Assembly: GCA_963721455.1 (NCBI GenBank)
Contig: CAVRJG010000039.1
Coordinates: 96,001-160,000, forward strand
Length of the DNA stretch: 64,000 nt
Origin: an uncultured Methanosarcinaceae archaeon
GTDB taxonomy: Archaea > Halobacteriota > Methanosarcinia > Methanosarcinales > Methanosarcinaceae
Reading direction: 5' to 3'
The position numbers were made by a program, and so were the translations under genes. Under the pieces are notes generated by a model, which searched no databases, had not been told where the DNA came from, and saw nothing but the letters and a program-made list of their open reading frames with translations. Below, one piece after another: positions 1 to 64,000 of this stretch (within the stretch, counting starts at the first letter, position 1; every line of letters starts with the position of its first letter).

Positions 1-2
1 CT

Positions 3-731
3 CACGCCAAAAAACTCGGGATGATAACTTCAATGGTCACAAACGGAAAGCTTCTTTACGAAAGAGCTGAAGAGCTTGGAGATGTTGATTATCTTTCGGT
101 TTCCGTTGACGGAATAAAGAGTTATAAAGAAATCCGGCGGATGGATTTTGAAACCTTGCTGAAAGGCTTGAAAAAAGCTATTGAGGTCAGAAAAATCCAG
201 AACAAGAAAAACCCTATCCTCATGAACTGCGTACTCACAGGGAAAAACCTGGACGATATCGAGACCCTTATTTTGCTTGCAAAAAAGCTGGGAGTAAAAG
301 TTTCCTTCGAGCCTGTCCACGAGTTTCCAGGAATCAGTGAGGAGGTCTGGAACGAGATTGGAATCCGTGATACGGAAAAATTCCGCAGTACAGTTGACCG
401 CATAATCGAGCTTAAAAAACAGGGGCATCCGATTATTAATTCCAAAACCTACCTCAGGATGGTCAGAGACGGGGAAATGGACTACAGGTGCAGAGCCAGC
501 GGGATTATTATGAATGTAACGCATGACGGCACTGTGGAAACATGCCGCGCGCAGAACGAGCCTCTCGGAAACGTGATATGGGATGGCTTTGAGAGTGTCT
601 GGGAAAACTCGGAAGAGCACAGAAAAGAAATTGTACATAACTGTAAAGGCTGCCTCTTTTTCGGGTATACGGAAAACAGCTTGATGCAGAGTTTTAACCC
701 CGAAGTTTTGATGAATTACGAGTGGATGTAA
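3..731 (+). CDS. Radical SAM/SPASM-like protein, 5'-truncated by window edge
   Basis: Frame is open from the window start (HAKKLGMITSMVTNG). It has the TNG and SVSVDG radical-SAM core motifs and C-terminal Cys motifs (CRA...DGTVETC...CKGC). The CxxxCxxC motif lies upstream of the window. Confidence 0.8.
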   Translation, partial: HAKKLGMITSMVTNGKLLYERAEELGDVDYLSVSVDGIKSYKEIRRMDFETLLKGLKKAIEVRKIQNKKNPILMNCVLTGKNLDDIETLILLAKKLGVKVSFEPVHEFPGISEEVWNEIGIRDTEKFRSTVDRIIELKKQGHPIINSKTYLRMVRDGEMDYRCRASGIIMNVTHDGTVETCRAQNEPLGNVIWDGFESVWENSEEHRKEIVHNCKGCLFFGYTENSLMQSFNPEVLMNYEWM

Positions 732-828
732 GACCGACTTGCAATTCCCTACTTGCACATCCCGAATTGCGCCTCGGGAGTACGCGGTCGTTTCGTTCGC
801 TTCGCTCGCTCAAGCGGACTAACTTATG
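731..828. repeat. Intergenic REP/MITE-like palindromic element
   Basis: GC-rich element in a convergent intergenic gap with TCCCGA..TCGGGA hairpin and CGTTCGCTTCGCTCGCTCAAGCGGACT. It resembles dispersed intergenic repeats recalled from Methanosarcina; copy number cannot be verified here. Confidence 0.4.
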
Positions 829-931
829 GGAAGTAATTTATGTGAAGTAATGTTGTTTTTCACTCGAGGGGACTAATTTAAAGATTACTGCTTTTCTACC
901 TGATTACTCATTGGGATTCCAGAAGGATTCT

Positions 932-2411
932 TTAACTGGGGTTCCGCTTAACCAGCATTCTTAAGGCTTCGGCTGTAGCCCACCGGACTTCAAGGTCAGG
1001 GTCGTTTAAGTTTTTGACAAGAGGAGCTGTTGCTTTTTGATCTCCGATTTTCCCGAGTGCGTCTGCGGCATACCGCCTGACCCAGGGGTTGCTGTCGTCC
1101 AGAATTCCAAGAAGAGGCTCGACCACCCTTAGACTGCCTATACTGCCAAGGGCATAAACTACAGTGATCCGAAGTTCAGAATCTTCTTCTGCCAGCATTC
1201 CTGCAAGAGCATCTACTGCTTTATCAGTTCTGAGAATTCCCAGTGAATATGCAGCAGCATTTCTTACTTCGGGATTTTTGTCTTCCAGGTATCTGAGAAG
1301 AGGGTCTACTGACCGTAAATCCCCCAGTTTTCCAAGGGATTCGGCGGCGCACTTTCGAATTTCGGGGTCCTTATTTTCCAGTTTGCGGATAAGAGCCTCA
1401 ACTGCTTTTTTGCCTCCGATTTTCCCGATAGCTAATCATCTGCTTCTGAAGTTCCTGGGTGCTCTTATCCAGTTTTACAATAAGTACTTCTTCAGCCCTT
1501 TCATCACCCAGGATTCCCAGTGAACGGGCTGCGGCTATTCTGGCCTCAGGGACTTTATCTTCAAGGCTTTAAATAAGAGGTTCAATTGCCCGCTTATCTT
1601 TGAGGTTTCCAAGAATCTCTATAGCACAGGTCCTGAATGCAGGGTCTTTGTCTTCTGCCAGCCATTTAATTAGCGGTTTTACTGTACATTCGGCTCCTAT
1701 CTTTCCGAGGGCTCTGACTGCAGTGATTCTTACACCTGAATTGTGATCCTCAAGTAGCCCGATAAGCGCGTCCCCTGCTTTCAGGTCCCTCATCTGTCCC
1801 AGGGCTTCGGCTGCAATTGCCCTGACTTCAGGATTTTCGTCATCCAGGACCTTAATGCAGAATCCGTATCTTTTCCGTTTTGGCTCATTGGGCTTGCAGG
1901 ATTCCCTTCCTGCCCTCTAAGAAGATTTGAAATCTCGGAATACTTTTCCGATGAGGTCTTTAAACCCGAAACATCGCTTAACAGGTTCATAGAAGAATAA
2001 ACAATGGCTAAAAGGGATAGAACCATTGAAACGAGAGAAGAAAATAACATAAATTTCATTTTAGTTTCGGAAAAAGCGCCCAGGCTAAAAACAATCAATA
2101 TCAGTCCATTAAAATAGATCGTGCCTGCTGCCGTATAGGACACGATTTTCAGGGGGGACTTTATCCGGTTTGCAATTGAGTTGATGCTGTCCCTGTTGTT
2201 CTGCAGAGATAACACGAAAATGGCAATAAATACGGCATATAATGCGGCTACTGATTGCATTACTGCAGAGGGAAGCCAGAAAGTGCCCGCAGCACTCGCA
2301 GCGGAATTGCCTGTACTTTCATTCCCTAAAAGGGTAAAAAAACTCAAAAATAGCCAGAGCAAAGAAAAAGAAAACTTCCAGCTTATAAGTTTTCAGGTCA
2401 GTAGGTTTCAT
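932..2411 (-). pseudogene. Membrane protein with C-terminal HEAT (PBS-lyase-like) repeats, fragmented
   Basis: ORFs 1790-2362, 1569-1793 and 932-1198 join into one gene. A frameshift near 1860 leads into VLDDENPEVRAIAAEALGQM. An in-frame TAA at 1569-1571 is followed by SLEDKVPEARIAAARSLG. Further frameshifts occur near 1440 and near the N-terminus. Confidence 0.8.
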
Positions 2412-2585
2412 TTTTAACAGGTTGCTTGTACTCAGAGAATTATATAAAAATTCCGCTGAACCAAACCCTGGCTGACTTCTGGGAAATAACGGTAATTAAC
2501 CTCTGCTAAAAGTAAAGCCGGAAAGTGACGGTAGAACAGGTATCAATCCCGCTTAATAGATATTTCAAGTCTGATGCACGGCTTT

Positions 2586-3374
2586 TTACATAATTTTTAT
2601 TGCCACCTGATCCCCGTTTTTAAGCCCGAACTGAAGCGCAGCATCTCCTTTGTTTACCGCAATCTCCAGAAAACCGTGACTGCCTATAAGGGCAAGAGGT
2701 TCTTCCTGCCCGACAAAACCGTAAGTTTGAACAAAGGAAACTCTTCTGCCGTTTACTTCCACATGCGAGCCAAAGGTAGAGAATTTCAAAATCACATCTT
2801 CCGGGATATTGGTGATTACGTTTCCGAAGCTGTCTGCAAAGATAACCTCCCCCATAAGAAAAGGCCCGTCAATTCCGAAATTTCCGAAGTCAAGGTCACC
2901 GAAATCCGAGACTTTCTGCCCGACAGCCTCGATAGATGTGCCCTTTGAGAGGTGGGCCCCTACAGGTGCAAAGATGTCCCTGCCGTGGAAGGTTGCAGAA
3001 ATTCCTGATTTAAGCATAAGGTCCGGGTTTGTGATTTCATATACTTCCATTTCCCCAAGGCGGCGGGCGGCAGGAATCAGGAGCCCGTTGTCAGGACCTA
3101 CGAAAAACTGCTCCTTCCCCGCACTGCCTGCTATTACGGCAAGAGCGCGGCGGGAAGTTCCGACTCCAGGATCTACAACTCCAACATGCACAGTTCCCTG
3201 AGGAAAATAAGGGACAAGGGAATAGAGAGCAAAAGCCCCTTCCCGGACTCCTGCCCGCTGCACAGAATGGGTTACATCGATAATCTGCACACCCGGATTA
3301 ATTGCCAGAATCACGGCTTTCATGACTGCGGGATAAAGGTCTCCGAAATCGGTAGTCAGGGAAATGAAGGGCAT
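2586..3374 (-). CDS. SAM hydroxide adenosyltransferase (DUF62, fluorinase/chlorinase family)
   Basis: ISLTTDFG, VVDPGVGT, GPDNG, SATFHGRDIFAP and DSFGN motifs. Confidence 0.92.
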   Translation of the reverse strand: MPFISLTTDFGDLYPAVMKAVILAINPGVQIIDVTHSVQRAGVREGAFALYSLVPYFPQGTVHVGVVDPGVGTSRRALAVIAGSAGKEQFFVGPDNGLLIPAARRLGEMEVYEITNPDLMLKSGISATFHGRDIFAPVGAHLSKGTSIEAVGQKVSDFGDLDFGNFGIDGPFLMGEVIFADSFGNVITNIPEDVILKFSTFGSHVEVNGRRVSFVQTYGFVGQEEPLALIGSHGFLEIAVNKGDAALQFGLKNGDQVAIKIM

Positions 3375-3494
3375 AAATATCACTCGGTTTTTGTTCTATT
3401 TTATAGTATGCAGGTCTGGAAAATTATATTAAGATGTGAGTAAGTACATGCCGACATTAGAAATGTAGAAAAAAATTAAAGAAGCATCGAGAAA

Positions 3495-4985
3495 ATGAAA
3501 CATACAAAAATATTATTTATACTGATTCTCATAAGCCTGGCTCTTCTTGCATCGGGCTGCGAGGAAAAAATGAGTGCAGAAGAGATTGCAGCGAAAATGC
3601 AGGAAAAAGAAGCCAGCCTTGAAGATTACTCTGGCACAATACATACGACAACATACCTCAACGGGGAAAAAGATCTGGAAGAGGAAATCCAGATAACATA
3701 TAAAAAACCTAACCTGATGAAGACGCTTGGTGTGGAGGAAGGAAAAGAAGTCGAATCTGTCTCGGACGGAGAGTTCGTATGGAGCTACGAAGCTGGAACA
3801 AATACGGTCACGAAAATAAAATTGCCCGAGGAACCGCTCTTAACAGAAAAAGATTTTGTCAGTATTATAGGTAATTTACTGAATGGAAGCGAGGTTTCCA
3901 TGCTCGGAGTTGAAGAGGTGGACGGAAGAAGCGCATATGTCCTTGAAGCCAGACCAAAAGCCAAAGGGAACGGCTGGTCAGAGCTAGCTTCCCGAACAAA
4001 AGTATGGATTGACAAAGAGACATGGATGGTACTCAAGTCCAGTATGTATGACAATAAGGGAAACCTGACAGTGGACGTGGAAATACGCGACCTGAAAGCA
4101 AATACCGGAATTCCGGATTCGGAGTTCAAATTTGAGATTCCTGAAGGCGCAGAGGTAAAAACCGTGGATCTGGATGAAGAACTCAAAATTCCCGAAAGCC
4201 TGAGCCTTGAAGAGGCCAGACAGCAAGCCAGTTTTGAGATCCTTACCCCGGAATATATACCGGACGGCTATGTGCTTAACTCCACAACAATATACAAAGA
4301 CAATGATACAGCCTCTGAAGGTCAGGACTCCGAAACTGTATTTCTTAGCTACCAGAAAGGAACTGAAAACTTCGAGATAATGGAAACCGTTTATGAAAAC
4401 GAGCCTGAAGAGGATACGTCCATGCTGGAAGGCGAAGAAGTCAGCATTAACGGAAAGGAGGCATACCTTAATGAATTCGGAGACGTCAAGATGTTGCAGT
4501 GGAAACTTGGAGGAGTGGAAATAGGGCTTATAGGCTCTCTTGAAAAAGCCGAGATGCTGAAAATTGCAGAATCCTTACAGGAACCCTTTACCGAATTCTA
4601 TATCCTGGGACGTGAAGGTACGGCTGAGAACTATCCGACCGACTATGTACTCGGGGAGGACGGGACCGTAATAGTGGGGATTATAAACCATGAGCAGAAG
4701 CCCGTAAACTATACAATGGAAGTCAGGCTTGAAAATACGCCTCTGCCTTTACCGGCTGACTGGAAAAATATATGCATCGAAAACAACGAGACCCTGGAAA
4801 AAGCCGTTACCATAACTCCTCCCTTTGAGGGAACGGACATGATGCTTGGATTTTCTCTCTATAATGAAGACGAGAAGAACGTACTTGAAGGGGGCATCTG
4901 CGTGCCTTATAGAGACCTTCATCTACGGATAAATGTATCTAAGAACATCTCTGAGAACGTTTCAACTCCGTTAACTGCAATATAA
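3495..4985 (+). CDS. Lipoprotein, LolA-like lipoprotein-sorting domain with C-terminal DUF1616-like domain
   Basis: Lipobox LLASGC; LolA-like segments (KPNLMK, VSDGEFVWSY, KVWIDKETW, IPDSEFKFEIPEGA); C-terminal EPFTEFYILGREGTAENYP. Confidence 0.75.
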   Translation: MKHTKILFILILISLALLASGCEEKMSAEEIAAKMQEKEASLEDYSGTIHTTTYLNGEKDLEEEIQITYKKPNLMKTLGVEEGKEVESVSDGEFVWSYEAGTNTVTKIKLPEEPLLTEKDFVSIIGNLLNGSEVSMLGVEEVDGRSAYVLEARPKAKGNGWSELASRTKVWIDKETWMVLKSSMYDNKGNLTVDVEIRDLKANTGIPDSEFKFEIPEGAEVKTVDLDEELKIPESLSLEEARQQASFEILTPEYIPDGYVLNSTTIYKDNDTASEGQDSETVFLSYQKGTENFEIMETVYENEPEEDTSMLEGEEVSINGKEAYLNEFGDVKMLQWKLGGVEIGLIGSLEKAEMLKIAESLQEPFTEFYILGREGTAENYPTDYVLGEDGTVIVGIINHEQKPVNYTMEVRLENTPLPLPADWKNICIENNETLEKAVTITPPFEGTDMMLGFSLYNEDEKNVLEGGICVPYRDLHLRINVSKNISENVSTPLTAI

Positions 4986-5088
4986 GCAACTGAGCTGAGA
5001 TTCAGCACTGGACCCTGCCTTTCTCAAAAAAGCTGAAATAATTAAAATCGCGAAATCGATATCCGGGAAATGGGAAAGTTCCCCTGTT

Positions 5089-5832
5089 TCAGCGAGACCT
5101 GAGAGCACAGGGTCCTGTTGCACATTTACCGCAGGCAAGCTGATTGATTTCGGGAAAAGCTTTTGCATTATCCTGAAGCAGCCTGAAACATTTTTCCTTA
5201 TCAACTCCTTTTGCATTAAGAGCACCAGCCGGGCACCTGTCCACACAGACAAGGCATTTCTCTCCTTTTTTGTAGCGGCAGAATTCTTCGGTCGGACGCG
5301 GGGTGGGAGAAATTGCTGCGGAAATAAGTATTGTCCCAAAACGACCTGCACATCCGGCTTTCGTGATCAGCATTTGGTGGACTCCGAAAGTGCCAAGCCC
5401 GGCAGCATAAGCTGCACTTCTCTGGGACCATGAAACGTCAAAACCCTTACTCTTGTAATCGAAAACAATCTCAGGCACAACTGTCGAGATCCCTTCTTTT
5501 GCAAGCTCGGCTTTGAGCGTTTCATTGATTTTCGTGATCAATCGATCTGTTTCACCCTTAGCCTGAATCCATTCTTTTACCGGATCCGGGGATTTCCAGT
5601 TTAGTTTCACAAGTTCTTTTTCAAAAGGCAGGAAGAAGGAAACAACAGTTTTTACTTCGGAAAAGATCTCTTTCGGGTGCAGGTGATAAGGGCCAATGAT
5701 TCTCTTCATTTCATCAAAAATGGGGTCGCTGGCTGAGGCATAGCCTACGAGAGGTTCACGATATCGAGTCTCAGTGCCGGGATTTGCGGCGGCTTCTTTG
5801 ATAATACTCTCGATTTTATTTTTAAGCTCCAT
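5089..5832 (-). CDS. QueG-like (epoxyqueuosine reductase family) 4Fe-4S protein
   Basis: WSQRSAAYAAGLGTFG, GCAGRFG, CxxCxxxCP and CGKCATGPC motifs. Confidence 0.8.
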   Translation of the reverse strand: MELKNKIESIIKEAAANPGTETRYREPLVGYASASDPIFDEMKRIIGPYHLHPKEIFSEVKTVVSFFLPFEKELVKLNWKSPDPVKEWIQAKGETDRLITKINETLKAELAKEGISTVVPEIVFDYKSKGFDVSWSQRSAAYAAGLGTFGVHQMLITKAGCAGRFGTILISAAISPTPRPTEEFCRYKKGEKCLVCVDRCPAGALNAKGVDKEKCFRLLQDNAKAFPEINQLACGKCATGPCALRSR

Positions 5833-6082
5833 ACTGGTTCTCCCGAAAACCTGTTGTTGAGGATACAGCATTAAATAGATTCAAAACTTTTAAAATAAGA
5901 GGATTTTGAAATGATGATAGGTTCCACCGAAGTAATATTCATTCTTTCTATAATATTTTATCTTGTAGTGGCGTACTATTTTTTGAAAATAGTTTATAGA
6001 TTAAAGAAATAGTGACTGTACGCAGATGAAAATAATATCATCGAGATCTCAGGATATAGTGTATTATTAAGCCGCATACGGC

Positions 6083-6550
6083 TCATTTTTCTTCAAGATT
6101 TAATAAGAATGCCTTTACATCCAGACCCGAAGCATAGCCGGTAAGTTTCCCATTTGCCCCGATAACCCTGTGGCAGGGAACAATTATCGCAATTGGATTC
6201 CGGTTATTCGCAAGCCCCACCGCCCTATAAGCCTTTGGTTTCCCGATAGATACGGCTATATCTTTATAAGTTCGGGTTTCCCCGTAAGGTATTTCGCACA
6301 AAGCTTTCCAGACGGATTTCTGGAAAATCGTTCCCTCGGGAGCCAGTTTGAGATCGAAGGATTCAAGTTCCCCGGAAAAATAAGCTTCAAGCTGCCTGGC
6401 CGCTTCCCTGAAAAAATCTTTGTCTTCTACCCAGCCATCTGGGACTTCTACTTTCTTCTCGCCTTTCAGGAAGATAAGACGCTTCAGCCCTTCTTCATTC
6501 CCTGCCAGAAGAATGGGACAGATTGGGGATTCGATTATATCATAATACAC
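6083..6550 (-). CDS. ogt: Methylated-DNA--protein-cysteine methyltransferase
   Basis: IPYGETRTY and NPIAIIVPCHRVIG active site; GTG start at 6550 is preceded by AGGAGA. Confidence 0.95.
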   Translation of the reverse strand: MYYDIIESPICPILLAGNEEGLKRLIFLKGEKKVEVPDGWVEDKDFFREAARQLEAYFSGELESFDLKLAPEGTIFQKSVWKALCEIPYGETRTYKDIAVSIGKPKAYRAVGLANNRNPIAIIVPCHRVIGANGKLTGYASGLDVKAFLLNLEEK

Positions 6551-6760
6551 TTTTTTTGTCTCCTGTAGCAGTTGCAAATAGTTGTATCGCTTCTGGTAGA
6601 AATGTTTATTCAATGATGCAGCAAAGGACGCTGGTTGAACTTAAGGCCTGGTTTGAGAAGTGGAAAAAAGCCTGCTCCGGGTAAAAAGAAAAGAAATTGA
6701 AGGCTGAGGGCACTTAAGGCCCGCAAGCAGCCTCAAACGTTTCAGCTAAAACATTTAAAT

Positions 6761-8821
6761 TCATTTGATTTTACATTCACTGTTCCAGAAAGGTCCCGAA
6801 TAAATATTCAGGCTTCCCACGGCAGAATCAAACGCATGCCCATTCTTGTCTTTTTCAAGTTCATTCAATTCCTGAATCCTCAACTCCACGACGTCCATTG
6901 CATCTTCAAAGAGCTGCCTGTTGATTTCGATTCCGAAATACTTTTTGAGTTTTTCTTCAGGCGGCATTGTCGAACCTGCCGATAGGTAGGCGACGTAGTT
7001 TTCGTTGAAGGTGTCAGGATCTTCCCTGTACTGTTTGAAAAGGGAGAGAGTTATTGCCTTTGAAACCGCGTAGTTGAAGGTATAGTAGTTGTTTGTGAGG
7101 TAAATATGGTTAATGTAGGTCCATTCAGCGGAGTCGTCGGGATAATATTCAACAGAGTCACTCCTGTATTCATTTGAGAGGTCTGTCCAGAGAGCATTGA
7201 GTTCGGCTCCGCTTGCAGTCCCGTTTTCAGCGCATAGCTGGTGTGCTTTGTACTCGAATTCCGTAATCAGGGGCTGGAAGCCGAAGTAGTTCTGGTATTC
7301 CCCTATATGCTGGGAAAGTACCGCAACTGCGGTTTCCTTATCGGAGTTTTCGACCACATAATCAACAAAGAGTTCTTCATTGAAAGTTGAAGGAATCTCC
7401 ATTTCGTATATCGGACCGGAGCAGTAGAAGTAATCCACTGAGTTGCCCATCAGGTAGAAATGGGCGCCATGCCCCAGTTCATGAGTAAGGGCCTTCTGGT
7501 CGCTGATAATCCCATTGTAGTTCATAAAGACAAGGGATGGAGCCTTCAGAGCACAGAGCCCGTAACAATAACCCCCGGGCTGTTTCCCGTTTTCAGGGTC
7601 AGGATATACGTCTATGAAATTGCCATTTACCATCTTTAAAAAGATTTCATTGAAACTGGAGTTCATCCCGGAGTAGGATTTCTGGATATCCTGCAAAGCA
7701 TCCACATAAGTATACTCTTTTCCAGGTTGATCCGTCAACTGCAGCAGGAGGTCGTATGGCTTGAGAGTTTCGAGCCCTAGCTTTTCTCTCCGGAACTCAT
7801 TATAGTCTTCAAATACGGATTTTTTTTCCTTGAAAACCGTATTCATATCATCAATCTGGGTTCTGTTGAGATAAAGTCCGTAGAGGCAGGAGTCATAAGA
7901 ATCCGTGTAGTTCAACTGCCTGGCAGCAAGGTCGTCAAGCCGGGCTTTTTCGGAATAGAGGGAGGCCATCGAATCAGACTCGTTGATCAGGTGGTCAAAT
8001 CTCTGATCATAACATCTTTTCCTGTTTTCCCGGCTCTGGCCTGTTGAAAGCAAAGTGTAGTAGGACTGGGAATTGACTGAAAATTCCTCCCCGTTCTCAA
8101 GCGTTATGTTTCCTGCCATCGTGACGTTGTTCGTAATCTCCGAAAACGCCTCAGTCTCCAGTTTCATGCGCTGATTTTCAATATCTGCAAGATATACAGC
8201 CTGGGACTCATTCATTGGCCTGTGATCTGCAAACCTCATATAGGTAGCTTCAAAATAGGGTATATATACCTCCAGTTTGGGCTCTTCAGAAAAGAGCCTT
8301 TCCCACTCCCCCTTATTGAGCGAGGTCAACTTTACGGTTGCAAATGCGGTGGCTTTCCCATGTTCAGTAACCAGATCTTGAGAGTCAGCAAGAAGAGAAG
8401 CGAGGAACTGATCATTCACATTTTTACTTAGCTGAGTATATGCGTAAATGTACAGAATCTCAAAAGATCTTGAAAATTCCTTTTGAGCTTCCATATAATC
8501 CAGTAAAACAGGCCCGGACAGGTTCTCAAATTCCGGACGGAAAGTTGCGTTCATTTCTTCGGATCTATTTTTTAATACCTTAAGCTCTTCTGAGGCATCT
8601 TCCCTGCTGCTGAAGAGATACAAATCATTCCATTCAGTAGTAACCTCATCGGGATTAAGCTTTTCAAATGTGTATTCTTCGTTTATGATTTCAGAAGGGC
8701 CACCTGACGCCGCAGATGCCCCACATTCTGAAAAAACCGAAAAGAACATAAATACCCCGAGAGTGATAAGTCCTTTAACTATTCCGAGAGCAACAAGCCC
8801 TTTAACTGATTTTAGTCTCAT
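6761..8821 (-). CDS. pepF: M3B oligoendopeptidase F-like metallopeptidase with signal peptide
   Basis: HELGH zinc motif, EIPSTFNE, GKQPGGY and HIY...YYTFNYA motifs; hydrophobic N-terminus. Confidence 0.85.
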   Translation of the reverse strand: MRLKSVKGLVALGIVKGLITLGVFMFFSVFSECGASAASGGPSEIINEEYTFEKLNPDEVTTEWNDLYLFSSREDASEELKVLKNRSEEMNATFRPEFENLSGPVLLDYMEAQKEFSRSFEILYIYAYTQLSKNVNDQFLASLLADSQDLVTEHGKATAFATVKLTSLNKGEWERLFSEEPKLEVYIPYFEATYMRFADHRPMNESQAVYLADIENQRMKLETEAFSEITNNVTMAGNITLENGEEFSVNSQSYYTLLSTGQSRENRKRCYDQRFDHLINESDSMASLYSEKARLDDLAARQLNYTDSYDSCLYGLYLNRTQIDDMNTVFKEKKSVFEDYNEFRREKLGLETLKPYDLLLQLTDQPGKEYTYVDALQDIQKSYSGMNSSFNEIFLKMVNGNFIDVYPDPENGKQPGGYCYGLCALKAPSLVFMNYNGIISDQKALTHELGHGAHFYLMGNSVDYFYCSGPIYEMEIPSTFNEELFVDYVVENSDKETAVAVLSQHIGEYQNYFGFQPLITEFEYKAHQLCAENGTASGAELNALWTDLSNEYRSDSVEYYPDDSAEWTYINHIYLTNNYYTFNYAVSKAITLSLFKQYREDPDTFNENYVAYLSAGSTMPPEEKLKKYFGIEINRQLFEDAMDVVELRIQELNELEKDKNGHAFDSAVGSLNIYSGPFWNSECKIK

Positions 8822-9933
8822 AAAACCGCTACCCCTGACAGGCTATCAAAAATATCATCCAGCTTATGTAAGAAGACTTCCAGACATTTCAATAAACTAA
8901 TAAGAATAACTTTGGATATTTTTAAGGTAATGATGTAAAAAGCTATCGATTTTAAACTGCCGGAGAATGTTTCAAGAAATGTGCGAATTTTTAAGGTTTT
9001 ACCTTAAGTTGAAAATGAGAGCTTCCCGCCTGATTTGAGGAGAAAATGATTTCTTTTGCTATTGGAAATTTTTCAGATTTTAAATGGATATAATCTCAGT
9101 ATTTACTGGTATATTGGATTTAATCATCTTTTTTCTGCTACTTTTTCAATATTATCGATATTGATCTCTCAAGAGGGGAAAAGTATAACAAAGATCAGAT
9201 TCTTGCGGCTGTGGGCATCTCCTTACGAAAACACTCTCCGGCAAAGCTGGGCAGAAATTGCAACTTCATTTCGGACTCACAGCCACGAATTCAAAAGCAA
9301 CAGTTTCTGCAGCAGGAGTTCTGTGGCAGTTCTGGCTCGCAACTGAGAACCTGTCCACAATATGGGCACACTACCAAAAATTATCAAGCTGCTTAATTTT
9401 AATCAATGATCTTTATAAAGTTGATCTAAGTGTTAATTGTTAGATACTTTGGTCATACAAATTATATGGATGTTTATAAGTTCTAATGATTGGAATTCAA
9501 TCGGGTATGAAATACGCGATTGGAATCGAAAATCCAGAACATAGTAAAAAGTCAGTTAGGACTTATGAAGGATTTACGCATACGAACTGAAAAAAAAGGT
9601 AGCATTAAACCGTCAACGTCCAAAATTAATTTCGTGATGTTTAACTTATTTGATTTCGTACATAGAATGGTAAGTCCTATAGGATATAGTACTATCGTAT
9701 AAGGTAATATATGCTGAATTTCGGAAAAATTCCCTACCCGAATATAAAGTTAAGATTACCCATTATACAGTTGTATAGATGTTTGAGTGTCAAGACCGCC
9801 TCCGAATATATTCAACGCCATGCCCTAAAAAAGACTAATATGTTCTGTATTTTAAATGAAGTCGATGAGCAAAAAATCAGTGCAAAGCTAGTACAAGACC
9901 AGATCTCAGGATCATATGAAGGAGTGAAATAAA

Positions 9934-10329
9934 ATGAGTAAATTAATCGCCACAGGAATAATGTTTCTGATACTCTCCGCATTCGTTTCACCGGCGCTTG
10001 CGGCAGACACAACACGCGCAGAGCCTAATTATAAAATATATACTCTGGAACAGAACGAAGATACAGCAAAATTAATTGAATTCCTGGAAGAAAAGCAAAA
10101 CGTAATGGTATACGATGCAGAATCCGAAGAGGATCTGATAAAAATTGCGACAACCCTGTCTGAAGACTTTGGAGTCGATGGAAAAGAGCTAATAGAACCA
10201 ATTGAGCAGCCAGCAGACAAGGCACCCGTCGACTTCCTCGAAACCCTGGAGACAGGAAATATCGATCAGCATATTTCAATAATAATTATAATAACACCCC
10301 ATAGTATTAAAATAATGATAATATGGTAG
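9934..10329 (+). CDS. Secreted hypothetical protein with Ile-rich C-terminal tail
   Basis: RBS GAAGGAGTG, signal peptide ending PALA/A, acidic body, terminal HISIIIIITPHSIKIMIIW. Confidence 0.75.
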   Translation: MSKLIATGIMFLILSAFVSPALAADTTRAEPNYKIYTLEQNEDTAKLIEFLEEKQNVMVYDAESEEDLIKIATTLSEDFGVDGKELIEPIEQPADKAPVDFLETLETGNIDQHISIIIIITPHSIKIMIIW

Positions 10330-10497
10330 TTCTAATCGATCCAATAACACTTGAGTAAAATTTATCTTAATCTAAGTTGAGCTGGCGAACCCCCTGCGAG
10401 CAACAGGGTAGAAGATAACAGAAATCAAAAACGGAAAAAAGTAAAAACAGAAAAAAGTAGGCCAACCGGCCTTACTTTTCTTTGAGAAGTACTGTAC

Positions 10498-11784
10498 TTA
10501 TTTTGCGAGGTTGTAGCTCTGGTTGACGATCTTCAGGGCGCAGTAGTTGCCGCACATTGTGCAGGCGTCTGTGTCTTCGGGTGCCCTGCTGGCCCTGACT
10601 GCTCTTGCATGTTCGGGGTCGATTGCAAGGGAGTACATCTTTTCCCAGTCAAGTTCTCTTCTTGCTCTGCCCATCGCGAGGTCCTGTTCTCTTGCTCTGT
10701 CCGGGTACTTTACCATATCCCCTACGTGAGCTGCAATCCTTGAGGTCTTGACCCCGGTGATGACATCTTCGAGGTTTGGAAGGGCAAGGTGCTCTGCAGG
10801 AGTCACGTAGCAGAGGAAGTCACAGCCATGTGATGCAGCTATGGAGGCTCCGATTGCGGTTACGATGTGGTCGTAGCCGGGTGCAATGTCAGTTACAAGC
10901 GGGCCGAGCATGTAGAAGGGCTTATGGCCGCTCATTTCCTTCATGAGTTTTACGTTGGTTTCTATCTGGTCGAGCGGGACGTGGCCAGGACCTTCGACAA
11001 TGACCTGCAGACCCTGTTTGTGGGCTTTATCGGCCAGTTCGGCGTTGATTACGAGTTCCTGGATCTGGGCACGGTCAGTTGCGTCGTGAACTGCACCTGC
11101 ACGCATTCCATTTCCTGTGGAGAGTACAACTTCATGTTCCTTGAGGATTTCAACAAGGTAATCGAAGTTGGCATAGAGCGGGTTTTCCTTTTCGTTGTGG
11201 AGCATCCAGGAAGTCATGAAGGCTCCGCCGCGGGAACAGAGACCGCCGTACCTGCCGTGGGCTTTGAGCCGGTCCATAGTAATATTGTTAATCCCTGTGT
11301 GGATTGCCATAAAGTTGGTCCCGAGCTTTGCCTGGTCTTCGGTCGCCTTGAAGAGTTCTTCTTCGGTCATATGCACAATTGAGCCGTACTTCCTTGCGGC
11401 TTCAATGAAAGCCTGGTAGAGAGGCACTGAACCGACTGAAAGGGAAATGCTGTCAATGACCATTTTCCTGATTGCGAGGAAGTCTCCACCAGTCCCGAGC
11501 TCCATAAGGGTGTCTGCGCCTGCGGCTTCCGCTGCCTTGGCTTTCTCGACTTCCATATTTGGATCAACAATGTCTGAGGATACACCGATGGACGCGTTGA
11601 CCTTGGTCCTGAGCCCTTCTCCGATACCGCAGAGCTTTACCTGCCTGTAGGGGGAAGTTGGAATAACGATTCTTCCGGCTGCAATACCACGGCGGATAAA
11701 TTCAGGGTCAAGTCCTTCATTCTTTGCAACGACCTTCATCTCTTCGGTGATTATTCCTTTTTGAGCATCTTCCACAATTGTCAT
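10498..11784 (-). CDS. thiC: ThiC family radical SAM enzyme (phosphomethylpyrimidine synthase or Bza paralog)
   Basis: TKVNASIG, SRGG, EGPGHVP, GPLVTDIAPGYDH, YVTPAEHL and CTMCGNYC motifs. Confidence 0.9.
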   Translation of the reverse strand: MTIVEDAQKGIITEEMKVVAKNEGLDPEFIRRGIAAGRIVIPTSPYRQVKLCGIGEGLRTKVNASIGVSSDIVDPNMEVEKAKAAEAAGADTLMELGTGGDFLAIRKMVIDSISLSVGSVPLYQAFIEAARKYGSIVHMTEEELFKATEDQAKLGTNFMAIHTGINNITMDRLKAHGRYGGLCSRGGAFMTSWMLHNEKENPLYANFDYLVEILKEHEVVLSTGNGMRAGAVHDATDRAQIQELVINAELADKAHKQGLQVIVEGPGHVPLDQIETNVKLMKEMSGHKPFYMLGPLVTDIAPGYDHIVTAIGASIAASHGCDFLCYVTPAEHLALPNLEDVITGVKTSRIAAHVGDMVKYPDRAREQDLAMGRARRELDWEKMYSLAIDPEHARAVRASRAPEDTDACTMCGNYCALKIVNQSYNLAK

Positions 11785-11809
11785 ATTATTAACCTCAAGC
11801 TTTCTATCA

Positions 11810-11855
11810 TCTGTAACAGGTGTCTGTAAGATTAATCTGTAAGATTAGTCTGTAA
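11810..11855. repeat. Four TCTGTAA direct repeats with 13-bp period in the thiC leader
   Basis: TCTGTAA at 11810, 11823, 11836 and 11849. Confidence 0.75.
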
Positions 11856-12171
11856 CTAAGGTAAAAGTGAGCTAGACCAGAAAATGCGCGTAATTATATA
11901 TAACACTATTTAAAAAACTAACTTTAACCTTAATCAACTTTACTTTACTTCAATGCCCATTGATATTGAAAAATATAAGGGATATGATTAAAATAAATAT
12001 TTTATAAAGAAATTGTAAAGTTGTTTTGAGGAAAGAACAAGTAAAGTTGTTTTATTGGAATCTGAGGAAAGTTGAATGATCAAAGATAGTCAAAAAAATA
12101 ATAACCTAAAATTCCCGGACTTTCCCCCGGCAAATTGAAGGATATCTTAAAACCGTTTTTAAGAGATCTCC

Positions 12172-13089
12172 TTACTTCCCGTGTTTATTTAATTCCTGAA
12201 TTAAATGGATTGTTTGCCTGTGGAGGGTTAATATAAAATCACTCAAAATTCCGAAGATGAACATCTGAAAGCCGAATATAATTAGCAGGGTTGTAAGAAT
12301 GGAAAGCGGAATACGTGTGATTCCCTGAAGCCACTGGACTACCACAAAGGTTCCTGTAAACAGGCCTGCCAGGATTAAGACAGAGCCTATGATTCCAAAG
12401 TAAAACATGGGATTATGCATTTTTGCAAGCCTGTAGATAGTAGACCCGATTCTGAACCCGTCTTTTACCGGATTTAGCTTGGTTGCGCCTTTTTCGCTTC
12501 TGGGGAGGTAAGTAATCGGGACTTCTTCAACCCTCTGCTTTTTAAGAATGCATTCCACAGAGATTTCGGTCTCGATTTCAAAGCCTGTCTTGTTAAGTTC
12601 AAGTTCCCTCATACTCTCAAGCGTAAACGCACGGTAACCTGAGAGAATGTCTTTTAAATTCACTCCATACGCAACGTCAAAAAACATGTTTATTAGACGG
12701 TTGCCCACGAGGTTAAGCTTTGTAAAAGCTCCAGGAGAGTAATTTCCCAGCCGGTTGCCTATAACATGGTCGGCTCTGCCTTCCAGAACAGGCTTGAGGA
12801 CAGAACGAGCCTCCCGGGCAAGATACGTTCCGTCGCCATCAATCATTACCACGTAAGGGCTCTCTATAAGCTCGAAAGCCTGGATCATTGCCTGCCCTTT
12901 ACCTTTTCCGGTCTGCATGACAACTCTTGCGCCTTCAGCCTCTGCAATTTGCCCTGTGCCGTCCCTGCTGTTTCCGTCGATCACCAGGATGTTGGAAAAG
13001 CCTTCTTTCCTGAAGTCCTTGATAAGCTGCCCTATTGTTGCAGCTTCGTTCAGGGTGGGAACAAGAATGCAAACATCTGCGCTGTTCAC
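12172..13089 (-). CDS. aglJ: GT2 glycosyltransferase, AglJ-like (dolichol-phosphate hexosyltransferase)
   Basis: LVPTLNEA, VIDGNSRDGT, MIDGDGTY, DILSGYRAF and FEIETE motifs; two C-terminal TM helices. Confidence 0.85.
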   Translation of the reverse strand: MNSADVCILVPTLNEAATIGQLIKDFRKEGFSNILVIDGNSRDGTGQIAEAEGARVVMQTGKGKGQAMIQAFELIESPYVVMIDGDGTYLAREARSVLKPVLEGRADHVIGNRLGNYSPGAFTKLNLVGNRLINMFFDVAYGVNLKDILSGYRAFTLESMRELELNKTGFEIETEISVECILKKQRVEEVPITYLPRSEKGATKLNPVKDGFRIGSTIYRLAKMHNPMFYFGIIGSVLILAGLFTGTFVVVQWLQGITRIPLSILTTLLIIFGFQMFIFGILSDFILTLHRQTIHLIQELNKHGK

Positions 13090-13218
13090 GTTTCACACAT
13101 ATCCTTTGCGGAACCTCTACACGTGCCGCAGAATCCGTTTTATTGTAAAATATATCAGTTTTCCTATTTCCATAGAAAGGAGCCCGAAAAGGGGTATATT
13201 GTAATAGATTGAAGGCTC

Positions 13219-13770
13219 TTATAAGAGCCCCATGTTGTCGAGCTGCTGGCGGACGACTTCGACACCCTCCTCACAATTCTCAGGGGTTTTGCCGCCTGTA
13301 ACAACCAGTTTTCCGGAGCTGAAGATAAGCACAACTACCTTGGGCACATCGATTCTGTACACAAGGCCAGGGAACTGTTCGGGCTCATATTCGATGTTTT
13401 CAAGCCCAAGCCCTATTGCAATTGCATTGAGGTTCAAAATAGTGTGCAGGTCTGCGGAAGCAACAATATTCTGGACAGTAATCTGGGGGTTCTCCAAGGT
13501 CTTGATCCCGATGCCGTTCAGCTTTTTCGCCATGTTGCCTATAACTGTGTGCACGTCGGCAACGTTTTTTGCCCCTGTACAGACAACCTTGCCGGAAGTA
13601 AAGACCAGGAATGCAGCTTTAGGGTCCGTAACCCTGTAGACGAGTCCGGGAAACTTCTGCTTGTTGTACTCAGCTCCTTCGAACTCGGATTCGATAACAA
13701 GTAAATCGAATTCTTCAGCGAGTTTGGTGGATGCGACCACGTTTTCGATCTTGATGCTAGATTCGCTCAT
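13219..13770 (-). CDS. tbp: TATA-box binding protein
   Basis: Two TBP repeats (IENVVAS...FPGLVYR...[10 protein letters not shown]; VQNIVAS...[12 protein letters not shown]...[10 protein letters not shown]). Confidence 0.98.
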
Positions 13771-13962
13771 TAGTCAACCCTCAGTATATAAAGCAAAGGT
13801 AATATTCTCTACCCAGTATATAAAGCTATAGTCAAATACTCTGCTTACTATATAAAGCATTTATATATAGGATATAATGAGACAGAAAAACTTAAATTTT
13901 GGGCGCCCGTAATTTCAAAGAAATTGGGCAAGAAGGGGTAGCCATACTGTATTTCAGGCGTC

Positions 13963-15087
13963 TCAGTCCTCAAGTTTTTTCAGACCTTGAAGAATAGCAT
14001 CATATTTTGTGCAGACTCTCTTGAAAAGGTCGCCTTCCACGCTGCGGTGAGTGGGTATAAGGATTTGAGCCCCTGTCTCTATTTTTACCCCGCTCCTTGA
14101 AGTCCCATAGTCGGGAGCAACGAGGACACCGTCTGCGGAAATTCCGAGGGAGAGGTCGTTTATGACCTTTGAGACCATCTCAGTTGCCGGTTTTACCTTC
14201 ATCTCAATAAACACAGCGGAAGAGACATACCTTTCCCTGGTCTCCCGAATCTTCTTAATAGTATCTTCCACGGTTTTAGGGTCCACTTCATCGGGAAGTT
14301 CTTCAGCAAGTAAAGAAATCGCTTCTATGAGATCTTCAAAAGTTGTTGAATGCATTTCAAGGATTTCTCCGTCGCAGTACTGCCGTACGGTATCAGAGTA
14401 ACCGGCCGAGACAACCAGCACTTCCGCCTCAAGCAAGCGGGAGATCTCCTCCTTCGAAGGTGAATAGGCATTGGCCACAAAGTATTCCTTGATCCCGCAC
14501 ATGCTCATGAGAGATTCATACATCGGAGTCACGGCAATAGTCTTTTTTCCGATCCACAGGTTGATCTCACTCTGCCCGCCCTGGGACCTCAAAAGTTCAA
14601 GGATTTTCTCCTTTATGGCTTTCGGGTCGTTTCTCTTAAGCCCGAAATAATCTGCAAAAAGAGAAGTTGTGGAAAGCTGCCTGCTCCTTCCGCAGGGCAC
14701 GGACTCTACAAACCCCCGCTCTATAAGGTCCTTTATATGATCATAGGCTCCGCTTCCCCTCATATCAATAAGGTCTGACTGGAGCAGAGGCTGGTGATAG
14801 GCAATCATGGAAAGAGTGCGAAGTTTCGGGGCTGAAAGCTCTTTTGGGGCAACTTCCCGCATAAGTTCAGAATATTCGGGCTTGACCTGCATGACGTAAC
14901 GATCCCCAAGGTCAAGGATCTCAATGCCCGAGCCCCTGGAAGAGTAAGCCTCCGTCAGTTCCTGTACTGCCGAAAGGACGGCTTTTTTGGGCTTTCCTGT
15001 AATTTTCGCAAGCTTCTCGAGGCTTACTGCCCTGCCGGCAGCAAAAAGTGCTGCTTCGATAATCTCAAGCATCTCAAGCTCACTCAT
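13963..15087 (-). CDS. scpB: Segregation and condensation protein B with long C-terminal extension
   Basis: IIEAALFAAG, LRTLSMIAYHQP and TTSLFADYFGL motifs; in operon with smc and scpA. Confidence 0.92.
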   Translation of the reverse strand: MSELEMLEIIEAALFAAGRAVSLEKLAKITGKPKKAVLSAVQELTEAYSSRGSGIEILDLGDRYVMQVKPEYSELMREVAPKELSAPKLRTLSMIAYHQPLLQSDLIDMRGSGAYDHIKDLIERGFVESVPCGRSRQLSTTSLFADYFGLKRNDPKAIKEKILELLRSQGGQSEINLWIGKKTIAVTPMYESLMSMCGIKEYFVANAYSPSKEEISRLLEAEVLVVSAGYSDTVRQYCDGEILEMHSTTFEDLIEAISLLAEELPDEVDPKTVEDTIKKIRETRERYVSSAVFIEMKVKPATEMVSKVINDLSLGISADGVLVAPDYGTSRSGVKIETGAQILIPTHRSVEGDLFKRVCTKYDAILQGLKKLED

Positions 15088-15200
15088 AAATTTCACTTCC
15101 AGAAAAAGAATAAAAACATTCTTCAATCAGGTTAACTGTTAGTCAGGCGGATTTCAATCAAACGGATTTGCTTTTACAGGTTTCGATCAGGGTTAATATC

Positions 15201-16220
15201 TCAAAGTGAGGTTTTCTGAGGTTCTTCGCCCGGGTTCTCATGCAAAGGCACCTCACCTGTAAAACCTGTTTCCGAGGAGCCCTTGATTTGAGGCCCTGAT
15301 ATTTCAGCTTTTGATTCTAACTTTATCTCATGGAAAAGAGATGGGTTGCCCTCAGTGGAAAATCCGGATTCCTCTCCCGGATATATATATAGTTCCTCGA
15401 AAAGTTCATTCTGGAAAAGCCAGATCTTCCTGTTTGAAGCAAGAAAGAGAAGAGAGAGATAATCCATAATCCTATCTTCACTTGTTTCCAGGAAGCTGGA
15501 AAAAACTACTACAGGCTGCGCCATAAACAGTTCAGCAAGCCTGGCCCAGATAAGTGCCAGCCGCAAGCTTATGGTTTCTTCATGCGCAATACCCAGGACG
15601 TCTCCTGTAGTAAGTTGAGGGCCATGATGAGGTTTTTCTGCAATCTGGAGGGCTTTCTTTTCATTTCTTCTGGAGAGGCTTTTTTCTGCTTTCTTGAGTT
15701 CAAAAATCAGTTCGTTGAGTGTAACAGGTCTTGTGGAAACGCGGCGGACAGGAAGCTTCGGGATAGGAAACTCCCCGGGCTCAGGAAAATCCTGATCATC
15801 GAGAAAATCAGAATCAAACTCATCGGCTTCTTCCTTCTCTACCTCGAGGATTCCCGAGGATTTCATGCGAAGAAGGATAGCAGAATAAAGAAGTGTTCTT
15901 GAGGAAATTCTGAGGTCCATTTTCTCGAGCTTTTCCACCCTTCCCAGAAAACTGTCAGTCAGCTGTACAATATCTATATCCCAGGGGTCGATCTTCCCAT
16001 CCTGAGCAAGCTCAACCAGTATGCCCAGGGGTTCATAGGTCTCAAACTCCGAAATATCAAGCAGGTTCCAATCAATTCCAAGACATGAAAGAGTAGTTGG
16101 AAGCCCGTACGTTTCGGGGTCCTCAAAAAGAGAGTTGTTTTCCCTGGATTCACGAACAGTGAGAGCCTGAAGTCGGGGGACTTCCAGCGCTGCTCCCACA
16201 TTATCCATAAGTTCAGCCAT
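15201..16220 (-). CDS. scpA: Segregation and condensation protein A (kleisin)
   Basis: IDPWDIDIVQLTD, SAILLRMKS and YLSLLFL...QNELFEELY motifs; overlaps the smc stop. Confidence 0.92.
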   Translation of the reverse strand: MAELMDNVGAALEVPRLQALTVRESRENNSLFEDPETYGLPTTLSCLGIDWNLLDISEFETYEPLGILVELAQDGKIDPWDIDIVQLTDSFLGRVEKLEKMDLRISSRTLLYSAILLRMKSSGILEVEKEEADEFDSDFLDDQDFPEPGEFPIPKLPVRRVSTRPVTLNELIFELKKAEKSLSRRNEKKALQIAEKPHHGPQLTTGDVLGIAHEETISLRLALIWARLAELFMAQPVVVFSSFLETSEDRIMDYLSLLFLASNRKIWLFQNELFEELYIYPGEESGFSTEGNPSLFHEIKLESKAEISGPQIKGSSETGFTGEVPLHENPGEEPQKTSL

Positions 16221-19200
16221 TAAGCTTCACTCCGGTAATGCTCGTGATATTATTTTCCTGCATTGTAACCCCTATTGTCCTGTTTGCGGCCTGGATCATG
16301 GGTTTTCTCAAGGAAACAACAATGAACTGGACTTTTGACCCTGAGGTTTTAACACGCCTTGAAACCCTTTCCACGTTCTGGCCATCAAGGAACATATCAA
16401 TCTCATCAAAAGCATAGAAAGGAGCAGGACGGTATTGCTGGATCGCAAAGATGAAAGCAAGAGCTGTAAGGCTTTTTTCTCCTCCGGACATGGCTTCGAT
16501 CCGCTGGAGAGTTTTTTCTTTGGGCTGGGCCCGGAGGGTCATCCCTCCTGTAAAAGGGTCGTCAGGATCTTCAAGCAAGAGTTCACCCATGCCGTCGGAA
16601 AGCTCATGGAAAATGTCCCTGAAATTGGCATTAATGCTTGTATAGGCTTCCATAAAGGCATCCCGCTTTAGCTGCTCATACTGGCCGATACGCTCAAGGA
16701 GTTGCTCTCTCTCGGAAAAAAGAGTATCCCGCTTTCCCTGCAGGTCTGAAAGCCTGAGTTCGACCTCATTGTACTCGTCAATTGCCCTCATATTTACGGG
16801 CTCAAGCCGTCGGAGGGCCTCTTCGATTGCCTGAATCCGCATGTAAACGGTTTCGTAGTTCGGAACCTCATCGGTCTCCTCTATGCCTCTTCTCAGGACT
16901 TCTTCCATGAACTGCTTTTCCTGGTCAAGAAGAGCGTTTCTTGTAGCTGTAAGCGTAAGCACCTGTTGTTTTGCCTTTTCAAGCGTAGTTGCGGCAATAT
17001 TCACCCTGCGCTTCACAGCACTGTGTTCGGCCTGGACACTCTCTCTTTCTTTCTGCAGCCCTCGAAGTTCATCGGAAAGTTCAAGCTCCCTTGTCTTCTT
17101 TTCTTCGAGCTTTTCCTCAAGTTCCCTGATTTTTGTTTTGAGGGAGGTTACTTTTTCCAGCCTTGAGGCTTTCTTTTCATCAAGGTCCCTGATTAGTTCC
17201 TTTGCTTCTGCAATTTTCTGTTCGGCATACTCTTTTTCAAGCTGAAGAGCATTCAGGCTGGCTTCAGTATCCCGGATTCGACCGTCGAGCCGCCGGAGTT
17301 CCTCGTCAACGAATTCGATTTTTTTATTGATCTCAGGCAGAGGAGAGTCAGCAAGTTTTGCTTCAAGTCCGGAAATCTGCACTTCAAGTTTAGATGCAGC
17401 CCCTTCTTTATCGGCTTTTTCCGCAATTACCCTGTCCATTTCAACCCTGAGTTCGGTTCTGGACTCCTCGATTGCTTTGAGGTCTGCCTGTTTAGCTTCG
17501 AGAAGTTCTGCAAGTTTGGCTTCCCTGCCTGCAATTTCCTCAAGCTGGAGTTCCTTTCGCGAAATCGTAGCCTCACAGTCCCGGATTTTCCGGCTCAACT
17601 CGAAAAGGTGGCTTTCAATACTGTCCTGTTTGCCTATGGCTGCATTCCGGCTTGCATCCAGGGACTTGATCTCGTCTGCAAGTTCAAGAAGTTTGTCCCT
17701 TTCTGCGGCTGCAAAAGAAATTCCCGACTTAGAAGAGATGGACCCTCCAACCATTGCCCCGCTCTTCTCAAGGAGTTCGCCTTCAAGGGTGACCATTCTT
17801 GCCTTTCCCATAAGGCGGCGTGCACTTGCAAGGTCTTCCATGACAAGGGTATCCTGAAAGACATACCAGAAAGCAGGTTCAAAACCTGAATCAAATTCGA
17901 TAAGGTCAATTGCGTACCCTATTACTCCGTTTTCATAACTTAGATTTTCAAGCCGCCTGGATTCTCTCATTTTGTTGAGGGGAAGGAAAGTAGCTCGCCC
18001 TCCTTTTCTATGTTTCAGGTACTCAATTGCTTTGGCAGCATCGGCATCGGTATCTACAACAATTGCCTGCATCCGGTTTCCTGCGGCAATCTCCAGAGCT
18101 GTTGAATATCGCCGGTCTACTTTTCCCAGCTGGGCAATGGTGCCGTGAATTCCGAAGAGGTCTTCCTGCCGCGCAGCCCCGATTACCATCTCCACGGCTC
18201 TGGAATAGCTTCCTCCCTGCTCAGAAGCCCGGACTCTCGCCTCGGTGATGGCATATTCCTGCTGGAGGCCGTGAAGCTTGCTTTCAAGTTTCCTTATATC
18301 ATCCTTGATCCTGAAGTGGCTGCTTTCGATATCGTCACGGTCTCGAATAAGGGACTCCAGGTTTTCGGAGAGCTTTTCAATCTCATACCTCACAGAAAGC
18401 GTGTCACTGTCAGAAGTTGTAACCGCTGCTTCCGCATCCCCAATCTGGTTTTCGATATCCCTGAGTTCCGAGGATTTTCTCCTGAGGGTATCGAGAAGCC
18501 GGTCCTCGGCCCGGATGAGCTCGTTCTTCTCGTTCTTGATATCCTCAAGTTTCTTCCTGGCAGCCATGAGCTCATCCCTTGTCGCGGCAAACTTTGCATC
18601 CACATCTGCAATCCTGCTCTGGAGCAGCATGCGCTCTGTTTTGCGCTCGGAAAGCTCTGACGAGATGCTGTCCTTTCTCAGGTTTTCGGCTTCGATCTTC
18701 TCTTCAAGTCCCCTGACTTTGCCCTTGGTAGAATCGATCTCTATAAACGCTTTCCTGCGCCGCGAATCAGCTTCCTCAAGTTCGGATTCAGAAAGCTCGA
18801 TGCTGTCCACACAGCGCGAAATTTCTCCCCTGGTCTCTTCTATCTCCCTTTTGACCTGAAGCTGTTCATCCTCTCCTTTTTTCCGGATTTCAAGGGAAAG
18901 CTTTTCCAGAGCATCTTCAAGAGCCTGGAGTTCCTGCACCCTCTCGTTTAGCAAAGCCTGAACTTTCTCAAGGTGCTCTTCCTTTCCGACAAGCTCCTTA
19001 TCCACATTCTGCAGTTCGGTCCTCGCATCCTTGAGTTTAGAAAGCAGGACATAACCTTCAAATTTTGCTTTTTCAGCCTTAAGTGCCTGGTATTTTAAGG
19101 CCTGGTCGCGTTCCCCGGCCAGTTTTCCTAGCTGGATTCTTACTTCCTCAAGAATGATATCCACACGTTCGATCTGCTGCCTGACGATTTCAAGTTCTCC

Positions 19201-19740
19201 AAGTGCCTTTTGCTTGCGCTCGTCAAATTCTGCGACCCCTGCGATTTCGTCGATAATCTTTCGCCGTTCTACAGAGGTCATGGAGATGATCTGGGTAACG
19301 TCTCCCTGCATGACCACATTATAACCTTCAGGCGTCACCCCGGCTTTTGCAAGCTGAAAATGTATTTCTCCAAGGTTTACGGCTTTTCCGTTGAAATAAA
19401 AATAGCTATAGTACCCGCTTTTTGTTCGGCGGATTTTTCTTGAGACCTCGACCTCATCAAGATCTATAGGCAACTTGCGGTCGGAATTGTCAAAACGGAT
19501 CGTAACCTGGGCAAAATCAGGCTTTTTTGCCTCGTCGCCGTTGTAAATCAGGTCAGTAAGTTTCTCAGCCCGGAGAGTCCTGGAACTTGTAAGCCCGAGT
19601 GCAAAGAGAATCCCGTCTATGATGTTTGACTTTCCACTCCCATTTGGGCCGGAAATGGTGGTAAAGTCGTTGTAAAAGGAAACCTTTACTTTTTTTCCGA
19701 AGGATTTGAAATTGACGAATTCGATCTCTTTTATATACAC
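16213..19740 (-). CDS. smc: Chromosome segregation ATPase SMC
   Basis: GTG start (VYIKEIEFVNFKSF), Walker A GPNGSGKS, hinge GGRATFLPL, signature MSGGEKS, Walker B FDEID. Confidence 0.98.
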   Translation of the reverse strand: MYIKEIEFVNFKSFGKKVKVSFYNDFTTISGPNGSGKSNIIDGILFALGLTSSRTLRAEKLTDLIYNGDEAKKPDFAQVTIRFDNSDRKLPIDLDEVEVSRKIRRTKSGYYSYFYFNGKAVNLGEIHFQLAKAGVTPEGYNVVMQGDVTQIISMTSVERRKIIDEIAGVAEFDERKQKALGELEIVRQQIERVDIILEEVRIQLGKLAGERDQALKYQALKAEKAKFEGYVLLSKLKDARTELQNVDKELVGKEEHLEKVQALLNERVQELQALEDALEKLSLEIRKKGEDEQLQVKREIEETRGEISRCVDSIELSESELEEADSRRRKAFIEIDSTKGKVRGLEEKIEAENLRKDSISSELSERKTERMLLQSRIADVDAKFAATRDELMAARKKLEDIKNEKNELIRAEDRLLDTLRRKSSELRDIENQIGDAEAAVTTSDSDTLSVRYEIEKLSENLESLIRDRDDIESSHFRIKDDIRKLESKLHGLQQEYAITEARVRASEQGGSYSRAVEMVIGAARQEDLFGIHGTIAQLGKVDRRYSTALEIAAGNRMQAIVVDTDADAAKAIEYLKHRKGGRATFLPLNKMRESRRLENLSYENGVIGYAIDLIEFDSGFEPAFWYVFQDTLVMEDLASARRLMGKARMVTLEGELLEKSGAMVGGSISSKSGISFAAAERDKLLELADEIKSLDASRNAAIGKQDSIESHLFELSRKIRDCEATISRKELQLEEIAGREAKLAELLEAKQADLKAIEESRTELRVEMDRVIAEKADKEGAASKLEVQISGLEAKLADSPLPEINKKIEFVDEELRRLDGRIRDTEASLNALQLEKEYAEQKIAEAKELIRDLDEKKASRLEKVTSLKTKIRELEEKLEEKKTRELELSDELRGLQKERESVQAEHSAVKRRVNIAATTLEKAKQQVLTLTATRNALLDQEKQFMEEVLRRGIEETDEVPNYETVYMRIQAIEEALRRLEPVNMRAIDEYNEVELRLSDLQGKRDTLFSEREQLLERIGQYEQLKRDAFMEAYTSINANFRDIFHELSDGMGELLLEDPDDPFTGGMTLRAQPKEKTLQRIEAMSGGEKSLTALAFIFAIQQYRPAPFYAFDEIDMFLDGQNVERVSRRVKTSGSKVQFIVVSLRKPMIQAANRTIGVTMQENNITSITGVKLNG

Positions 19741-19793
19741 AGGATGCCTCTGTAATTTCGCGTTTTTGAGGAAGTTTCTGTTTTTAAGCCTCG

Positions 19794-20783
19794 TTACGCC
19801 CGGGAATTTTTCCGGCTGCACGTGATGATTTCTGCATCTTCATTTTCCCGCATGTCCACGGACTCTTCTATGAAATGCTTTTTAGAGGTCTTTTCAGCGA
19901 TTATATATTCACACTTATAATCATCCGCAGGCCGGGCTCTCGAAGGGTCCATTCTGACAGGGGCAGGCGGTCTCACAGGGGATGACTGCCTTGGGGGCTG
20001 CTGCCTGGCAGGTTCGGTTCTGGCAGGTTCGGTTCTGGCAGGTTCGGTTCTGGCCGACGGCTGTTGCCTCACATTGCCTTTAAGCCGTCTTCTATCCCCG
20101 CTCTCTGCAATAATGTACTCACACTTTGTCTCAACTTCCTCTTTATCAAGTTCGGCTGGCTCGACTTCTCTGAGCTTCAGCTGGACTTTTGCACTTGTAC
20201 CTGGCAGGGGAGCAGGCGCTTCCCTGAATTCAATCAGTCTGCGTGCTGCAGGGTTTTCTTTTCGGGGGTCAGGGTTTTGTTTCGGCTTTCTGGAAAGAGG
20301 AGGAAGGTCCAGAGGATCTTCAGGAAGGGTAAGAGTAATAGAAGGAGAAGCAACCGTAGCGGCCTTTTTCACATCCTCCAGCCGCTTAGTGAGATTTCCT
20401 ATCTCAGTTTCCAGTTTCTTTATAAGCATTTTCTGATCAAGCAATTCGCGGACAAGGCCATCCTGAATGCCTGCAAATTCCCTCAGTTTCCGGTCAGCCA
20501 CTCCCGAATCATGTCCCTCGGATGTTTTCAATTCCATTCTCAATTCATTGAGGATTGAAGCCTTGAGTAAGGCAGGATTAGGGATTCCCATCAGCTCTGT
20601 CCTGATTTCGGAAAGAACCAGGTCCTTGATGGAGTCCCGATCTGAAACGTTTTCCGTTTCGGCCCGCAGTTCGTTGAGAACCGAAACCTTAATCGATTTC
20701 GTGAGAGTCTCGAGCTCCTCATAGGTTATTGACAGTCGCCTCTTAAGCGGTGTATTGTGCACGTCCCTCTGTCCAGTTCTCAT
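19794..20783 (-). CDS. Uncharacterised coiled-coil/disordered protein heading the smc operon
   Basis: GAGGT RBS; coiled-coil N-half; ARTEP x3 (15-bp tandem repeat at about 20005-20053); duplicated KCEYIIAE motif. Confidence 0.8.
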   Translation of the reverse strand: MRTGQRDVHNTPLKRRLSITYEELETLTKSIKVSVLNELRAETENVSDRDSIKDLVLSEIRTELMGIPNPALLKASILNELRMELKTSEGHDSGVADRKLREFAGIQDGLVRELLDQKMLIKKLETEIGNLTKRLEDVKKAATVASPSITLTLPEDPLDLPPLSRKPKQNPDPRKENPAARRLIEFREAPAPLPGTSAKVQLKLREVEPAELDKEEVETKCEYIIAESGDRRRLKGNVRQQPSARTEPARTEPARTEPARQQPPRQSSPVRPPAPVRMDPSRARPADDYKCEYIIAEKTSKKHFIEESVDMRENEDAEIITCSRKNSRA

Positions 20784-21220
20784 TAAAATACCTCTTATAA
20801 GAAATTCGGGTTCCGGTTTCCTGATTGCCTGCAGCTTTTTACCGGCAAGGCAGATCACCACAATTATAAATAAATTGATTCGCTCATGATAATTCAAACA
20901 ATATGTATAAAGTACATGTAATCTTGCTTTAAATATATATGGTAATCGATAGTATTTTCCGGCATGATATAACTTTCAATTAAATAATAATAAGAACCGC
21001 TTTATTAACCGTTCTGAAAATATATTATAGAAATCGGCTGAGAGGACAGGAAAAAGGATAAAAAAGAGAAGTTTCCAAAAACTAAAGGTGTGAATATGCG
21101 GAATGGTTAAAAACATATGGTGGAAACCTGGAATCGCCTGGAAAAAAGAACTGCTTTTCACACCACTGTCTGGAAAAATATTAACTAAGTAAGGAGACTT
21201 TTTACTTAAAAATGGACAAT

Positions 21221-21273
21221 GTGAACTACCCCTGAACTAAAGACTTCGGGGTTTTACGCTTCGTCCTATAAAA
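21221..21273. mobile_element. IS200/IS605-type end hairpin remnant (non-autonomous)
   Basis: GTGAACTACCCCTGAACTAAAGACTTCGGGGTTTTACGCTTC is an imperfect hairpin resembling IS200/IS605 subterminal palindromes; no tnpA or tnpB nearby. Confidence 0.5.
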
Positions 21274-21476
21274 AAGAATAAATCGGAGAGCCTGTGGCAC
21301 ATCTCGTTTCCGGAACAGGCCGGATAGAGGGTATTCCGCAAATATGAGATAGAATTCAGAGAAAAAGATCCATAGTACTGCAAAATAGGAGAATGAAACC
21401 CAAATATAACCCTAAAATAGAATGAGTTAAAGGGTTGGATTTCAGTCAGGGGATAAAATTTTGTTGGGGAGAGGTG

Positions 21477-21716
21477 TTAGTTGATGGATGTGAGGGAATC
21501 ATCGAAATCGACCAGTACACTCTCTCTTGATTGAATTTTAGAGGAGGTACATTCCATTTCCACAGCGTTTTCGTTAACAATGGAGCCATGAGTTCCGGTG
21601 CGTTCAAGGAAAAATTGAACCTCATCAAGTTCAGGCTCTCGGAAATGATCCATTTCGAGAATATCCATAATAACACTCAACACGTTTTTGTGTAAGTGAT
21701 TAGTGATTCGGGTCAT
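21477..21716 (-). CDS. Small hypothetical protein
   Basis: 79-aa ATG ORF with protein-like acidic composition in an otherwise empty gap. Confidence 0.45.
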   Translation of the reverse strand: MTRITNHLHKNVLSVIMDILEMDHFREPELDEVQFFLERTGTHGSIVNENAVEMECTSSKIQSRESVLVDFDDSLTSIN

Positions 21717-21914
21717 CGGGAATAAACACTATGTACCAAGTATTAATAATTTGCGGCAAACGCAAAGCATTTTGAAAAGAAACAAACACGCTTATTAATA
21801 TATAAATGTTGTGCCAGAGATACAGGAGCTTACCTCCCACAAAATGTTATCGAAGATAGATAAAAAATATAGTTGTTTTTGAAACCGGACCTCCTTTCGT
21901 AAATTAATAAGCTA

Positions 21915-21988
21915 TTCCTTAATTTATTTCTCTTAAGCCATCCCTTAATTTATTTCTCTTAAGCCATTCCTTAATTTATTTCTCTTAT
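21915..21988. repeat. 26-bp tandem repeat x~3
   Basis: CCTTAATTTATTTCTCTTAAGCCA-based unit repeated downstream of feoB. Confidence 0.85.
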
Positions 21989-22130
21989 CCTTACCTCAAT
22001 CTGTGTTTTCATGATCATTTCTTCTACTCAGAAAGGAGAAAGAAAAGAAGTAAAAAAGACAAAAGAGATCTGAGAAAAAAAATAAAAAAGACAAAAAAGA
22101 CCTGGAAAAGATAAAAAAGGAAAGGAGAAG

Positions 22131-24110
22131 TCAAAGGAAAGAAGGCCCGAAAACCCGGATCAAAACGCCCACTCCAAGCGCCAGAAATATGGTGAAAAGA
22201 ACTATCGAAACCGTATCTTTTACTCCGAGCTCGTGTTTAAGTACCGCAATCGTTGCCACACACGGGATATAAATAGTCGTAATTACAGCAAACTCGTACA
22301 TCTGAACAGGTGTCATTACAGCTGCAAAGTTGGCTGTGCCTGCCAATACGGCCAGGATCTGAAGCGCCATTTCCTTTCGAAGAATTCCAAAAACCAGAGC
22401 TGTTGCAGCGAATGCCGGAAGGCCAAGCAAGCCCACGGATACAGGCTCTACAAAATCCTGGAAGATCGAAAGAAGGCCCAGGGCATCGGCAACTCCGAGA
22501 AACGCACTTCCAACAAGCAGAAGCGGGAAAGCAATATAGAGAAACTCCCGGCTTTTCATCCAGGTTTTCCTGAGGGTAGATTTCAGCTCCGGCTTTCGGA
22601 GGGGAGTCATTTCCATGATAAAGCCGCTTCTCTGACCTGGCAGAGCCCTTCCGAGAATCCAGCCCATGCCGGCAATAATAAGGATATCCAGAACATATAT
22701 CGAAACCGCCGGCCAAAAGCCTACGAAAGTTCCCACAAGCCCCAGGATTATAACTGTCCTGGCAGAGCAGGGAATCAGAGATATAAGGAGGGCAGCTATC
22801 CTCTTTTCCCGCCGCGTGCCAAGGGCATGCACTGCCATAATCGCAGGGACGTTGCAGCCAAAGCCAAGAACCAGCGGGATCACAGCTCTCCCGTGAAGCC
22901 CGAGCTTATGAGTGAGATTATCCAGCAGAAAAGCTGCCCTGGTGAGATAGCCCGAATCCTCGAATATGGAAAGAATAGCGTAAAAGACTGCAATATAAGG
23001 AATTGCAATTGCAAATCCTGCCTCTACTCCCCGAAGAGAATAGAGGATCAGGTTTCTCAGGATAGGCGGCATGCCTGAAGTCGCGGTCTCGACCGGCAGG
23101 ATCACATGGGGCTCGAAGACTTCAGTCACAATCCAGGTCTCAAGGAACCCTCCTACCCGAAAGACAAGAAGGAAAGTAAGGAGCAGGGCGGATATGAGCA
23201 CCAGAATCCCGAAGTTCGGGGAAGTGAGGATCGCATCTATTCTTTCCCTCAAGCTTTTTTTGGGCTCGAACCTTGAGACCACGCTGTCTACTATGTATCC
23301 GGCTTCCCCATAGAGGTCTCTTGCAACTGTATCAGGTACCGAGATCCTGTGTTCCATTTCCAGGTTCTGCCTTAACCGCCTGGCAGAAGAGAGCAGGGCA
23401 TTAGCCTCAGGCGGCATACAGCAGAGTTCCACAAACTCGGCATCGTTCAGGAGGGCTGCAATCTTTACGCTCGGAGATGCATTGGGAAAGGAATAGTCCA
23501 GGTTGGAAAGAGCCTGCCGGATCCAGGGGCTGTACCCTACTCTGTGATGTTTCTGAACTTTCCCCTGTTCTGCAAGGGCCACAAGCATTACTTCATCAAG
23601 CCCTACCCCCCAGGTCGCAACCGTTGGCACTACAGGCAGTCCAAGCATTTCGGAGAGCCCGTCCGCATCAATAAGGACCCCGAGATTTGCAGCCATATCT
23701 ACCTGATTTAACGCAAGAACCATAGGGATATCGAGTTCCAGAAGCTGCAGGGTCAGGTATAGATTTCTCTCAAGCCTGCTCGCATCAAGGACATTGATAA
23801 TGATATCCGGCTGGTCCTCGATGAGGAATCTCTTGGTTACCTTCTCGTCTTCGTTTGTAGCTCCAAGGGAATAAATTCCAGGCAGGTCAATTACTTCAAT
23901 AGTCTTTCCCCGGGCCTTTACAATTCCCCTTTTAAGTGCAACTGTCGTGCCAGGGTAATTTGAGACCTCGACACCTACCCCTGTAAGCCTGCTGAAGAAA
24001 ACGCTTTTTCCAACGCTTGGGTTGCCTATGAAGGCAATTGTCATATCATATGGGGTTTTGCTCTTACTTCCGCTTCCGGAGGTACAGCATGAGCTGGAAA
24101 TTCCTATCAC
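22131..24110 (-). CDS. feoB: Ferrous iron transporter FeoB
   Basis: GNPSVGKS, SNYPGTTV, DLPG and NQVD G-motifs; GFGCNVPA gate motif. Confidence 0.96.
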   Translation of the reverse strand: MIGISSSCCTSGSGSKSKTPYDMTIAFIGNPSVGKSVFFSRLTGVGVEVSNYPGTTVALKRGIVKARGKTIEVIDLPGIYSLGATNEDEKVTKRFLIEDQPDIIINVLDASRLERNLYLTLQLLELDIPMVLALNQVDMAANLGVLIDADGLSEMLGLPVVPTVATWGVGLDEVMLVALAEQGKVQKHHRVGYSPWIRQALSNLDYSFPNASPSVKIAALLNDAEFVELCCMPPEANALLSSARRLRQNLEMEHRISVPDTVARDLYGEAGYIVDSVVSRFEPKKSLRERIDAILTSPNFGILVLISALLLTFLLVFRVGGFLETWIVTEVFEPHVILPVETATSGMPPILRNLILYSLRGVEAGFAIAIPYIAVFYAILSIFEDSGYLTRAAFLLDNLTHKLGLHGRAVIPLVLGFGCNVPAIMAVHALGTRREKRIAALLISLIPCSARTVIILGLVGTFVGFWPAVSIYVLDILIIAGMGWILGRALPGQRSGFIMEMTPLRKPELKSTLRKTWMKSREFLYIAFPLLLVGSAFLGVADALGLLSIFQDFVEPVSVGLLGLPAFAATALVFGILRKEMALQILAVLAGTANFAAVMTPVQMYEFAVITTIYIPCVATIAVLKHELGVKDTVSIVLFTIFLALGVGVLIRVFGPSFL

Positions 24111-24158
24111 GTCTCCAGTAATTTTACTCCGTGCCAGTTATATTCCTTCTCTGCCCCT

Positions 24159-24833
24159 TTACAGGCTTTTGCTTTTCGGAGTTATGAAGATTTTCTTTGC
24201 AATATCCCTTCCGAGAGCAATTTCCGACCCTACTGCTATAACCGATATGCAACCCTGTTTTTGCTTGCGCCTGACTTCAATATCTTCTCCAGTAAGGATA
24301 CCGAGGGAGGTCAGGCGCTCCTTTGTCTCCCTGGGAAGGGTTACCCGAGCAACTTTGCCGGAACTTCCTTCTTCCATTTCATCAAGGGGAATGAATTTTT
24401 CCTCTCGCCTGATATTATTTTTATCGATATTGATAGGGTTCCCGTCAGGGCAGTATTCGGGACTCCCCAGAAATTCGTAGAGCCTTTCAAGTACGGCATC
24501 AGATACTGCGTGTTCAAGTTCGCAGGCTTCTTTGTGAGCTTCTTTCCTATCGAAGTCAAGGACATCAGCCAGGAAAGTTTCAAGCACCTGGTGTTTCCTT
24601 TTAATCCTGACAGCCTGGTCAGTTCCTTTTTCTGTCAATTCGACACCCTGATAAGGTGTGTACTCTACAAGTCCCGAAGAATATAATTTTTTTATCATTT
24701 CCGTCACGCTCGGCGGAGATACATTGAGTTCTTCCGAGATTTGTTTGGTCTTTGCAGGACCCTGGTTCTTTCTAATAAGGTAAAGAATAGTTTCAAGATA
24801 TTCATCAAATCGATCCGTATGCATTAACACCAT
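24159..24833 (-). CDS. DtxR/MntR family metal-dependent regulator with FeoA domain
   Basis: EYLETI, VSPPSVTEMIKKL, RKHQVLE, EACELEH and CPDGNPI motifs; FeoA-like C-terminus. Confidence 0.93.
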   Translation of the reverse strand: MVLMHTDRFDEYLETILYLIRKNQGPAKTKQISEELNVSPPSVTEMIKKLYSSGLVEYTPYQGVELTEKGTDQAVRIKRKHQVLETFLADVLDFDRKEAHKEACELEHAVSDAVLERLYEFLGSPEYCPDGNPINIDKNNIRREEKFIPLDEMEEGSSGKVARVTLPRETKERLTSLGILTGEDIEVRRKQKQGCISVIAVGSEIALGRDIAKKIFITPKSKSL

Positions 24834-24867
24834 CCCGCCAATAAAGGCCTGACTTCAGACCAGATAA

Positions 24868-24881
24868 TTAGGACAACCTAA
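24868..24881. promoter_or_regulatory. Putative DtxR-family operator
   Basis: TTAGG-ACAA-CCTAA palindrome 35 bp upstream of the regulator-feoB operon. Confidence 0.65.
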
Positions 24882-25022
24882 AAAACATAACTGCCTGAAT
24901 AAATAACTTTTGGTTTTTGACTATTTACATTTATTCTAAGGATTAAGAAACAAAAATGCCGTGGATTCAACTTAAATTGCTGAAGTCGGAAAAAAATAGA
25001 AAGGAAGGATTTTGGAAGCAAT

Positions 25023-25502
25023 TCAGGAATTAATCGATTTAAGGACAGCGATTTCATTACAATCCGGAAACTTGGGGCATCTTAGACAGCCGGACCAGAT
25101 TTTCCGGGGAAGGCTGTTTTTGTCCACAACCTTAAAGCCCAGGGTTTCAAAAAAACCAGGCACATAAGTAAGTGCAAAGACTTCCTTCATGCCAAGGTTT
25201 TCAGCATCCTCAAGGCAGGCCGAGACAAGCTTTGCACCTATTCCTTTTCTTGCACATTTGGGGTTCACGGCAAGGGCAAGTATCTCTGCAAGGTCTTCCC
25301 ATACTACATGCAGGGCACAGCAGCCCACAACTTCTCCATCAATCTCGCAGACGTAATAATCCCTGATGCTCTCGTATATCTCACTCAGAGAACGGGCAAG
25401 CATCAGCTCATCCTTCGAATAAGTATTGATAATCTGCTTCATTACAACGACGTCATCTACCCTGGCTTTCCGGATCAATTCCTGTTTCCTCTGAAGTGGC
25501 AT
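25023..25502 (-). CDS. GNAT acetyltransferase, ArgA-like (short N-acetylglutamate synthase)
   Basis: GCCALHVVWEDLAEILALAV, RKGIG, VFALTY and LPRKIWSGC motifs. Confidence 0.85.
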   Translation of the reverse strand: MPLQRKQELIRKARVDDVVVMKQIINTYSKDELMLARSLSEIYESIRDYYVCEIDGEVVGCCALHVVWEDLAEILALAVNPKCARKGIGAKLVSACLEDAENLGMKEVFALTYVPGFFETLGFKVVDKNSLPRKIWSGCLRCPKFPDCNEIAVLKSINS

Positions 25503-25754
25503 TTTATTTTCTAATATAATAGGCTGTTATAGAACAGACTGTTAGGGCTTATGATTTTAAAACTGTACTGTGTACCAGCTATGGAATTACTTGCTTTCCA
25601 GATAAGAGATTTTCCATAGTCTATAAATATATCCTATAATTCAAGAAGATCCGGGTCTCCTTCTGAGTCGGCAGAGCATCCAGAAAGCATTAGAGTCCTA
25701 AAATAAACCTTTATTTCTGGATAAAACTGACAAAAGTAGGTTAAAGAAAATTAG

Positions 25755-25829
25755 CGGGCGCGAAGGGATTTGAACCCCCGATTTACAGCTTAGGAGGCTG
25801 CCGCCATATCCGGGCTAGGCCACACGCCC
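25755..25829 (-). tRNA. tRNA-Arg(CCT)
   Basis: GGGCGTG...CGCGCCCG cloverleaf; anticodon arm GCAGC-CTCCTAA-GCTGT; GGTTCAAATCC T-arm. Confidence 0.96.
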
Positions 25830-25997
25830 ACGAAACGCTTCCTGAGAATACAGCCTTGCAACTGCCTGCTTAATCTGCATTTCAGGTGAAGTAACCATAA
25901 TACCGGTATAAGATGTATATCTAATTATCGCTCCGAAAAGGAAAAATGCACGCCTGAGAAAACAAGAGTTGAATTTTCCGGAAAGTTTTAAATCCAA

Positions 25998-26027
25998 TGT
26001 AAACCATTGATCCTAGAGAGGTTAACA
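25998..26027. promoter_or_regulatory. BirA operator (biotin box)
   Basis: TGTAAAC-N16-GTTAACA upstream of bioY matches the conserved BirA site. Confidence 0.8.
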
Positions 26028-26300
26028 ATACCTTATGTTTACAATGGGCTCTCTATCCATCAGGGGTTGGAGATTAACATTTATAGAGTTGCTGCTGTGG
26101 GGCTGACGAGGTACAGTCAGTTTCAGTCCGTATCGATTAGTTTCAGTCTATATCAGTCAGTTTCAGTCACTACTACACCTTTACTTTCCACCGGATTGTG
26201 TTTACCTGCCAATTTAGGTTTAAGAATCCTTGACAAGCCTGAAAAAGGCGAAAAAATGAGAAGAGCAGAGTAAAAGTAAAAATCGATAAGAGGAAAAAGT

Positions 26301-26864
26301 GTGCATATAAAAAACAATCGTTCCTATTCTTCCCATACTTCTGAACTCAGGATGATGGTCTTTGCATCCCTTTTTGCAGCCCTGACTGCCGCAGGAGCTT
26401 ACATACAGATCCCTATGCCTTTCTCCCCTGTCCCCATCACACTACAGGTCTTCTTTGTTCTGCTTGCCGGGAGCATGTTGAAAAGCAAATGGGGAGGCCT
26501 GAGCATGATAGTGTATACCCTGCTTGGCATTGCCGGGCTTCCTGTTTTTGCAGGAGGCAGTTCCGGAGTGGGAGTGCTCCTTGGGCCGACAGGCGGGTAC
26601 ATAGTCGGTTTCATTCTTGCTGCTTATATTATAGGAAAGCTTTCCGAGAAGGCTGAAAATGCTGCCAGCCCCGGTCTACTCATTAATGCCCTTAACATGA
26701 GCATAGGAGTCCTCGTTATCTACGCCTGCGGGATTTCTCAATTGATGCTGGTGGCTGAGATAGGACCCGGAACAGCCCTTGCCCTTGGGGTCATTCCTTT
26801 TCTGCCTGGAGAAATCGTAAAAACTGCAATTGCCGCGTACATTGCTTCAACTCATGAACTTTAA
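26301..26864 (+). CDS. bioY: Biotin ECF S-component BioY
   Basis: PVPITLQVF, GLPVFAGG, GPTGGYIVGF and PFLPGE motifs. Confidence 0.95.
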   Translation: MHIKNNRSYSSHTSELRMMVFASLFAALTAAGAYIQIPMPFSPVPITLQVFFVLLAGSMLKSKWGGLSMIVYTLLGIAGLPVFAGGSSGVGVLLGPTGGYIVGFILAAYIIGKLSEKAENAASPGLLINALNMSIGVLVIYACGISQLMLVAEIGPGTALALGVIPFLPGEIVKTAIAAYIASTHEL

Positions 26865-26951
26865 AGCCCCCTGGCTTCTAATTTTTTCTGTAAAAAAGAA
26901 ACCGGAGTTTTTCGGAGAATTTAAAACAAGGAAATGAAAGTTTGATTAAGT

Positions 26952-27776
26952 ATGATCAGGCTCGAAAAAGTAAGTTATAATTATCCTGATGGGACCCCTG
27001 CGCTTGAAAACATAAATCTGGCGATAAGAAAAGGGGAATTCATAGGGATAATAGGCAAAAACGGTAGCGGAAAGTCCACACTTGCCCTCCAGCTTAACGG
27101 GCTCCTGAAACCCCAGAAAGGCAGAGTAATGATAAGGGAAATGGATACCCGTGACCCTTCAAAGCTCCCAGGAATCAGGAAGCTCGTAGGTGTCGTATTC
27201 CAGAATCCTGAAACTCAATTTGTGGGCAGGACAGTCGAAGAAGATCTTGCTTTCGGCCCCGAGAATCTTTGCCTTCCTCCTGTGGAAATCAGGAAATGCG
27301 TGGATATGGCCCTTGCCGAAACAGGGCTTGAGAAATACAGGCATCGTTCCCCAAAAAATCTGAGTGGAGGGCAGGGACAGTGTGTAGCCCTGGCAGGAAT
27401 CCTTGCAATGAGGCCTGAATGCCTTATTTTTGATGAGGTAACTTCCATGCTTGACCCGGATTCCGGAACTGCTGTCCTCGAAAGCATAAAAAAACTGCAC
27501 CGAAAAGGCAAAACCATTGTATATATTACCCACAATCTCGAAGAGCTTCATGCTGCAGACAGAATTATTGTCATGGAAAAAGGGAGAATAATGCTTGAAG
27601 GGGATCCTGAGAGCGTTTTTTCGAACGATTCCCTTCAAACCCTTGGGCTAGCCCTGCCTTCCCTGATTGAGCTGGCAGAGCACCTAAAAACTAACGGGGT
27701 CGAAATCCCCTGGGAAAAAACCTCTTCCCCCCACAGCTTTGCAGAGGAAATATGCCGATTATTCTTGAAAACGTGA
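26952..27776 (+). CDS. ECF transporter ATPase (EcfA1/CbiO-like)
   Basis: GKNGSGKST, VFQNPETQ, LSGGQ and FDE motifs. Confidence 0.93.
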   Translation: MIRLEKVSYNYPDGTPALENINLAIRKGEFIGIIGKNGSGKSTLALQLNGLLKPQKGRVMIREMDTRDPSKLPGIRKLVGVVFQNPETQFVGRTVEEDLAFGPENLCLPPVEIRKCVDMALAETGLEKYRHRSPKNLSGGQGQCVALAGILAMRPECLIFDEVTSMLDPDSGTAVLESIKKLHRKGKTIVYITHNLEELHAADRIIVMEKGRIMLEGDPESVFSNDSLQTLGLALPSLIELAEHLKTNGVEIPWEKTSSPHSFAEEICRLFLKT

Positions 27777-28606
27777 GTTTCTCCTATTCCAGTAAGACCC
27801 CTCTCGAAACTCCTGCTTTAAGAGACATCAACTTGCGGATAGAAAAAGGAGAATTCGTGGGGATACTGGGAGAAAAAGGTGCAGGAAAGTCAACTCTCAT
27901 AAAAATATTTAACGGACTTTTGAAGCCGGAAACCGGAACCGTGCGCGTTGACGGGCTCGACCCTTCCTCAAGAGAGGCAAAACGCAGGATAGGAATGGTT
28001 TTTCAACAGGCTGCAGACCAGCTCTTTTGCAGGACCATATATGAGGAAATAGCTTTCGGACCTCTAAACTTCGGGCATTCGGAAAAAGAAACAGAGGAAA
28101 GGGTTTATGAAGCGCTTGAAGCTGTTTCTCTTGACCGGGCCGTGCTTTCTCGGGACCCTTTCAGCCTTAGTGGAGGAGAAATGCAAAGGATCGCCCTTGC
28201 AAGCGCCCTTGCACTCAGGCCGGATTACCTGGTACTGGACGAACCCATAACAGGGCTTGATCCTGTTGGGAAAAAGGAAATCCTCGAGGCTCTTAAAAAA
28301 ATAAAAGACCGGGGAACTACGGTTATAACAGTAACCCATAACCTTAAAGGGTTTTTTCCGCTGCTTGAAAGAATCGTGCTCATCAGGGAAGGAAGGATAG
28401 CTTTCCAGGGCAGCAGGGAAAAATACCTTGAAACCGGCTGCTCACCTCTTCCGCCTATCGCATCCCTGATGAAGGAACTCAGAGCAAGAGGTATGCCCGT
28501 AAACCCTGCAGTATTCACGGTTGAAGATGCTCTTGAAGAGATATTGAGAGTGAAATCCGCAATTGAAAAAGAAAATTATGAGAACAGTCCGGGTAAGAGA
28601 ATATAA
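27752..28606 (+). CDS. ECF transporter ATPase (EcfA2)
   Basis: GEKGAGKST, DPFSLSGGE and LDEP motifs. Confidence 0.93.
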   Translation: MPIILENVSFSYSSKTPLETPALRDINLRIEKGEFVGILGEKGAGKSTLIKIFNGLLKPETGTVRVDGLDPSSREAKRRIGMVFQQAADQLFCRTIYEEIAFGPLNFGHSEKETEERVYEALEAVSLDRAVLSRDPFSLSGGEMQRIALASALALRPDYLVLDEPITGLDPVGKKEILEALKKIKDRGTTVITVTHNLKGFFPLLERIVLIREGRIAFQGSREKYLETGCSPLPPIASLMKELRARGMPVNPAVFTVEDALEEILRVKSAIEKENYENSPGKRI

Positions 28607-28744
28607 CCTGGTAAGAAACTGCTGTCCGAATACGAAATTGTTGAAGAGTAATGTGATCGACAAAGTGCTACATGTGTTTTAAACGGAAAGCACCGGAAAA
28701 AGAATTCCTGAAAAATACTTTAAAAAGGACAAACACGAGAAAAC

Positions 28745-29518
28745 ATGCAGGAGCCTTTCTTCAGTTATGTGCCTGGGACTTCCCTTCTCCACAGGCTTGA
28801 CCCCAGAACAAAAATTGCAGCAGTAATGCTACTTGGAATTCTGGCGTTCAGGATTGAGAATTTTGCAGGAATAGGGGCTCTTTTCGTGCTTTTCTCTGCC
28901 CTCGCTTCGCTTTCAGGGTTGCCAATGAAGATATTTTTAAGGGCAGTCAGGCCTATGGCGCTGTTTATGATTTTCATATTTCTTGCGCAGCTATTCTTCA
29001 CCGATGGAAGAGCTTTTGCTTCATTTGGGGTTCTGCAGCCGAGCCTGGAAGGGCTGGAAAAGGGGCTCAGGCTTGTTGCCCGATTTATACTTCTTCTGCT
29101 TTTTGCAGCCCTTCTGACAGCCAGTACAGATCCGTCTGCAATCACCTGCGGTATAGAAAGAATGCTCAGACCTCTACCTCTGCGCTGGCTGGGAATCAGC
29201 TCCTTTGAGCTTGCTACAATGATGAATATCTCTATAGCGTTTCTCCCCCTTCTTTTCGAGAGAGTGGAGCGGACAAAAGCGGCACAGGCTGCAAGGGGAA
29301 TGGATTTTGTAAAGAATCCTTTCCATTCGGTTCCTGCCCTTGCCATTCCCCTGCTGAGAGGCGTAATCAGGGACGCGGAAGAACTGGCCCTCGCGATGGA
29401 GAGCAGGGGTTATCAGGGAATGCGCAGAACCTCAATGCATGAGCTTTCCATGCAGAAAAGAGACTGGAAAGCCCTTTTTATCCTTGTACTTATTGCCGTC
29501 CTGATCCTGAGCCTCTGA
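28745..29518 (+). CDS. ecfT: ECF transporter transmembrane component EcfT
   Basis: HRLDPRTK, AQAARG and AMESRGY motifs. Confidence 0.93.
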   Translation: MQEPFFSYVPGTSLLHRLDPRTKIAAVMLLGILAFRIENFAGIGALFVLFSALASLSGLPMKIFLRAVRPMALFMIFIFLAQLFFTDGRAFASFGVLQPSLEGLEKGLRLVARFILLLLFAALLTASTDPSAITCGIERMLRPLPLRWLGISSFELATMMNISIAFLPLLFERVERTKAAQAARGMDFVKNPFHSVPALAIPLLRGVIRDAEELALAMESRGYQGMRRTSMHELSMQKRDWKALFILVLIAVLILSL

Positions 29519-29597
29519 AAACAGGTAATGAAAAGGTTTTAAGAAAAATAACGACTTTTACAGTCTCTCCAATTGTCGCAGTCATCAAAAAGACATT

Positions 29598-29623
29598 AAT
29601 ATATGAACAGTTGTTCATATATT
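29598..29623. promoter_or_regulatory. ArsR/SmtB 12-2-12 operator
   Basis: Perfect inverted repeat AATATATGAACA-GT-TGTTCATATATT abutting the ArsR start codon. Confidence 0.9.
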
Positions 29624-29624
29624 C

Positions 29625-29972
29625 ATGCAAGATAAATGTGAAAGAGTGAACGCAAAGCAGATAGGAAACCTGCTGCAAAAGGTTCCCGATGCAGAAAGTA
29701 TCACGCGGATGGCTGCGGTTTTTCAGGCGCTCCAGTCCGATACTCGCCTGAAGATCCTTTTTTTGCTAAGGCAAAAAGAGATGTGTGTTTGCGAACTCGA
29801 GCAGGCCCTCGATGTCACTCAGTCCGCAGTCTCGCATGGCCTCCGCACCCTCAGGCAGCTTGACCTCGTGCGGGTCAGGAGGGAAGGAAAATTCACGGTT
29901 TATTACATCGCAGACGAGCATATCCGCACACTGATTGAGATGTGCCGCGAACATGTGGAGGAAAAAACATGA
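29625..29972 (+). CDS. ArsR/SmtB family metal-sensing repressor
   Basis: RLKIL, EMCVCEL, TQSAVSHGLR and DEH...EH (alpha5-type site) motifs. Confidence 0.93.
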   Translation: MQDKCERVNAKQIGNLLQKVPDAESITRMAAVFQALQSDTRLKILFLLRQKEMCVCELEQALDVTQSAVSHGLRTLRQLDLVRVRREGKFTVYYIADEHIRTLIEMCREHVEEKT

Positions 29973-31339
29973 GCTTTGAACTCCTGAGTGCCATTCTGAC
30001 CCTTTTCTCAGGCATCCTCCTCGCATCCTGGGAAATCTTTGTAGAGGCGGCTCCCTATCTTATTTTCGGCCTGGGGATTGCAGGCCTTCTCAATGCCCTG
30101 GTTCCTGATCAGAAAATCGTGGATTACCTTGGAGCATCGGCAGGAAGAGTCCGTTCTGTTGTCAATGCTGCTCTGGTAGGGCTTCCCCTGCCACTGTGCT
30201 CCTGCGGAGTGATACCTGCCGCTATGTCGATAAGAAAAAGGGGAGCAAATAGAGGCGCAACTATTTCTTTCCTTATCTCGACTCCCGAGACAGGAGTGGA
30301 CTCGATAGCAATTACCTATGCTCTCCTTGACCCTCTGATGACAGTCTTCCGACCGCTTGCTGCCTTTATGACTGCCATCCTTGCAGGGCTTGCGGACAAC
30401 TTTTTGATAGGGGAAGAGCCTGAAAAAAAGCACCTGAAAAAACCGGAAAACTCCGGGAAAAAAGCAGGAGTTCTCGCAGTCTCAACTTTGGCTGGAGCTT
30501 CCATACAGGGAAACTCGTGCAACCTTCCTGCCTGCAGCTGCAACAGGCCTGTGGACTCAGGCGATGAAAAAGCTGAAGACACTGTAGTAAAAGCCATAGA
30601 AGTAAAAACTGCAGGAGCAAGGCCTCTGGAAATCAGCTATAAATCTGTTGAAGGTATCCGGAATCTTGCCCTGTCCAGTCCATCCCTCCCAAAAAATGCT
30701 TCATCATGCGGCTGCGGAAGCTGTGGGTGTGGAGAAAAAGAATCCGGAACAGGCGGAAAAAATAAAGAGTCCGTAAAAGACCAGTTCGTCAAAGGGATAA
30801 AGTATGCGTATATTGAGCTGCCAGGAGAGATTTCAAAATGGATGCTGGTCGGAATCCTGTTTGCTGGAGTTATTTCTTACGCAATCCCCGAAGACCTTAT
30901 CCAGAATTACCTGGGAGGCGGCCTTGGGTCAATGCTGATCATGCTTTTAGTGGGAATCCCCCTTTACATCTGCGCTACAGCTTCTACCCCTCTTGCCGCA
31001 AGTCTCGTAGCCAAGGGAATGAGTCCGGGCACAGCCCTTGTTTTTCTCCTGGCAGGTCCGGCAACCAATGCAGCAACTATAACGATGGTTGCCCGCTTCC
31101 TGGGAAAACGTTCGGCAGCCCTTTATCTGGGAGTGATTTCACTCTGTGCCCTCGGGGCAGGAATCCTGCTGGACTGGTTTTACTTGAAACTCGGGGTCAG
31201 CGCAACTGCAACCGTGGGAACTGCAAAAGAATTACTTCCCGAAGACCTGAAGGTATTTTTTGCGGTTTTACTGCTTCCTCTTATGTTATACGGAACTTTC
31301 CGCAGGGAAAAAGGGTGTAGTTGCTCCGATTGTCACTAA
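29969..31339 (+). CDS. DUF318/SO_0444-type heavy-metal permease
   Basis: PLCSCGVIP, STPETG, PLYICATASTP and AGPATN motifs; Cys-rich central loop and C-terminus. Confidence 0.88.
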   Translation: MSFELLSAILTLFSGILLASWEIFVEAAPYLIFGLGIAGLLNALVPDQKIVDYLGASAGRVRSVVNAALVGLPLPLCSCGVIPAAMSIRKRGANRGATISFLISTPETGVDSIAITYALLDPLMTVFRPLAAFMTAILAGLADNFLIGEEPEKKHLKKPENSGKKAGVLAVSTLAGASIQGNSCNLPACSCNRPVDSGDEKAEDTVVKAIEVKTAGARPLEISYKSVEGIRNLALSSPSLPKNASSCGCGSCGCGEKESGTGGKNKESVKDQFVKGIKYAYIELPGEISKWMLVGILFAGVISYAIPEDLIQNYLGGGLGSMLIMLLVGIPLYICATASTPLAASLVAKGMSPGTALVFLLAGPATNAATITMVARFLGKRSAALYLGVISLCALGAGILLDWFYLKLGVSATATVGTAKELLPEDLKVFFAVLLLPLMLYGTFRREKGCSCSDCH

Positions 31340-31420
31340 AATAAAAGGATAGATGAGAATAATAAGGAAGATAAGAAAAGTACCAGAATAATATAAATCC
31401 TCAAAAATAGAATATCCAAT

Positions 31421-32152
31421 ATGCAGGAAAATCCAGAATCTCAAGAAAAAAAGGTAACTAAAGGAAACTTTATTGAAGTGCCGGGGGTACCTAAAGCCGA
31501 ATCTAAAGAGGAAACAGGTGCGAGCCCTGAGGGAAAAACCGAAGAGGAAGTCAGTGGAAGTACTACATCTCTGGAAAGAGAGGAGCCGAAAGGAAGCGAA
31601 TTTAAGGCTCCAGGAGAACTAGAAACTGGCTATACAGAGGAGTCGTGGGCAAAGCCTCAGAGAGACATGGAAGAAAAAGAAGCCATAGAAAGCCCCTCAC
31701 TCGAAGAGAGAAAAGTCCCTGAAGGAAGCGAATTCAAGGCTCCGGGAGAACTTGAAACTGGCTATACCGAGGAATCATGGGCAAAGCCTCAGAGAGATAT
31801 GGAAGAAAAATCCACTGTAAAACCCGGGGAGAAAAGAGAAGAGAAAACCAGAGAAGAAGCCGGGGAGAAAAGAGAAGAGAAAACCAGAGAAGAAGCCGAG
31901 GAAGAAAAACGCACCACCTACACCATGAAGAAGCGCCTGACTAAAAGCAAGAAAGAACGTATGCTCTTTGGAGTCTGCGGCGGGTTAGGAGAGTACTTTG
32001 ATATTGATCCGACCTTCATAAGGCTTGCTTTTGCAGTCCTTGCTCTGCAAGGAATCGGCATTGTCGTATATATTATCCTGGCAATAATCATGCCCTCGGA
32101 AGAGAGCTTTGAGATGGTTCCCCGCACCCGGGGCAGCAATCTCCAGAGATGA
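31421..32152 (+). CDS. PspC domain protein with repetitive acidic N-terminus
   Basis: C-terminal KRLTKSKKERMLFGVCGGLGEYFDIDPT; duplicated GSEFKAPGELETGYTEESWAKPQRDMEEK. Confidence 0.85.
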   Translation: MQENPESQEKKVTKGNFIEVPGVPKAESKEETGASPEGKTEEEVSGSTTSLEREEPKGSEFKAPGELETGYTEESWAKPQRDMEEKEAIESPSLEERKVPEGSEFKAPGELETGYTEESWAKPQRDMEEKSTVKPGEKREEKTREEAGEKREEKTREEAEEEKRTTYTMKKRLTKSKKERMLFGVCGGLGEYFDIDPTFIRLAFAVLALQGIGIVVYIILAIIMPSEESFEMVPRTRGSNLQR

Positions 32153-32576
32153 GATTTAACCAGGCTGGAGAAAACGCCTGGACAAGCTGGCTGCAGCCGA
32201 TTCCCCGGTGCATCCTTTATAGCCCGGACACAATCTTTCATAGCTGATATCTGTCTCCTGTTCAGGCAGAGGAAATGATAAAATCGTGGATTACGGACGA
32301 AATTTTCATTTTTTTTCGGGGAATTATTTTTCGCAGTTTTCTATTTTTTCAGCGTTTAAATTTTAGTTTAGAGCTTCTACTGTTGTGGAATCAGAAACAG
32401 CGTACCTTCTGGTAAAAGCCTGAAGTTATGCTAAAGAACCATTGCTGCAAGAAGGCCGAATAAAAATAAAAAGCATTGCTGAAAAACATGGAATTCTACA
32501 GAAAAGGGACAAGCTTGCCAGAAAGAGAGTAAGAACAATTTGTTGAGGCTAATTAGAAGTAAGCAAAAGGATTAAG

Positions 32577-32651
32577 CGGGCTCGAAGGGATTTGAACCCT
32601 CGACGTCTGGGTTAGAAGCCCAGCGCTATATCCTGGCTAAGCCACGAGCCC
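32577..32651 (-). tRNA. tRNA-Arg(TCT)
   Basis: GGGCTCG...CGAGCCCG; anticodon arm CTGGG-CTTCTAA-CCCAG. Confidence 0.96.
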
Positions 32652-33004
32652 AATTTGCTTTTCCTATTGCGGAATACGAAATGCGCGTTTTAAGATAAAA
32701 ACTTTTTGTATGGATATGTTAATTGGAATTGTGAAAAATCTTAAAATATTTATATAGAAGCGGAATTGTAATATATATTCAGTATCTACCCGCTTATTCA
32801 ACATTTTACTTAAAAATTTGCCAGTATGGAAACTTCCCCTGAGGCTTTGAATTTTTAAAACCCTGCGCAGAGCTTACATACTGTCAATGAATGAAAAAGT
32901 AAATGGCCTATTGAAATTTGCATATTAAAAATTATATTTGATTGAAATTATCAAGAAAAAAGGTAAACTCTACAGGTAATAAGATTTCAGAGGATTGTTC
33001 GCAA

Positions 33005-33883
33005 ATGAGTGAGTTACTGATTTACTTGGATGGGAAATTTGTTCCCAAATCCGAAGCCAGGGTTTCGGTCTATGACCACGGTTTCCTCTATGGTGACGGT
33101 GTGTTTGAAGGTATAAGGGCCTACAACGGGCGTGTCTTTAAGTTAAAAGAGCATGTTGACAGGCTTTATGACTCGGCAAAAGCAATTGCAATGGATATCC
33201 CTTTTACAAAAGAAGAGATGAGTGAGATAATCCTTGAAACCCTCAGGAAAAACAATCTCAAAGACGCTTACATCCGCCCAATCGTTTCAAGAGGAGTTGG
33301 AGATCTCGGGCTTGACCCTCGGCACTGCGAAAAGCCCACCGTGGTTGTTATAGCTCAGGGCTGGGGAGCCATGTACGGCGACCTCTACGAAGTTGGGTTG
33401 AAAGGAGTCAGCGTTTGTATCCGGAGAAACGCGCCTGATGCCCTATCTCCGAATATCAAATCTCTGAACTATCTGAATAATATCCTGGCAAAGATTGAAG
33501 CAAACGAGAAAGGAGGAGACGAAGCCATTTTCCTGGACCAGAACGGTTTTGTTTGTGAGGGCTCCGGAGACAATATCTTCATAGTCAAGAACAATCAGGT
33601 CTTTACTCCCTTTACGATCAGCAATTTGAAAGGGATTACAAGAGCCACAGCCATCGAACTCCTGGATGAGATGGGATATAAGGTAATCGAAGCAAATCTC
33701 GGCCTATTTGACCTTTACACAGCAGATGAAATCTTTGTCACAGGTACCGCAGCCGAATCTGCCCCTCTGACCAAACTTGACGGAAGGCTCATAGGCACAG
33801 GCAAACCCGGGCCCCTGACAATGAAGATGGTTGAAGCCTTTGACAAAATAACCCAGAGCACGGGCACACCCATTTATAAATAA
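33005..33883 (+). CDS. ilvE: Branched-chain amino acid aminotransferase
   Basis: [34 protein letters not shown] and VTGTAAE motifs. Confidence 0.96.
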
Positions 33884-34240
33884 AAGGGCAGCCCTGAAGA
33901 ATGAAAGGAAAAAGCACGCAATAAAATCACGCGGGACTTTTCCCGCCCCGGTTCTTTTTTTGACCAGTGTTTTGGAGCAGCTCCTCTTTCAGCTTCCTTT
34001 TGAGCTTTTCCTTTAGCTTCTATTTGAGTTTCTACTAGCAGATTTCCTTCCTGCGGTCCGAGCAAAGCTGTTCCCATCAGGTTTGTTTCTCTTTGACAGC
34101 TTTTCTCGAATAGAGCCTGCTTTATGCTAACTGCCTACAGTATCTCCCCTCAAAGGAAAAAGTAAGTATAACACAGGCCGGGAAATGCTATTAAACTAAA
34201 AAATCCATCTGAAGGCCGGTAGAATTAGGGTTAGATTTCT

Positions 34241-36169
34241 ATGAAGCGCAAAGAGTTTCGGAAACTTGTCTCTGTGGAGAAAGCACAGGAAATAATAAAC
34301 AGCCTGCGGGTTATTCCTGGAAAGGAAGGCTCAGCCCTTGAAAACGCACACGGAAAAATCCTTGCAGAGGATATTGTTACCGAAATTAATGTTCCTCCTT
34401 TTCCAAGAGCTGTAATGGATGGTTATGCCGTCAGGGCAGAAGATACGTATACCTGCAGCGAAACCGAGCCTGTAAGGTTAAGGATGCTGGGGAATATCCC
34501 CGCAGGCTCGGATGCAAAATTCACGGTTTCTGCAGGGGAAGCCGTGGAAATAGCTACTGGAGCACCCATCCCCGAAGGCGCCGATTCTGTGGTCATGGTC
34601 GAATACAGCTCTGAAGAAGACGGAACCGTGTCGATTTACAGACCTGTAGCTATGGGAGAAAACATCATGAAAGCTGGTTCGGACATCCTGAAAGGAGAAC
34701 GTGTACTCAGGGCAGGACGGAAACTCGGAACCAGGGAAATCGGGGTGCTTGCTTCTGTCGGAAAAAACGAGGTCCCTATCCTTAAATTGCAGGTCGGGAT
34801 AATCTCAACAGGAGACGAACTTATGCGTCCCGGAGAAAAACTTGTTTCCGGGAAGGTATACGATGCCAATTCCTATACATTATACGCCGGGGTACAGGAG
34901 TGCGGAGCCTTCCCCCTGCTTTACGGGATTATAAAGGACAATGAGACGATCATGAAAAAGGCACTTGAAACTGCGGTTTCGGAATGTGCCCTGGTCCTGA
35001 CTTCTGGCAGCACATCATCCGGAGCCGGGGATGTGGTGTACAGGCTGATAGATGAAATAGGAGAAACCCTTGTCCACGGTATTAATATAAAACCCGGAAA
35101 ACCTGTGGTTATTGGCGTAATAAAAGGCGTCCCCATTATAGGGCTGCCTGGAAACCCCACATCCGCATTAATGATTTTTAACGAATTCGTAGCTCCCCTT
35201 CTCAGGAAAGCCCTTGGAGTCGAAACAGGGCTCAAAAAGGTAGAAAACGGAATTATGGGCACTGGTTTCCGTTCCGAAGGAAGACAGCAGCTCCTTCCGG
35301 TAGGCCTGATTCGGGGACGGGTGTATCCCGCAGATAGAGGTTCGGGTGCCATAACCTCCCTTTCAGGAGCAGATGGCTTTATCGAGATTCCGTCCAGTAC
35401 CGAATTTATTGAGGCAGGGACCCCTGTTGAAGTGACCCTTTTCGGAGAAGTTGAAAAACCCGACCTGCTGATAGCAGGCGGCTTCTGTCCAGGCCTTGAC
35501 CTGCTTGAAGACCTTAGCGGACTTCGCTTCAGGACACTTTATACTGGGTCAAGCGGGGGCTTCAGTGCAATTGCCGCAAACACAGCCGATATTGCAGGTG
35601 TGAATATGCCTTCAATATATCCCGGAGAGCAGGCTGGCATTCTGTACAATACCCCGACAATCGAGAATATGAGGCTTTCAGATGTTGTACTTGTCAAAGG
35701 ATACAGGCGGGAAGTAGGGCTTCTTGTCAGGCAGGACAGCCCGATTTCAGGGCTTTCGGATCTTCCAGGCAAACGCCTGATTAACCGGAACCTCGGTTCG
35801 GGCACAAGAGCTCTTTTTGATCTGAAAATTGCAGAACTCGCAGGTAAAAAGGGAATTAGCAAAAAGGATTTCACGGATTTTATACCCGGATATGCATCTG
35901 GAGCAAAATCGGAGGTTGCGATCTGTGAAACAGTTGCCTCAGGAAAGGCCGATGCAGGAGTAGGAATAAGAAATTGTGCCGAAAAGAGCGGCCTTAAATT
36001 CATAAAATTTGCAGAGGAAGAGTATGATTTCCTTATAAGGAGAGAAGTGCTGGAAACTCCCGAAGTCCGCCAGTTCCTCAAAATTCTTAATTCCGACGAA
36101 TTCGCTTCAAAGCTCCAGGCAGGGCTTCAGGTGTATGAGAGGACAGGAGAGATGATTTCCTTTGAATAA
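34241..36169 (+). CDS. moeA: Molybdopterin molybdenumtransferase MoeA fused to PBP (LysR substrate-binding-like) domain
   Basis: MDGYAV, IATGAPIP, STGDEL, KPGKP and LPGNP motifs; C-terminal INRNLGSGTR. Confidence 0.92.
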   Translation: MKRKEFRKLVSVEKAQEIINSLRVIPGKEGSALENAHGKILAEDIVTEINVPPFPRAVMDGYAVRAEDTYTCSETEPVRLRMLGNIPAGSDAKFTVSAGEAVEIATGAPIPEGADSVVMVEYSSEEDGTVSIYRPVAMGENIMKAGSDILKGERVLRAGRKLGTREIGVLASVGKNEVPILKLQVGIISTGDELMRPGEKLVSGKVYDANSYTLYAGVQECGAFPLLYGIIKDNETIMKKALETAVSECALVLTSGSTSSGAGDVVYRLIDEIGETLVHGINIKPGKPVVIGVIKGVPIIGLPGNPTSALMIFNEFVAPLLRKALGVETGLKKVENGIMGTGFRSEGRQQLLPVGLIRGRVYPADRGSGAITSLSGADGFIEIPSSTEFIEAGTPVEVTLFGEVEKPDLLIAGGFCPGLDLLEDLSGLRFRTLYTGSSGGFSAIAANTADIAGVNMPSIYPGEQAGILYNTPTIENMRLSDVVLVKGYRREVGLLVRQDSPISGLSDLPGKRLINRNLGSGTRALFDLKIAELAGKKGISKKDFTDFIPGYASGAKSEVAICETVASGKADAGVGIRNCAEKSGLKFIKFAEEEYDFLIRREVLETPEVRQFLKILNSDEFASKLQAGLQVYERTGEMISFE

Positions 36170-36464
36170 GGCTTTCTTTATGAATATTTATTAGAACCGT
36201 ACCTTTCAATAAGCCTTAAATATTATTACTGTCAATATTATACTTATTAAGAGATACAAATGAACCCGAATATCCTTACCATTCAGAACCAGTAAATAAA
36301 ACCATTCCATAGGTATATATATTTCATTCAACTATTCAGGATAAAATATCCAGATAACGGATCTGTTTTAGATCAAAAAGGTTTGTAGAGACCGTATGGA
36401 TGCGGTTTATTTTTTCAAGTAATATGAAAATCATTTATTCAGTCCCGAAATCGGCAGGTTCCAG

Positions 36465-37559
36465 ATGAGCAGTATACAGGAGCAAATCCAGGAAGTAGAA
36501 GACGAAATCCGAAAGACCCAGTACAACAAGGCAACTTCCCACCACATAGGCAGGCTGAAAGCCAAGATAGCCCGTATGAGGGATGAAGTAGAAAAGAAAT
36601 CCTCGGCAAAAAGCGGAGGGGAAGGGTACTCGGTAAGAAAATCCGGAGATGGAACCGTAACCCTCGTGGGTTTTCCATCAGTAGGGAAATCTACACTTCT
36701 GAACAAGCTCACGGATGCCAAGTCAGAAGTAGGGGCATATGATTTCACGACTCTTACAGTTATCCCTGGAGTGCTCGACCACAAAGGAGCGACAATCCAG
36801 TTCCTTGACGTGCCAGGGCTTGTGAAAGGTGCATCTTCAGGGCGTGGGCGCGGAAAAGAAGTCATATCGGTTGTCCGGAACTCGGACATGGTTGTATTTT
36901 TGCTTGATGTCTTCCAGCCCAAACATTACGAAGTACTTATGGACGAACTTTACCAGGCAGGGATCCGAGTGGATGAAGGGGCTCCTGATGTGGTAATCAA
37001 GAAAAAAGACAGGGGTGGAATAGAGATCAACTCAACCATTGACCTTGACCTGGACGATGAAACTATCAAGGCTGTGCTGGATGAGTACAAGATCCATAAT
37101 GCCAGCGTACTTATAAGGGAAAATATAACAGTTGACCAGCTTATTGACGTTGTCCTGAACAACCGCAGTTATGTCAGGTCACTTATAGCCATTAATAAGG
37201 TTGACCTTGCCTATCCGCAGCTGATCGAAGAATGCAGGAAAATATACCCGGACTCACTCTTCATTTCAGCCCACAAAGGTATCAACATTGAAACCCTCAA
37301 AGACTCTATTTACGACCGGCTGGGTTTCATTCGGGTTTACTTAAAGCCGCAGGGCCAGGCCGCAGATATGGAAGAGCCCCTGATAGTTATGAGCGGAACC
37401 AGTATAGGCCAGATCTGTGACCGTCTGCACCGGGATTTCCGCAGAAAATTCCGCTATGCCCATGTATGGGGTACATCCGCAAAACATCCCGGGCAGCGAG
37501 TTGGTCTTGAACACAGAATGCAGGATGAAGATATTCTTACAGTTATCATTCAGAAGTAA
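36465..37559 (+). CDS. DRG/Rbg family GTP-binding protein with TGS domain
   Basis: YNKATSHHIG, GFPSVGKS, YDFTT, DVPG, NKVD and WGTSAKHPGQRVG motifs. Confidence 0.95.
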   Translation: MSSIQEQIQEVEDEIRKTQYNKATSHHIGRLKAKIARMRDEVEKKSSAKSGGEGYSVRKSGDGTVTLVGFPSVGKSTLLNKLTDAKSEVGAYDFTTLTVIPGVLDHKGATIQFLDVPGLVKGASSGRGRGKEVISVVRNSDMVVFLLDVFQPKHYEVLMDELYQAGIRVDEGAPDVVIKKKDRGGIEINSTIDLDLDDETIKAVLDEYKIHNASVLIRENITVDQLIDVVLNNRSYVRSLIAINKVDLAYPQLIEECRKIYPDSLFISAHKGINIETLKDSIYDRLGFIRVYLKPQGQAADMEEPLIVMSGTSIGQICDRLHRDFRRKFRYAHVWGTSAKHPGQRVGLEHRMQDEDILTVIIQK

Positions 37560-37622
37560 AAGAAAATCCGGGAAACGAAAAAGAAAAATCCGAACCTTTC
37601 GCATCCCGCACTTTTTTCGGAT

Positions 37623-39728
37623 TTATGCGCTCTCAAAGGCATTTATTGTCTCAGAGGCATTTGAGAAAACACTTCTCTCACTGTCATTTTCGGAATCAAT
37701 GGAGCTACTGGCTTCGACTTCCTCCTCAAACTCAGCAGCACATTCAGCCGGGCTTTTCCTGGGAGTGGTTTCAGGTATTTTCCTGGAAATCTCGATTTTT
37801 CCGGCAGCTTCGAGACCGTACCTTTCTTTTGCAGCTTCAATGATGGCTGCAAGCATTTCGGAGTAAGAAATATCAGCGTAAGCTGCCATCTTTGCCAGGT
37901 GCCCGTCCCAGCACCAGCCTGGGTTAGGGTTTACTTCAAGGAGCCTGGGTTTTCCTTCAGCGTCAAGCCTCCAGTCAAAACGAGCATAATCCCGGCAGCC
38001 CAGCCTGCTGAAAAGAGCAAGACAACATTTCACAATTTCCGTTTGGGTCTTTTCCGGGAGATCTGCAGGCACAGATTTGATCTTCCAGTAAGGAGAATCC
38101 GGAAGCCATTTGGCCTCATAGCCACAGATCTTTGGAAGTTCGTCAGGAACTGCCGAGTAATCTTCCTCCGTGATAGGCAGTACGGTATATGCAGGCGGGT
38201 TTCCGATAATGCCAACACTGATATCTTTTCCAGGAAGGAATTCTTCCAGCAGAAAAGGCTTATCTGACCCTATTTTTTCCCGGGTTTCAGCCAGAATTTC
38301 GAGAAGCTCCTCCAGGCTGTGGACGATACTTTTCTGTGTGATTCCAAAACTCGAGTCCCCTGAGTTAGGCTTTATAAGTAAGGGAAAAGAAAGCTTTGTA
38401 AGGTCAGAGTCCCCGATCACAAGCGTTCCCTTTGCGACAGGAATTCGCATCTCTCTGGCAACTCCCCTTACAATGGACTTGTCATAACAGAAAGCAAGGC
38501 ATTGAGGGCCTGCTCCTGTATAAGGGATATTGAGCTGTTCAAGCAAGGCCGGAACATGAAGTTCTTTTGTGGGATCATTGTAAAAGCCCTCATCACAGAG
38601 GTTAAGTACAAGATCGATTTTTCCTGCCTTCTTCTTCAGATCATCAATCAGCGTTTCATGCCTGTCAAAGAAAGTAAATCTCATGAAAGGAATCTCTGAA
38701 AGTGCCTTTTTCATTTTCTCAAGCGTGTCGAAATCATCGTCGTCGAACACACAGGCAGGCTTGACCTGGTCTTCTTTTCTCGGATCTCCCAGCACGACTG
38801 CAATGTTCATGGGTTTTTTATTTTCAGCTGCCTGAAGAGAAGAAGACCAGGGTTTTTCAACAGAGGCAGAGAGCAGGATTCTCTGTTCCATCATGCCTGC
38901 GTCCTGAGTGCCTGCGGATACAGGACTGAAGGTTGTATGAAAAGTGGGACTGCTAAAGCCTGACGCAGTAAGCAGCTCAAAAAGGCTTTCCTTATTGTAT
39001 AACCTCTCAGCATAAAACTGATCTGCAATTATCCCCCTGTCAATGCGGCTTATCACTTCCCTGCAAATTAGCCTGTCTCCATCTGCTGAAAGAGCCCTTT
39101 CCCTGCAGACAAAGTACTTTCTGTCCAGCCACTCCCATGACCTGGGCTGGAAACTCTTTTTCATATGATCTCCGTCTACGGCATCAATGAAAACTCTACC
39201 CTCGGGCTTCAGAACTCTGAAAATTTCTTCAAGAACTTTTCGATCCTGGAGAGTTGAATCAAAGTACCCAAAACTGTTGCCCATGATAGTAACTACATCA
39301 AAAGTATCAGAAGGATAGGGAAGCTTTCTTGCGTCCCCCTCTCTGAACCTGACCTGCAGGTTTTCCTTCTGTGCTCTGGTCCTGGCTTTCCTGATAAGGT
39401 ACTGGGACCTATCATACCCCTCTACGTTTGAAAACCCTCTTCTTGCCAGCTCAAGTACGTGTCTTCCCTGTCCGCAACAGAGATCAAGGATTTTGTCTTC
39501 AGGAGCCACCCCCAAAATGGAAACAATGAGATCGACCTCTTTCCTGGTTACCTCCAAATCATCCAGAAGATCGGCATCGGTCTTAAGATAAAGTGAGTTA
39601 AAAAGAGTCTGCCACCAGTCGGACCGGACATGAGTTTCAAGGTCTTCAACAGGCCCGAAGGTTTTCTTCTGTACAGCACCCTTAGCGCGTTTGCGCTTGT
39701 TATTTGTATCTGTATTATTCTGGGTCAT
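37623..39728 (-). CDS. Class I SAM methyltransferase fused to D-Ala-D-Ala-ligase-like ATP-grasp domain
   Basis: ILDLCCGQGRH and GNSFGYF (MTase); IPYTG, KPNSGDSSFGI, EEFLPG, DYARFDWR and LEVNPNPG (ATP-grasp). Confidence 0.9.
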   Translation of the reverse strand: MTQNNTDTNNKRKRAKGAVQKKTFGPVEDLETHVRSDWWQTLFNSLYLKTDADLLDDLEVTRKEVDLIVSILGVAPEDKILDLCCGQGRHVLELARRGFSNVEGYDRSQYLIRKARTRAQKENLQVRFREGDARKLPYPSDTFDVVTIMGNSFGYFDSTLQDRKVLEEIFRVLKPEGRVFIDAVDGDHMKKSFQPRSWEWLDRKYFVCRERALSADGDRLICREVISRIDRGIIADQFYAERLYNKESLFELLTASGFSSPTFHTTFSPVSAGTQDAGMMEQRILLSASVEKPWSSSLQAAENKKPMNIAVVLGDPRKEDQVKPACVFDDDDFDTLEKMKKALSEIPFMRFTFFDRHETLIDDLKKKAGKIDLVLNLCDEGFYNDPTKELHVPALLEQLNIPYTGAGPQCLAFCYDKSIVRGVAREMRIPVAKGTLVIGDSDLTKLSFPLLIKPNSGDSSFGITQKSIVHSLEELLEILAETREKIGSDKPFLLEEFLPGKDISVGIIGNPPAYTVLPITEEDYSAVPDELPKICGYEAKWLPDSPYWKIKSVPADLPEKTQTEIVKCCLALFSRLGCRDYARFDWRLDAEGKPRLLEVNPNPGWCWDGHLAKMAAYADISYSEMLAAIIEAAKERYGLEAAGKIEISRKIPETTPRKSPAECAAEFEEEVEASSSIDSENDSERSVFSNASETINAFESA

Positions 39729-39917
39729 GATCTTATATCTTCCAGAAAAAAGTGTATGTGCTTTGAGTATATCAAGTTTATCAGAGGGTTGGGAGCCTTT
39801 TATATACCCTTGAAGAAAGAGAGTAAACTTATTTAGGGATAATAGAGCTTTAAATTGAGTTTTAAGCAGCAATAAGCCGCCCAAGCCAGTTCAAAGAGAA
39901 TATATTACTTTTAAGAG

Positions 39918-41189
39918 TTAAAGAAAAATAAAATAGATAATAGCATCTAAAAACGTTATTAAAGCTCCAATTCGGAAGAATTCAGCAAAAGAAAGGGTTT
40001 CCCCCTCTTTTTCTGCGTTCTGGATAATTATAACGTTGCTTGCAGCCCCCAGGATTAACAGGTTACCCGCAATTGTACTTCCCGCAGCAAGCGCCATCAG
40101 CTGCCCCTGAGAAACTCCACTGCCCATAGCAGGCAGGTAGAGCGCAACAAATGGGACATTAGAAATAAGCTGACTGAGTCCAACGCTGAGGCCCAGGATC
40201 ATTGGCACCGAGCCTAACTGCGGAGACATCCTGCCAAGCAGTTCCTGGCATGTCCCGGAAATCCACACGCTTTCCATCAGCACAAACATCGAAACGAAAA
40301 AAACCAGAGTTGCCCAGTCAATATTTCTCAGAATCTCAATGCGTTTTCTACTGAGCAAGACAGGCGATGCGGAGAAAAGAGCAAGCCAGCTCAGACTGAA
40401 GTCCCAGGCAGGCAAAAATTCCACAAGAAAGACCTTACAGGCTATAAGAATTAGCATAAGGGAGAGAGCCATTTTTGCAACCCTGGCCAGTTCAGGATCG
40501 GTAATGATTTCTTCAGAATGGATCAGGGCTGATTTTCCGAATTCCTGCCAGAAAAAGAGTCTCAGAACGGCATAAGCAATTATGAGGCATATAAAAGTTG
40601 GCAGAGCGAGTGAACGCAAAAAAGTTACAAAAGGAGCATCCAGGTTTCCATCGACTGCTATGAGAAGGTTCTGAGGGTTTCCTATAGGGCTCATAACGCT
40701 TCCGGTAGTTACGCCGAAAGCCAGCGCAAAGAGCATGAGCTTGGGGGAGATATCGTACTTTCTGGAAAAACTCAGGACTAATGGAGTGCCCATAATTGCC
40801 AGGGTATCGTTCATAAGGATTGCAGAAAGAATTCCCGTAGAAAAGAGTACGAGCAAAACAAGTTGATCCGTATTCTTCGCCCTGGAAACTATCCGGCTTC
40901 CGAGCCAGGCAAGATACCCGCTCCTGTTAAGCGCCTCTCCCACGCAAAAAGCCCCGAAAAGGAAAATGAGTACGTCAGTGTTAATTGCCCCCAGAGCTTC
41001 TTCAGGCGAAATCTCGCCGAGCAATAGTACCGATATAGCTCCTAATGTCATGACCTGCCAGATCTGCAGTCTCAAAGACCCGACCTGCCTGAGAGCGGTC
41101 AGTACAAAGACGCCCAGAAGGATAAGTACTGAAAGGTCAGGTAAAGGTACGAGAAAAGACATTATAGACTCTGTTGCCATAGAACTCAT
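39918..41189 (-). CDS. IT-superfamily anion permease (CitMHS/ArsB/NhaD-like)
   Basis: SAILMNDT, SPIGNPQN, SNVP and GSTIAGNLLILGAASN motifs. Confidence 0.9.
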   Translation of the reverse strand: MSSMATESIMSFLVPLPDLSVLILLGVFVLTALRQVGSLRLQIWQVMTLGAISVLLLGEISPEEALGAINTDVLIFLFGAFCVGEALNRSGYLAWLGSRIVSRAKNTDQLVLLVLFSTGILSAILMNDTLAIMGTPLVLSFSRKYDISPKLMLFALAFGVTTGSVMSPIGNPQNLLIAVDGNLDAPFVTFLRSLALPTFICLIIAYAVLRLFFWQEFGKSALIHSEEIITDPELARVAKMALSLMLILIACKVFLVEFLPAWDFSLSWLALFSASPVLLSRKRIEILRNIDWATLVFFVSMFVLMESVWISGTCQELLGRMSPQLGSVPMILGLSVGLSQLISNVPFVALYLPAMGSGVSQGQLMALAAGSTIAGNLLILGAASNVIIIQNAEKEGETLSFAEFFRIGALITFLDAIIYFIFL

Positions 41190-41333
41190 AAACCTTATAA
41201 GATAAATTTAGAATGTGATACCTGCGCAAGTATAAAATTCCTGCGCTTCAGGAGATATTTTCCAGAGAAAAGAAGCTCTGGAGAATATGGAAAGTGCGAA
41301 ACCCTTAAAATGGACTGAATGATATTTTAAAGT

Positions 41334-41525
41334 GTGACAATATGGTTTCCTTTTTCTGCAACTATCCTTCAGGAAGGGAATTTCTATGTTTCAATCTGCC
41401 CTGAAGCTGATGTAATTTGCAAGGGAAAGACTGTTGAAGAAGCCATTGAAAACCTGAAAAGAGAGGTCGAAAAATTCCTGGGAGAAGAGCTGCCCCAGGG
41501 GTTTTCGAAAATTGTGTATTATTAG
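41334..41525 (+). CDS. HicB/UPF0150-like small protein
   Basis: EGNFYVSICPEADVICKGKTVEEAIENLKR is HicB N-domain-like. Confidence 0.75.
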   Translation: MTIWFPFSATILQEGNFYVSICPEADVICKGKTVEEAIENLKREVEKFLGEELPQGFSKIVYY

Positions 41526-41572
41526 ATGCCGCCAATGCAGTGGTCTGGGAAACAAAAAATTGATTAAAAGCC

Positions 41573-42700
41573 TCAAAACCGTTTTTTTATTGCATCCCAG
41601 AGCATTTCCATTTTTTCAAATGGTGTATTCAGAGGGATTTCACATCCTGTAGTCAGGATAAAACCTTTTTTGGAAGCTGCGTTGAGGCAGCTTTTGACCT
41701 CGTGCTCAATCTCAACCATGGAACCGACAAGAGGCGCATCCGGAATTATGTTTCCCATAAGGCAGATGCCGGCATCGGAAAATTCTTTAAATTCGTTAAA
41801 ACAGTGTCGAGAGCTGCACCCGATATTTTTATGGTTGTGAAGCTTCTTGCATTCGACTCCGTATTTATTTTCGAGAGCCCGGACATTGCCAAAGGCGAAA
41901 TTCAGCGCATTGGGCTTGAGTTTTAATTCCAGGTCATAGAAGGCCTGGGCTGCACAGTTGTGGGAAATTACATATCCCCCTCGGGCTTTTATGTGCTCAT
42001 ATAACTCCTTTGTATAGGGCAGCATGAATTCCTCTGCCATCTGCCGGCTGAAAAGGTCGCCTGTATTTTCGCCGTTTTCAACGAAAATGCCGTCAACTCC
42101 TGCCTCAAGCAAGACATCGGCAAAATAGGTGCAGCTTTCAGTAAGTTTTTCCAGCAGGGAGTGAAAATTATCTCTGTCCTTCAGCATGTCAATGCAGAGC
42201 CTGCTCCCTCCCATAACCTGGGATGCAAGCATTAGAGGAGACATAGCCGCCCCGAGGATGAAGGTTTCATCCCCTATTTCCTTTTTAAGGATTTCAACCG
42301 AGCCTGCAACACTTTTTACCCTCTCAGAACGCTCGATATCTCCGGGATTTATCTGCTCGTGCTCAGCCGCAGATTTCAAGGCATATTTTGCAACTGCAGG
42401 ATATGCATTTTCCTTGATACTCACCTTTGTTCCCAGGGCTTCAGCTTCGACAAGCAGGCAGCCCCAGGGAGACATCACATTGTCGTGGTGGTACATCTCC
42501 CTGGCAAGAATCTGAGCTTTTGCAATACCTTCTGCAGAACAATAGACATCTTTGAGACTTGCGCCCATCCTTTCCAGAACTGCATGGCCGGCTCCGAACC
42601 AAAGATAACCGTAGGGGACCCGGTCAACATCCTTTTGCTCAAGCGCGTTAATGAAACGTTCCCTTGAGGTCATTTCCGCTTCCATATTAGATATCTCCAT
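41573..42700 (-). CDS. Uroporphyrinogen decarboxylase superfamily / MtaA-CmuA-like methyltransferase
   Basis: TSRERF...DRVP, VEAEALG, HxC (SHNC), LMGNI and GFILTTGCEIP motifs. Confidence 0.85.
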   Translation of the reverse strand: MEISNMEAEMTSRERFINALEQKDVDRVPYGYLWFGAGHAVLERMGASLKDVYCSAEGIAKAQILAREMYHHDNVMSPWGCLLVEAEALGTKVSIKENAYPAVAKYALKSAAEHEQINPGDIERSERVKSVAGSVEILKKEIGDETFILGAAMSPLMLASQVMGGSRLCIDMLKDRDNFHSLLEKLTESCTYFADVLLEAGVDGIFVENGENTGDLFSRQMAEEFMLPYTKELYEHIKARGGYVISHNCAAQAFYDLELKLKPNALNFAFGNVRALENKYGVECKKLHNHKNIGCSSRHCFNEFKEFSDAGICLMGNIIPDAPLVGSMVEIEHEVKSCLNAASKKGFILTTGCEIPLNTPFEKMEMLWDAIKKRF

Positions 42701-43133
42701 TTTTAAGCTTCCAGAGATTAATATAAAAGTAGTTGTATAAATACTGGCCAGAATAAAGGCTGAAAAAATTTCATTTTATTCTAAAAACTGCTCAAGCTAA
42801 AGTAAAATAATGTAAATAAAAAAGATGTAAGGGAAGAAAATTCTTCAACTACCCACTGTAACTCTGGAGAGGAATACTACGATCCTGCATTATCTGAATT
42901 CACCAGGCATCAGATAGCGGCTTTTGCACAAAGGCCGATACATGATAATAGGCTTGTACGGCTAAATAATGCAGGCGTGCTTGCATCAGACGAGTGAAAG
43001 TACCTCGTTAGGAATGTAGACTTTGCCTGTTATCGGAGCGTAGACAACTATGCCTTTGAGCTCATGAGTTGAGCCATCCTTGATAAAGCGTGCTAGAAGG
43101 ATTAAAAAAGTAAAATACAGTAGACGCACATCA

Positions 43134-43303
43134 AAAGAAGAGTAAGAAAAGTCCGGAAGCTCTATGTTCCTTTTACCGTAGCCCCCGATACAGTCGCTCT
43201 GAAAATACACTCCCCCAAGCGTATTAATTCAGAAAAGGACAAAGGGCTTCCGAGCAATTCTTCACTTACTATTCATACCTTACTCACTCGCTCTGTCCAC
43301 TCC
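43134..43303 (-). ncRNA. Putative structured sRNA, copy 1
   Basis: Closing stem CGGAAGC/GCTTCCG, inner TCCTTTT/AAAAGGA, hairpins AATACGCT-TGGGGG-AGTGTATT and ACTGTA-TCGGGGGC-TACGGT, U-rich tail. Confidence 0.65.
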
Positions 43304-43429
43304 AAATTACAATATAGAATTATCCCTGTAATTATTTTAAATTAATTATATCAAAAATTAGTTTCGAACGAAAAATGCTTTCGCATAAAAAGTTTTAAAA
43401 CCGAAATATAATTTCATACTAAATCAATT

Positions 43430-43469
43430 TTTAGCGTTACGCTGGACTTATTTAGCGTTACGCTGGACT
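43430..43469. repeat. 21-bp tandem duplication of a short hairpin
   Basis: TTTAGCGTTACGCTGGACT x2. Confidence 0.8.
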
Positions 43470-43794
43470 CAACGGAGCTTAAAAAAGAGCTACGGTAAAG
43501 AGGTTGATAGGGGATTAGTTTCAGCTTGCGATATGGTTGAAACTTTCAATAGGAATATATAAGGACGATTTCAGTTCTTCGAAGCCTTAACGAGACTTAG
43601 AAAAGAACTAAACAACATGACTCAAAAATAAAATTTGAAACCATAAAGCGAAAACATAACAAAAAAATAGCCTATTAGAAATCACAGCAAAAGAGTTTAG
43701 CAGGAAATAAAAAGAATAAGAAGAAGATATGCAGGAAATAAAAAGAATAAGAAGAAGATATAAAGGTTAGAAGAAATGAAGGTTACTAAAAGAT

Positions 43795-43966
43795 GGTAAA
43801 GACAGTATGAATATACCCAGAGGCACTGTATCCTTTGACTTTATCCCCCAATAAAGCCTCTCCGAAATTATGCTCCCCCAAGCATATTGGTCCGAAGAAG
43901 GATCAGCGACCCCCAGAAAATTCTCTTATTTATTGTGGTAAATACCCCATCTAACTTCCCAACTCC
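43795..43966 (-). ncRNA. Putative structured sRNA, copy 2
   Basis: CGCTGATCCTT/AAGGATACAGTG stem; hairpins TATGCTT-GGGG-GAGCATA and GGCTTTATT-GGGG-GATAAAGTC. Confidence 0.65.
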
Positions 43967-44305
43967 AGAATATACTAATAACATAAATTATTTTAAATTA
44001 ATTATACAAAATATTCTATTTAAGCAAAAAATAATTCGGCGTAAAAAATTTCAATGCCACCATAGAGTCAAATTCAGAGCCTGCGTTTTAGCTGAGAAAA
44101 AAAGATTTTATACCAGGCCCGGAGTAAAACAGAAGTTTCGTCGCAGATAAAAAGAATTCTGTGGCAGATAACAAATATGAGATAAATAGCAGAACCACGC
44201 AAATAAATCATGGAATAAGAACAGAAAAACAGTATCTTTTTTCAAAAAATCCGAAGATAATAAATAAGAATAAAAAGGAAATCATTTAAAAACATGTGAA
44301 AACTC

Positions 44306-44477
44306 AGTAAGAAGAAGCCCGAGAGCAGTTTAGTCCCTTTGCCGTATCCCCCAACACAGCCGCTCCAACGATATGTTCCCATCCAAATATCGTAAAGCAA
44401 GGATCAGGTAGCTCCCGGGCAATTCTGTCACAACCCGCTACTTTGCTATTCAATCATACCCTGTCTCTTCCAGCTCC
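44306..44477 (-). ncRNA. Putative structured sRNA, copy 3
   Basis: GCCCGGGAGC/GCTCTCGGGC closing stem; hairpins ACGATAT-TTGGATGGGAAC-ATATCGT and GCTGTGTT-GGGG-GATACGGC; U-rich tail. Confidence 0.65.
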
Positions 44478-44695
44478 AGAATATAGTAAGAGAATAAATT
44501 ATTTTAAATTAATTATACAAAAAATTGCCTACAAACAAAAAATAGTTCCATGCAAAATATTTCAAAGCCAGAAAAGAACTGTAGGTAGAAATACATGCAG
44601 AAGTCAAATCTGACCGGGAAATTAAGACAAAAAGTCCCGGGCTGGCACAAAAATTAAGTACATGAATTAATCTATAAGTAAAAGCCTTAATATGC

Positions 44696-44768
44696 AGTCC
44701 TGTAGGGTAGTGGTCAATCCTTCGGGCCTTTGGAGCCCGGGACAGCGGTTCGAATCCGCTCAGGACTA
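44696..44768 (+). tRNA. tRNA-Gln(TTG)
   Basis: AGTCCTG...CAGGACTA; anticodon arm CGGGC-CTTTGGA-GCCCG; GGTTCGAATCC T-arm. Confidence 0.97.
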
Positions 44769-45099
44769 TAAAAATATTTTTAATAATTCTAAGTAATTGA
44801 TGTTTTTATTACTGTTTTTCAAACTCTTTTATTTACGCCTATTCACAAAGTGTTAGCTGAAGCAAAAAAATGTTTTTGACGTAAAATTAATCCAACTTAA
44901 TACCAATAATGCGCAAGATAGAGTTTGAGCCTTTTGATAGTTGGCCTATGATAGAATTACCAATTTTTTTGATTACTTCCTGGACTGGTTTATGGGAATC
45001 TCATGGCTTCATAGATTGCTTCCCTTTTGCTCCAGGTTCATGGTTTTTAACTCATTTTAAGCTCTTTCAAACTCTGGTTTCGTCGTTGAGTCATTGATT

Positions 45100-45285
45100 T
45101 ATTATTAGATCTGTAAATGCTATTACTTTTTGGGAAGGGGTTGAAATCACTTTCGAAATGAAGTTTTTACAGTTTTTTCTCCAGGACCAGATGCAGTAAC
45201 CCCTGCGGTAGCGGTAGAAAATTCAAACGTTGTCACGACCATCAAAAAGGAGGACTGGAAGGGAGAAATCGGAAGTAGAGTATAA
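45100..45285 (+). pseudogene. Gene fragment duplicated with the peptide cassette (second copy at about 46230-46440)
   Basis: VNAITFWEGVEITFE...SPGPDAVTPAVAVENSNVVTTIKKEDWK vs VNSITFREGVETTFE...SPGPDAITPAPEVAVENSNAVTAIVKEDRK; coding strand uncertain. Confidence 0.5.
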
Positions 45286-45389
45286 ACAGGGACAGGACTC
45301 TGCCACGACATATAGATCGGTTTTAGGAAATAAATGAGAAAGTGGGAAAATTGGAAGGTAAGATAAAGACACCTACCTCTCAACAATCA

Positions 45390-45617
45390 TCAGCGACCCC
45401 GATCGTCACTGTCACAATTGCCCCGATCTTTCCAGTTACAACCGCCACCATCTTTACTATGTCCATCTCCACCAGATCCATCTCCACCAGATCCATCTCC
45501 ACCAGGTCCATCTCCACCATCAACGACTCTTGCTGATGCAGTTGTCAGAGATACTACAAAAAAGACAACCAGTAAAATGACCAGCGTCTTTTTTATTATA
45601 GATGTTTGTTCCCCCAT
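45390..45617 (-). CDS. Secreted Gly/Asp-rich peptide, paralog A
   Basis: Signal KKTLVILLVVFFVVSLTTASA; GGDGS repeats; Cys/Trp tail; shared promoter and terminator. Confidence 0.8.
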   Translation of the reverse strand: MGEQTSIIKKTLVILLVVFFVVSLTTASARVVDGGDGPGGDGSGGDGSGGDGHSKDGGGCNWKDRGNCDSDDRGR

Positions 45618-46553
45618 TTGTCTACACCCCTAACTTTTGTTAAAATTGATACAATTCAAAACTATTGTTTAATAACACTTTTCGCAGGCAGAAGCCTTTA
45701 GTAAATATTATTTAACCAATTATATTATTTAATCGATTATATTATTTCACCAATTAGTCATCCAGATTTATTTCTTGAAGAGTATATTGGTCATTCTTTC
45801 TTGATTTTATGTCTGATATATTATGTGCCTATGAAAGCGATTTCAAATTGTACCATTACGAGATTATCATTGATGGAATATAATATTAATTGGATTATGA
45901 ATACGAAACCAATAAATATTAGTCTGAAATAATCGTGTCAAATTGCCGTAGATATACTTCAGTAATGATATTTACCACAATTAATTCTCATTTTTCATAT
46001 AACTTTACAAAAATATCACTCAATTGCCAAGAATTGCAATAGACTCAAAGTTCATATCGACTTAGATAATATAAAGTTCAGTAAATCGGGAAATATATAT
46101 TGAGCCTATCCCAAAAGCCACTTTATTCTTAATCATTGGGAATTTTCAGAATTTTTTTCATGATCTTGAGCTTGATTGATTATTCGAAATACAAGGCCCA
46201 AGAAGCAAATTTCAAGTTTTGGGATGAACTCTATACCTGTAAATTCTATTACTTTTAGGGAAGGGGTTGAGACCACTTTCGAAAAAGAGATTTCACAGTT
46301 TTTTTCTCCAGGACCGGACGCAATAACCCCTGCCCCTGAGGTAGCGGTCGAAAATTCAAACGCTGTCACAGCCATCGTAAAGGAGGACCGGAAGAGAGAA
46401 ATCAGAAGTAAAGACCACACCGGGTTCAGCTACGGCCTATAGATCGATTTTATGAAAGAAATAAGTAGGAAAAAGTAGGAAATTAGTAGGAAAGCGAGAA
46501 AGTAGGATGAAGAAATCTGTGTTATGAAAGGAATAAAGTAGGAAAGTGAGAAA

Positions 46554-46573
46554 GTAGGATGAAGACATCCTAC
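46554..46573 (-). terminator. Hairpin plus pyrimidine tract downstream of each peptide gene (also 47596-47615, 49439-49458, degenerate at about 45356-45376)
   Basis: GTAGGATG-TCTT-CATCCTAC followed by TTTCTC on the minus strand. Confidence 0.75.
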
Positions 46574-46583
46574 CTCTCAACAA

Positions 46584-46987
46584 TTACCACCAGTCACATC
46601 TGTCCCAGCAGCCCCAATCGTTCAAGCCACAGCCACAGCCGCCATAGCCGCCCCAGTTGCCCAGGCCCCAGCCGCCATAGCCGCCCCAGTAGCCGCCCCA
46701 GCCGCCATAGCCACCACGGTGTCCTCCACCGTATCCACCACGGTGTCCTTTAAATCCTCCACCGTATCCACCGCGGTGTCTCCTCCACCGTATCCACCTT
46801 GGTGTGATCCACCGCCACCGTATCCACCGTGTGATCCACCGCCACCGTGTCCCATCTGATGTCCACCGCCACCGCCACGGCCACCGCCACGGCCACCGCC
46901 AGGAGCGGCGCTTACTGCCGCAGCTGTCACAGATACTACAAAACAGACAACTAGTAAAATAGCCAGTGTCTTTCTAAGTTTCCCCAT
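46584..46987 (-). CDS. Secreted Gly/Tyr/His/Trp-rich peptide, paralog B (1-nt frameshift near 46780)
   Basis: Signal MGKLRKTLAILLVVCFVVSVTAAAVSA; after the shift the frame reads HRGGYGGG...GGYGGWGGYWGG...GGCGCGLNDWGCWDRCDWW*. Confidence 0.8.
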
Positions 46988-47625
46988 TTGTCTACACTCC
47001 TAACTTTTGTTCAAATTGATACAATTCAAAGTGTTTTATAATCACTTTTCACAGGCAGATACATTGAGTAAAGATTATTTCACCAATTAGTCATTCAGAT
47101 TTATTTTTTGAAGAATTCCTTGAAGAAAATGTTATTGATACCTTCTATCTTCACTTATGTCCGATGTATATGCCTATGAAAGCGATTTCAAATTGTATCA
47201 ATATAAGATAATAATTCAAAGAATATAATATATACCGAATTATAGATAAGGAAATAATATATACTGAATTATACATCAGAACCAATAAATATGATTGTGA
47301 CCCATTAGCTGGCTGAGATTTTATTTTTTGAGTGTAGGTTATTCACCTGCACCTGTTTTCTAAGCTTATTTGCTTACGAGAAATTGAAACATATAATGTG
47401 AAAGAATGAGACTCGGAAAGCAAGTAGGGGAATATACTAGGGAAAAAATAGCAACTTATTATTAATGGACCGCCAATAAATATTAAAATCTGAATAATCA
47501 TGTAATCTGTTTTATGAAAGGAATAAAGTAGGAAAGCGAGAAATTAGGATGAAGAAATCTGTTTTATGAAAGGAATAAAATAGGGAAGTGAGAAAGTAGG
47601 ATGAAGACATCCTACCTCTCAACAA

Positions 47626-47916
47626 TCAACACCAGTTACAGCCCAAGTTACAGCCACAACTGCGGTCCCAGCAACCACTGCCACAGCCGCCCCAGCCGCC
47701 CCAGCCCCAGTTGCCGCCCCAGCCGCCCCAGTTGCCGCCCCAGCCGCCCCAGTTGCCGCCCCAGCCGCCACCGTGTCCGCCGTGCCGCCGCCAGCCGCCG
47801 CCGCCCCAGCCGCCACCGCCTCCATGTCCGCCGCGTGCGTCTACTGCCGTAACTGTCAATGACATTACAAACAAAACAACTAGCAAAATAGCCAGTGTCT
47901 TTTTCAGTCTACCCAT
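47626..47916 (-). CDS. Secreted Gly/Trp-rich peptide with Cys-rich tail, paralog C (intact)
   Basis: RBS GGGAGTG; MGRLKKTLAILLVVLFVMSLTVTAVDA/RGGHGG...(GGNWGGW)n...GGCGSGCWDRSCGCNLGCNWC*. Confidence 0.88.
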   Translation of the reverse strand: MGRLKKTLAILLVVLFVMSLTVTAVDARGGHGGGGGWGGGGWRRHGGHGGGWGGNWGGWGGNWGGWGGNWGWGGWGGCGSGCWDRSCGCNLGCNWC

Positions 47917-47942
47917 ATATCTACACTCCCTATTTTTGTTCA

Positions 47943-47985
47943 AATTGATACAATTCAAAACTATTGTTTTATAATCACTTTTCGC
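47943..47985 (-). promoter_or_regulatory. BRE/TATA promoter plus palindromic operator conserved upstream of all four peptide genes
   Basis: GCGAAAAGTGATTATAAAA on the minus strand; AATTG-ATA-CAATT palindrome at 45644, 47014, 47943 and 49774. Confidence 0.7.
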
Positions 47986-48469
47986 AGTTCACAGGCAGAT
48001 GCATTGAGTAGATATAATTTCACCAATTAGTCATCCATATTTACTTATTGAAGAATTTCTTGAAGGGAACATTATTTCAAGAGAATGCTATTGGTACATT
48101 CTATCTCCACTCTATGTCCGATGTATATGCCTGTGAAAGCGATTTCAAATTGTACCACTATAGAATCATCATTTATGGAATATAATATAAACAGAATTAT
48201 AAATAAGAAACCAATAAATATCAAAGTCTGAAATAATCCTGTCATTTTCCCGCAGATAGAGCTCAGTAATGAGATTTATCACAATCAATTCTCACTTTTT
48301 ACATAACTCCACAAAAATACCACTTGCGTACCCAAAATTGCAAAGCTCAAAGTTCATATCGACTTAAATAGTATAAAACTGGGTAAATCGGAAAATATTT
48401 ATTAATAATGTGTAGGTTTTACGAAGCCTTGACTCTTTTTCATTAAGCAGGTGATTTATCTCAATTCCA

Positions 48470-48599
48470 TAGGACTTACGCAGTTGGACTGAAAAACCAG
48501 TAGCTTGAGACTTCAAGTGATTCAAATCATAATATAAATCAAAATATATATGACAGATCTGCTCGTGTACTATGTTACCCCTCAGGTGCGTAAGCCCTA
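48470..48599. mobile_element. MITE with terminal inverted repeats (second copy 50323-50436)
   Basis: TAGGACTTACGCA...TGCGTAAGCCCTA; about 130 bp, no ORF; near-identical interior in both copies. Confidence 0.75.
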
Positions 48600-49150
48600 C
48601 GAATCAAAAACCTATTTCCTGAAGGCAGGATACAAAAGATCGTTTCTGACGAAGATAAAGCAATCATTGGAGCTGTAAAGAGTGTCTTCCCTGAAGTGGC
48701 TTATTCCTTTTGTGTATTTCACCAATTAAAAAACGTTAGCAAGAGGTATAGTGATGAATTCAACTCTATCACAAATATTCCAGATAATGATGAGCTTGTG
48801 TACAATGAGATGTCAATTAATACGCTCTGATACGGTCATCAGTGCTGTTGTATGTTTTCAAAAGATACGAGAATTGGATTCTAATCTGGAACTTTCAAAA
48901 GCGTCTCATAAAGCGATTTCTTATGCAAAAGAGATTTTCACGAAAAATGTAAGCTTTTTGAAAAAAGGGTTTACACCTGAGACAGATAAAATACAATGGA
49001 ACAGATATTTTCTTTGATAAGTGATGTTGTAGACAAAGCAAGATCATTCAAAACTGATAGTGGTCTAACTAATTTTTGTTACAATTTGTTTACTTATTTA
49101 ACAAACGGTGTTTCCACACTGGAAAATGGAGATGATTCTCACCCTTAATG
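48600..49150 (+). pseudogene. DDE transposase fragment (IS256/ISH6-like)
   Basis: KIVSDEDKAIIGAVKSVFPEVAYSFCVFHQLKN (D...FP...CxxH) followed by frameshifted ...FTPET...MEQIFS...ARSFKT. Confidence 0.75.
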
Positions 49151-49468
49151 AGGGTAAGATTCCAATATGGATAAAGGTAAAAGGAAAAAAGTAAACCTTC
49201 AATCTAAACTGAAATTCCTATAGCGGTAGCTAATGGAAATTTCCACAAAAAATAGGGTGCCTAGTAAAAAATTGTATAAGTTCTTGCATGATTGAATCAA
49301 CTTTTCCAAAATGAGTAGATTGGTTCACTCCAAATTATGATGAAATTTCATGATTTTTTCGAAATTGAAGAAGAACCAGAAAAATAAAAAAGACTCGTAG
49401 ATATGTATTATGAAATAAATAAATGGAAAAGTAAGAAAGTAGGATGAAGACACCCTACCTCTCAAAAA

Positions 49469-49745
49469 TCACCACCATGTGCCACAACAGCCACAACGGT
49501 GGTCCCAGCAATCACAGCCGCAGCTGCGCCAGCCGCCCCAGTTGCCGCCCCAGCCCCAGTTGCCGCCCCAGTGGCCGCCCCAGCCGCCACCGTGACCCCA
49601 GCCGCCGCCGCCGTGTTCCACCGCCGCCGCCGCCGTGTTTCCAGCCGCCGCCACCATGTGGGCGGGCGTCTACTGCCGCAACTGTCAATGACATTACAAA
49701 CATGACAGCTAGTAAAATAGCCAGTGTCTTTTTCAGTTTAACCAT
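49469..49745 (-). CDS. Secreted Gly/His/Trp-rich peptide with Cys-rich tail, paralog D (frameshift near 49620)
   Basis: MVKLKKTLAILLAVMFVMSLTVAAVDA/RPHGGGGWKHGGGG + HGGGGWGHGGGWGGHWGGNWGWGGNWGGWRSCGCDCWDHRCGCCGTWW*. Confidence 0.8.
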
Positions 49746-50607
49746 ATATATCTACACTCCCAACTTTTGTTCAAATTGATACAATTCAAAGCTATTGTTT
49801 GATAATCACTTTTCGCAGGCAGATGCATTGAGTAACAGGCAGATACATTGAGTAAATATTATTTCACCAATTAGTCATCAATTAGTCGTCCAGATTTATT
49901 TCTTGAAGAGAATGTTATTGGTACATTCTGTTTTCACTTTATGCCCGATGCATTATGTGCCTATGAAAGCGATTTCAAACTGTATCACTTTGGTATCACT
50001 TTGATACACTTTGATATCATCATTCATCGAATATAATATCAACAGAATTATAAATAAGAAACTAATAAATATTGAGGTCTGAAATAATCTTGTCATTTTC
50101 CCGCAGATATAGCTCAGTAATGAGATTTATCACAATCAATTCTCACTTTTTACATAACTCCACAAAAATACCACTTGCTTACCCAAAATTGCAATGAGCT
50201 CAAAGTTCATATCGACTTGAATAGTATAAAACTGGATAAATCGGAAAATATATATTAGTAATGTGTTGTATTTAAGAAGCCCTGACTCTTTTTCATTAAG
50301 CAGGTTATTTATCTCAATTCCATAGGACTACACAGTTGGACTGAAAAACCAGTAGTTCGAGACTTCAAGTGATCCAAATCATAATATATGACAGATCTGC
50401 TCGTGTTCTGTGTTGCTCCTCAGGTGCGTAAGCCCTGCCAGGGACCTAAATCGTCAACATCCCAATTACAGCCTGAACTAATCGTTCAATCACCAATCAA
50501 TAGCAGTCACAGCCGTTCCAGCCGTGCCCGAGGAAGAAACCGCTCAGGACTATAATCTAATTTTTACATAATCCAGTTGAAATTGCCTATTGGTTTAAAA
50601 AAGGAAT

Positions 50608-51399
50608 TTATTTTTTTACTTCGACCAGATCTTTTCGCATTTTTCTTTTCAGTATCTGTTCAGAGATCCAGCCAATAGCATTGTAAACAGGATTTACCGG
50701 TACATCCACATAATATTTTGCTCCGGGACTGAGCCAGCCCTTTTCTTTCCAGTATGCGTAATCAGCAGGGGAGCTCTCGCCAAGTTCGCCAAAACTTGCC
50801 TTCTGGCCATGAAAAATTAATACATCCCGAAGCCCTGGCGGGAGGCGTTCTTTCTGGAGGGCATTGTAAAATACAAATGCAGCTTTCTCAAGTTTCCGGT
50901 CATTCTCCTGCTCTTTCTTCCTGGAAATTTGCATTGGAGGAGTTACGATGCCAACGCGGGAAGATACTTCAAAACCCCATACACCAGCCACTAATTTGAG
51001 GTAATCGAAAACTTTCTCAAGACCCAGCGCGCCTGTGGTAGAGAGGAGAAGGGCTTTTTTATCGAAAAAACGGGGACGGTGAAAGATATAAGAGAACCGG
51101 TCAATGAACGTTTTCATAAGTGCAGAAACATTCATACCATAAACAGGTGTAGCAAAGATCACCCCATCGGCAGCATGCATTTTCTGCTCGATAACAGGGG
51201 CATCGTCTTTACATGGACAATGATCCTCCCCTTTTACAAAACAGACAAAGCAGCCACGACACTGCAATAAATTCGCATCTTTGAGCATCAGGTATTCGAA
51301 TTCAACATTACCCTTAGACTGCATGAACTCTTCTATTTTCTTCGCCGCTCGATAAGTATTACCTTTTCGAGGACTTCCCATGATAACCAGGATTCTCAT
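50608..51399 (-). CDS. Flavodoxin-like NADPH-dependent FMN reductase / iron-sulfur flavoprotein family
   Basis: GSPRKGNT, CRGCFVC...C, ATPVY and KTFIDR motifs. Confidence 0.9.
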   Translation of the reverse strand: MRILVIMGSPRKGNTYRAAKKIEEFMQSKGNVEFEYLMLKDANLLQCRGCFVCFVKGEDHCPCKDDAPVIEQKMHAADGVIFATPVYGMNVSALMKTFIDRFSYIFHRPRFFDKKALLLSTTGALGLEKVFDYLKLVAGVWGFEVSSRVGIVTPPMQISRKKEQENDRKLEKAAFVFYNALQKERLPPGLRDVLIFHGQKASFGELGESSPADYAYWKEKGWLSPGAKYYVDVPVNPVYNAIGWISEQILKRKMRKDLVEVKK

Positions 51400-51916
51400 G
51401 ACCTTGAACACATTCTTTCCATTTTTTCCAAAATAGTAAGAGATATAATAGGAATTCTTGAATTCCTGCGAAAATAGGCCCAAGCTATCGTCATTGATCT
51501 AGCTGCGAACCATTGCACGAGAAATAATAATGTTAACTGGTCTTTTCCCATATATCAAAATTATCCGTAACTACTCAGAACACGCACGAAGATAAGAAAA
51601 AACCTGTCGGGCTCGAGGGAATAACCCGGATTCACAGCAGGAATGAAAACCAGTGGAGAGCCGTCTTCAGGGGACTTGAAATCTGAAAATTCGAGGAAAT
51701 TTTAATTATATAAATTAAGAGTAATTATATATTCATTAAAAAAGGTATTAAAATAAGGTAAAAATAAGGCAGGGCAAAGGGTTCATTTCTTAATTTTTTT
51801 CTTGTTGAAATGTTCCCTCATTTTAGTTTAAGAATTTTCAGGATATTTCCGGGGGCGAGAGGATTTCTTCTTTTATATCTGAAGATGCAGGACCTGAGGA
51901 ACTTGAGTCAATAGCA

Positions 51917-53443
51917 ATGGCAGTACATTCCCTTGTGGGGCTTCCGACCACCATTCGCAGCCTTAAGAGAAAGGGGCTTCGCCTGGAAAATGGGAAAATC
52001 CTTGACAGGGACTATACCGGACCTGTACTCGAAGAGGTGCTCAGGACCGGCAAGACTGTACGTGGAGTTCCAAAGGAAGGCACGTACCTGGGAAGGAACG
52101 TGGCTGTTTCTCCAATCTTCTCGGAGGACGGGAAGGTTATTGCGGCACTCGGAATTGTGGATTTGCTATCTGTCCTTAAGATGCAGGAAATAATCAGGAC
52201 CGTGATAAACAACAGTCCGGCAGTGGTTTTTCTGTGGAGAAATGAAGAAAAATGGCCGTCAGAATTTGTTTCTGAAAACGTGGTCCAGTTGGGGTACACA
52301 GTGGAGGACTTTATTTCTGGGAGGGTTCTGTATGGGGAAATCATCTATCCTGATGACCTGAAGAGAATTGAGGATTCAATCGAACAGCGCATCCGGAAAG
52401 GCGGAGTTGACTTCGATATAGAATACAGAATCTTTACAAAAGCCGGCGACCTGCGCTGGGTTAACGAAAGGGCCTTTATTCAGCGGAGTCCGGAAGGGGA
52501 AGTGACCCACTTACAGGGACTTGTGCTGGACATAACCGGGCAGAAGGAGAACGAAGAGATCCTCAGAAAGTCTTTTGAAACGCAGAAGTTGCTGAGAACC
52601 ATAATAAACAACAGCCAGGCAGTGGCTTTTTTATGGGAAAACAAAGAAAACCTGCCTGCTGAGTACGTTTCAGAAAACGTAACTCAGTTCGGGTATACGG
52701 TAGAAGATTTCACTTCAGGGAAAGTCCCTTACGAGAACATCATTCATAGGGATGATATCGGCTCAGTTGTTGAAACCCTGAAACGTAACATCGCAGAGAA
52801 ACAGGACTCTTTTGACGTAGAATACAGAATTTTCACAGGGGACGGAAAAATGCTCTGGGTGGACGAGAAAACCTTTATCCAGAGGGATATTCAAGGCAAA
52901 GCAACCCATATTCAGGGCATTGTCGTTGATATTACCGAAAGAAAAGAAGCCCAGAAAATGCTTGAAATCCAGCGGGAACTCGGAATGGACCTGAGCACTA
53001 CCTGGAATCTCCAGACAATATTCAACCGGATCCTTGATGCCTGCCTGCAGATAAACGGACTCGATGCCGGAGGTATATATCTCAAGGACGAACTCCTGGA
53101 CCAGATTAATCTGGTTTCATATCGAGGACTTTCTCCCGCGTTTAAAGAAAAGGTTTCCAGATATAAAGCAGATTCCCGGGAGGCAAGACAAATCTGGATC
53201 GAAAAACCCATATACTCACTGGATTTCTACTCCGAAAAAATGGCTGACGCAATAAGGAAAGAAGGAATCAGGGCTGTTGCTATAATCCCTCTGAAATACA
53301 GGGGAGAGATTGTAGGCAGCCTGAACTTTGCCTCCCATACTCTGGATAAGATTCCCTGGAATATCCGCAACTTCCTTGAAAGCATCGCCCTCCAGGCGGC
53401 AAACCATATTGCCCCAATTTGCATCCAGGCGGACCTGTCTTGA
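51917..53443 (+). CDS. DUF2111-PAS-PAS-GAF sensory protein
   Basis: AVHSLVGLPTTIRS...DYTGPVLEEV...GTYLG; two PAS/PAC domains (EYRIFT..G...W); C-terminal GAF; no kinase domain. Confidence 0.85.
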   Translation: MAVHSLVGLPTTIRSLKRKGLRLENGKILDRDYTGPVLEEVLRTGKTVRGVPKEGTYLGRNVAVSPIFSEDGKVIAALGIVDLLSVLKMQEIIRTVINNSPAVVFLWRNEEKWPSEFVSENVVQLGYTVEDFISGRVLYGEIIYPDDLKRIEDSIEQRIRKGGVDFDIEYRIFTKAGDLRWVNERAFIQRSPEGEVTHLQGLVLDITGQKENEEILRKSFETQKLLRTIINNSQAVAFLWENKENLPAEYVSENVTQFGYTVEDFTSGKVPYENIIHRDDIGSVVETLKRNIAEKQDSFDVEYRIFTGDGKMLWVDEKTFIQRDIQGKATHIQGIVVDITERKEAQKMLEIQRELGMDLSTTWNLQTIFNRILDACLQINGLDAGGIYLKDELLDQINLVSYRGLSPAFKEKVSRYKADSREARQIWIEKPIYSLDFYSEKMADAIRKEGIRAVAIIPLKYRGEIVGSLNFASHTLDKIPWNIRNFLESIALQAANHIAPICIQADLS

Positions 53444-53589
53444 ACTGTTTTCGAACTGAAAGCAGCCTCACAAAACCAGACCTGGGACGTGAGGCTTCAA
53501 GTAAACGAACCCCTGGATTTTCCTTCAGTTTACAGCTATCTTCAGAAAAACAGCACTAGCTCCGAGCCAGATATCACTGAAGTTTTTAC

Positions 53590-53886
53590 TCCGGGCTCAA
53601 ATGCAGAGGAGATTTTTTTAGAAACGAGAGTAAACTGGAATAAATAAAGTACTTCATACCCACCGCAGAGGTTGAAACTTTCGACAATGGCAATGAATAC
53701 AAGCTTGAACTCAGAGCTTCAGGAGACGTAAAACTGGAAATAATTATGCCTGGAGGGAGCAGCGGCGAAAAGATACCTGAAGAGGAATATCGGGCAGTCT
53801 TTAGAGAAATGTTTGAGAATATGGGGCTTCCCCGGGAAGCTGTAGATAGATTTGAATTCTCGTATAGCACTTCCCTAGCTTGGTAA
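53590..53886 (+). pseudogene. C-terminal remnant of a hypothetical protein
   Basis: Start-less frame IKYFIPT...EKIPEEEYRAVFREMFENMGLPREAVDRFEFSYSTSLAW* preceded by an in-frame TAA. Confidence 0.5.
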
Positions 53887-54435
53887 AAAGGCATACTCAA
53901 AGGTTTTAGTTATCTTTTCGTGAAGTTATCTTTCACAAATCGCTGGGAAACCAGAAGCAATAAAACTGGATTCACAACAGGAACGAAAAGCTGAGAAAAG
54001 CAGCAAAAGATGAGGAAAACAGTAAAAGATGAGAAAACAGTAGCTATGGGCTTGAGCATTGAGTAAAAAAGTGGGTCAGGTGGTTCACAAGGTTTGGCCT
54101 GTGCCAATGAAGTATATTACGGGATCAGTTTTCAAGCTGTCCTGAATTTGCTTCATTTTACAGATTACTCCCTCATGAACCAATTGATATTATGTAAGTT
54201 ATAATATAAAATACAAACGATAGAACTGCGGTTTATTTAATCAGTCCCCATAAAAAACAATAGAATGCCTTTGTCTACCTACAGTGAGAGCTTTTATTAC
54301 TCTGATATTCAATAAGTCATCCCATCGGAAGCAGCTTTATTAATCGGCTCCGGGGTGCAGGCCAGGTACTTCAAAATCTTTTTAATCAAATTAAAAGTCT
54401 TACATGCCAATCAAAAATGTCATCTTTTATTTTCT

Positions 54436-55689
54436 CTACCTGGATCCTGCTTTAATACTCTTCAGGATTTCCGTTAATCCGGGTCTTTTCCCGTACATCA
54501 GCAGGTAAGCCCTGAAAAGCCGGCTGGAAAGCAAGATCACTCCATGAACCGAAACAAACAGAATGAAGATGCTGGCAAGAACCTGGTATGCAGGCACTGC
54601 TGTTGCCCCCATCCTGGCAAGCATGGCTACGGGAGAAGTGAGAGGGAAGAGGGAAAGAAAAACTGAAAGCGAGCTGTCGGGGTTTGTCAGGATCAGTTGC
54701 ATGAATATAAGGGGAGATACGGCTGCAAACGTGAAAATTCCTGCAACCTGCTGGCTTTCCTGAAGGGAGCTGGTCACTGCCCCTATTCCTGCCATCATGC
54801 TGGCAAAGAAGAGGAAGCCAAGCAGGAAATAAATAAGAGCAAGGAAAAGGAGCATGGGCTCAATTTTAATGGGAAGGGCGTACCCGCTCCCGACAGTTAT
54901 TACCGCGAGCCAGAAAACAATCTGCAGAAGGCCGACTGCGCCAAGTCCCAGGATCTTGCCTGTAAGAAGTTCGGAAGGGGTTACGGAAGAAAGTAAAACC
55001 TCTATTATCCTGTTCTCTTTCTCTTCGGCAACACCGCGAAGGAGATAACCCGAAGCCGAGAAAATACTGAAGAAAAGAAGAAAAGCTGTGAGAATGGGAA
55101 GGCCAAGGTTGGCAAGGATTTCGGCAATGCCCTGCTCAGAGAGTTCTCCGCTCTCTCCTATATTATAAAGTTTTATATTAACCGGATCTTTGACCCTGTT
55201 GAGAACCGACTCATCCACTCTGTCTTTAAGGAGGGAAGTGATGACAATATCCGAGAGTTCGGCAGACAGTTCAATTCTTGGAACAGGTGACCCTTTTTCA
55301 AAGGTATAGAGTTCTATTGTTCCGGCTTCAAGAAAGTCTTCAGGAATTACGAGATAAGAAGAAATCTGTCCCGCCTGTAAGGCCTGCCTTGCGTCAGAGG
55401 CCCCCCCGTACATTATAAAAGATATGATTGAAGTTTCTGCCGCAAAAGATCCTGCAGAAAGGCCTTCACTTCTGATAGACTCTGGAAATCCGAAGGAGCC
55501 AGTCATATCAACATAGCCTATATTCTGGTCTTCGGCAGGGATCATGCCTGCAAGTATTGTCGGAAAAATAGTAATCGCCGTAAGGAAAAGAGGGAAAATG
55601 AAGGTCATAAGAAGGAATTCTTTACGCTTTATGGTTTTCAGGAACTCGTGCCTGGCAATAATAAAGATTTTTCCGGAAAAACTACTCAT
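54436..55689 (-). CDS. ABC-2 type permease (NatB-like)
   Basis: IARHEF, VAEEKENRIIEVLLSS, LLTGKILG and PLTSPVAM motifs. Confidence 0.92.
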   Translation of the reverse strand: MSSFSGKIFIIARHEFLKTIKRKEFLLMTFIFPLFLTAITIFPTILAGMIPAEDQNIGYVDMTGSFGFPESIRSEGLSAGSFAAETSIISFIMYGGASDARQALQAGQISSYLVIPEDFLEAGTIELYTFEKGSPVPRIELSAELSDIVITSLLKDRVDESVLNRVKDPVNIKLYNIGESGELSEQGIAEILANLGLPILTAFLLFFSIFSASGYLLRGVAEEKENRIIEVLLSSVTPSELLTGKILGLGAVGLLQIVFWLAVITVGSGYALPIKIEPMLLFLALIYFLLGFLFFASMMAGIGAVTSSLQESQQVAGIFTFAAVSPLIFMQLILTNPDSSLSVFLSLFPLTSPVAMLARMGATAVPAYQVLASIFILFVSVHGVILLSSRLFRAYLLMYGKRPGLTEILKSIKAGSR

Positions 55690-56608
55690 TTGCGGCACTC
55701 TCCACAGTTTCAATAAAAATTTCGTTCAGAGAGGGAAGTGCCTGCTCAAAACGCAGAATATTTGCCCTCCGGACAAGCTCCTCAAGAAGAATCTGTGTGC
55801 TTACGCCTTCCTCAGGAAAGATTTCAACGGATTTTTCATATTCTGTTATTTTTCTTATGCCGGAAATCTCCCGAATTGCATTCAAACCCTCTTTTTCTAC
55901 GAATTCCACAATAAGAGAGTTTTTCCCATGCTCTCTCCGGATCTCATCCACAGTGCCGTAAAGTACTCTCCTGCCTTTATTCAGCATAAGAATCCTGTCG
56001 CAGAGTGTCTGGGCCTGTTCCATCATGTGCGTGGAGAGGACTACTGTCTTTCCTGAGTTTCTGAGTTCCAGAATTCTGGCCTTAACTGTTTTTGTACTTA
56101 GAGGGTCAAGGCCAGAAAAGGGTTCGTCAAGAATCACAAGTTCAGGGTCATGGATAATAGCAGAAAGGAACTGAATCTGCTGCTGCATTCCTTTGGAGAG
56201 TTCTTCCACTTTTTTACTTCTATGTTCATATAACTCCACAGATTTAAGAAGGGATTCGGCGTTTAATTGAGCCTGTTTTTCAGGCATTCCTTTAAGCTGT
56301 GCCAGATAGACCAGCATATCCAGAAGCTTTATTTTCCTGTATAATCCCCTTTCCTCAGGGAGATATCCTATCCGGTCTTTTGCAGGCGAGCTAAGAAGAG
56401 CTCCAAAAACGCGTATTTCCCCGACATCCGGCCTGATAATATCAAGAAGAAGCCTGATAAGCGTGGTCTTTCCTGCCCCGTTTGGCCCGAGGAGCCCGAA
56501 GATCTCACCCTGCCTCACTGAAAACGAAATATCTCCGATAATATCCTTTTCTGCGAAAGACTTCGATACGCTTTCAAATTCCACAGTATGCATCCAGATT
56601 AAATACAT
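55682..56608 (-). CDS. ABC transporter ATP-binding protein (NatA-like)
   Basis: GPNGAGKTT, GYLPEERGLY, LSKGMQQ and LDEPFSGLDP motifs. Confidence 0.95.
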   Translation of the reverse strand: MYLIWMHTVEFESVSKSFAEKDIIGDISFSVRQGEIFGLLGPNGAGKTTLIRLLLDIIRPDVGEIRVFGALLSSPAKDRIGYLPEERGLYRKIKLLDMLVYLAQLKGMPEKQAQLNAESLLKSVELYEHRSKKVEELSKGMQQQIQFLSAIIHDPELVILDEPFSGLDPLSTKTVKARILELRNSGKTVVLSTHMMEQAQTLCDRILMLNKGRRVLYGTVDEIRREHGKNSLIVEFVEKEGLNAIREISGIRKITEYEKSVEIFPEEGVSTQILLEELVRRANILRFEQALPSLNEIFIETVESAANE

Positions 56609-56745
56609 TCCAATATAGAATAAGTTTATTCGATATTTGATTGAAGCAAAAATTCATTTAATATTTTATTGAAAATGAGAAACTATTCAGCATTAAATGA
56701 GTTAATGAAAACTCATAGGGGAAATAAGGAAATTCAGGGGATAAT

Positions 56746-57417
56746 ATGCTACCAAAATTGATTATTCACAACAGTATAAGTCTAGACGGCTCGACTACAG
56801 GCTTCGAAGCAAATCTTGAAATTCACTACAAAATCCTTAGCAGCTATCTGCCCGATGCCATGATAGTCGGTTCGAACACCGCAAAAACCGGAACCCAGTT
56901 CTTCTGCGAAAAAATCCCGCCTGAAGAGGAATCGGATTTCCGGAAGCCTGAAATCCAATCCGATGACCCCAGGGCATACTGGCTGATTGCTGACTCAAGG
57001 GGAATTCTTGAAGGGTTGATGCATGTATTCAGGCGTTCCGAATACAGCAAGGATGTAATTGTCCTGGTCTCGGAAAAGACCCCGGAACCTTACATCAATT
57101 ACCTCAAAGAAAGAAATTATGAATTCATCCGGACCGGAGCAGACCGTGTAAACATCAGGCATGCACTGGAAATTGCAAACGAAAAGTACGGTTTCGAACT
57201 TGTAGTTTCGGACAGCGGGGGAGTGCTGAATAGCATTTTACTCGAACAGGGGCTTATTGAAGAGATCAGCCTGATCCTTACCCCTGAGATTGCAGGGAAA
57301 AATGGGACAAATCTTTTCAGAAACTTAGAAAAAAGCGGGATTCGGCTTGAACTTTTAAGAGACGAAATTGTGGAAAAGAAATATGTGCATCTGGTATACC
57401 GGGTTTTGAAAAAGTAA
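56746..57417 (+). CDS. RibD C-terminal/dihydrofolate reductase family protein
   Basis: HNSISLDG, VGSNT, DSRG and DSGGVLN motifs. Confidence 0.85.
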   Translation: MLPKLIIHNSISLDGSTTGFEANLEIHYKILSSYLPDAMIVGSNTAKTGTQFFCEKIPPEEESDFRKPEIQSDDPRAYWLIADSRGILEGLMHVFRRSEYSKDVIVLVSEKTPEPYINYLKERNYEFIRTGADRVNIRHALEIANEKYGFELVVSDSGGVLNSILLEQGLIEEISLILTPEIAGKNGTNLFRNLEKSGIRLELLRDEIVEKKYVHLVYRVLKK

Positions 57418-58307
57418 AAAGAGAGCCAGAAATTAGAAATAAAGCTGTGTGACAGCATTCCGGGCGGAGCTTCTTGTTGCCTGAGTAGTTGTAGTAATCT
57501 ATGCGCTCAAGTGTCGAAAGTTGTTCTTCTTTTTAGACTGGCATATTGAAAGTAGCTGAGTTTTACTGCTGAACAGGCCCAGGGATTTACCAGAGATTTA
57601 TGGTAACTATTCAGCCCGGGAAAAACAACCTCAATAGCAATATTTCATAAGATCCGATAGGCAAATTTCGCTGAATTAGTTTCCGTTAATTATTGGCTAT
57701 TGGCTGCGTTTTTTATTTTTTCATTGGTCAGTAATCACACTTATCTGTGATGTCAAAATCAATATCAATCAACTGATTTTTGGTAGGCCGAATAGTTACG
57801 ATTTATGATTTATTTGGTTAAAGGTTAATTTTAGAATGGAGTCCTGAACTGGAACTAAATTATATCGAAAGCTAAGGTTATGTTTATATAAGATCATTAT
57901 AGTCCAATAGAATATATATTTACAGTAACGCAGTTAAAATACAAATTTTTCCTCTTGAAAAAGGAAAAACTTATTTATTTAATTTCTGAAACCCGTGACT
58001 GTTTTCTATTTTTAGATGATAGGCATAATGAATAATTATTATAAATTTGTACAAAAAAGTTTATAATGTAAACATATATAATGTTAGAAAGTATTAGGCA
58101 AAAAGTTTCCGGGAAAAAAGAATCCTCGAAATAGAAGTTTACGGTGGAATGTAAATACGAACTACAGAATTATTCCAATTATTACTTATAGAAAGGACAG
58201 TTTCAAAAATCTCGCTTTAAGCGGGATAGGAGCCGGAGAGCCTGTGATCTCTGCTCCGACTGAAACACAATTTTCAGATTTTGATTTAACCGCCAGACCC
58301 CGGCTTA

Positions 58308-58418
58308 AGGAGTGAATGTTTTTGCTCGAAGCCTTCGTTTACAGCGCAAACCTTTTGAAAAAAGGTTTGATCGAAAATAGGAGTGAATGAATTTGCTCGA
58401 AGCCTTCGTTTACGGCGC
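58308..58418 (+). repeat. Direct duplication of the hyfB RBS/start around a palindromic insert
   Basis: AGGAGTGAATG..TTTGCTCGAAGCCTTCGTTTAC(A/G)GCGC twice, separated by AAACCTTTTGAAAAAAGGTTTGATCGAAAAT. Confidence 0.85.
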
Positions 58419-60330
58419 TGTTATAGCCCTTATATCCGGAACTGCCCTGCCTTTCCTGTATCGCAATAAAAACGCAAGAAAGGCTTCCTTCGGCCTCTCT
58501 TTGATTTCTTCAATCCTGCTCCTGGTATTTGCAGGCACACTCCTCTACACAGGAAACGAGCCTGCTTTTCCAGCCTTCCGATTTCTTCCCGGACTGGACT
58601 TCACCCTGGCCGCAGACCGTCTCTCGGCAGTCTTTATTCTGCTGATCGGGGCAGTTGTGCCAGGCGTTTCAATATATTCCATTGAATATGTGGAACATGC
58701 TAAAAGTGAAGCCAGAAAAGACCTGCAGACAGCCCTTACAAATCTCTTTGTCCTTGCCATGCTGATGGTCGTACTTGCAGGAAATATGGTAGGCTTCCTG
58801 GTTTTCTGGGAAATAATGTCTCTGTCTTCCCTATTGCTCGTGCTCCATGATTATTCCTCGGAAGAGAACAAAAAAGCAGGTTTCTTTTATTTTGTAATGA
58901 CAAGTCTGAGTACAGCCTTTCTTTTCCTGGGTTTTATAAGTCTGTTCAGGCTGACCGGCTCTGCCGAATTCGGACAACTTGACTACCCGGCAAACGTCCT
59001 GACTTTGCCTTTCCTCTGCCTTTTTATAGGTTTCGGAATCAAAGCGGGAATTGTCCCCTTCCACAAATGGCTGCCCTACGCTCATCCTGCAGCCCCTTCA
59101 AGCATTTCGGCTCTGATGTCAGGAGTCATGCTGAAGGTTGCAATCTACGGCTTCCTGCGTTTTTTACTCTCTGTTTCCACCCCCGAACTCTGGTGGGGGA
59201 TGCTCGTTCTTATAGGAGGCAGTCTCTCGGCCGTGTTAGGGGTAATTTACGCACTCAAGGAAAGCGATATAAAAAGGCTGCTTGCCTACAGTAGCATTGA
59301 AAATATCGGTATCATTTTAATAGGGATTGGCCTGTATTTAATATTCAAAGTCGAGGGACTGGAAGCCCTTTCTATGTTGAGCCTTGTAGGGGCCTGTTTC
59401 CACGCTTTTAACCACGCCCTTTTCAAAAGCCTGCTCTTTCTCTGTTCAGGCTCGGTGGTCCATGCTACTGGCACACGGAACATCGAAGCCTTCGGAGGCC
59501 TTGTAAAACGTATGCCTCATACCGCCGCTCTCTTCCTGATAGGCTCGGTTTCGATTGCAGCCCTGCCTCCGACAAACGGCTTTGTAAGTGAGCTGATTCT
59601 TTTTCAGGCTTATTTCTATTCTTCAGCTCTTCCCGACCCTCTTCTAAAGGTGCTACTTATTATTACCCTCTCGGTCTTTGCCCTCACCAGTGCGCTTGCA
59701 GCAGCCCTCTTTGTAAAGCTTTTTGGAATTACCTTCCTTGCCCTTCCGCGGACGAAGTGCGCAAAGGAAGCCACCGAAGTCTCAAAACTCATGCTACTCG
59801 GAGCAGCTGTACCTGCGGCTCTCTGCATCCTTTCAGGGCTGTTTTCATCCAGGATTCTGGCCCTGTTCGGCTTTGACCTTGGGATTCCGGACATGTTGCC
59901 TCTCGGGCTGATTCTCGTTGGAACCTGCGGGCTGGTGTGGCTTGCAGTTAGTAATTCCGGCACTTCAAAAAGCCCAAGGATAAGTAAAGAAACCTGGGGT
60001 TGCGGAATCCTGGCCCAGCACCCCACAATGGAATACACCTCGGCAGGCTTTTCGGAGCCTCTTGTGGTCATCTTCAAAAAGATCTACAGGACTGAGATCT
60101 CCAGTACCAGGGTATATGCGGATACAAAGGAAAGCATCTTTAAGAGCGGGACTGCCAGGATCCACCTAATTAAGTTCTTTGAAGAGCATCTTTATCTCCC
60201 TGCGGCCTGTGCAGTCAGCTGGGTCTCTTCCCAGGTCTCCAAAATGCAGAATGGGAAGCTGGACACCTATGTACTCTATGTTTTCATTGCGGTACTCACA
60301 CTGATGACATTTACGAGGTATTTCGCATGA
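58387..60330 (+). CDS. hyfB: Hyf/Ehr membrane subunit B (antiporter-like)
   Basis: FWEIMS, GIKAGIVPFHKWLPYAHPAAPS, KRLLAYSSIEN, NHALFK and TWGCG motifs. Confidence 0.9.
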   Translation: MNLLEAFVYGAVIALISGTALPFLYRNKNARKASFGLSLISSILLLVFAGTLLYTGNEPAFPAFRFLPGLDFTLAADRLSAVFILLIGAVVPGVSIYSIEYVEHAKSEARKDLQTALTNLFVLAMLMVVLAGNMVGFLVFWEIMSLSSLLLVLHDYSSEENKKAGFFYFVMTSLSTAFLFLGFISLFRLTGSAEFGQLDYPANVLTLPFLCLFIGFGIKAGIVPFHKWLPYAHPAAPSSISALMSGVMLKVAIYGFLRFLLSVSTPELWWGMLVLIGGSLSAVLGVIYALKESDIKRLLAYSSIENIGIILIGIGLYLIFKVEGLEALSMLSLVGACFHAFNHALFKSLLFLCSGSVVHATGTRNIEAFGGLVKRMPHTAALFLIGSVSIAALPPTNGFVSELILFQAYFYSSALPDPLLKVLLIITLSVFALTSALAAALFVKLFGITFLALPRTKCAKEATEVSKLMLLGAAVPAALCILSGLFSSRILALFGFDLGIPDMLPLGLILVGTCGLVWLAVSNSGTSKSPRISKETWGCGILAQHPTMEYTSAGFSEPLVVIFKKIYRTEISSTRVYADTKESIFKSGTARIHLIKFFEEHLYLPAACAVSWVSSQVSKMQNGKLDTYVLYVFIAVLTLMTFTRYFA

Positions 60331-61268
60331 ATGCTTCATTTCTCTTATTTGCCCTTCTAAATACGGGCTTCGTCCTGCTGATCTCACCGTTCTTTATGAG
60401 CCTGATCAAAAAGGTCAAGGCATATTCACAGGGAAGAAAAGGCCCACGGTTCCTGCAGAGCTATTTTGATTTGCGCAAGCTCATGCAAAAGGAGGTTGTG
60501 TACTCCCCTAATTCCTCCTGGATTATGAGAATCACTCCCTACCTCAACCTGGCAGTCATTCTCCTGGCCACACTCTTTGTCCCGATCGTCTTTATCCCGG
60601 AAGCATCCGGAGGAGTCGGAAACGTAATAGTTTTCCTTTACCTGCTTGCAATAGAGCGTTTTTTTACGGCACTGTGCGGACTTGATGCGGGAAGCACTTT
60701 CGGGGGCATGGGCAGTTCCCGCTTAATGAGCCTCTCGGCTGTGATTGAACCTACAATGATCATAGCCTTTGCTGCGCTTGCATATGTATTAAAAACCGTA
60801 AATTTTCACGAAATGTTTGCAATAACTGCCGGGTCCACAATCCCGGAAAGCCCGACTCTGACCCTTATTTCCATTTCCCTCTTTATTATCATCATAGTGG
60901 AAACCGGAAGGATCCCTGTGGATAACCCGGCAACACATCTTGAGCTTACTATGATCAACGAAGCCATGATCCTGGAACAGTCCGGGAAAAACCTGGCTTT
61001 AATAGAGCTTACCCATGCGATTAAACAGACAATCCTGATGGCAGTCCTGATAAACATTCTGGCTCCCTGGGGACTTGCAACCGAGTTTACCTTCACGGGG
61101 CTTGTGGTCTCATGCCTCTACTTCCTTGTAAAAGCCAGTCTGCTTGCAGGATTAATAGGACTGTTTGAGTCCTCCATTGCAAAAATGCGGCTTTTCAGGC
61201 TGCCCGGATTCTATATGATGGCCTTTTTCTTTTCCGCACTTACCATCCTTATGGAGGTGTTTACATGA
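60327..61268 (+). CDS. hyfC: Hyf/Ehr subunit C (NuoH-like)
   Basis: QGRKGP, GSTFGGMGSSR and ETGRIPVDNPATHLELTM motifs. Confidence 0.92.
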   Translation: MNASFLLFALLNTGFVLLISPFFMSLIKKVKAYSQGRKGPRFLQSYFDLRKLMQKEVVYSPNSSWIMRITPYLNLAVILLATLFVPIVFIPEASGGVGNVIVFLYLLAIERFFTALCGLDAGSTFGGMGSSRLMSLSAVIEPTMIIAFAALAYVLKTVNFHEMFAITAGSTIPESPTLTLISISLFIIIIVETGRIPVDNPATHLELTMINEAMILEQSGKNLALIELTHAIKQTILMAVLINILAPWGLATEFTFTGLVVSCLYFLVKASLLAGLIGLFESSIAKMRLFRLPGFYMMAFFFSALTILMEVFT

Positions 61269-61963
61269 TATCCTCCTTCCTGACAGACCCAGCATTCCTC
61301 GAAGACATAGTACGGATCCTCTTTGTCTTTGTGCTGATCACTGCAGCCTTTACTCTCTCCACGAGGAATATTGCTTCACTGCTGACCGTATATACTGTTC
61401 AGTCCCTGCTGCTGGTCTTGATCGCCGTGTCTCTTTACCTGATCCAGGGCAGCCAAACGCTGCTTGCGATAGCAGCCCTGACGCTTGTGAGCAAGGTGCT
61501 GATAATTCCCCTCTTTATAAACTTGATCGGGGAAAAAATCAAAATCAGCCGGGATATGAAGTTTGACTATCTGGAACCGACAGCTTCCCTCCTTGTAAGC
61601 ATGGGCCTGATCCTGCTTTCCTATATCTTCCTCTCCGGCTTTTTCAATGAGTTTGTCCTGGGAAAGTTGTTTTTCATGGGGGCGGTTATAGGCTTATCCC
61701 TGACTCTAATGGGAATGCTTGTGATATTTAGCCGGACAAAAGTGATTACAAAAGTTATAGGGTACCTGACCATGGAAAACGGGGTGTTGCTCTTCGGAAT
61801 CTTTGTTGCGGATCTCCCCTTCATTATAGAAATCCTGATTGTGATAGACCTTATGATTCTCGTACTCTTAACAACCATCCTGGCTATAGGTATCGATTCC
61901 ACGATTGAGGAATACCACCAGCGTTTCAAGAGACTCAATATCTGGTCAGGGAGGAAATATTAA
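61265..61963 (+). CDS. hyfE: Hyf/Ehr subunit E
   Basis: YTVQSLLL, KVLIIP and GYLTMENG motifs; operon position. Confidence 0.85.
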   Translation: MISSFLTDPAFLEDIVRILFVFVLITAAFTLSTRNIASLLTVYTVQSLLLVLIAVSLYLIQGSQTLLAIAALTLVSKVLIIPLFINLIGEKIKISRDMKFDYLEPTASLLVSMGLILLSYIFLSGFFNEFVLGKLFFMGAVIGLSLTLMGMLVIFSRTKVITKVIGYLTMENGVLLFGIFVADLPFIIEILIVIDLMILVLLTTILAIGIDSTIEEYHQRFKRLNIWSGRKY

Positions 61964-63441
61964 TGCTCATATTCGGTTATCTGGCAGTGGGAGCTATAGC
62001 CCTTGCCCTTATTCTGATTTCAAAGTCTCACAAGGCAATGAATGCTTTTTCCGTGATACATACACTTGTGTTTCTCGCAATCGGCCTTTATGTACTGCTA
62101 ACTACCGCAGTCCCGACTTTTGAGACCGGAAGCAGGTACTTTTATGTGGACCATCTCAGCATCTACGAAGTTCTGATTGCAGCTTTGCTGTTCTTCCTGG
62201 CTTCTGTCTATGCAAACGGTTATGTAGAAAGCCTGATGCAGGCCCAGGAAATGCACAGGAATAACCTGAAAATATTTTATATGGCTTTTAGCCTCCTACT
62301 TACTACAACGACCCTGGCTTTCTTTTCCGATAACCTTGCTCTATTCTGGATCTTTGCCGAGCTGACGACGGTCTTTTCAGCCGCACTTGTAGCAATCCTG
62401 TCTGCCAAAGAAAATATTGACGCTGCCCTTAAATACATCTTTATAGCTTCCGGAGCCATGCTTTTTTCATTTATAGGGCTGATCTTTCTGTATACACTCT
62501 CTGGAGAAGTTCTGGGCAGCGGGACCCTGAACTGGACCATGTTGATGGAAAATGCAGCCCTTCTGTCCCCCAAAATGCTGACTGCAAGTTTTGTATTTTT
62601 GTTTATCGGCTTTGCAGCAAAATCCGGGATTTTCCCCTTCCATACCTGGCTTCCGGATGCCCACTCAAAAGCCCCTTCAGCAGTAAGCGCCATCTTATCA
62701 GGAGTCCTGTTAAACGTAGGCATGTATGGAATTCTCCGGATGTACGCAGTTGTCCGGCAAACGCAAGCTGAACATCTGGTATCCCAGTTCCTGATGTGCT
62801 TTGGACTGCTTACGGTAGCAGTTGCGGTCCTGAATATGCTTTTGCAGAGAAACCAGAAGATGCTGATTGCCTTTTCAAGTATGGAACATATGGGCATTCT
62901 CCTCATCGGGATAGGGGTTGGAACACCTCTTTCTCTCTTCTGGACGCTTTTTTATGTCCTGGCTCACTCGCTGACCAAAGCCTCGCTCTTCTTTTCGGCA
63001 GGCATCCTGCACCGGCAATACGAAAGTAACATGATCCAGGACATGAGAGACGTCCTTTCGCTCCAGCCCATTGCAGGCTGGGGATTTATCATTGGGAGCT
63101 TTGCAATCATCGGCATGCCTCCTTTCCCGATCTTTTCGGCCAAACTCTTCATCCTGTTAGAAGCTTTCAGATTTTCGAAACCGCTTGTCTTTGCAATTCT
63201 ACTCCTGCTGGTCATCGCATCAGCGGCATTTGCAAGGTTTTTAATCGAGGCCTTTAGCCGGAGTTCGAAAGACGCTGGAACTGGGGAGCCGGAAACTCCA
63301 CTTGTTCCGTATATAGTCAGGAATGGGATGAAATTTCCGATCCTTGCAATAATTTTCATTACCCTGTCACTCGGAGTTTTCTTTCCGGAATCTCTGGAAA
63401 ACCTGTTGAACGAAGTCGTGTATGAGCTTGGATACATTTGA
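61963..63441 (+). CDS. hyfF: Hyf/Ehr subunit F (antiporter-like)
   Basis: WIFAELTT, AALKY, HTWLPDAHSKAPS, AFSSMEHMG and HSLTKASLF motifs. Confidence 0.9.
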   Translation: MLIFGYLAVGAIALALILISKSHKAMNAFSVIHTLVFLAIGLYVLLTTAVPTFETGSRYFYVDHLSIYEVLIAALLFFLASVYANGYVESLMQAQEMHRNNLKIFYMAFSLLLTTTTLAFFSDNLALFWIFAELTTVFSAALVAILSAKENIDAALKYIFIASGAMLFSFIGLIFLYTLSGEVLGSGTLNWTMLMENAALLSPKMLTASFVFLFIGFAAKSGIFPFHTWLPDAHSKAPSAVSAILSGVLLNVGMYGILRMYAVVRQTQAEHLVSQFLMCFGLLTVAVAVLNMLLQRNQKMLIAFSSMEHMGILLIGIGVGTPLSLFWTLFYVLAHSLTKASLFFSAGILHRQYESNMIQDMRDVLSLQPIAGWGFIIGSFAIIGMPPFPIFSAKLFILLEAFRFSKPLVFAILLLLVIASAAFARFLIEAFSRSSKDAGTGEPETPLVPYIVRNGMKFPILAIIFITLSLGVFFPESLENLLNEVVYELGYI

Positions 63442-63459
63442 GTAGGAGGCAAAGAGAAG

Positions 63460-64000
63460 ATGAATTCAAATCAAAACACACCGGGTCCCCTGGTCATGGC
63501 AGATCCGAAATTAATAGATGATTGCCAGCTTCCAATGAATCCTGCAATTCCGGCGACCCAGTACATTACGAATTTATTAAATGATGTTTCAGGCAAACAG
63601 CCACTAATCAGGAAGGGAAAGAGTAATGAATTATACATTCCTCTCGGAGAAGAAGAGTTTTTGAAGACCGTACCTGTTCTTTCCCAAAAGGGCTTTATCT
63701 TGATAAGCCTGTTTTGCGTCCAGGGTTTTGAGGGAAGCCCTGGGTTTACTCTCTTTTATGTTTTCAGGAGGAGTGGTTTTACTGACGTATTTGCATTTAT
63801 GCGGCATGTAAGAGCCGGAACGACCTCCATTGCCACGATTTTTCCTTCTGCCTGCTGGTATGAACGAGAAATCCGGGACGGATTTGGGGTAGAATTCAAG
63901 GATGCCTTTGACAAGAGGAGGCTCTTTTTGCATGAAGCATACCCTGAAGGCTTTCACCCTCTCCTGAAATCTGTTAAAAATGGAAAAATCCAGGCGGTCG
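63460..64000 (+). CDS. hyfG: Hyf/Ehr large subunit (NuoC/D-like, HyfG), 3'-truncated by window edge
   Basis: AGGAGG RBS; open frame to window end containing SIATIFPSACWYEREIRDGFGVEF...HPLLK. Confidence 0.85.
   Translation, partial: MNSNQNTPGPLVMADPKLIDDCQLPMNPAIPATQYITNLLNDVSGKQPLIRKGKSNELYIPLGEEEFLKTVPVLSQKGFILISLFCVQGFEGSPGFTLFYVFRRSGFTDVFAFMRHVRAGTTSIATIFPSACWYEREIRDGFGVEFKDAFDKRRLFLHEAYPEGFHPLLKSVKNGKIQAV

Follow-up and report, generated by a model that had tools for sequence, protein, structure and literature searches.

A multi-copy family of structured non-coding RNAs with GGGG-capped hairpins in Methanosarcinaceae

Three minus-strand units and their promoters

The window analysed here, a 64,000-nt stretch of an uncultured Methanosarcinaceae archaeon (assembly GCA_963721455.1, contig CAVRJG010000039.1, positions 96,001 to 160,000), contains three minus-strand units of ~170 nt, whose GGAG starts lie at 43303, 43966 and 44477, adjoining a gene for tRNA-Gln(UUG) on the plus strand (44696-44768). 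The initial annotation had described three units beginning with GGAG and folding alike, and the same core was indeed recovered in all three folds. Unit 1 (43132-43310) belongs to subfamily A and was matched by the covariance model of the family with 110.7 bits; its core (43146-43263) leads into a U/C-rich tail that has T runs at 43132-43150, and in the fold hairpin 1 (43204-43225) and hairpin 2 (43175-43194) both carry a GGGG cap, the latter on a C-G closing pair. Unit 2 (43786-43966; 121.4 bits) represents subfamily B, the commonest type, with a core at 43810-43926 and a tail at 43786-43815; both of its hairpins (hairpin 1, 43870-43885; hairpin 2, 43837-43858) end in GGGG tetraloops with U-G closing pairs. 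Subfamily C, the most divergent, is represented by unit 3 (44296-44477; 84.0 bits), which consists of a core at 44312-44428 and a tail at 44296-44317 that includes TTTT. Its hairpin 2 (44341-44360) has a GGGG tetraloop and three G-U pairs in the stem; in the larger loop of hairpin 1 (44368-44393) there is only GGG, and this is the single one of the six loops in which, as noted earlier, GGGG is missing.

The sequence TATAATTAATTTAAAATAATT was found exactly on the minus strand at 43330-43350, 43986-44006 and 44497-44517, compared with 0.01 matches expected by chance, which confirms that an identical 21-mer precedes each unit. A fourth match with three mismatches overlaps the first site on the plus strand because the 21-mer is nearly palindromic. 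Scored with a PWM of the promoter, the elements of units 1, 2 and 3 reached 45.7, 41.2 and 49.0 bits, respectively. The 21-mer probably constitutes a family-specific, AT-rich archaeal promoter, in which the putative TATA box TTTAAAATA predicts a transcription start ~20 nt downstream, at GGAG. Archaeal trans-encoded intergenic sRNAs generally have an own TATA/BRE-type promoter ~25-30 nt before the start, and the 21-mer with its putative TATA box agrees with this for the predicted start. The gap between the 21-mer and GGAG measures 26, 19 and 19 nt for units 1, 2 and 3; if the spacing of unit 1 equals that of the other two, its start would lie ~7 nt further upstream, so its 5′ end may be at 43303 (GGAG) or at ~43310. 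The conserved region extends beyond the 21-mer: AT-rich sequence upstream of the unit 1 promoter reaches ~43410 (43303-43410 is a member of the 108-nt repeat family D1), and the corresponding regions of units 2 and 3 reach ~44066 and ~44577.

Genome-wide, all ten matches to the 21-mer with at most two mismatches lie upstream of family copies. The promoter PWM scored 11 family sites at 36.9-49.0 bits, and the best other site in this genome at 19.5 bits. Hence, in its own genome this promoter is unique to the family. The 21-mer was present with at most three mismatches in 60 of 73 copies and absent from six; one copy (C72) has lost the promoter. Overall, conservation of the promoter exceeds that of the RNA itself, and the promoter that the units have in common suggests that they may be co-regulated. 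At the other end, a T-rich tail closes every copy, and the pyrimidine-rich tail ascribed to the three units was recovered as a U/C-rich stretch with T runs in each. T runs are the usual termination signal in Archaea.

Contigs of 78-234 nt from three metatranscriptome runs of two studies, which as assemblies of environmental libraries carry no strand, ends or level and may derive in part from DNA in these libraries, covered only 43122-43243, 43732-43975 and 44281-44524 besides the tRNA. The spacers between the units lacked contig cover, a pattern that fits discrete units and is no proof of silence. For unit 1, contigs matched 43159-43212 and 43168-43206. Those of unit 2 spanned 43740-43948 (2 differences) and 43776-43943 (4 differences). 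For unit 3, a 167-nt contig was identical to 44300-44466, and two further ones matched 44331-44408 and 44379-44471 with 0 differences.

Searches of 42500-45500 against Rfam 15 (cmscan, both strands, E<=10), a check already proposed in the initial annotation, returned no match to the units; only the tRNA scored above threshold (60.5 bits), and none of the weak matches (sR15, mascRNA, CLRN1-AS1) overlapped them. In the literature covered by full-text searches, no mention was found of an sRNA with G loops that occurs in multiple copies in Methanosarcina. The catalogue for M. mazei Go1 by Jager et al. of 2009 reportedly holds 199 intergenic candidates, among which the family may be present.

Fold, covariation and G runs

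Across the family, the RNA is ~145-200 nt long. Its 5′ domain is rich in purines, poor in C and contains one or two G tracts. This domain is followed by the short helix P0 (AAGAA with UUCUU, 86% paired), a 9-bp closing helix and a three-way junction that bears two hairpins, each with a near-invariant GGGG tetraloop. Units 1, 2 and 3 fold with minimum free energies of -55.7, -51.9 and -53.2 kcal/mol, corresponding to z-scores of -3.04, -2.65 and -1.76; among 200 shuffles of each unit, 1, 1 and 9, respectively, folded equally well. Transcripts of the plus strand reached only -41.6, -29.8 and -34.8 kcal/mol, and in 75 of 76 cores the sense strand was more stable than the antisense strand. Many consensus pairs are U-G or G-U, and the weaker plus-strand folds agree with the earlier statement that these pairs work on the minus strand only.

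The covarying stems quoted in the initial annotation are as written there, and the covariation held up on the 76 distinct homologues. In a MAFFT alignment of 11 copies from the own genome, 12 of 29 pairs showed compensatory changes. Over the 76 distinct copies, pairing was retained in 95.3% of cells and double changes affected 27 of the 29 pairs, a level of covariation that none of 500 shuffles matched. When partners were shifted by 1-3 columns as a control, pairing fell to 36-58%. This support is stronger than that for most uncharacterised archaeal sRNAs. The inner UCCUU/AAGGA stem, which the initial annotation gave as part of the common fold, is an optional element: 78% of its cells pair, and in 30 of the 76 copies a gap replaces one of the four pairs. 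One copy (C12) has lost hairpin 1.

No positions of the RNA are more conserved than the G runs of loop 2 and loop 1, which exceed the 5′ domain in this respect. In loop 2, G occupies the four positions in 75-76 of the 76 copies, and in loop 1 in 61-71. The base following the G run is A in 54 copies and C in 21. The pairs closing the tetraloops covary as well (UA in 51 copies vs GC in 8; UG in 54 vs CG in 13), and the loops are best interpreted as GGGG tetraloops with U-G, C-G or U-A as the closing pair. Hairpins capped by GGGG were counted throughout the own genome: there are 234, of which 14 belong to the family, compared with 150-196 in three shuffles. Outside the family there is no enrichment, and we see no sign of a wider regulon of such hairpins in this genome.

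Copy number, distribution and age

According to the covariance model, the own genome contains 12 copies. This supports the reading of the trio as a paralogous family, of which the three units of the window are only part. The same model detected 1-15 copies in each of the 17 other sampled genomes of two genera (g1 and g13). Outside these genera it gave no match, either in the same family (83 genomes, 14 genera) or in five further families of the order (87 genomes). This search of Methanosarcinales with an Infernal model had been suggested at the outset; among the genomes searched, the family is restricted to two genus-level groups, and the named records belong to Methanosarcina. Correspondingly, an exact 22-nt hairpin pattern retrieved 28 named or MAG records, all 28 of them from Methanosarcina, Methanosarcinaceae or unclassified metagenome bins. 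Relatives carry tandem arrays of two to six copies, such as the six in G059 and the six in G028.

In a tree of the family, the 12 own copies require 10 changes and each of them groups with copies from other genomes, from which we conclude that the paralogues are old and individually kept rather than products of a recent burst. The closest relatives of unit 1 are copies in genomes G063, G085 and G071, and unit 3 clusters, with weak support, with G071, G037 and one MAG copy. The 5′ domains vary between ~15 and 65 nt. Their length and sequence differ among subfamilies A, B, C and the g13 types and are conserved among orthologues.

Possible functions of the exposed G tracts

The copies, the covariation, the strand-specific fold, the promoter and the RNA contigs support the core proposal of the initial annotation, a paralogous family of structured RNAs under a shared promoter, and identify the units as members of a family of structured non-coding RNAs that is present in multiple copies, each transcribed independently. 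As the best overall explanation, to which we give an even chance, these RNAs would act in trans as a decoy or sponge through their exposed G tracts, three to five of which would form the working surface. This is favoured over specific antisense action by a short invariant motif on a rigid scaffold, by many and often tandem copies, and by a dedicated promoter that is better conserved than the RNA.

The partner that we favour would be a C/U-rich RNA of the anti-Shine-Dalgarno (anti-SD) type, because UGGGGGA is a common Shine-Dalgarno variant in this genome; candidates are 16S rRNA with its CCUCC 3′ end and anti-RBS sRNAs such as sRNA41 or sRNA154. A protein that binds G tracts is about equally likely. 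GGGGG is enriched at positions -20 to -10 relative to crude ORF starts (69 in this bin vs ~12 per bin); as Shine-Dalgarno element, it was counted for 74 ORFs vs 185 with GGAGG, and UGGGGGA for 20. The 3′ end of 16S rRNA reads GGAUCACCUCCU in three copies, and anti-RBS sRNAs are reported for M. mazei in a review (PMC5867862). Mimicry of the Shine-Dalgarno sequence may thus be added as a fourth mechanism to the three proposed initially, i.e., protein sponge, pairing to C-rich targets and G-quartets. In its most specific form, the family would be an archaeal RBS mimic, an abundant multi-gene decoy whose rigid three-way scaffold displays three to five SD-like G tracts and which titrates the 16S anti-SD sequence of free small subunits or anti-RBS sRNAs and sets global translation initiation; as a complete scenario, we regard this as speculative and rather improbable.

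Several details bear on the choice of partner. The central G of loop 2 is replaced by A in none of the 76 copies. CCUCC as the partner would accept GGAGG at least as well as GGGGG, so that this observation rather suggests pairing to CCCC(C), binding of a protein or a role in the structure. Moreover, with the covarying closing pairs formed, each loop has only four unpaired G, too few for much base pairing unless the weak U-G or U-A pairs open. CCCCC sites are scattered over the genome (867 sense, 1386 antisense, 884 intergenic) without defining a partner family, and UCCCCCA shows no positional peak near ORF starts. Recurrent complementary 11-mers were considered as partners and rejected, as they turned out to be the antisense of Shine-Dalgarno sites of repeated IS-like genes or of the family itself. 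Mimicry of rRNA was likewise dismissed: blastn-short comparison of the three units with one rRNA operon gave only matches of 7-12 nt (best E 0.19). As for proteins, a search for CsrA (PF02599) was negative for the own genome (98.5% complete) and positive for the controls E. coli, B. subtilis and T. maritima; any protein sponge would therefore need another protein.

Known systems offer partial parallels. The bacterial CsrB/CsrC and RsmX/Y/Z are protein-sponge sRNAs with GGA in hairpin loops. The family resembles them in displaying a short invariant purine motif in apical loops and single-stranded linkers, and in comprising several paralogous, non-coding genes with a dedicated promoter each. However, it has a GGGG tetraloop instead of GGA, two hairpins plus one or two linear tracts, no Rfam match, and an archaeal host without a CsrA gene. 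Membership in the Csr/Rsm group is ruled out by the GGGG loop motif, the presence of only two hairpins and the lack of CsrA. LhrC1-5 of Listeria monocytogenes are multi-copy, partly tandem sRNAs with own promoters, in which UCCC in loops and linkers pairs with the Shine-Dalgarno sequence of mRNAs. Multiple copies, a partial tandem array, own promoters and a short repeated motif in loops or linkers recur in the family; yet it is the mirror image in displaying an SD-like G run, and the bacterial LhrC RNAs have no known homology to it. RosA of Bacillus subtilis (PMC8216469) and RsaI of Staphylococcus aureus (bioRxiv 10.1101/278127) are described as G-rich sponges that bind C-rich sRNAs. The family would have in common with them G-rich single-stranded motifs that pair with C-rich, anti-SD-like seeds of other sRNAs, such as the anti-RBS sRNAs reported for M. 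mazei; this interaction is purely hypothetical here. RosA and RsaI are single-copy RNAs of bacteria and related to the family in neither sequence nor fold.

The sRNAs of M. mazei (sRNA162/sRNA171, sRNA154 and sRNA41) are closer in origin. Like the family, they come from Methanosarcina, are intergenic, 130-191 nt long and conserved only within this genus, and have own promoters. Their function concerns ribosome-binding sites, as that of the family may, but they carry anti-RBS sequences and the family RBS-like ones. According to PMC3510493, sRNA162/171 measures 191 nt, is arranged as SL1-SL2, a 39-nt single-stranded linker and SL3, occurs at two loci and is cis-antisense to the neighbouring 5′ UTR. 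By this description, it is set apart from the family with its 5′ tract, closed three-way junction and 12 loci with unrelated neighbours. For sRNA154, PMC3177094 gives 130 nt, a single locus and the NrpR operator GGTA-N6-TACC in the promoter. This operator was found neither in the 64-kb window nor in any of 67 family 5′ flanks; its absence from the family promoters sets the family apart from sRNA154 as described there.

Among the alternatives to a decoy, base-pairing regulation fares best, and we judge it possible, if on balance unlikely. Here, the purine-rich 5′ domain would be a seed for pyrimidine-rich mRNA sites with paralogue-specific targets, and the three-way core and U-rich tail would merely be a module for stability or for binding a chaperone such as an Sm-like protein. 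The 5′ domains (69% purine, 11% C) are largely unpaired in the predicted folds, and their variation by subfamily with conservation among orthologues, as well as the retention of each old paralogue, would suit such seeds; a single-stranded region also masks an RBS in the case of M. mazei sRNA162 (PMC3510493). Against this, the G runs of the loops and not the 5′ domain are most conserved, and the conserved pieces of the 5′ domain are again G tracts, GGAGUUGGGG and GGGGUAUCA, which are common to different subfamilies.

Quartets might also form in the K+-rich cytoplasm, either within a molecule from its approximately four G tracts or between the GGGG loops of two molecules, and thereby provide a switch or a dimer. 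The number of runs (at least four of at least three G in 61 of 64 copies, at least three of at least four G in 52 of 64) and the near-invariant loop G, never A at the centre, speak for such a G-quadruplex RNA. Nevertheless, the canonical motif (loops of 1-7 nt) occurred in none of 67 copies and a variant with loops of up to 12 nt in only five, and the selected stems and closing pairs pin the G runs at the tips of helices distant in sequence. We consider this very unlikely.

Slightly less credible still is the idea of short protein-coding transcripts (spRNAs) or of a DNA repeat such as a MITE without RNA function. The element is dispersed and tandemly repeated, and ORFs of 31-52 aa overlap the units, but their frames differ; among 64 copies, the longest sense ORFs had a median length of 36 codons and began at scattered positions, 24 of them at a TTG within loop 1. 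These observations are in line with the earlier remark that no frame is intact across the copies, and a Pfam search with a 74-aa ORF gave no match. Furthermore, indels between the hairpins have lengths not divisible by three, compensatory changes with many G-U pairs suit one RNA strand only, one alignment showed neither terminal inverted repeats nor target duplications around the copies, and the own copies are old paralogues instead of near-identical recent insertions.

Methanosarcina methyltransferase genes are known for long leaders, and unit 1 lies 430 nt upstream of a URO-D-family methyltransferase gene (41573-42700) on the same strand; a cis-acting leader (riboswitch or attenuator) of this gene is nonetheless scarcely tenable, given that units 2 and 3 are followed by the promoter of the next unit and no gene, that the 12 own copies have unrelated flanking genes in both orientations with no recurrent neighbour, and that every copy has its T-rich tail and the RNA contigs end at the units.

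Methanosarcina is the main genetic model for methanogens, and only few of its ~240 reported sRNAs have a known structure or role. The family described here exists in every sampled genome of the group, with up to 15 copies, and was seen in environmental RNA libraries; together with its own promoter and its covariation, this makes it a strong candidate for study, and its covariance model provides an immediate route to annotation. Should it be catalogued in M. mazei already without comment, the structure and distribution of the family, its GGGG tetraloop motif and the connection with Shine-Dalgarno usage would still be new. If the displayed G tracts do titrate ribosomes, anti-RBS sRNAs or a protein, they would add a layer of RNA sponges to post-transcriptional control in Archaea, and such titration would explain why many copies are retained. 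If RBS mimicry is correct, Archaea would have their first described sponge or decoy RNA in this family, a mirror image of the C-rich sRNAs of Firmicutes.

Three units with a common fold

Between 42900 and 44800 the minus strand carries three units of common layout (unit 1, ~43303-43132; unit 2, ~43966-43786; unit 3, ~44477-44296). Each begins with an AT-rich stretch of ~70 nt closing with the 21-mer TATAATTAATTTAAAATAATT, identical in all three (exact matches at 43330-43350, 43986-44006 and 44497-44517, minus strand; 3 vs 0.01 expected). GGAG lies 19-26 nt further downstream; beyond it come a stretch rich in purines, a structured core higher in G+C and a U/C-rich tail that contains T runs. A repeat finder independently recovered a 108-nt promoter-region block (67-80% identity among units) and a 47-nt block at hairpin 2 (72-74%). 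Units 1, 2 and 3 fold at -55.7, -51.9 and -53.2 kcal/mol (z-scores -3.04, -2.65 and -1.76), whereas the reverse complements are less stable, at -41.6, -29.8 and -34.8 kcal/mol. Layout, repeat blocks and folding energies thus bear out the initial annotation, which had described three like-folding minus-strand units with GGAG starts and a shared 21-mer; the covarying stems it quoted are also correct, as is its count of five loops with G runs out of six, and the minus-strand preference it claimed is reflected in the less stable reverse complements of all three units.

RNAalifold on the 11 own-genome cores (closing helix plus three-way junction with hairpins 1 and 2) gave 29 pairs in four helices, with compensatory changes at 12 pairs. 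From this alignment and structure we built a covariance model, R1, and aligned 88 matches from 66 sources, 76 of them distinct. In the 76 distinct copies, whose alignment is fitted to R1 and hence favours the model, standard pairs fill 95.3% of 2173 cells and two-sided changes occur at 27 of the 29 pairs (151 cells); 0 of 500 shuffles reached any of five measures, and sliding the partners by 1-3 columns lowered pairing to 36-58%. The MAFFT alignment of the 11 own copies shows the same helices. The inner stem, first described as UCCUU/AAGGA, is kept as UCC-U/A-GGA and 78% paired, but one of its pairs is gapped, i.e., absent, in 30 of 76 copies. A 5-bp helix, P0, joins AAGAA 5′ of the closing stem with UUCUU 3′ of it (86% paired, little covariation), and hairpin 2 is extended by two pairs (UA 51 vs GC 8; UG 54 vs CG 13). 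With these extra pairs each hairpin has GGGG as its terminal tetraloop, on a closing pair of U-G, C-G or U-A. Conservation in the RNA peaks at the four loop G of hairpin 2 (75-76 of 76 copies); in the hairpin 1 loop, G is kept in 61-71 of 76. The 5′ domain before the core (15-65 nt; 69% purine, 11% C) is largely unpaired in predicted folds, and GGAGUUGGGG and GGGGUAUCA within it are additional conserved G tracts. Three or more G runs of length four or above occur in 52 of 64 copies.

The surroundings have features of their own. The spacer of units 1 and 2 contains two exact tandem duplications (43430-43469 and 43700-43761); a 19-mer occurs there twice at 21-nt spacing, its first copy also scoring as a terminator-like hairpin on the plus strand, and a 31-mer is present twice. 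Downstream of unit 1, 430 nt off on the same strand, lie genes for a URO-D family protein (41573-42700, minus strand), a family sharing its fold with methylcobamide:CoM methyltransferases, and for a CitMHS-type transporter (39918-41189, minus strand). A cluster of small proteins of 75-121 aa (45390-45617 and 46622-46987, both minus strand; also contig C39:143626-143958) combines an N-terminal hydrophobic, signal-like segment with Gly-rich repeats (GGDGSGGDG, GGGRGGG, GGGGSHGG) and had no Pfam match; a 15-nt periodic DNA repeat spans 45448-45522.

Promoter and transcripts

Among the 73 homologues with enough flank, the 21-mer was found with 0, 1, 2 or 3 mismatches in 13, 11, 16 and 20 copies and with 4 or 5 in 4 and 3 copies, six having no match; the 20 nt from the 21-mer to GGAG are likewise conserved. 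Scored with a weight matrix built on the 31-nt element, 11 own copies reached 36.9-49.0 bits and the best other genomic site 19.5 bits, so that in this genome the promoter is exclusive to the sRNA family. Archaeal TATA boxes are usually centred ~26-27 nt upstream of the start; by this geometry, we infer from TTTAAAATA that transcription would begin with the first G of GGAG in units 2 and 3 and ~7 nt upstream of it in unit 1. The tails consist of 53% U and 24% C, with a run of at least four T within ~45 nt in 49 of 64 copies.

Parts of the window occur in three runs of sediment metatranscriptomes (two studies). Over 43000-44800 their contigs cover 43122-43243, 43732-43975, 44281-44524 and 44696-44768, the last a plus-strand tRNA-Gln(UUG) divergent from unit 3, and the spacers have no contig cover in the three runs. 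Unit 3 is matched by two contigs with 0 differences, and a 167-nt contig equals 44300-44466; unit 2 is matched by a 234-nt contig with 2 differences and a 206-nt one with 4, and many other contigs represent relatives that match in the core only. This pattern fits discrete small transcripts, as far as contigs without strand, ends or levels, from RNA libraries that can hold DNA, can speak to it.

Distribution and paralogue history

Rather than a trio, the units belong to a family with 12 copies in the own genome, present across the own genus-level group (g1) and a second one (g13). BLAST and a 21-mer search located nine further copies elsewhere in the same 3.94-Mb assembly, spread over eight additional contigs, and R1 matched the genome exactly 12 times. 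The copy at C12:12236-12311 (minus strand) keeps promoter and closing stem, with hairpin 1 missing and the second GGGG hairpin alone; that at C72:3082-3195 (plus strand) has a complete core without a recognisable promoter and may be decaying. A lone hairpin at C6:2418 (minus strand), outside the model's matches, resembles hairpin 2 (7 of 7 stem pairs, GGGG loop) and may be a family remnant.

In sampled genomes searched under Infernal's stricter filters, where absence means not found in those searched, R1 matched 18 of 101 genomes of the taxonomic family (the own genome, 11/11 others of g1 and 6/6 of g13) and 0 of 83 from its 14 other genera; at the order level it matched 12 of 121 genomes, g1 and g13 only, and 0 of 87 from five other families. 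Genomes carry 1-15 copies, and tandem arrays of 2-6 are common, e.g., six at 444-603-nt spacing in the related genome G059 and six in G028. The exact 22-nt hairpin pattern matched 28 public records, titled Methanosarcina, Methanosarcinaceae, Methanosarcinales, Methanobacteriota bins or an unnamed metagenome chromosome.

On a FastTree phylogeny of the 76 cores, which has few columns and many open forks, the window units belong to three different subfamilies, each of which also contains copies of other genomes: unit 1 clusters with G063, G085 and G071 (support 93), unit 2 lies inside a 42-row clade (support 98), and unit 3 groups weakly with G071, G037 and a MAG copy (support 70). The 12 own copies show 10 changes vs a shuffled mean of 11.4. 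Together with subfamilies that span genomes, this indicates that the paralogues predate the species and were each retained. In G071, unit-3-like and unit-1-like copies lie 785 nt apart, probably the same array.

Alternatives and possible mode of action

A protein-coding transcript was rejected: as initially noted, the units share no intact reading frame, their ORFs being short and out of register, and the 74-aa ORF over unit 1 had no Pfam match. A cis leader was rejected as well, since the 12 copies lie next to unrelated genes and, after units 2 and 3, the next unit's promoter comes instead of a gene. The genome encodes no CsrA, the analogy first suggested for the loops. M. mazei sRNA154 has an NrpR operator in its promoter (PMC3177094); this operator is absent from the family's promoters and from the window. 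sRNA162/171, as described, has two loci and differs in architecture from the family (PMC3510493).

Judged from sequence, the RNA is built more like a titrating RNA than like a specific antisense regulator: the products of many genes, under a private, highly conserved promoter, would present an invariant 4-nt motif at the tips of two helices and at one or two additional sites of an unpaired purine tract. The main rival is that the 5′ domain, which is subfamily-specific, acts as a classical seed.

This genome often uses GGGGG as a Shine-Dalgarno variant (e.g., C56:50230, C45:134406, C53:138441). In a crude ORF set (longest ATG ORFs of at least 100 aa), it occurs 69 times in the bin from -20 to -10 of the starts vs ~12 per bin; 74 ORFs carry GGGGG vs 185 GGAGG between -22 and -5, and the loop sequence UGGGGGA lies upstream of 20 ORFs. 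The 16S rRNA ends in GGAUCACCUCCU. With GGGGG and UGGGGGA in such use, the loops are indistinguishable from functional ribosome-binding sites, and they might pair with the anti-Shine-Dalgarno or with anti-RBS sRNAs of the type reported in M. mazei (PMC5867862). Three points argue against such pairing. The loop's central G is never A (0/76), although GGAGG pairs better with CCUCC; the covarying closing pairs leave only four G unpaired; and searches of the own genome revealed neither a family of C-rich partners, nor mimicry of rRNA by the three units, nor a broader set of GGGG hairpins. These three points make a G-tract-binding protein about as likely a partner as an RNA. A quadruplex, which the G runs might suggest, is unlikely, with the canonical motif in 0 of 67 copies and the hairpin stems under selection. 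Shine-Dalgarno sequences of repeated ORFs were also noted: AUUGGGGGAUU, near the loop 2 sequence, precedes the ORF of a probable insertion sequence with six near-identical copies (C2:6039, C54:239014, C56:3448, C63:3546, C63:27369, C73:40953), and GUGGGGGAAAA a second paralogous set of six 135-aa ORFs.

By kind, we rate the family as archaeal trans-encoded sRNAs; that it is something more unusual, an RBS-mimicking decoy, is rather unlikely. The units, initially called unannotated, matched nothing in Rfam, and no description turned up in the literature searched, outside the primary M. mazei catalogue and supplements; some copies may already bear anonymous sRNA numbers. New are the sRNA family and its covariance model, its restriction to two genus-level groups among the genomes searched, the GGGG tetraloop motif, the private promoter and the connection to G-run Shine-Dalgarno usage.

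Follow-up and report, generated by a model that had tools for sequence, protein, structure and literature searches.

A genus-limited family of glycine-rich proteins sharing a signal-peptide-like leader and a structured RNA leader

Closest described systems

The sulfur globule proteins SgpA/B/C are Gly/aromatic repeat proteins. PMC10386293 describes them, for purple sulfur bacteria, as small, equipped with export signals and building a protein coat beyond the cytoplasm. The four archaeal proteins considered here, A to D, are likewise small and carry predicted export signals, whereas SgpA/B/C are bacterial, rich in Tyr rather than Trp and devoid of a Cys tail, and sequence homology to A-D is not shown. 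In a comparison of language-model features, a ‘sulfur globule protein family’ cluster ranked third for protein C with a score of 0.83, a value that shuffled proteins also reach, and the likeness is taken as a weak lead; we know of no sulfur globules in Methanosarcina.

Shepherins, plant GRPs, nematode NLP/CNC peptides, armadillidin and acanthoscurrin are Gly-rich antimicrobial or cell-wall proteins of eukaryotes. Armadillidin (PMC5031766) is one example of a Gly-rich antimicrobial peptide. With A-D these proteins have in common a signal peptide followed by GGH/GGY/GGW-type repeats, a small size and an organisation in multigene families, but they are mostly cationic and lack the leader peptide and RNA leader of A-D; the likeness is compositional. 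C and D contain units, HGGGW and PHGGGGW, that resemble the copper-binding octarepeat of the prion protein, PHGGGWGQ, which is a convergent repeat likeness and no homology.

A conserved signal peptide joined to a hypervariable mature part is known from cone-snail toxin superfamilies and frog skin peptide precursors. These share with the present family the near-invariant signal sequence, unalignable mature regions, tandem duplication and rapid turnover. They are, however, found in animals, and their precursors include a propeptide and give products that are folded or amphipathic, whereas the present family is archaeal, yields low-complexity products and has a structured 5' RNA leader accompanying the signal peptide. 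Gly/Cys/Ser-rich RiPP precursors of the microcin B17 type resemble A-D in their Gly- and Cys-rich C-terminal stretch, but their leader is no export signal and maturase genes adjoin the precursor, neither of which is true of A-D.

Gene models and surroundings of the islet

The window analysed is a stretch of 64,000 nucleotides from an uncultured Methanosarcinaceae archaeon. All four genes lie on its minus strand in an islet at 45390-49786, for which the earlier note had proposed an array of four diversified, secreted Gly-rich peptides. Reading of the genes bore out four distinct low-complexity Gly-rich cores and also the view that the ORFs rich in Ala or Pro are mere shadows, which read the GGC/GGT repeats off-frame. 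As DNA the four units are 73-80% identical across 0.4-1.1 kb, flanks included, and a GGAG ribosome-binding site stands ahead of each gene.

Gene A (45390-45617) is intact and encodes 75 aa, in which the putative signal peptide precedes an acidic core of GGDG(S/P) repeats that has two Cys close to the C-terminus. The mature part of about 46 aa has a pI of 4.4. A nearly identical protein of 80 aa with one more repeat unit is present in public data (P0009). Gene C (47626-47916), also intact, encodes 96 aa from MGRLKK, with a signal peptide leading into a GGH/GGW/GGNW core that has 51% Gly and 12 Trp, followed by a six-Cys tail; its mature part (about 69 aa) has a pI of 8.7. Metagenome contigs carry indels of +3, -3, -3 and -63 bases in C, every listed one in frame.

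Genes B and D are frameshifted in the present assembly, so that in each the tail is read in another frame than the leader. The first part of B (46781-46987, 69 codons in the frame of the start codon) encodes the signal peptide and GGGR/GGGGH/GGYGG repeats. The second (46584-46778, 64 codons and stop, in a different frame) encodes HRGGYGGG and GGW/GGY repeats and a tail with four Cys that ends in GCWDRCDWW. The frame is broken because two bases (46779-46780) lie between leader frame and tail frame, and the break is a frameshift or an assembly error; in another species a B-like gene of 135 aa is intact (L032:1406-1810). In D, the first part (49620-49745, 42 codons) comprises the signal peptide and PHGGGGWKHGGGGG, and the second (49469-49615, 48 codons and stop, again in a different frame) HGGGGW/HGGGW/GGNW repeats and a tail of six Cys with WW at its end, the frame being broken by the four bases between them. 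Contigs of two runs show +2 or -4 bases at 49613-49616, and with either change the two parts of D fall into one frame; an intact D-like protein of 92 aa is known (P0002). Both frameshifts may be consensus errors from a mixed-strain assembly. The intact A-like and D-like proteins, which close relatives encode, together with the in-frame indels of C, argue that the coding frames of A-D are real. The Cys/Trp tails reported earlier are present, with 4-6 Cys and CxC spacing in B, C and D and also CC in D, but those of B and D are reachable only across a frameshift that had been omitted.

A conserved block past the stop codon at 47578-47634 (minus strand; direct-repeat family D8) contains a GC-containing hairpin (GGTAGGATG-TCTTC-ATCCTAC) followed by a T-rich run and is probably a terminator; further copies are found at 46536-46592 and 49421-49477. 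The region 42700-50608 holds no ORF of at least 150 aa, and the statement that no modifying enzyme, transporter or immunity gene lies inside the islet is therefore correct. Apart from A-D, one truncated insertion sequence lies in the islet, together with gene fragments and short dispersed repeats of two kinds. The insertion-sequence copy (48596-49396, plus strand) lies between units C and D, is no part of the family and shares 80-88% identity with six further sites in the genome, where the same stretch forms the 3' part of an ORF of about 360 aa. Two short remnants on the strand opposite to A-D (45111-45350 and 46237-46473, each about 240 nt) are similar to a radical-SAM/SPASM sulfatase-maturase gene elsewhere in the same genome, at its 3' end and in the spacer downstream of it.

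Leader peptide, RNA leader and range of the family

The leader peptide is nearly invariant over 26 residues. An HMM built from the four genes and run against all six-frame ORFs of the genome returned A-D with E = 2.6e-13 to 2.6e-16, a similarity well above chance, which confirms the claim of four paralogs with a common signal-peptide-like leader. A basic n-region (KK), a hydrophobic helix of 18-19 residues and a small-x-small site (VDA|R, VSA|A, ASA|R) support the architecture of a Sec-type signal peptide, although the hydrophobic stretch is long enough for an uncleaved membrane anchor. The mature parts are without a hydrophobic core. AlphaFold2 predicted a confident helix in C for residues 3-28 only; the remainder had pLDDT <50, which is weak evidence for disorder because the run used a single sequence. 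The sole sequence match in the PDB, a weak one (E = 0.45), fell on the signal peptide in a construct for Fab expression.

A conserved 5' leader of about 190 nt stands ahead of each of A-D and of roughly half of the family. Covariance model R1 located it, on the minus strand, at 45645-45856 for A (120.3 bits, E = 4.3e-20), where it stops 27 nt upstream of the start codon, at 47015-47201 for B (147.8 bits, E = 2.4e-25), at 47944-48158 for C (143.1 bits) and at 49775-49988 for D (150.2 bits, E = 8.3e-26). In the copy ahead of C, the predicted fold has one hairpin and three long-range helices (P1-P3) that are nested. The single-sequence minimum free energy fold of the C leader recovers P1-P3 (z = -3.17; 0 of 200 shuffles folded equally well). 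In an alignment fitted to the R1 model, of sequences that are paralogs and relatives of one another, 86.4% of cells are paired, against 27-51% when the partners are slid. Changes on both sides occur in 20 of 28 pairs, and none of 500 shuffles reached the observed values; G-U pairs number 96, A-C pairs 49. Given this covariation support for the three nested helices, the leader is a candidate cis-regulatory RNA. It is present in 22 of 24 genomes of the genus and in 0 of 16 others. In the seven genomes covered by both searches, a leader-peptide match follows at most 80 nt downstream on the same strand for 31 of 40 RNA-leader matches.

Upstream of the RNA leader of C, a block at 48179-48215 (minus strand; TTATTTATAAT ... 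ATTATATT) consists of invariant columns in an alignment of nine upstream regions. Its TATA-like octamer begins 28 nt upstream of P1, and from this spacing, with the usual archaeal TATA-to-start distance as yardstick, we infer a candidate promoter. All four genes are preceded by a promoter-like block. Contigs of two RNA libraries match the gene A region (45381-45608 and 45496-45646) and cover gene A and parts of the leaders; since they also span 49999-50149, upstream of the predicted promoter, DNA carry-over in these libraries is possible.

The four genes lie where the earlier note placed them, but an ‘array of four’ is too small: this genome has 16-18 leader-bearing ORFs, and A-D are a local cluster of a multigene family limited to one genus, most likely Methanosarcina, and no stand-alone array. 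The 26-residue profile, with 18 copies in this genome, matched 12 of 13 other genomes of the genus, with 1-20 copies each, and none of 147 genomes elsewhere in the order (0 of 40 in other genera of the same family, 0 of 107 in other families). Searches with protein C gave matches in 31 of 36 genomes of the genus and 1 of 24 outside it. Copy number is very uneven, from 0 to 53 matches per genome, and the pattern of conserved leader and hypervariable core proposed earlier reaches across the genus. We collected 112 distinct members from 100 loci. Members of the family are dispersed as single genes over many contigs. Among 1.84 billion cluster representatives, 322 proteins matched at E <= 0.001; the 150 matches listed are all 39-183 aa long. 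Pfam, NCBIfam and Rfam contained no match and no paper on the family was found in the literature. Assignment to a known family, named in the earlier note as a counter-argument, did not follow, since no characterised family was found. The family is large, fast-changing and previously undescribed.

The mature parts are hypervariable and of low complexity, rich in Gly, Trp, Tyr, His, Cys and Asp. In 98 of them Gly makes up 19-29% (background 7%), Trp 4-5% (1%) and His 4.5% (2%), with Leu, Ile and Val depleted; the RNA-leader group has 5.0% Cys (1.5%) and 10.7% Asp (5.0%). The CWD[RH] ending noted earlier is local: of the 35 Gly-rich relatives examined, only 3 have a CWD-like motif. More widespread is an aromatic module with Cys at the C-terminus, since 22 of these 35 have at least two Cys within the last 30 residues, compared with 10 of 59 other members.

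Possible functions

The reading we favour, tentatively and at just short of an even chance, is that A-D are disordered proteins, exported by Sec, which in the envelope or matrix bind metal or associate with one another. They would be exported through Sec, cleaved by signal peptidase I and remain disordered beyond the membrane, serving as material and not as enzymes or processed peptides. Trp, Tyr, His and Arg residues spaced by Gly would mediate adhesion to one another and to the envelope or matrix, and the Cys/His/Asp-rich tails could hold metal ions or metal-sulfide surfaces; in a strongly reducing habitat, disulfides in the tails are unlikely. The metal-binding and self-assembling matrix roles suggested earlier both fit the composition.

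An alternative that we consider unlikely is that the proteins build no material and are soluble peptides, exported mainly to buffer or scavenge metal beneath the S-layer or in the medium. They would bind Ni, Co, Cu, Zn or Fe, either as a supply or to detoxify them, and the RNA leader would be a metal-responsive switch. The 2- to 3-fold enrichment of His, Cys and Asp in the mature parts agrees with this, as do the metallothionein-like CxC spacing (CC in D) of the B, C and D tails, the plain His-rich repeats of many relatives, of the (D/G)HGGYG, HHGGHG and HDFDHH kinds, and the high Ni and Co demand of methanogens. The HGGGW and HGGGGW units of C and D resemble the prion octarepeat, and 49580-49613 matched RF00523, the prion octarepeat RNA, below threshold (E = 0.0029; 33.2 bits, where the gathering score is 39), but this match reflects nucleotide likeness of the repeat and no common function. 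Moreover, A is acidic with one His, many members, those with KKWDNE, DGYK or DRDRVM repeats, are poor in classical ligands, and no metal transporter or metal regulator adjoins the genes.

In animals and plants, secreted peptides rich in Gly often have antimicrobial activity, and archaeocin-like peptides had been proposed; they would inhibit competitors and diversify in an arms race. A signal peptide before a Gly/aromatic/His-rich peptide, as in arthropod, nematode and plant antimicrobial peptides, the mildly cationic mature parts of the C and D-like members (pI 8.4-8.7) and the hypervariable copy number are in line with such a role. The proposal is weakened, and we consider it distinctly unlikely, in view of the acidic pI of A and a net charge ranging from -18 to +18 across the family; genes for immunity, export or processing are absent from the islet and do not recur next to relatives, members are scattered singly, and structural Gly/aromatic proteins overlap in composition at least equally well.

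The frameshifts of B and D, the insertion-sequence and gene debris around them and the wide differences in copy number between species could also point to decaying or neutral loci, in which duplicated low-complexity genes, B and D as pseudogenes among them, lie in a repeat-rich intergenic desert and have little present function. This is very improbable: A and C are intact, as are relatives elsewhere, variants from other samples join the two parts of D, the indels listed for C are multiples of three, both frameshifts may lie in the consensus, and leader peptide, ribosome-binding site and the 190-nt RNA structure are kept across species with compensatory changes. RiPP precursors with Gly/Cys cores that enzymes from other loci would modify, as for microcin B17 or in radical-SAM maturation, are scarcely credible despite the Gly/Cys-rich tails and the maturase-like pieces, since the leader has the form of a classical export signal and no recognition leader, the pieces are short and on the opposite strand, no intact maturase, protease or transporter occurs within the 8 kb, relatives occupy dozens of unlinked sites without a recurrent partner, and the cores of most same-leader paralogs have no Cys, Ser or Thr pattern.

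On the favoured reading, the mature parts would owe their diversity to repeat slippage and tandem duplication, and the common RNA leader would allow the subfamily to be switched on and off jointly by some signal. What is new is a conserved structured RNA leader that travels with the family's export signal.

Genes A to D and their repeat unit

The family represented in the window joins a fixed module, consisting of a promoter-like block, a structured RNA leader, a ribosome-binding site and a predicted signal peptide, to fast-changing low-complexity sequence, and it occurs in one genus. Four members, the minus-strand genes A to D, form an islet in a stretch (42700–50608) where every ORF falls short of 150 aa. 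The flanking genes encode a URO-D family protein, a CitMHS transporter, an FMN reductase and a PAS/GAF sensor. Reading frames are intact in A (45390–45617, minus strand, 75 aa) and C (47626–47916, minus strand, 96 aa). Gene B (minus strand) starts at 46987, loses its Gly-rich reading at ~46780 and stops at 46584–46586; it is frame-broken, with 2 bases separating the leader-frame part from the part carrying the Cys/Trp tail. In D (minus strand, start 49745, stop 49469–49471) the tail is out of frame with the leader, the two parts being separated by 4 bases. The four paralogs with cores and tails described in the earlier note are thus real, but B and D are broken as assembled, and the frameshifts were omitted there.

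Intact counterparts exist elsewhere. A D-like protein of 92 aa (P0002) and an A-like protein of 80 aa with one repeat unit more (P0009) are present in public data, and a B-like gene of 135 aa is intact in another species (locus L032). Two other samples have contigs with +2 or −4 bases at the D junction (49613–49616), and either change yields a single frame. These intact relatives and the frame-restoring D variants speak against programmed frameshifting in the two broken genes; the frameshifts may be strain-specific mutations or consensus errors of a mixed-population assembly. In C, the indels among the metagenome contigs listed are +3, −3, −3 and −63 bases, all multiples of three, as expected of a translated repeat.

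Together with their flanks, A to D are copies of one ~1-kb unit. The DNA of units C and D is 80% identical over 1.1 kb, and units A and B show 73–77% identity to C/D. A truncated insertion sequence (48596–49396) lies between units C and D and is 80–88% identical to six other genome sites, where the sequence makes up the 3′ part of a ~360-aa ORF. Two dispersed MITE-like repeats are also present, one of ~135 nt (46091–46235; >30 genomic copies) and one of ~175 nt (47292–47490; ~8 copies). Behind A and B, but on the plus strand, unlike the peptide genes, lies a duplicated ~240-nt fragment (45111–45350 and 46237–46473) related to a radical-SAM/SPASM sulfatase-maturase gene: ~150 nt of it are 81–89% identical to the 3′ end of that gene and its downstream spacer. 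This maturase gene adjoins a sulfatase gene on contigs C28 and C26 of this genome, and the pieces in the islet are remnants. No intact gene occurs among these interruptions (insertion sequence, repeats, maturase-like fragments).

The ORF-poor stretch also contains a tRNA-Gln gene (44696–44768). An intergenic repeat of ~110–300 nt occurs three times upstream of it (43126–43431, 43796–44059 and 44456–44570), and related copies lie on at least 8 other contigs. A small hydrophobic ORF upstream of the peptide genes (e.g. 48072–48245) was considered as an immunity gene and rejected: the frame is closed in unit A, the B, C and D versions end differently, the start precedes the TATA-like box and the DNA is AT-rich.

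The structured RNA leader

Each of A to D is preceded on the minus strand by a copy of the ~190-nt RNA leader (45645–45856, 47015–47201, 47944–48158 and 49775–49988), which in the window ends 27–29 nt before the start codon. The surrounding conservation extends ~300 nt upstream of the start codon in A to D and in five other members of this genome whose mature parts are wholly different; same-genome copies of the RNA leader outside the islet are found at loci L105, L109–L112, L114 and L115. Folding with RNAalifold gave three nested long-range helices and a hairpin, and these three helices reappear when the RNA leader of C is folded by itself (z = −3.17).

A covariance model built from a trimmed alignment (26 sequences, 186 positions, 28 pairs) gave 11 strong matches in this genome and 38 in the set of collected loci. 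Of 24 other genomes of the genus, 22 had matches to the element, 1–12 apiece; none of 16 from outside the genus did. Standard pairs occupied 86.4% of cells across 36 distinct sequences, as against 27–51% when the partners were slid by 1–3 columns, changes on both sides were seen in 20 of the 28 pairs (54 cells, at most 22 in the slid controls) and none of 500 shuffles attained any observed pairing measure, figures which pertain to a model-fitted alignment of kindred sequences from which the structure itself was partly derived. G-U pairs (96) exceed A-C pairs (49), which favours the sense strand. The first helix of unit C is preceded, at a distance of 28 nt, by an invariant ATTATATT, which would suit a promoter starting the transcript at the foot of the RNA structure.

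Peptide leader and RNA leader often occur together. In seven genomes subjected to both searches, 31 of 40 RNA matches had a leader-peptide match no more than 80 nt downstream on the same strand, and in this genome the element precedes 9 of the 18 leader-peptide genes. In other genomes of the genus, RNA leader and signal peptide were also observed before open frames of 423–609 codons (for example G006:C8:1011741-1012061, G012:C52:183689-183975, G017:C14:112315-112601 and G006:C1:242388-242688), so the module is not restricted to small proteins.

The Rfam 15 search of the whole window at gathering score returned three tRNAs only and nothing on the RNA leader; with permissive filters, no match to it better than E = 0.76 appeared in 45300–50500. 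To our knowledge very few structured cis-regulatory RNAs are known in archaea, and the RNA leader would join them.

Transcription of the islet genes is plausible. Gene A was matched by contigs of two RNA libraries (45381–45608 with 3 differences and 45496–45646 with 0 differences), and RNA-library contigs also lie over parts of the RNA leaders of A (45632–45785) and C (47914–48131). One RNA library covers 49999–50149, upstream of the predicted promoter of D, so DNA carry-over is possible. At most 28% of the sampled words occurred in any sequencing run; the run data are contigs, from which transcript ends, strand and level are not readable and in which uncovered stretches carry no meaning.

Peptide leader and extent of the family

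By inspection, the leaders of A to D consist of KK, a hydrophobic stretch of 18–19 residues (TLAILLVV.FV.SLT) and a small-x-small site (V-D-A, V-S-A or A-S-A), and are predicted to be Sec-type signal peptides cleaved by signal peptidase I. AlphaFold2 modelled C with a helix at residues 3–28 (pLDDT 83–92) and the remainder below 50, which is weak evidence from a single sequence. A sequence search of the PDB with the D-like protein had one match, the export signal of a Fab construct (E = 0.45).

Other export and precursor classes were compared. The n-regions are KK or RK, and RR with a Tat consensus was never seen. The residue at +1 after the small-residue site is R or A in A to D, not the Cys of a lipobox; Cys follows the site in some paralogs elsewhere (VSA-C, ASA-C). 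Unlike the double-glycine leaders of class II bacteriocins, the leader is hydrophobic and terminates in A-x-A, and the islet holds no C39 exporter; an ABC-2 permease 4.6 kb off (54436–55713) is without a peptidase domain match. The C-termini (…CDWW, …CNWC, …GTWW, …DDRGR) lack the hydrophobic stretch of archaeosortase substrates (PGF-CTERM, PEF-CTERM) and have no NCBIfam match. At E ≤ 1, no Pfam-A family matched A, C, the N-part frame of B or the tail of D. The NCBIfam search gave no family either; its two rows, both for B, were at chance level, scoring 13 bits where the cut-offs are 78 and 420.

The leader that the earlier note had described for the four paralogs extends beyond the islet, and the family is far larger than was stated there. 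An HMM of the four leaders found 16 leader-bearing ORFs in this genome at E ≤ 0.01, a broader 26-residue profile found 18, and matches are genus-wide. The mature parts of the same-genome members are mutually unrelated and include GY/K-rich sequences, KKWDNE repeats, (GCGNDCNW)n, DRDRVM repeats and CRDW repeats. Four members with the same RNA leader and signal peptide form a further cluster at ~41.3–49.8 kb of contig C21 of this genome (loci L102, L010, L011 and L012); one product is (GCGNDCNW)n and three are of DRDRVM type, one of these with a GCGGFGGC tail.

A search with protein C matched 31 of 36 genomes of the genus, with 0–53 matches per genome, and 1 of 24 outside it. The leader profile was found in 12 of 13 other genus genomes, in 0 of 40 spanning seven further genera within the family and in 0 of 107 from the order's other families. 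The genus of both family and window is most probably Methanosarcina. Altogether 112 distinct leader-bearing ORFs were collected in 100 loci, which were picked from matches and so form a catalogue that gives no rate. When 1.84 billion representatives were searched exhaustively with a profile, 322 proteins came out at E ≤ 0.001, of which the best 150 all measure 39–183 aa, whereas a word-indexed protein search gave 5 relatives only, a number uninformative on rarity. When 10 proteins were looked up exactly in a collection of 15 billion, only the two drawn from that collection itself were found and 0 of the 8 translated from related loci. Absence of these eight as exact sequences suggests that the genes are often uncalled or called with other starts.

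The family is thus a genus-wide, undescribed group of low-complexity proteins, predicted to be exported, with a new candidate cis-regulatory RNA. Neither family nor RNA leader was found in the literature covered, including PMC9425974, PMC11456600 and PMC4158269; members could be among the sORFs tabulated in the supplement to the M. mazei Ribo-seq paper.

Composition and possible roles of the mature parts

Mature A contains 37% Gly (pI 4.4), mature C 51% Gly with 12 Trp and 6 Cys (pI 8.7), mature P0002 42% Gly with 12 Trp, 7 His and 6 Cys, and the two parts of mature B, when pooled, 54% Gly with 8 Trp, 8 Tyr, 7 His and 4 Cys. Across 98 mature family parts, Gly amounts to 19–29% (background 7%), Trp to 4–5% (1%) and His to ~4.5% (2%), Leu, Ile and Val are depleted, and net charge ranges from −18 to +18. 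The group with an RNA leader is richer in Cys (5.0% vs 1.5%) and Asp (10.7% vs 5.0%) than background. At least two Cys in the last 30 residues were counted in 22 of 35 Gly-rich members and in 10 of 59 others. The CWD-type motif of the islet occurs in just 3 of the 35 Gly-rich members, with the out-of-frame B and D readings counted.

In the reading we favour, the proteins would be exported via Sec and cleaved, leaving a mature part that is disordered in the extracellular space. Its Trp, Tyr, His and Arg residues, as 'stickers' set apart by Gly, would give it the composition of self-associating structural proteins, and in a sulfidic, reducing habitat external Cys would sooner bind metals or metal sulfides than pair into disulfides; the CxC tails (with CC too in D) and the HGGGW units point likewise toward metal holding. 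Methanosarcina is known to form aggregates and matrix, and restriction to such a genus fits a role in envelope or matrix. We therefore propose tentatively, and at somewhat less than an even chance, that A to D belong to an exported, self-associating and metal-bridged envelope or matrix material, as their sequences would suggest.

In design, the nearest prokaryotic analogues are the sulfur globule envelope proteins SgpA/B/C (PMC10386293). A cluster named after the sulfur globule protein family ranked third among the feature-space neighbours of C in the ESM Atlas (score 0.83), a weak lead. In pairing a conserved signal with a hypervariable product, the architecture is reminiscent of toxin and skin-peptide families of animals. 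The HGGGW units are similar to the prion octarepeat, and a sub-threshold match to RF00523 (prion pseudoknot) inside D (49580–49613, minus strand; 33.2 bits against a gathering score of 39, E = 0.0029) is due to similarity, at the nucleotide level, between the repeat coding for HGGGW and that octarepeat.

The strongest rival to the envelope or matrix reading, though we hold it to be rather unlikely, is that the proteins mainly buffer or scavenge metals in solution. An antimicrobial function is more doubtful: the islet proteins are similar in composition to Gly-rich cell-wall and antimicrobial proteins of eukaryotes, where precedent exists, but the spread of charge and the missing partner genes make a poor fit. 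Neutral decay is improbable; the broken frames of B and D stand beside the intact relatives and the frame-preserving indels of C. Least likely among the roles first proposed, and close to negligible, is that of RiPP precursors (microcin B17, LAP or radical-SAM type), no maturase, protease or transporter gene having been found beside the precursors in 42700–50608.

A bolder and rather speculative extension of the envelope or matrix reading, on a par with the antimicrobial one in likelihood, is that the RNA leader is a new riboswitch-like sensor, e.g. of a metal or a redox/sulfide signal, which would control a set of disordered, His/Cys/Trp-rich exported proteins; in the envelope and aggregate matrix these would make up a tunable 'sponge' that takes up or buffers metals and metal-sulfide particles, or would wire cells to them. 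If true, this would be a genus-specific invention linked to the aggregate-forming, mineral-interacting life of Methanosarcina. The RNA leader also offers a direct experimental handle on the signal to which the family may react.

The locus illustrates how tandem duplication and repeat slippage can diversify proteins behind a fixed export-and-control module, in a family largely unseen by annotation and absent as a curated family from Pfam and NCBIfam. Few methane producers are as versatile as Methanosarcina, which are also unusual in their multicellular aggregates and in their interaction with minerals and partner bacteria. A family restricted to this genus, with up to dozens of members per genome, is a plausible missing part of its envelope or matrix, or of its handling of trace metals.
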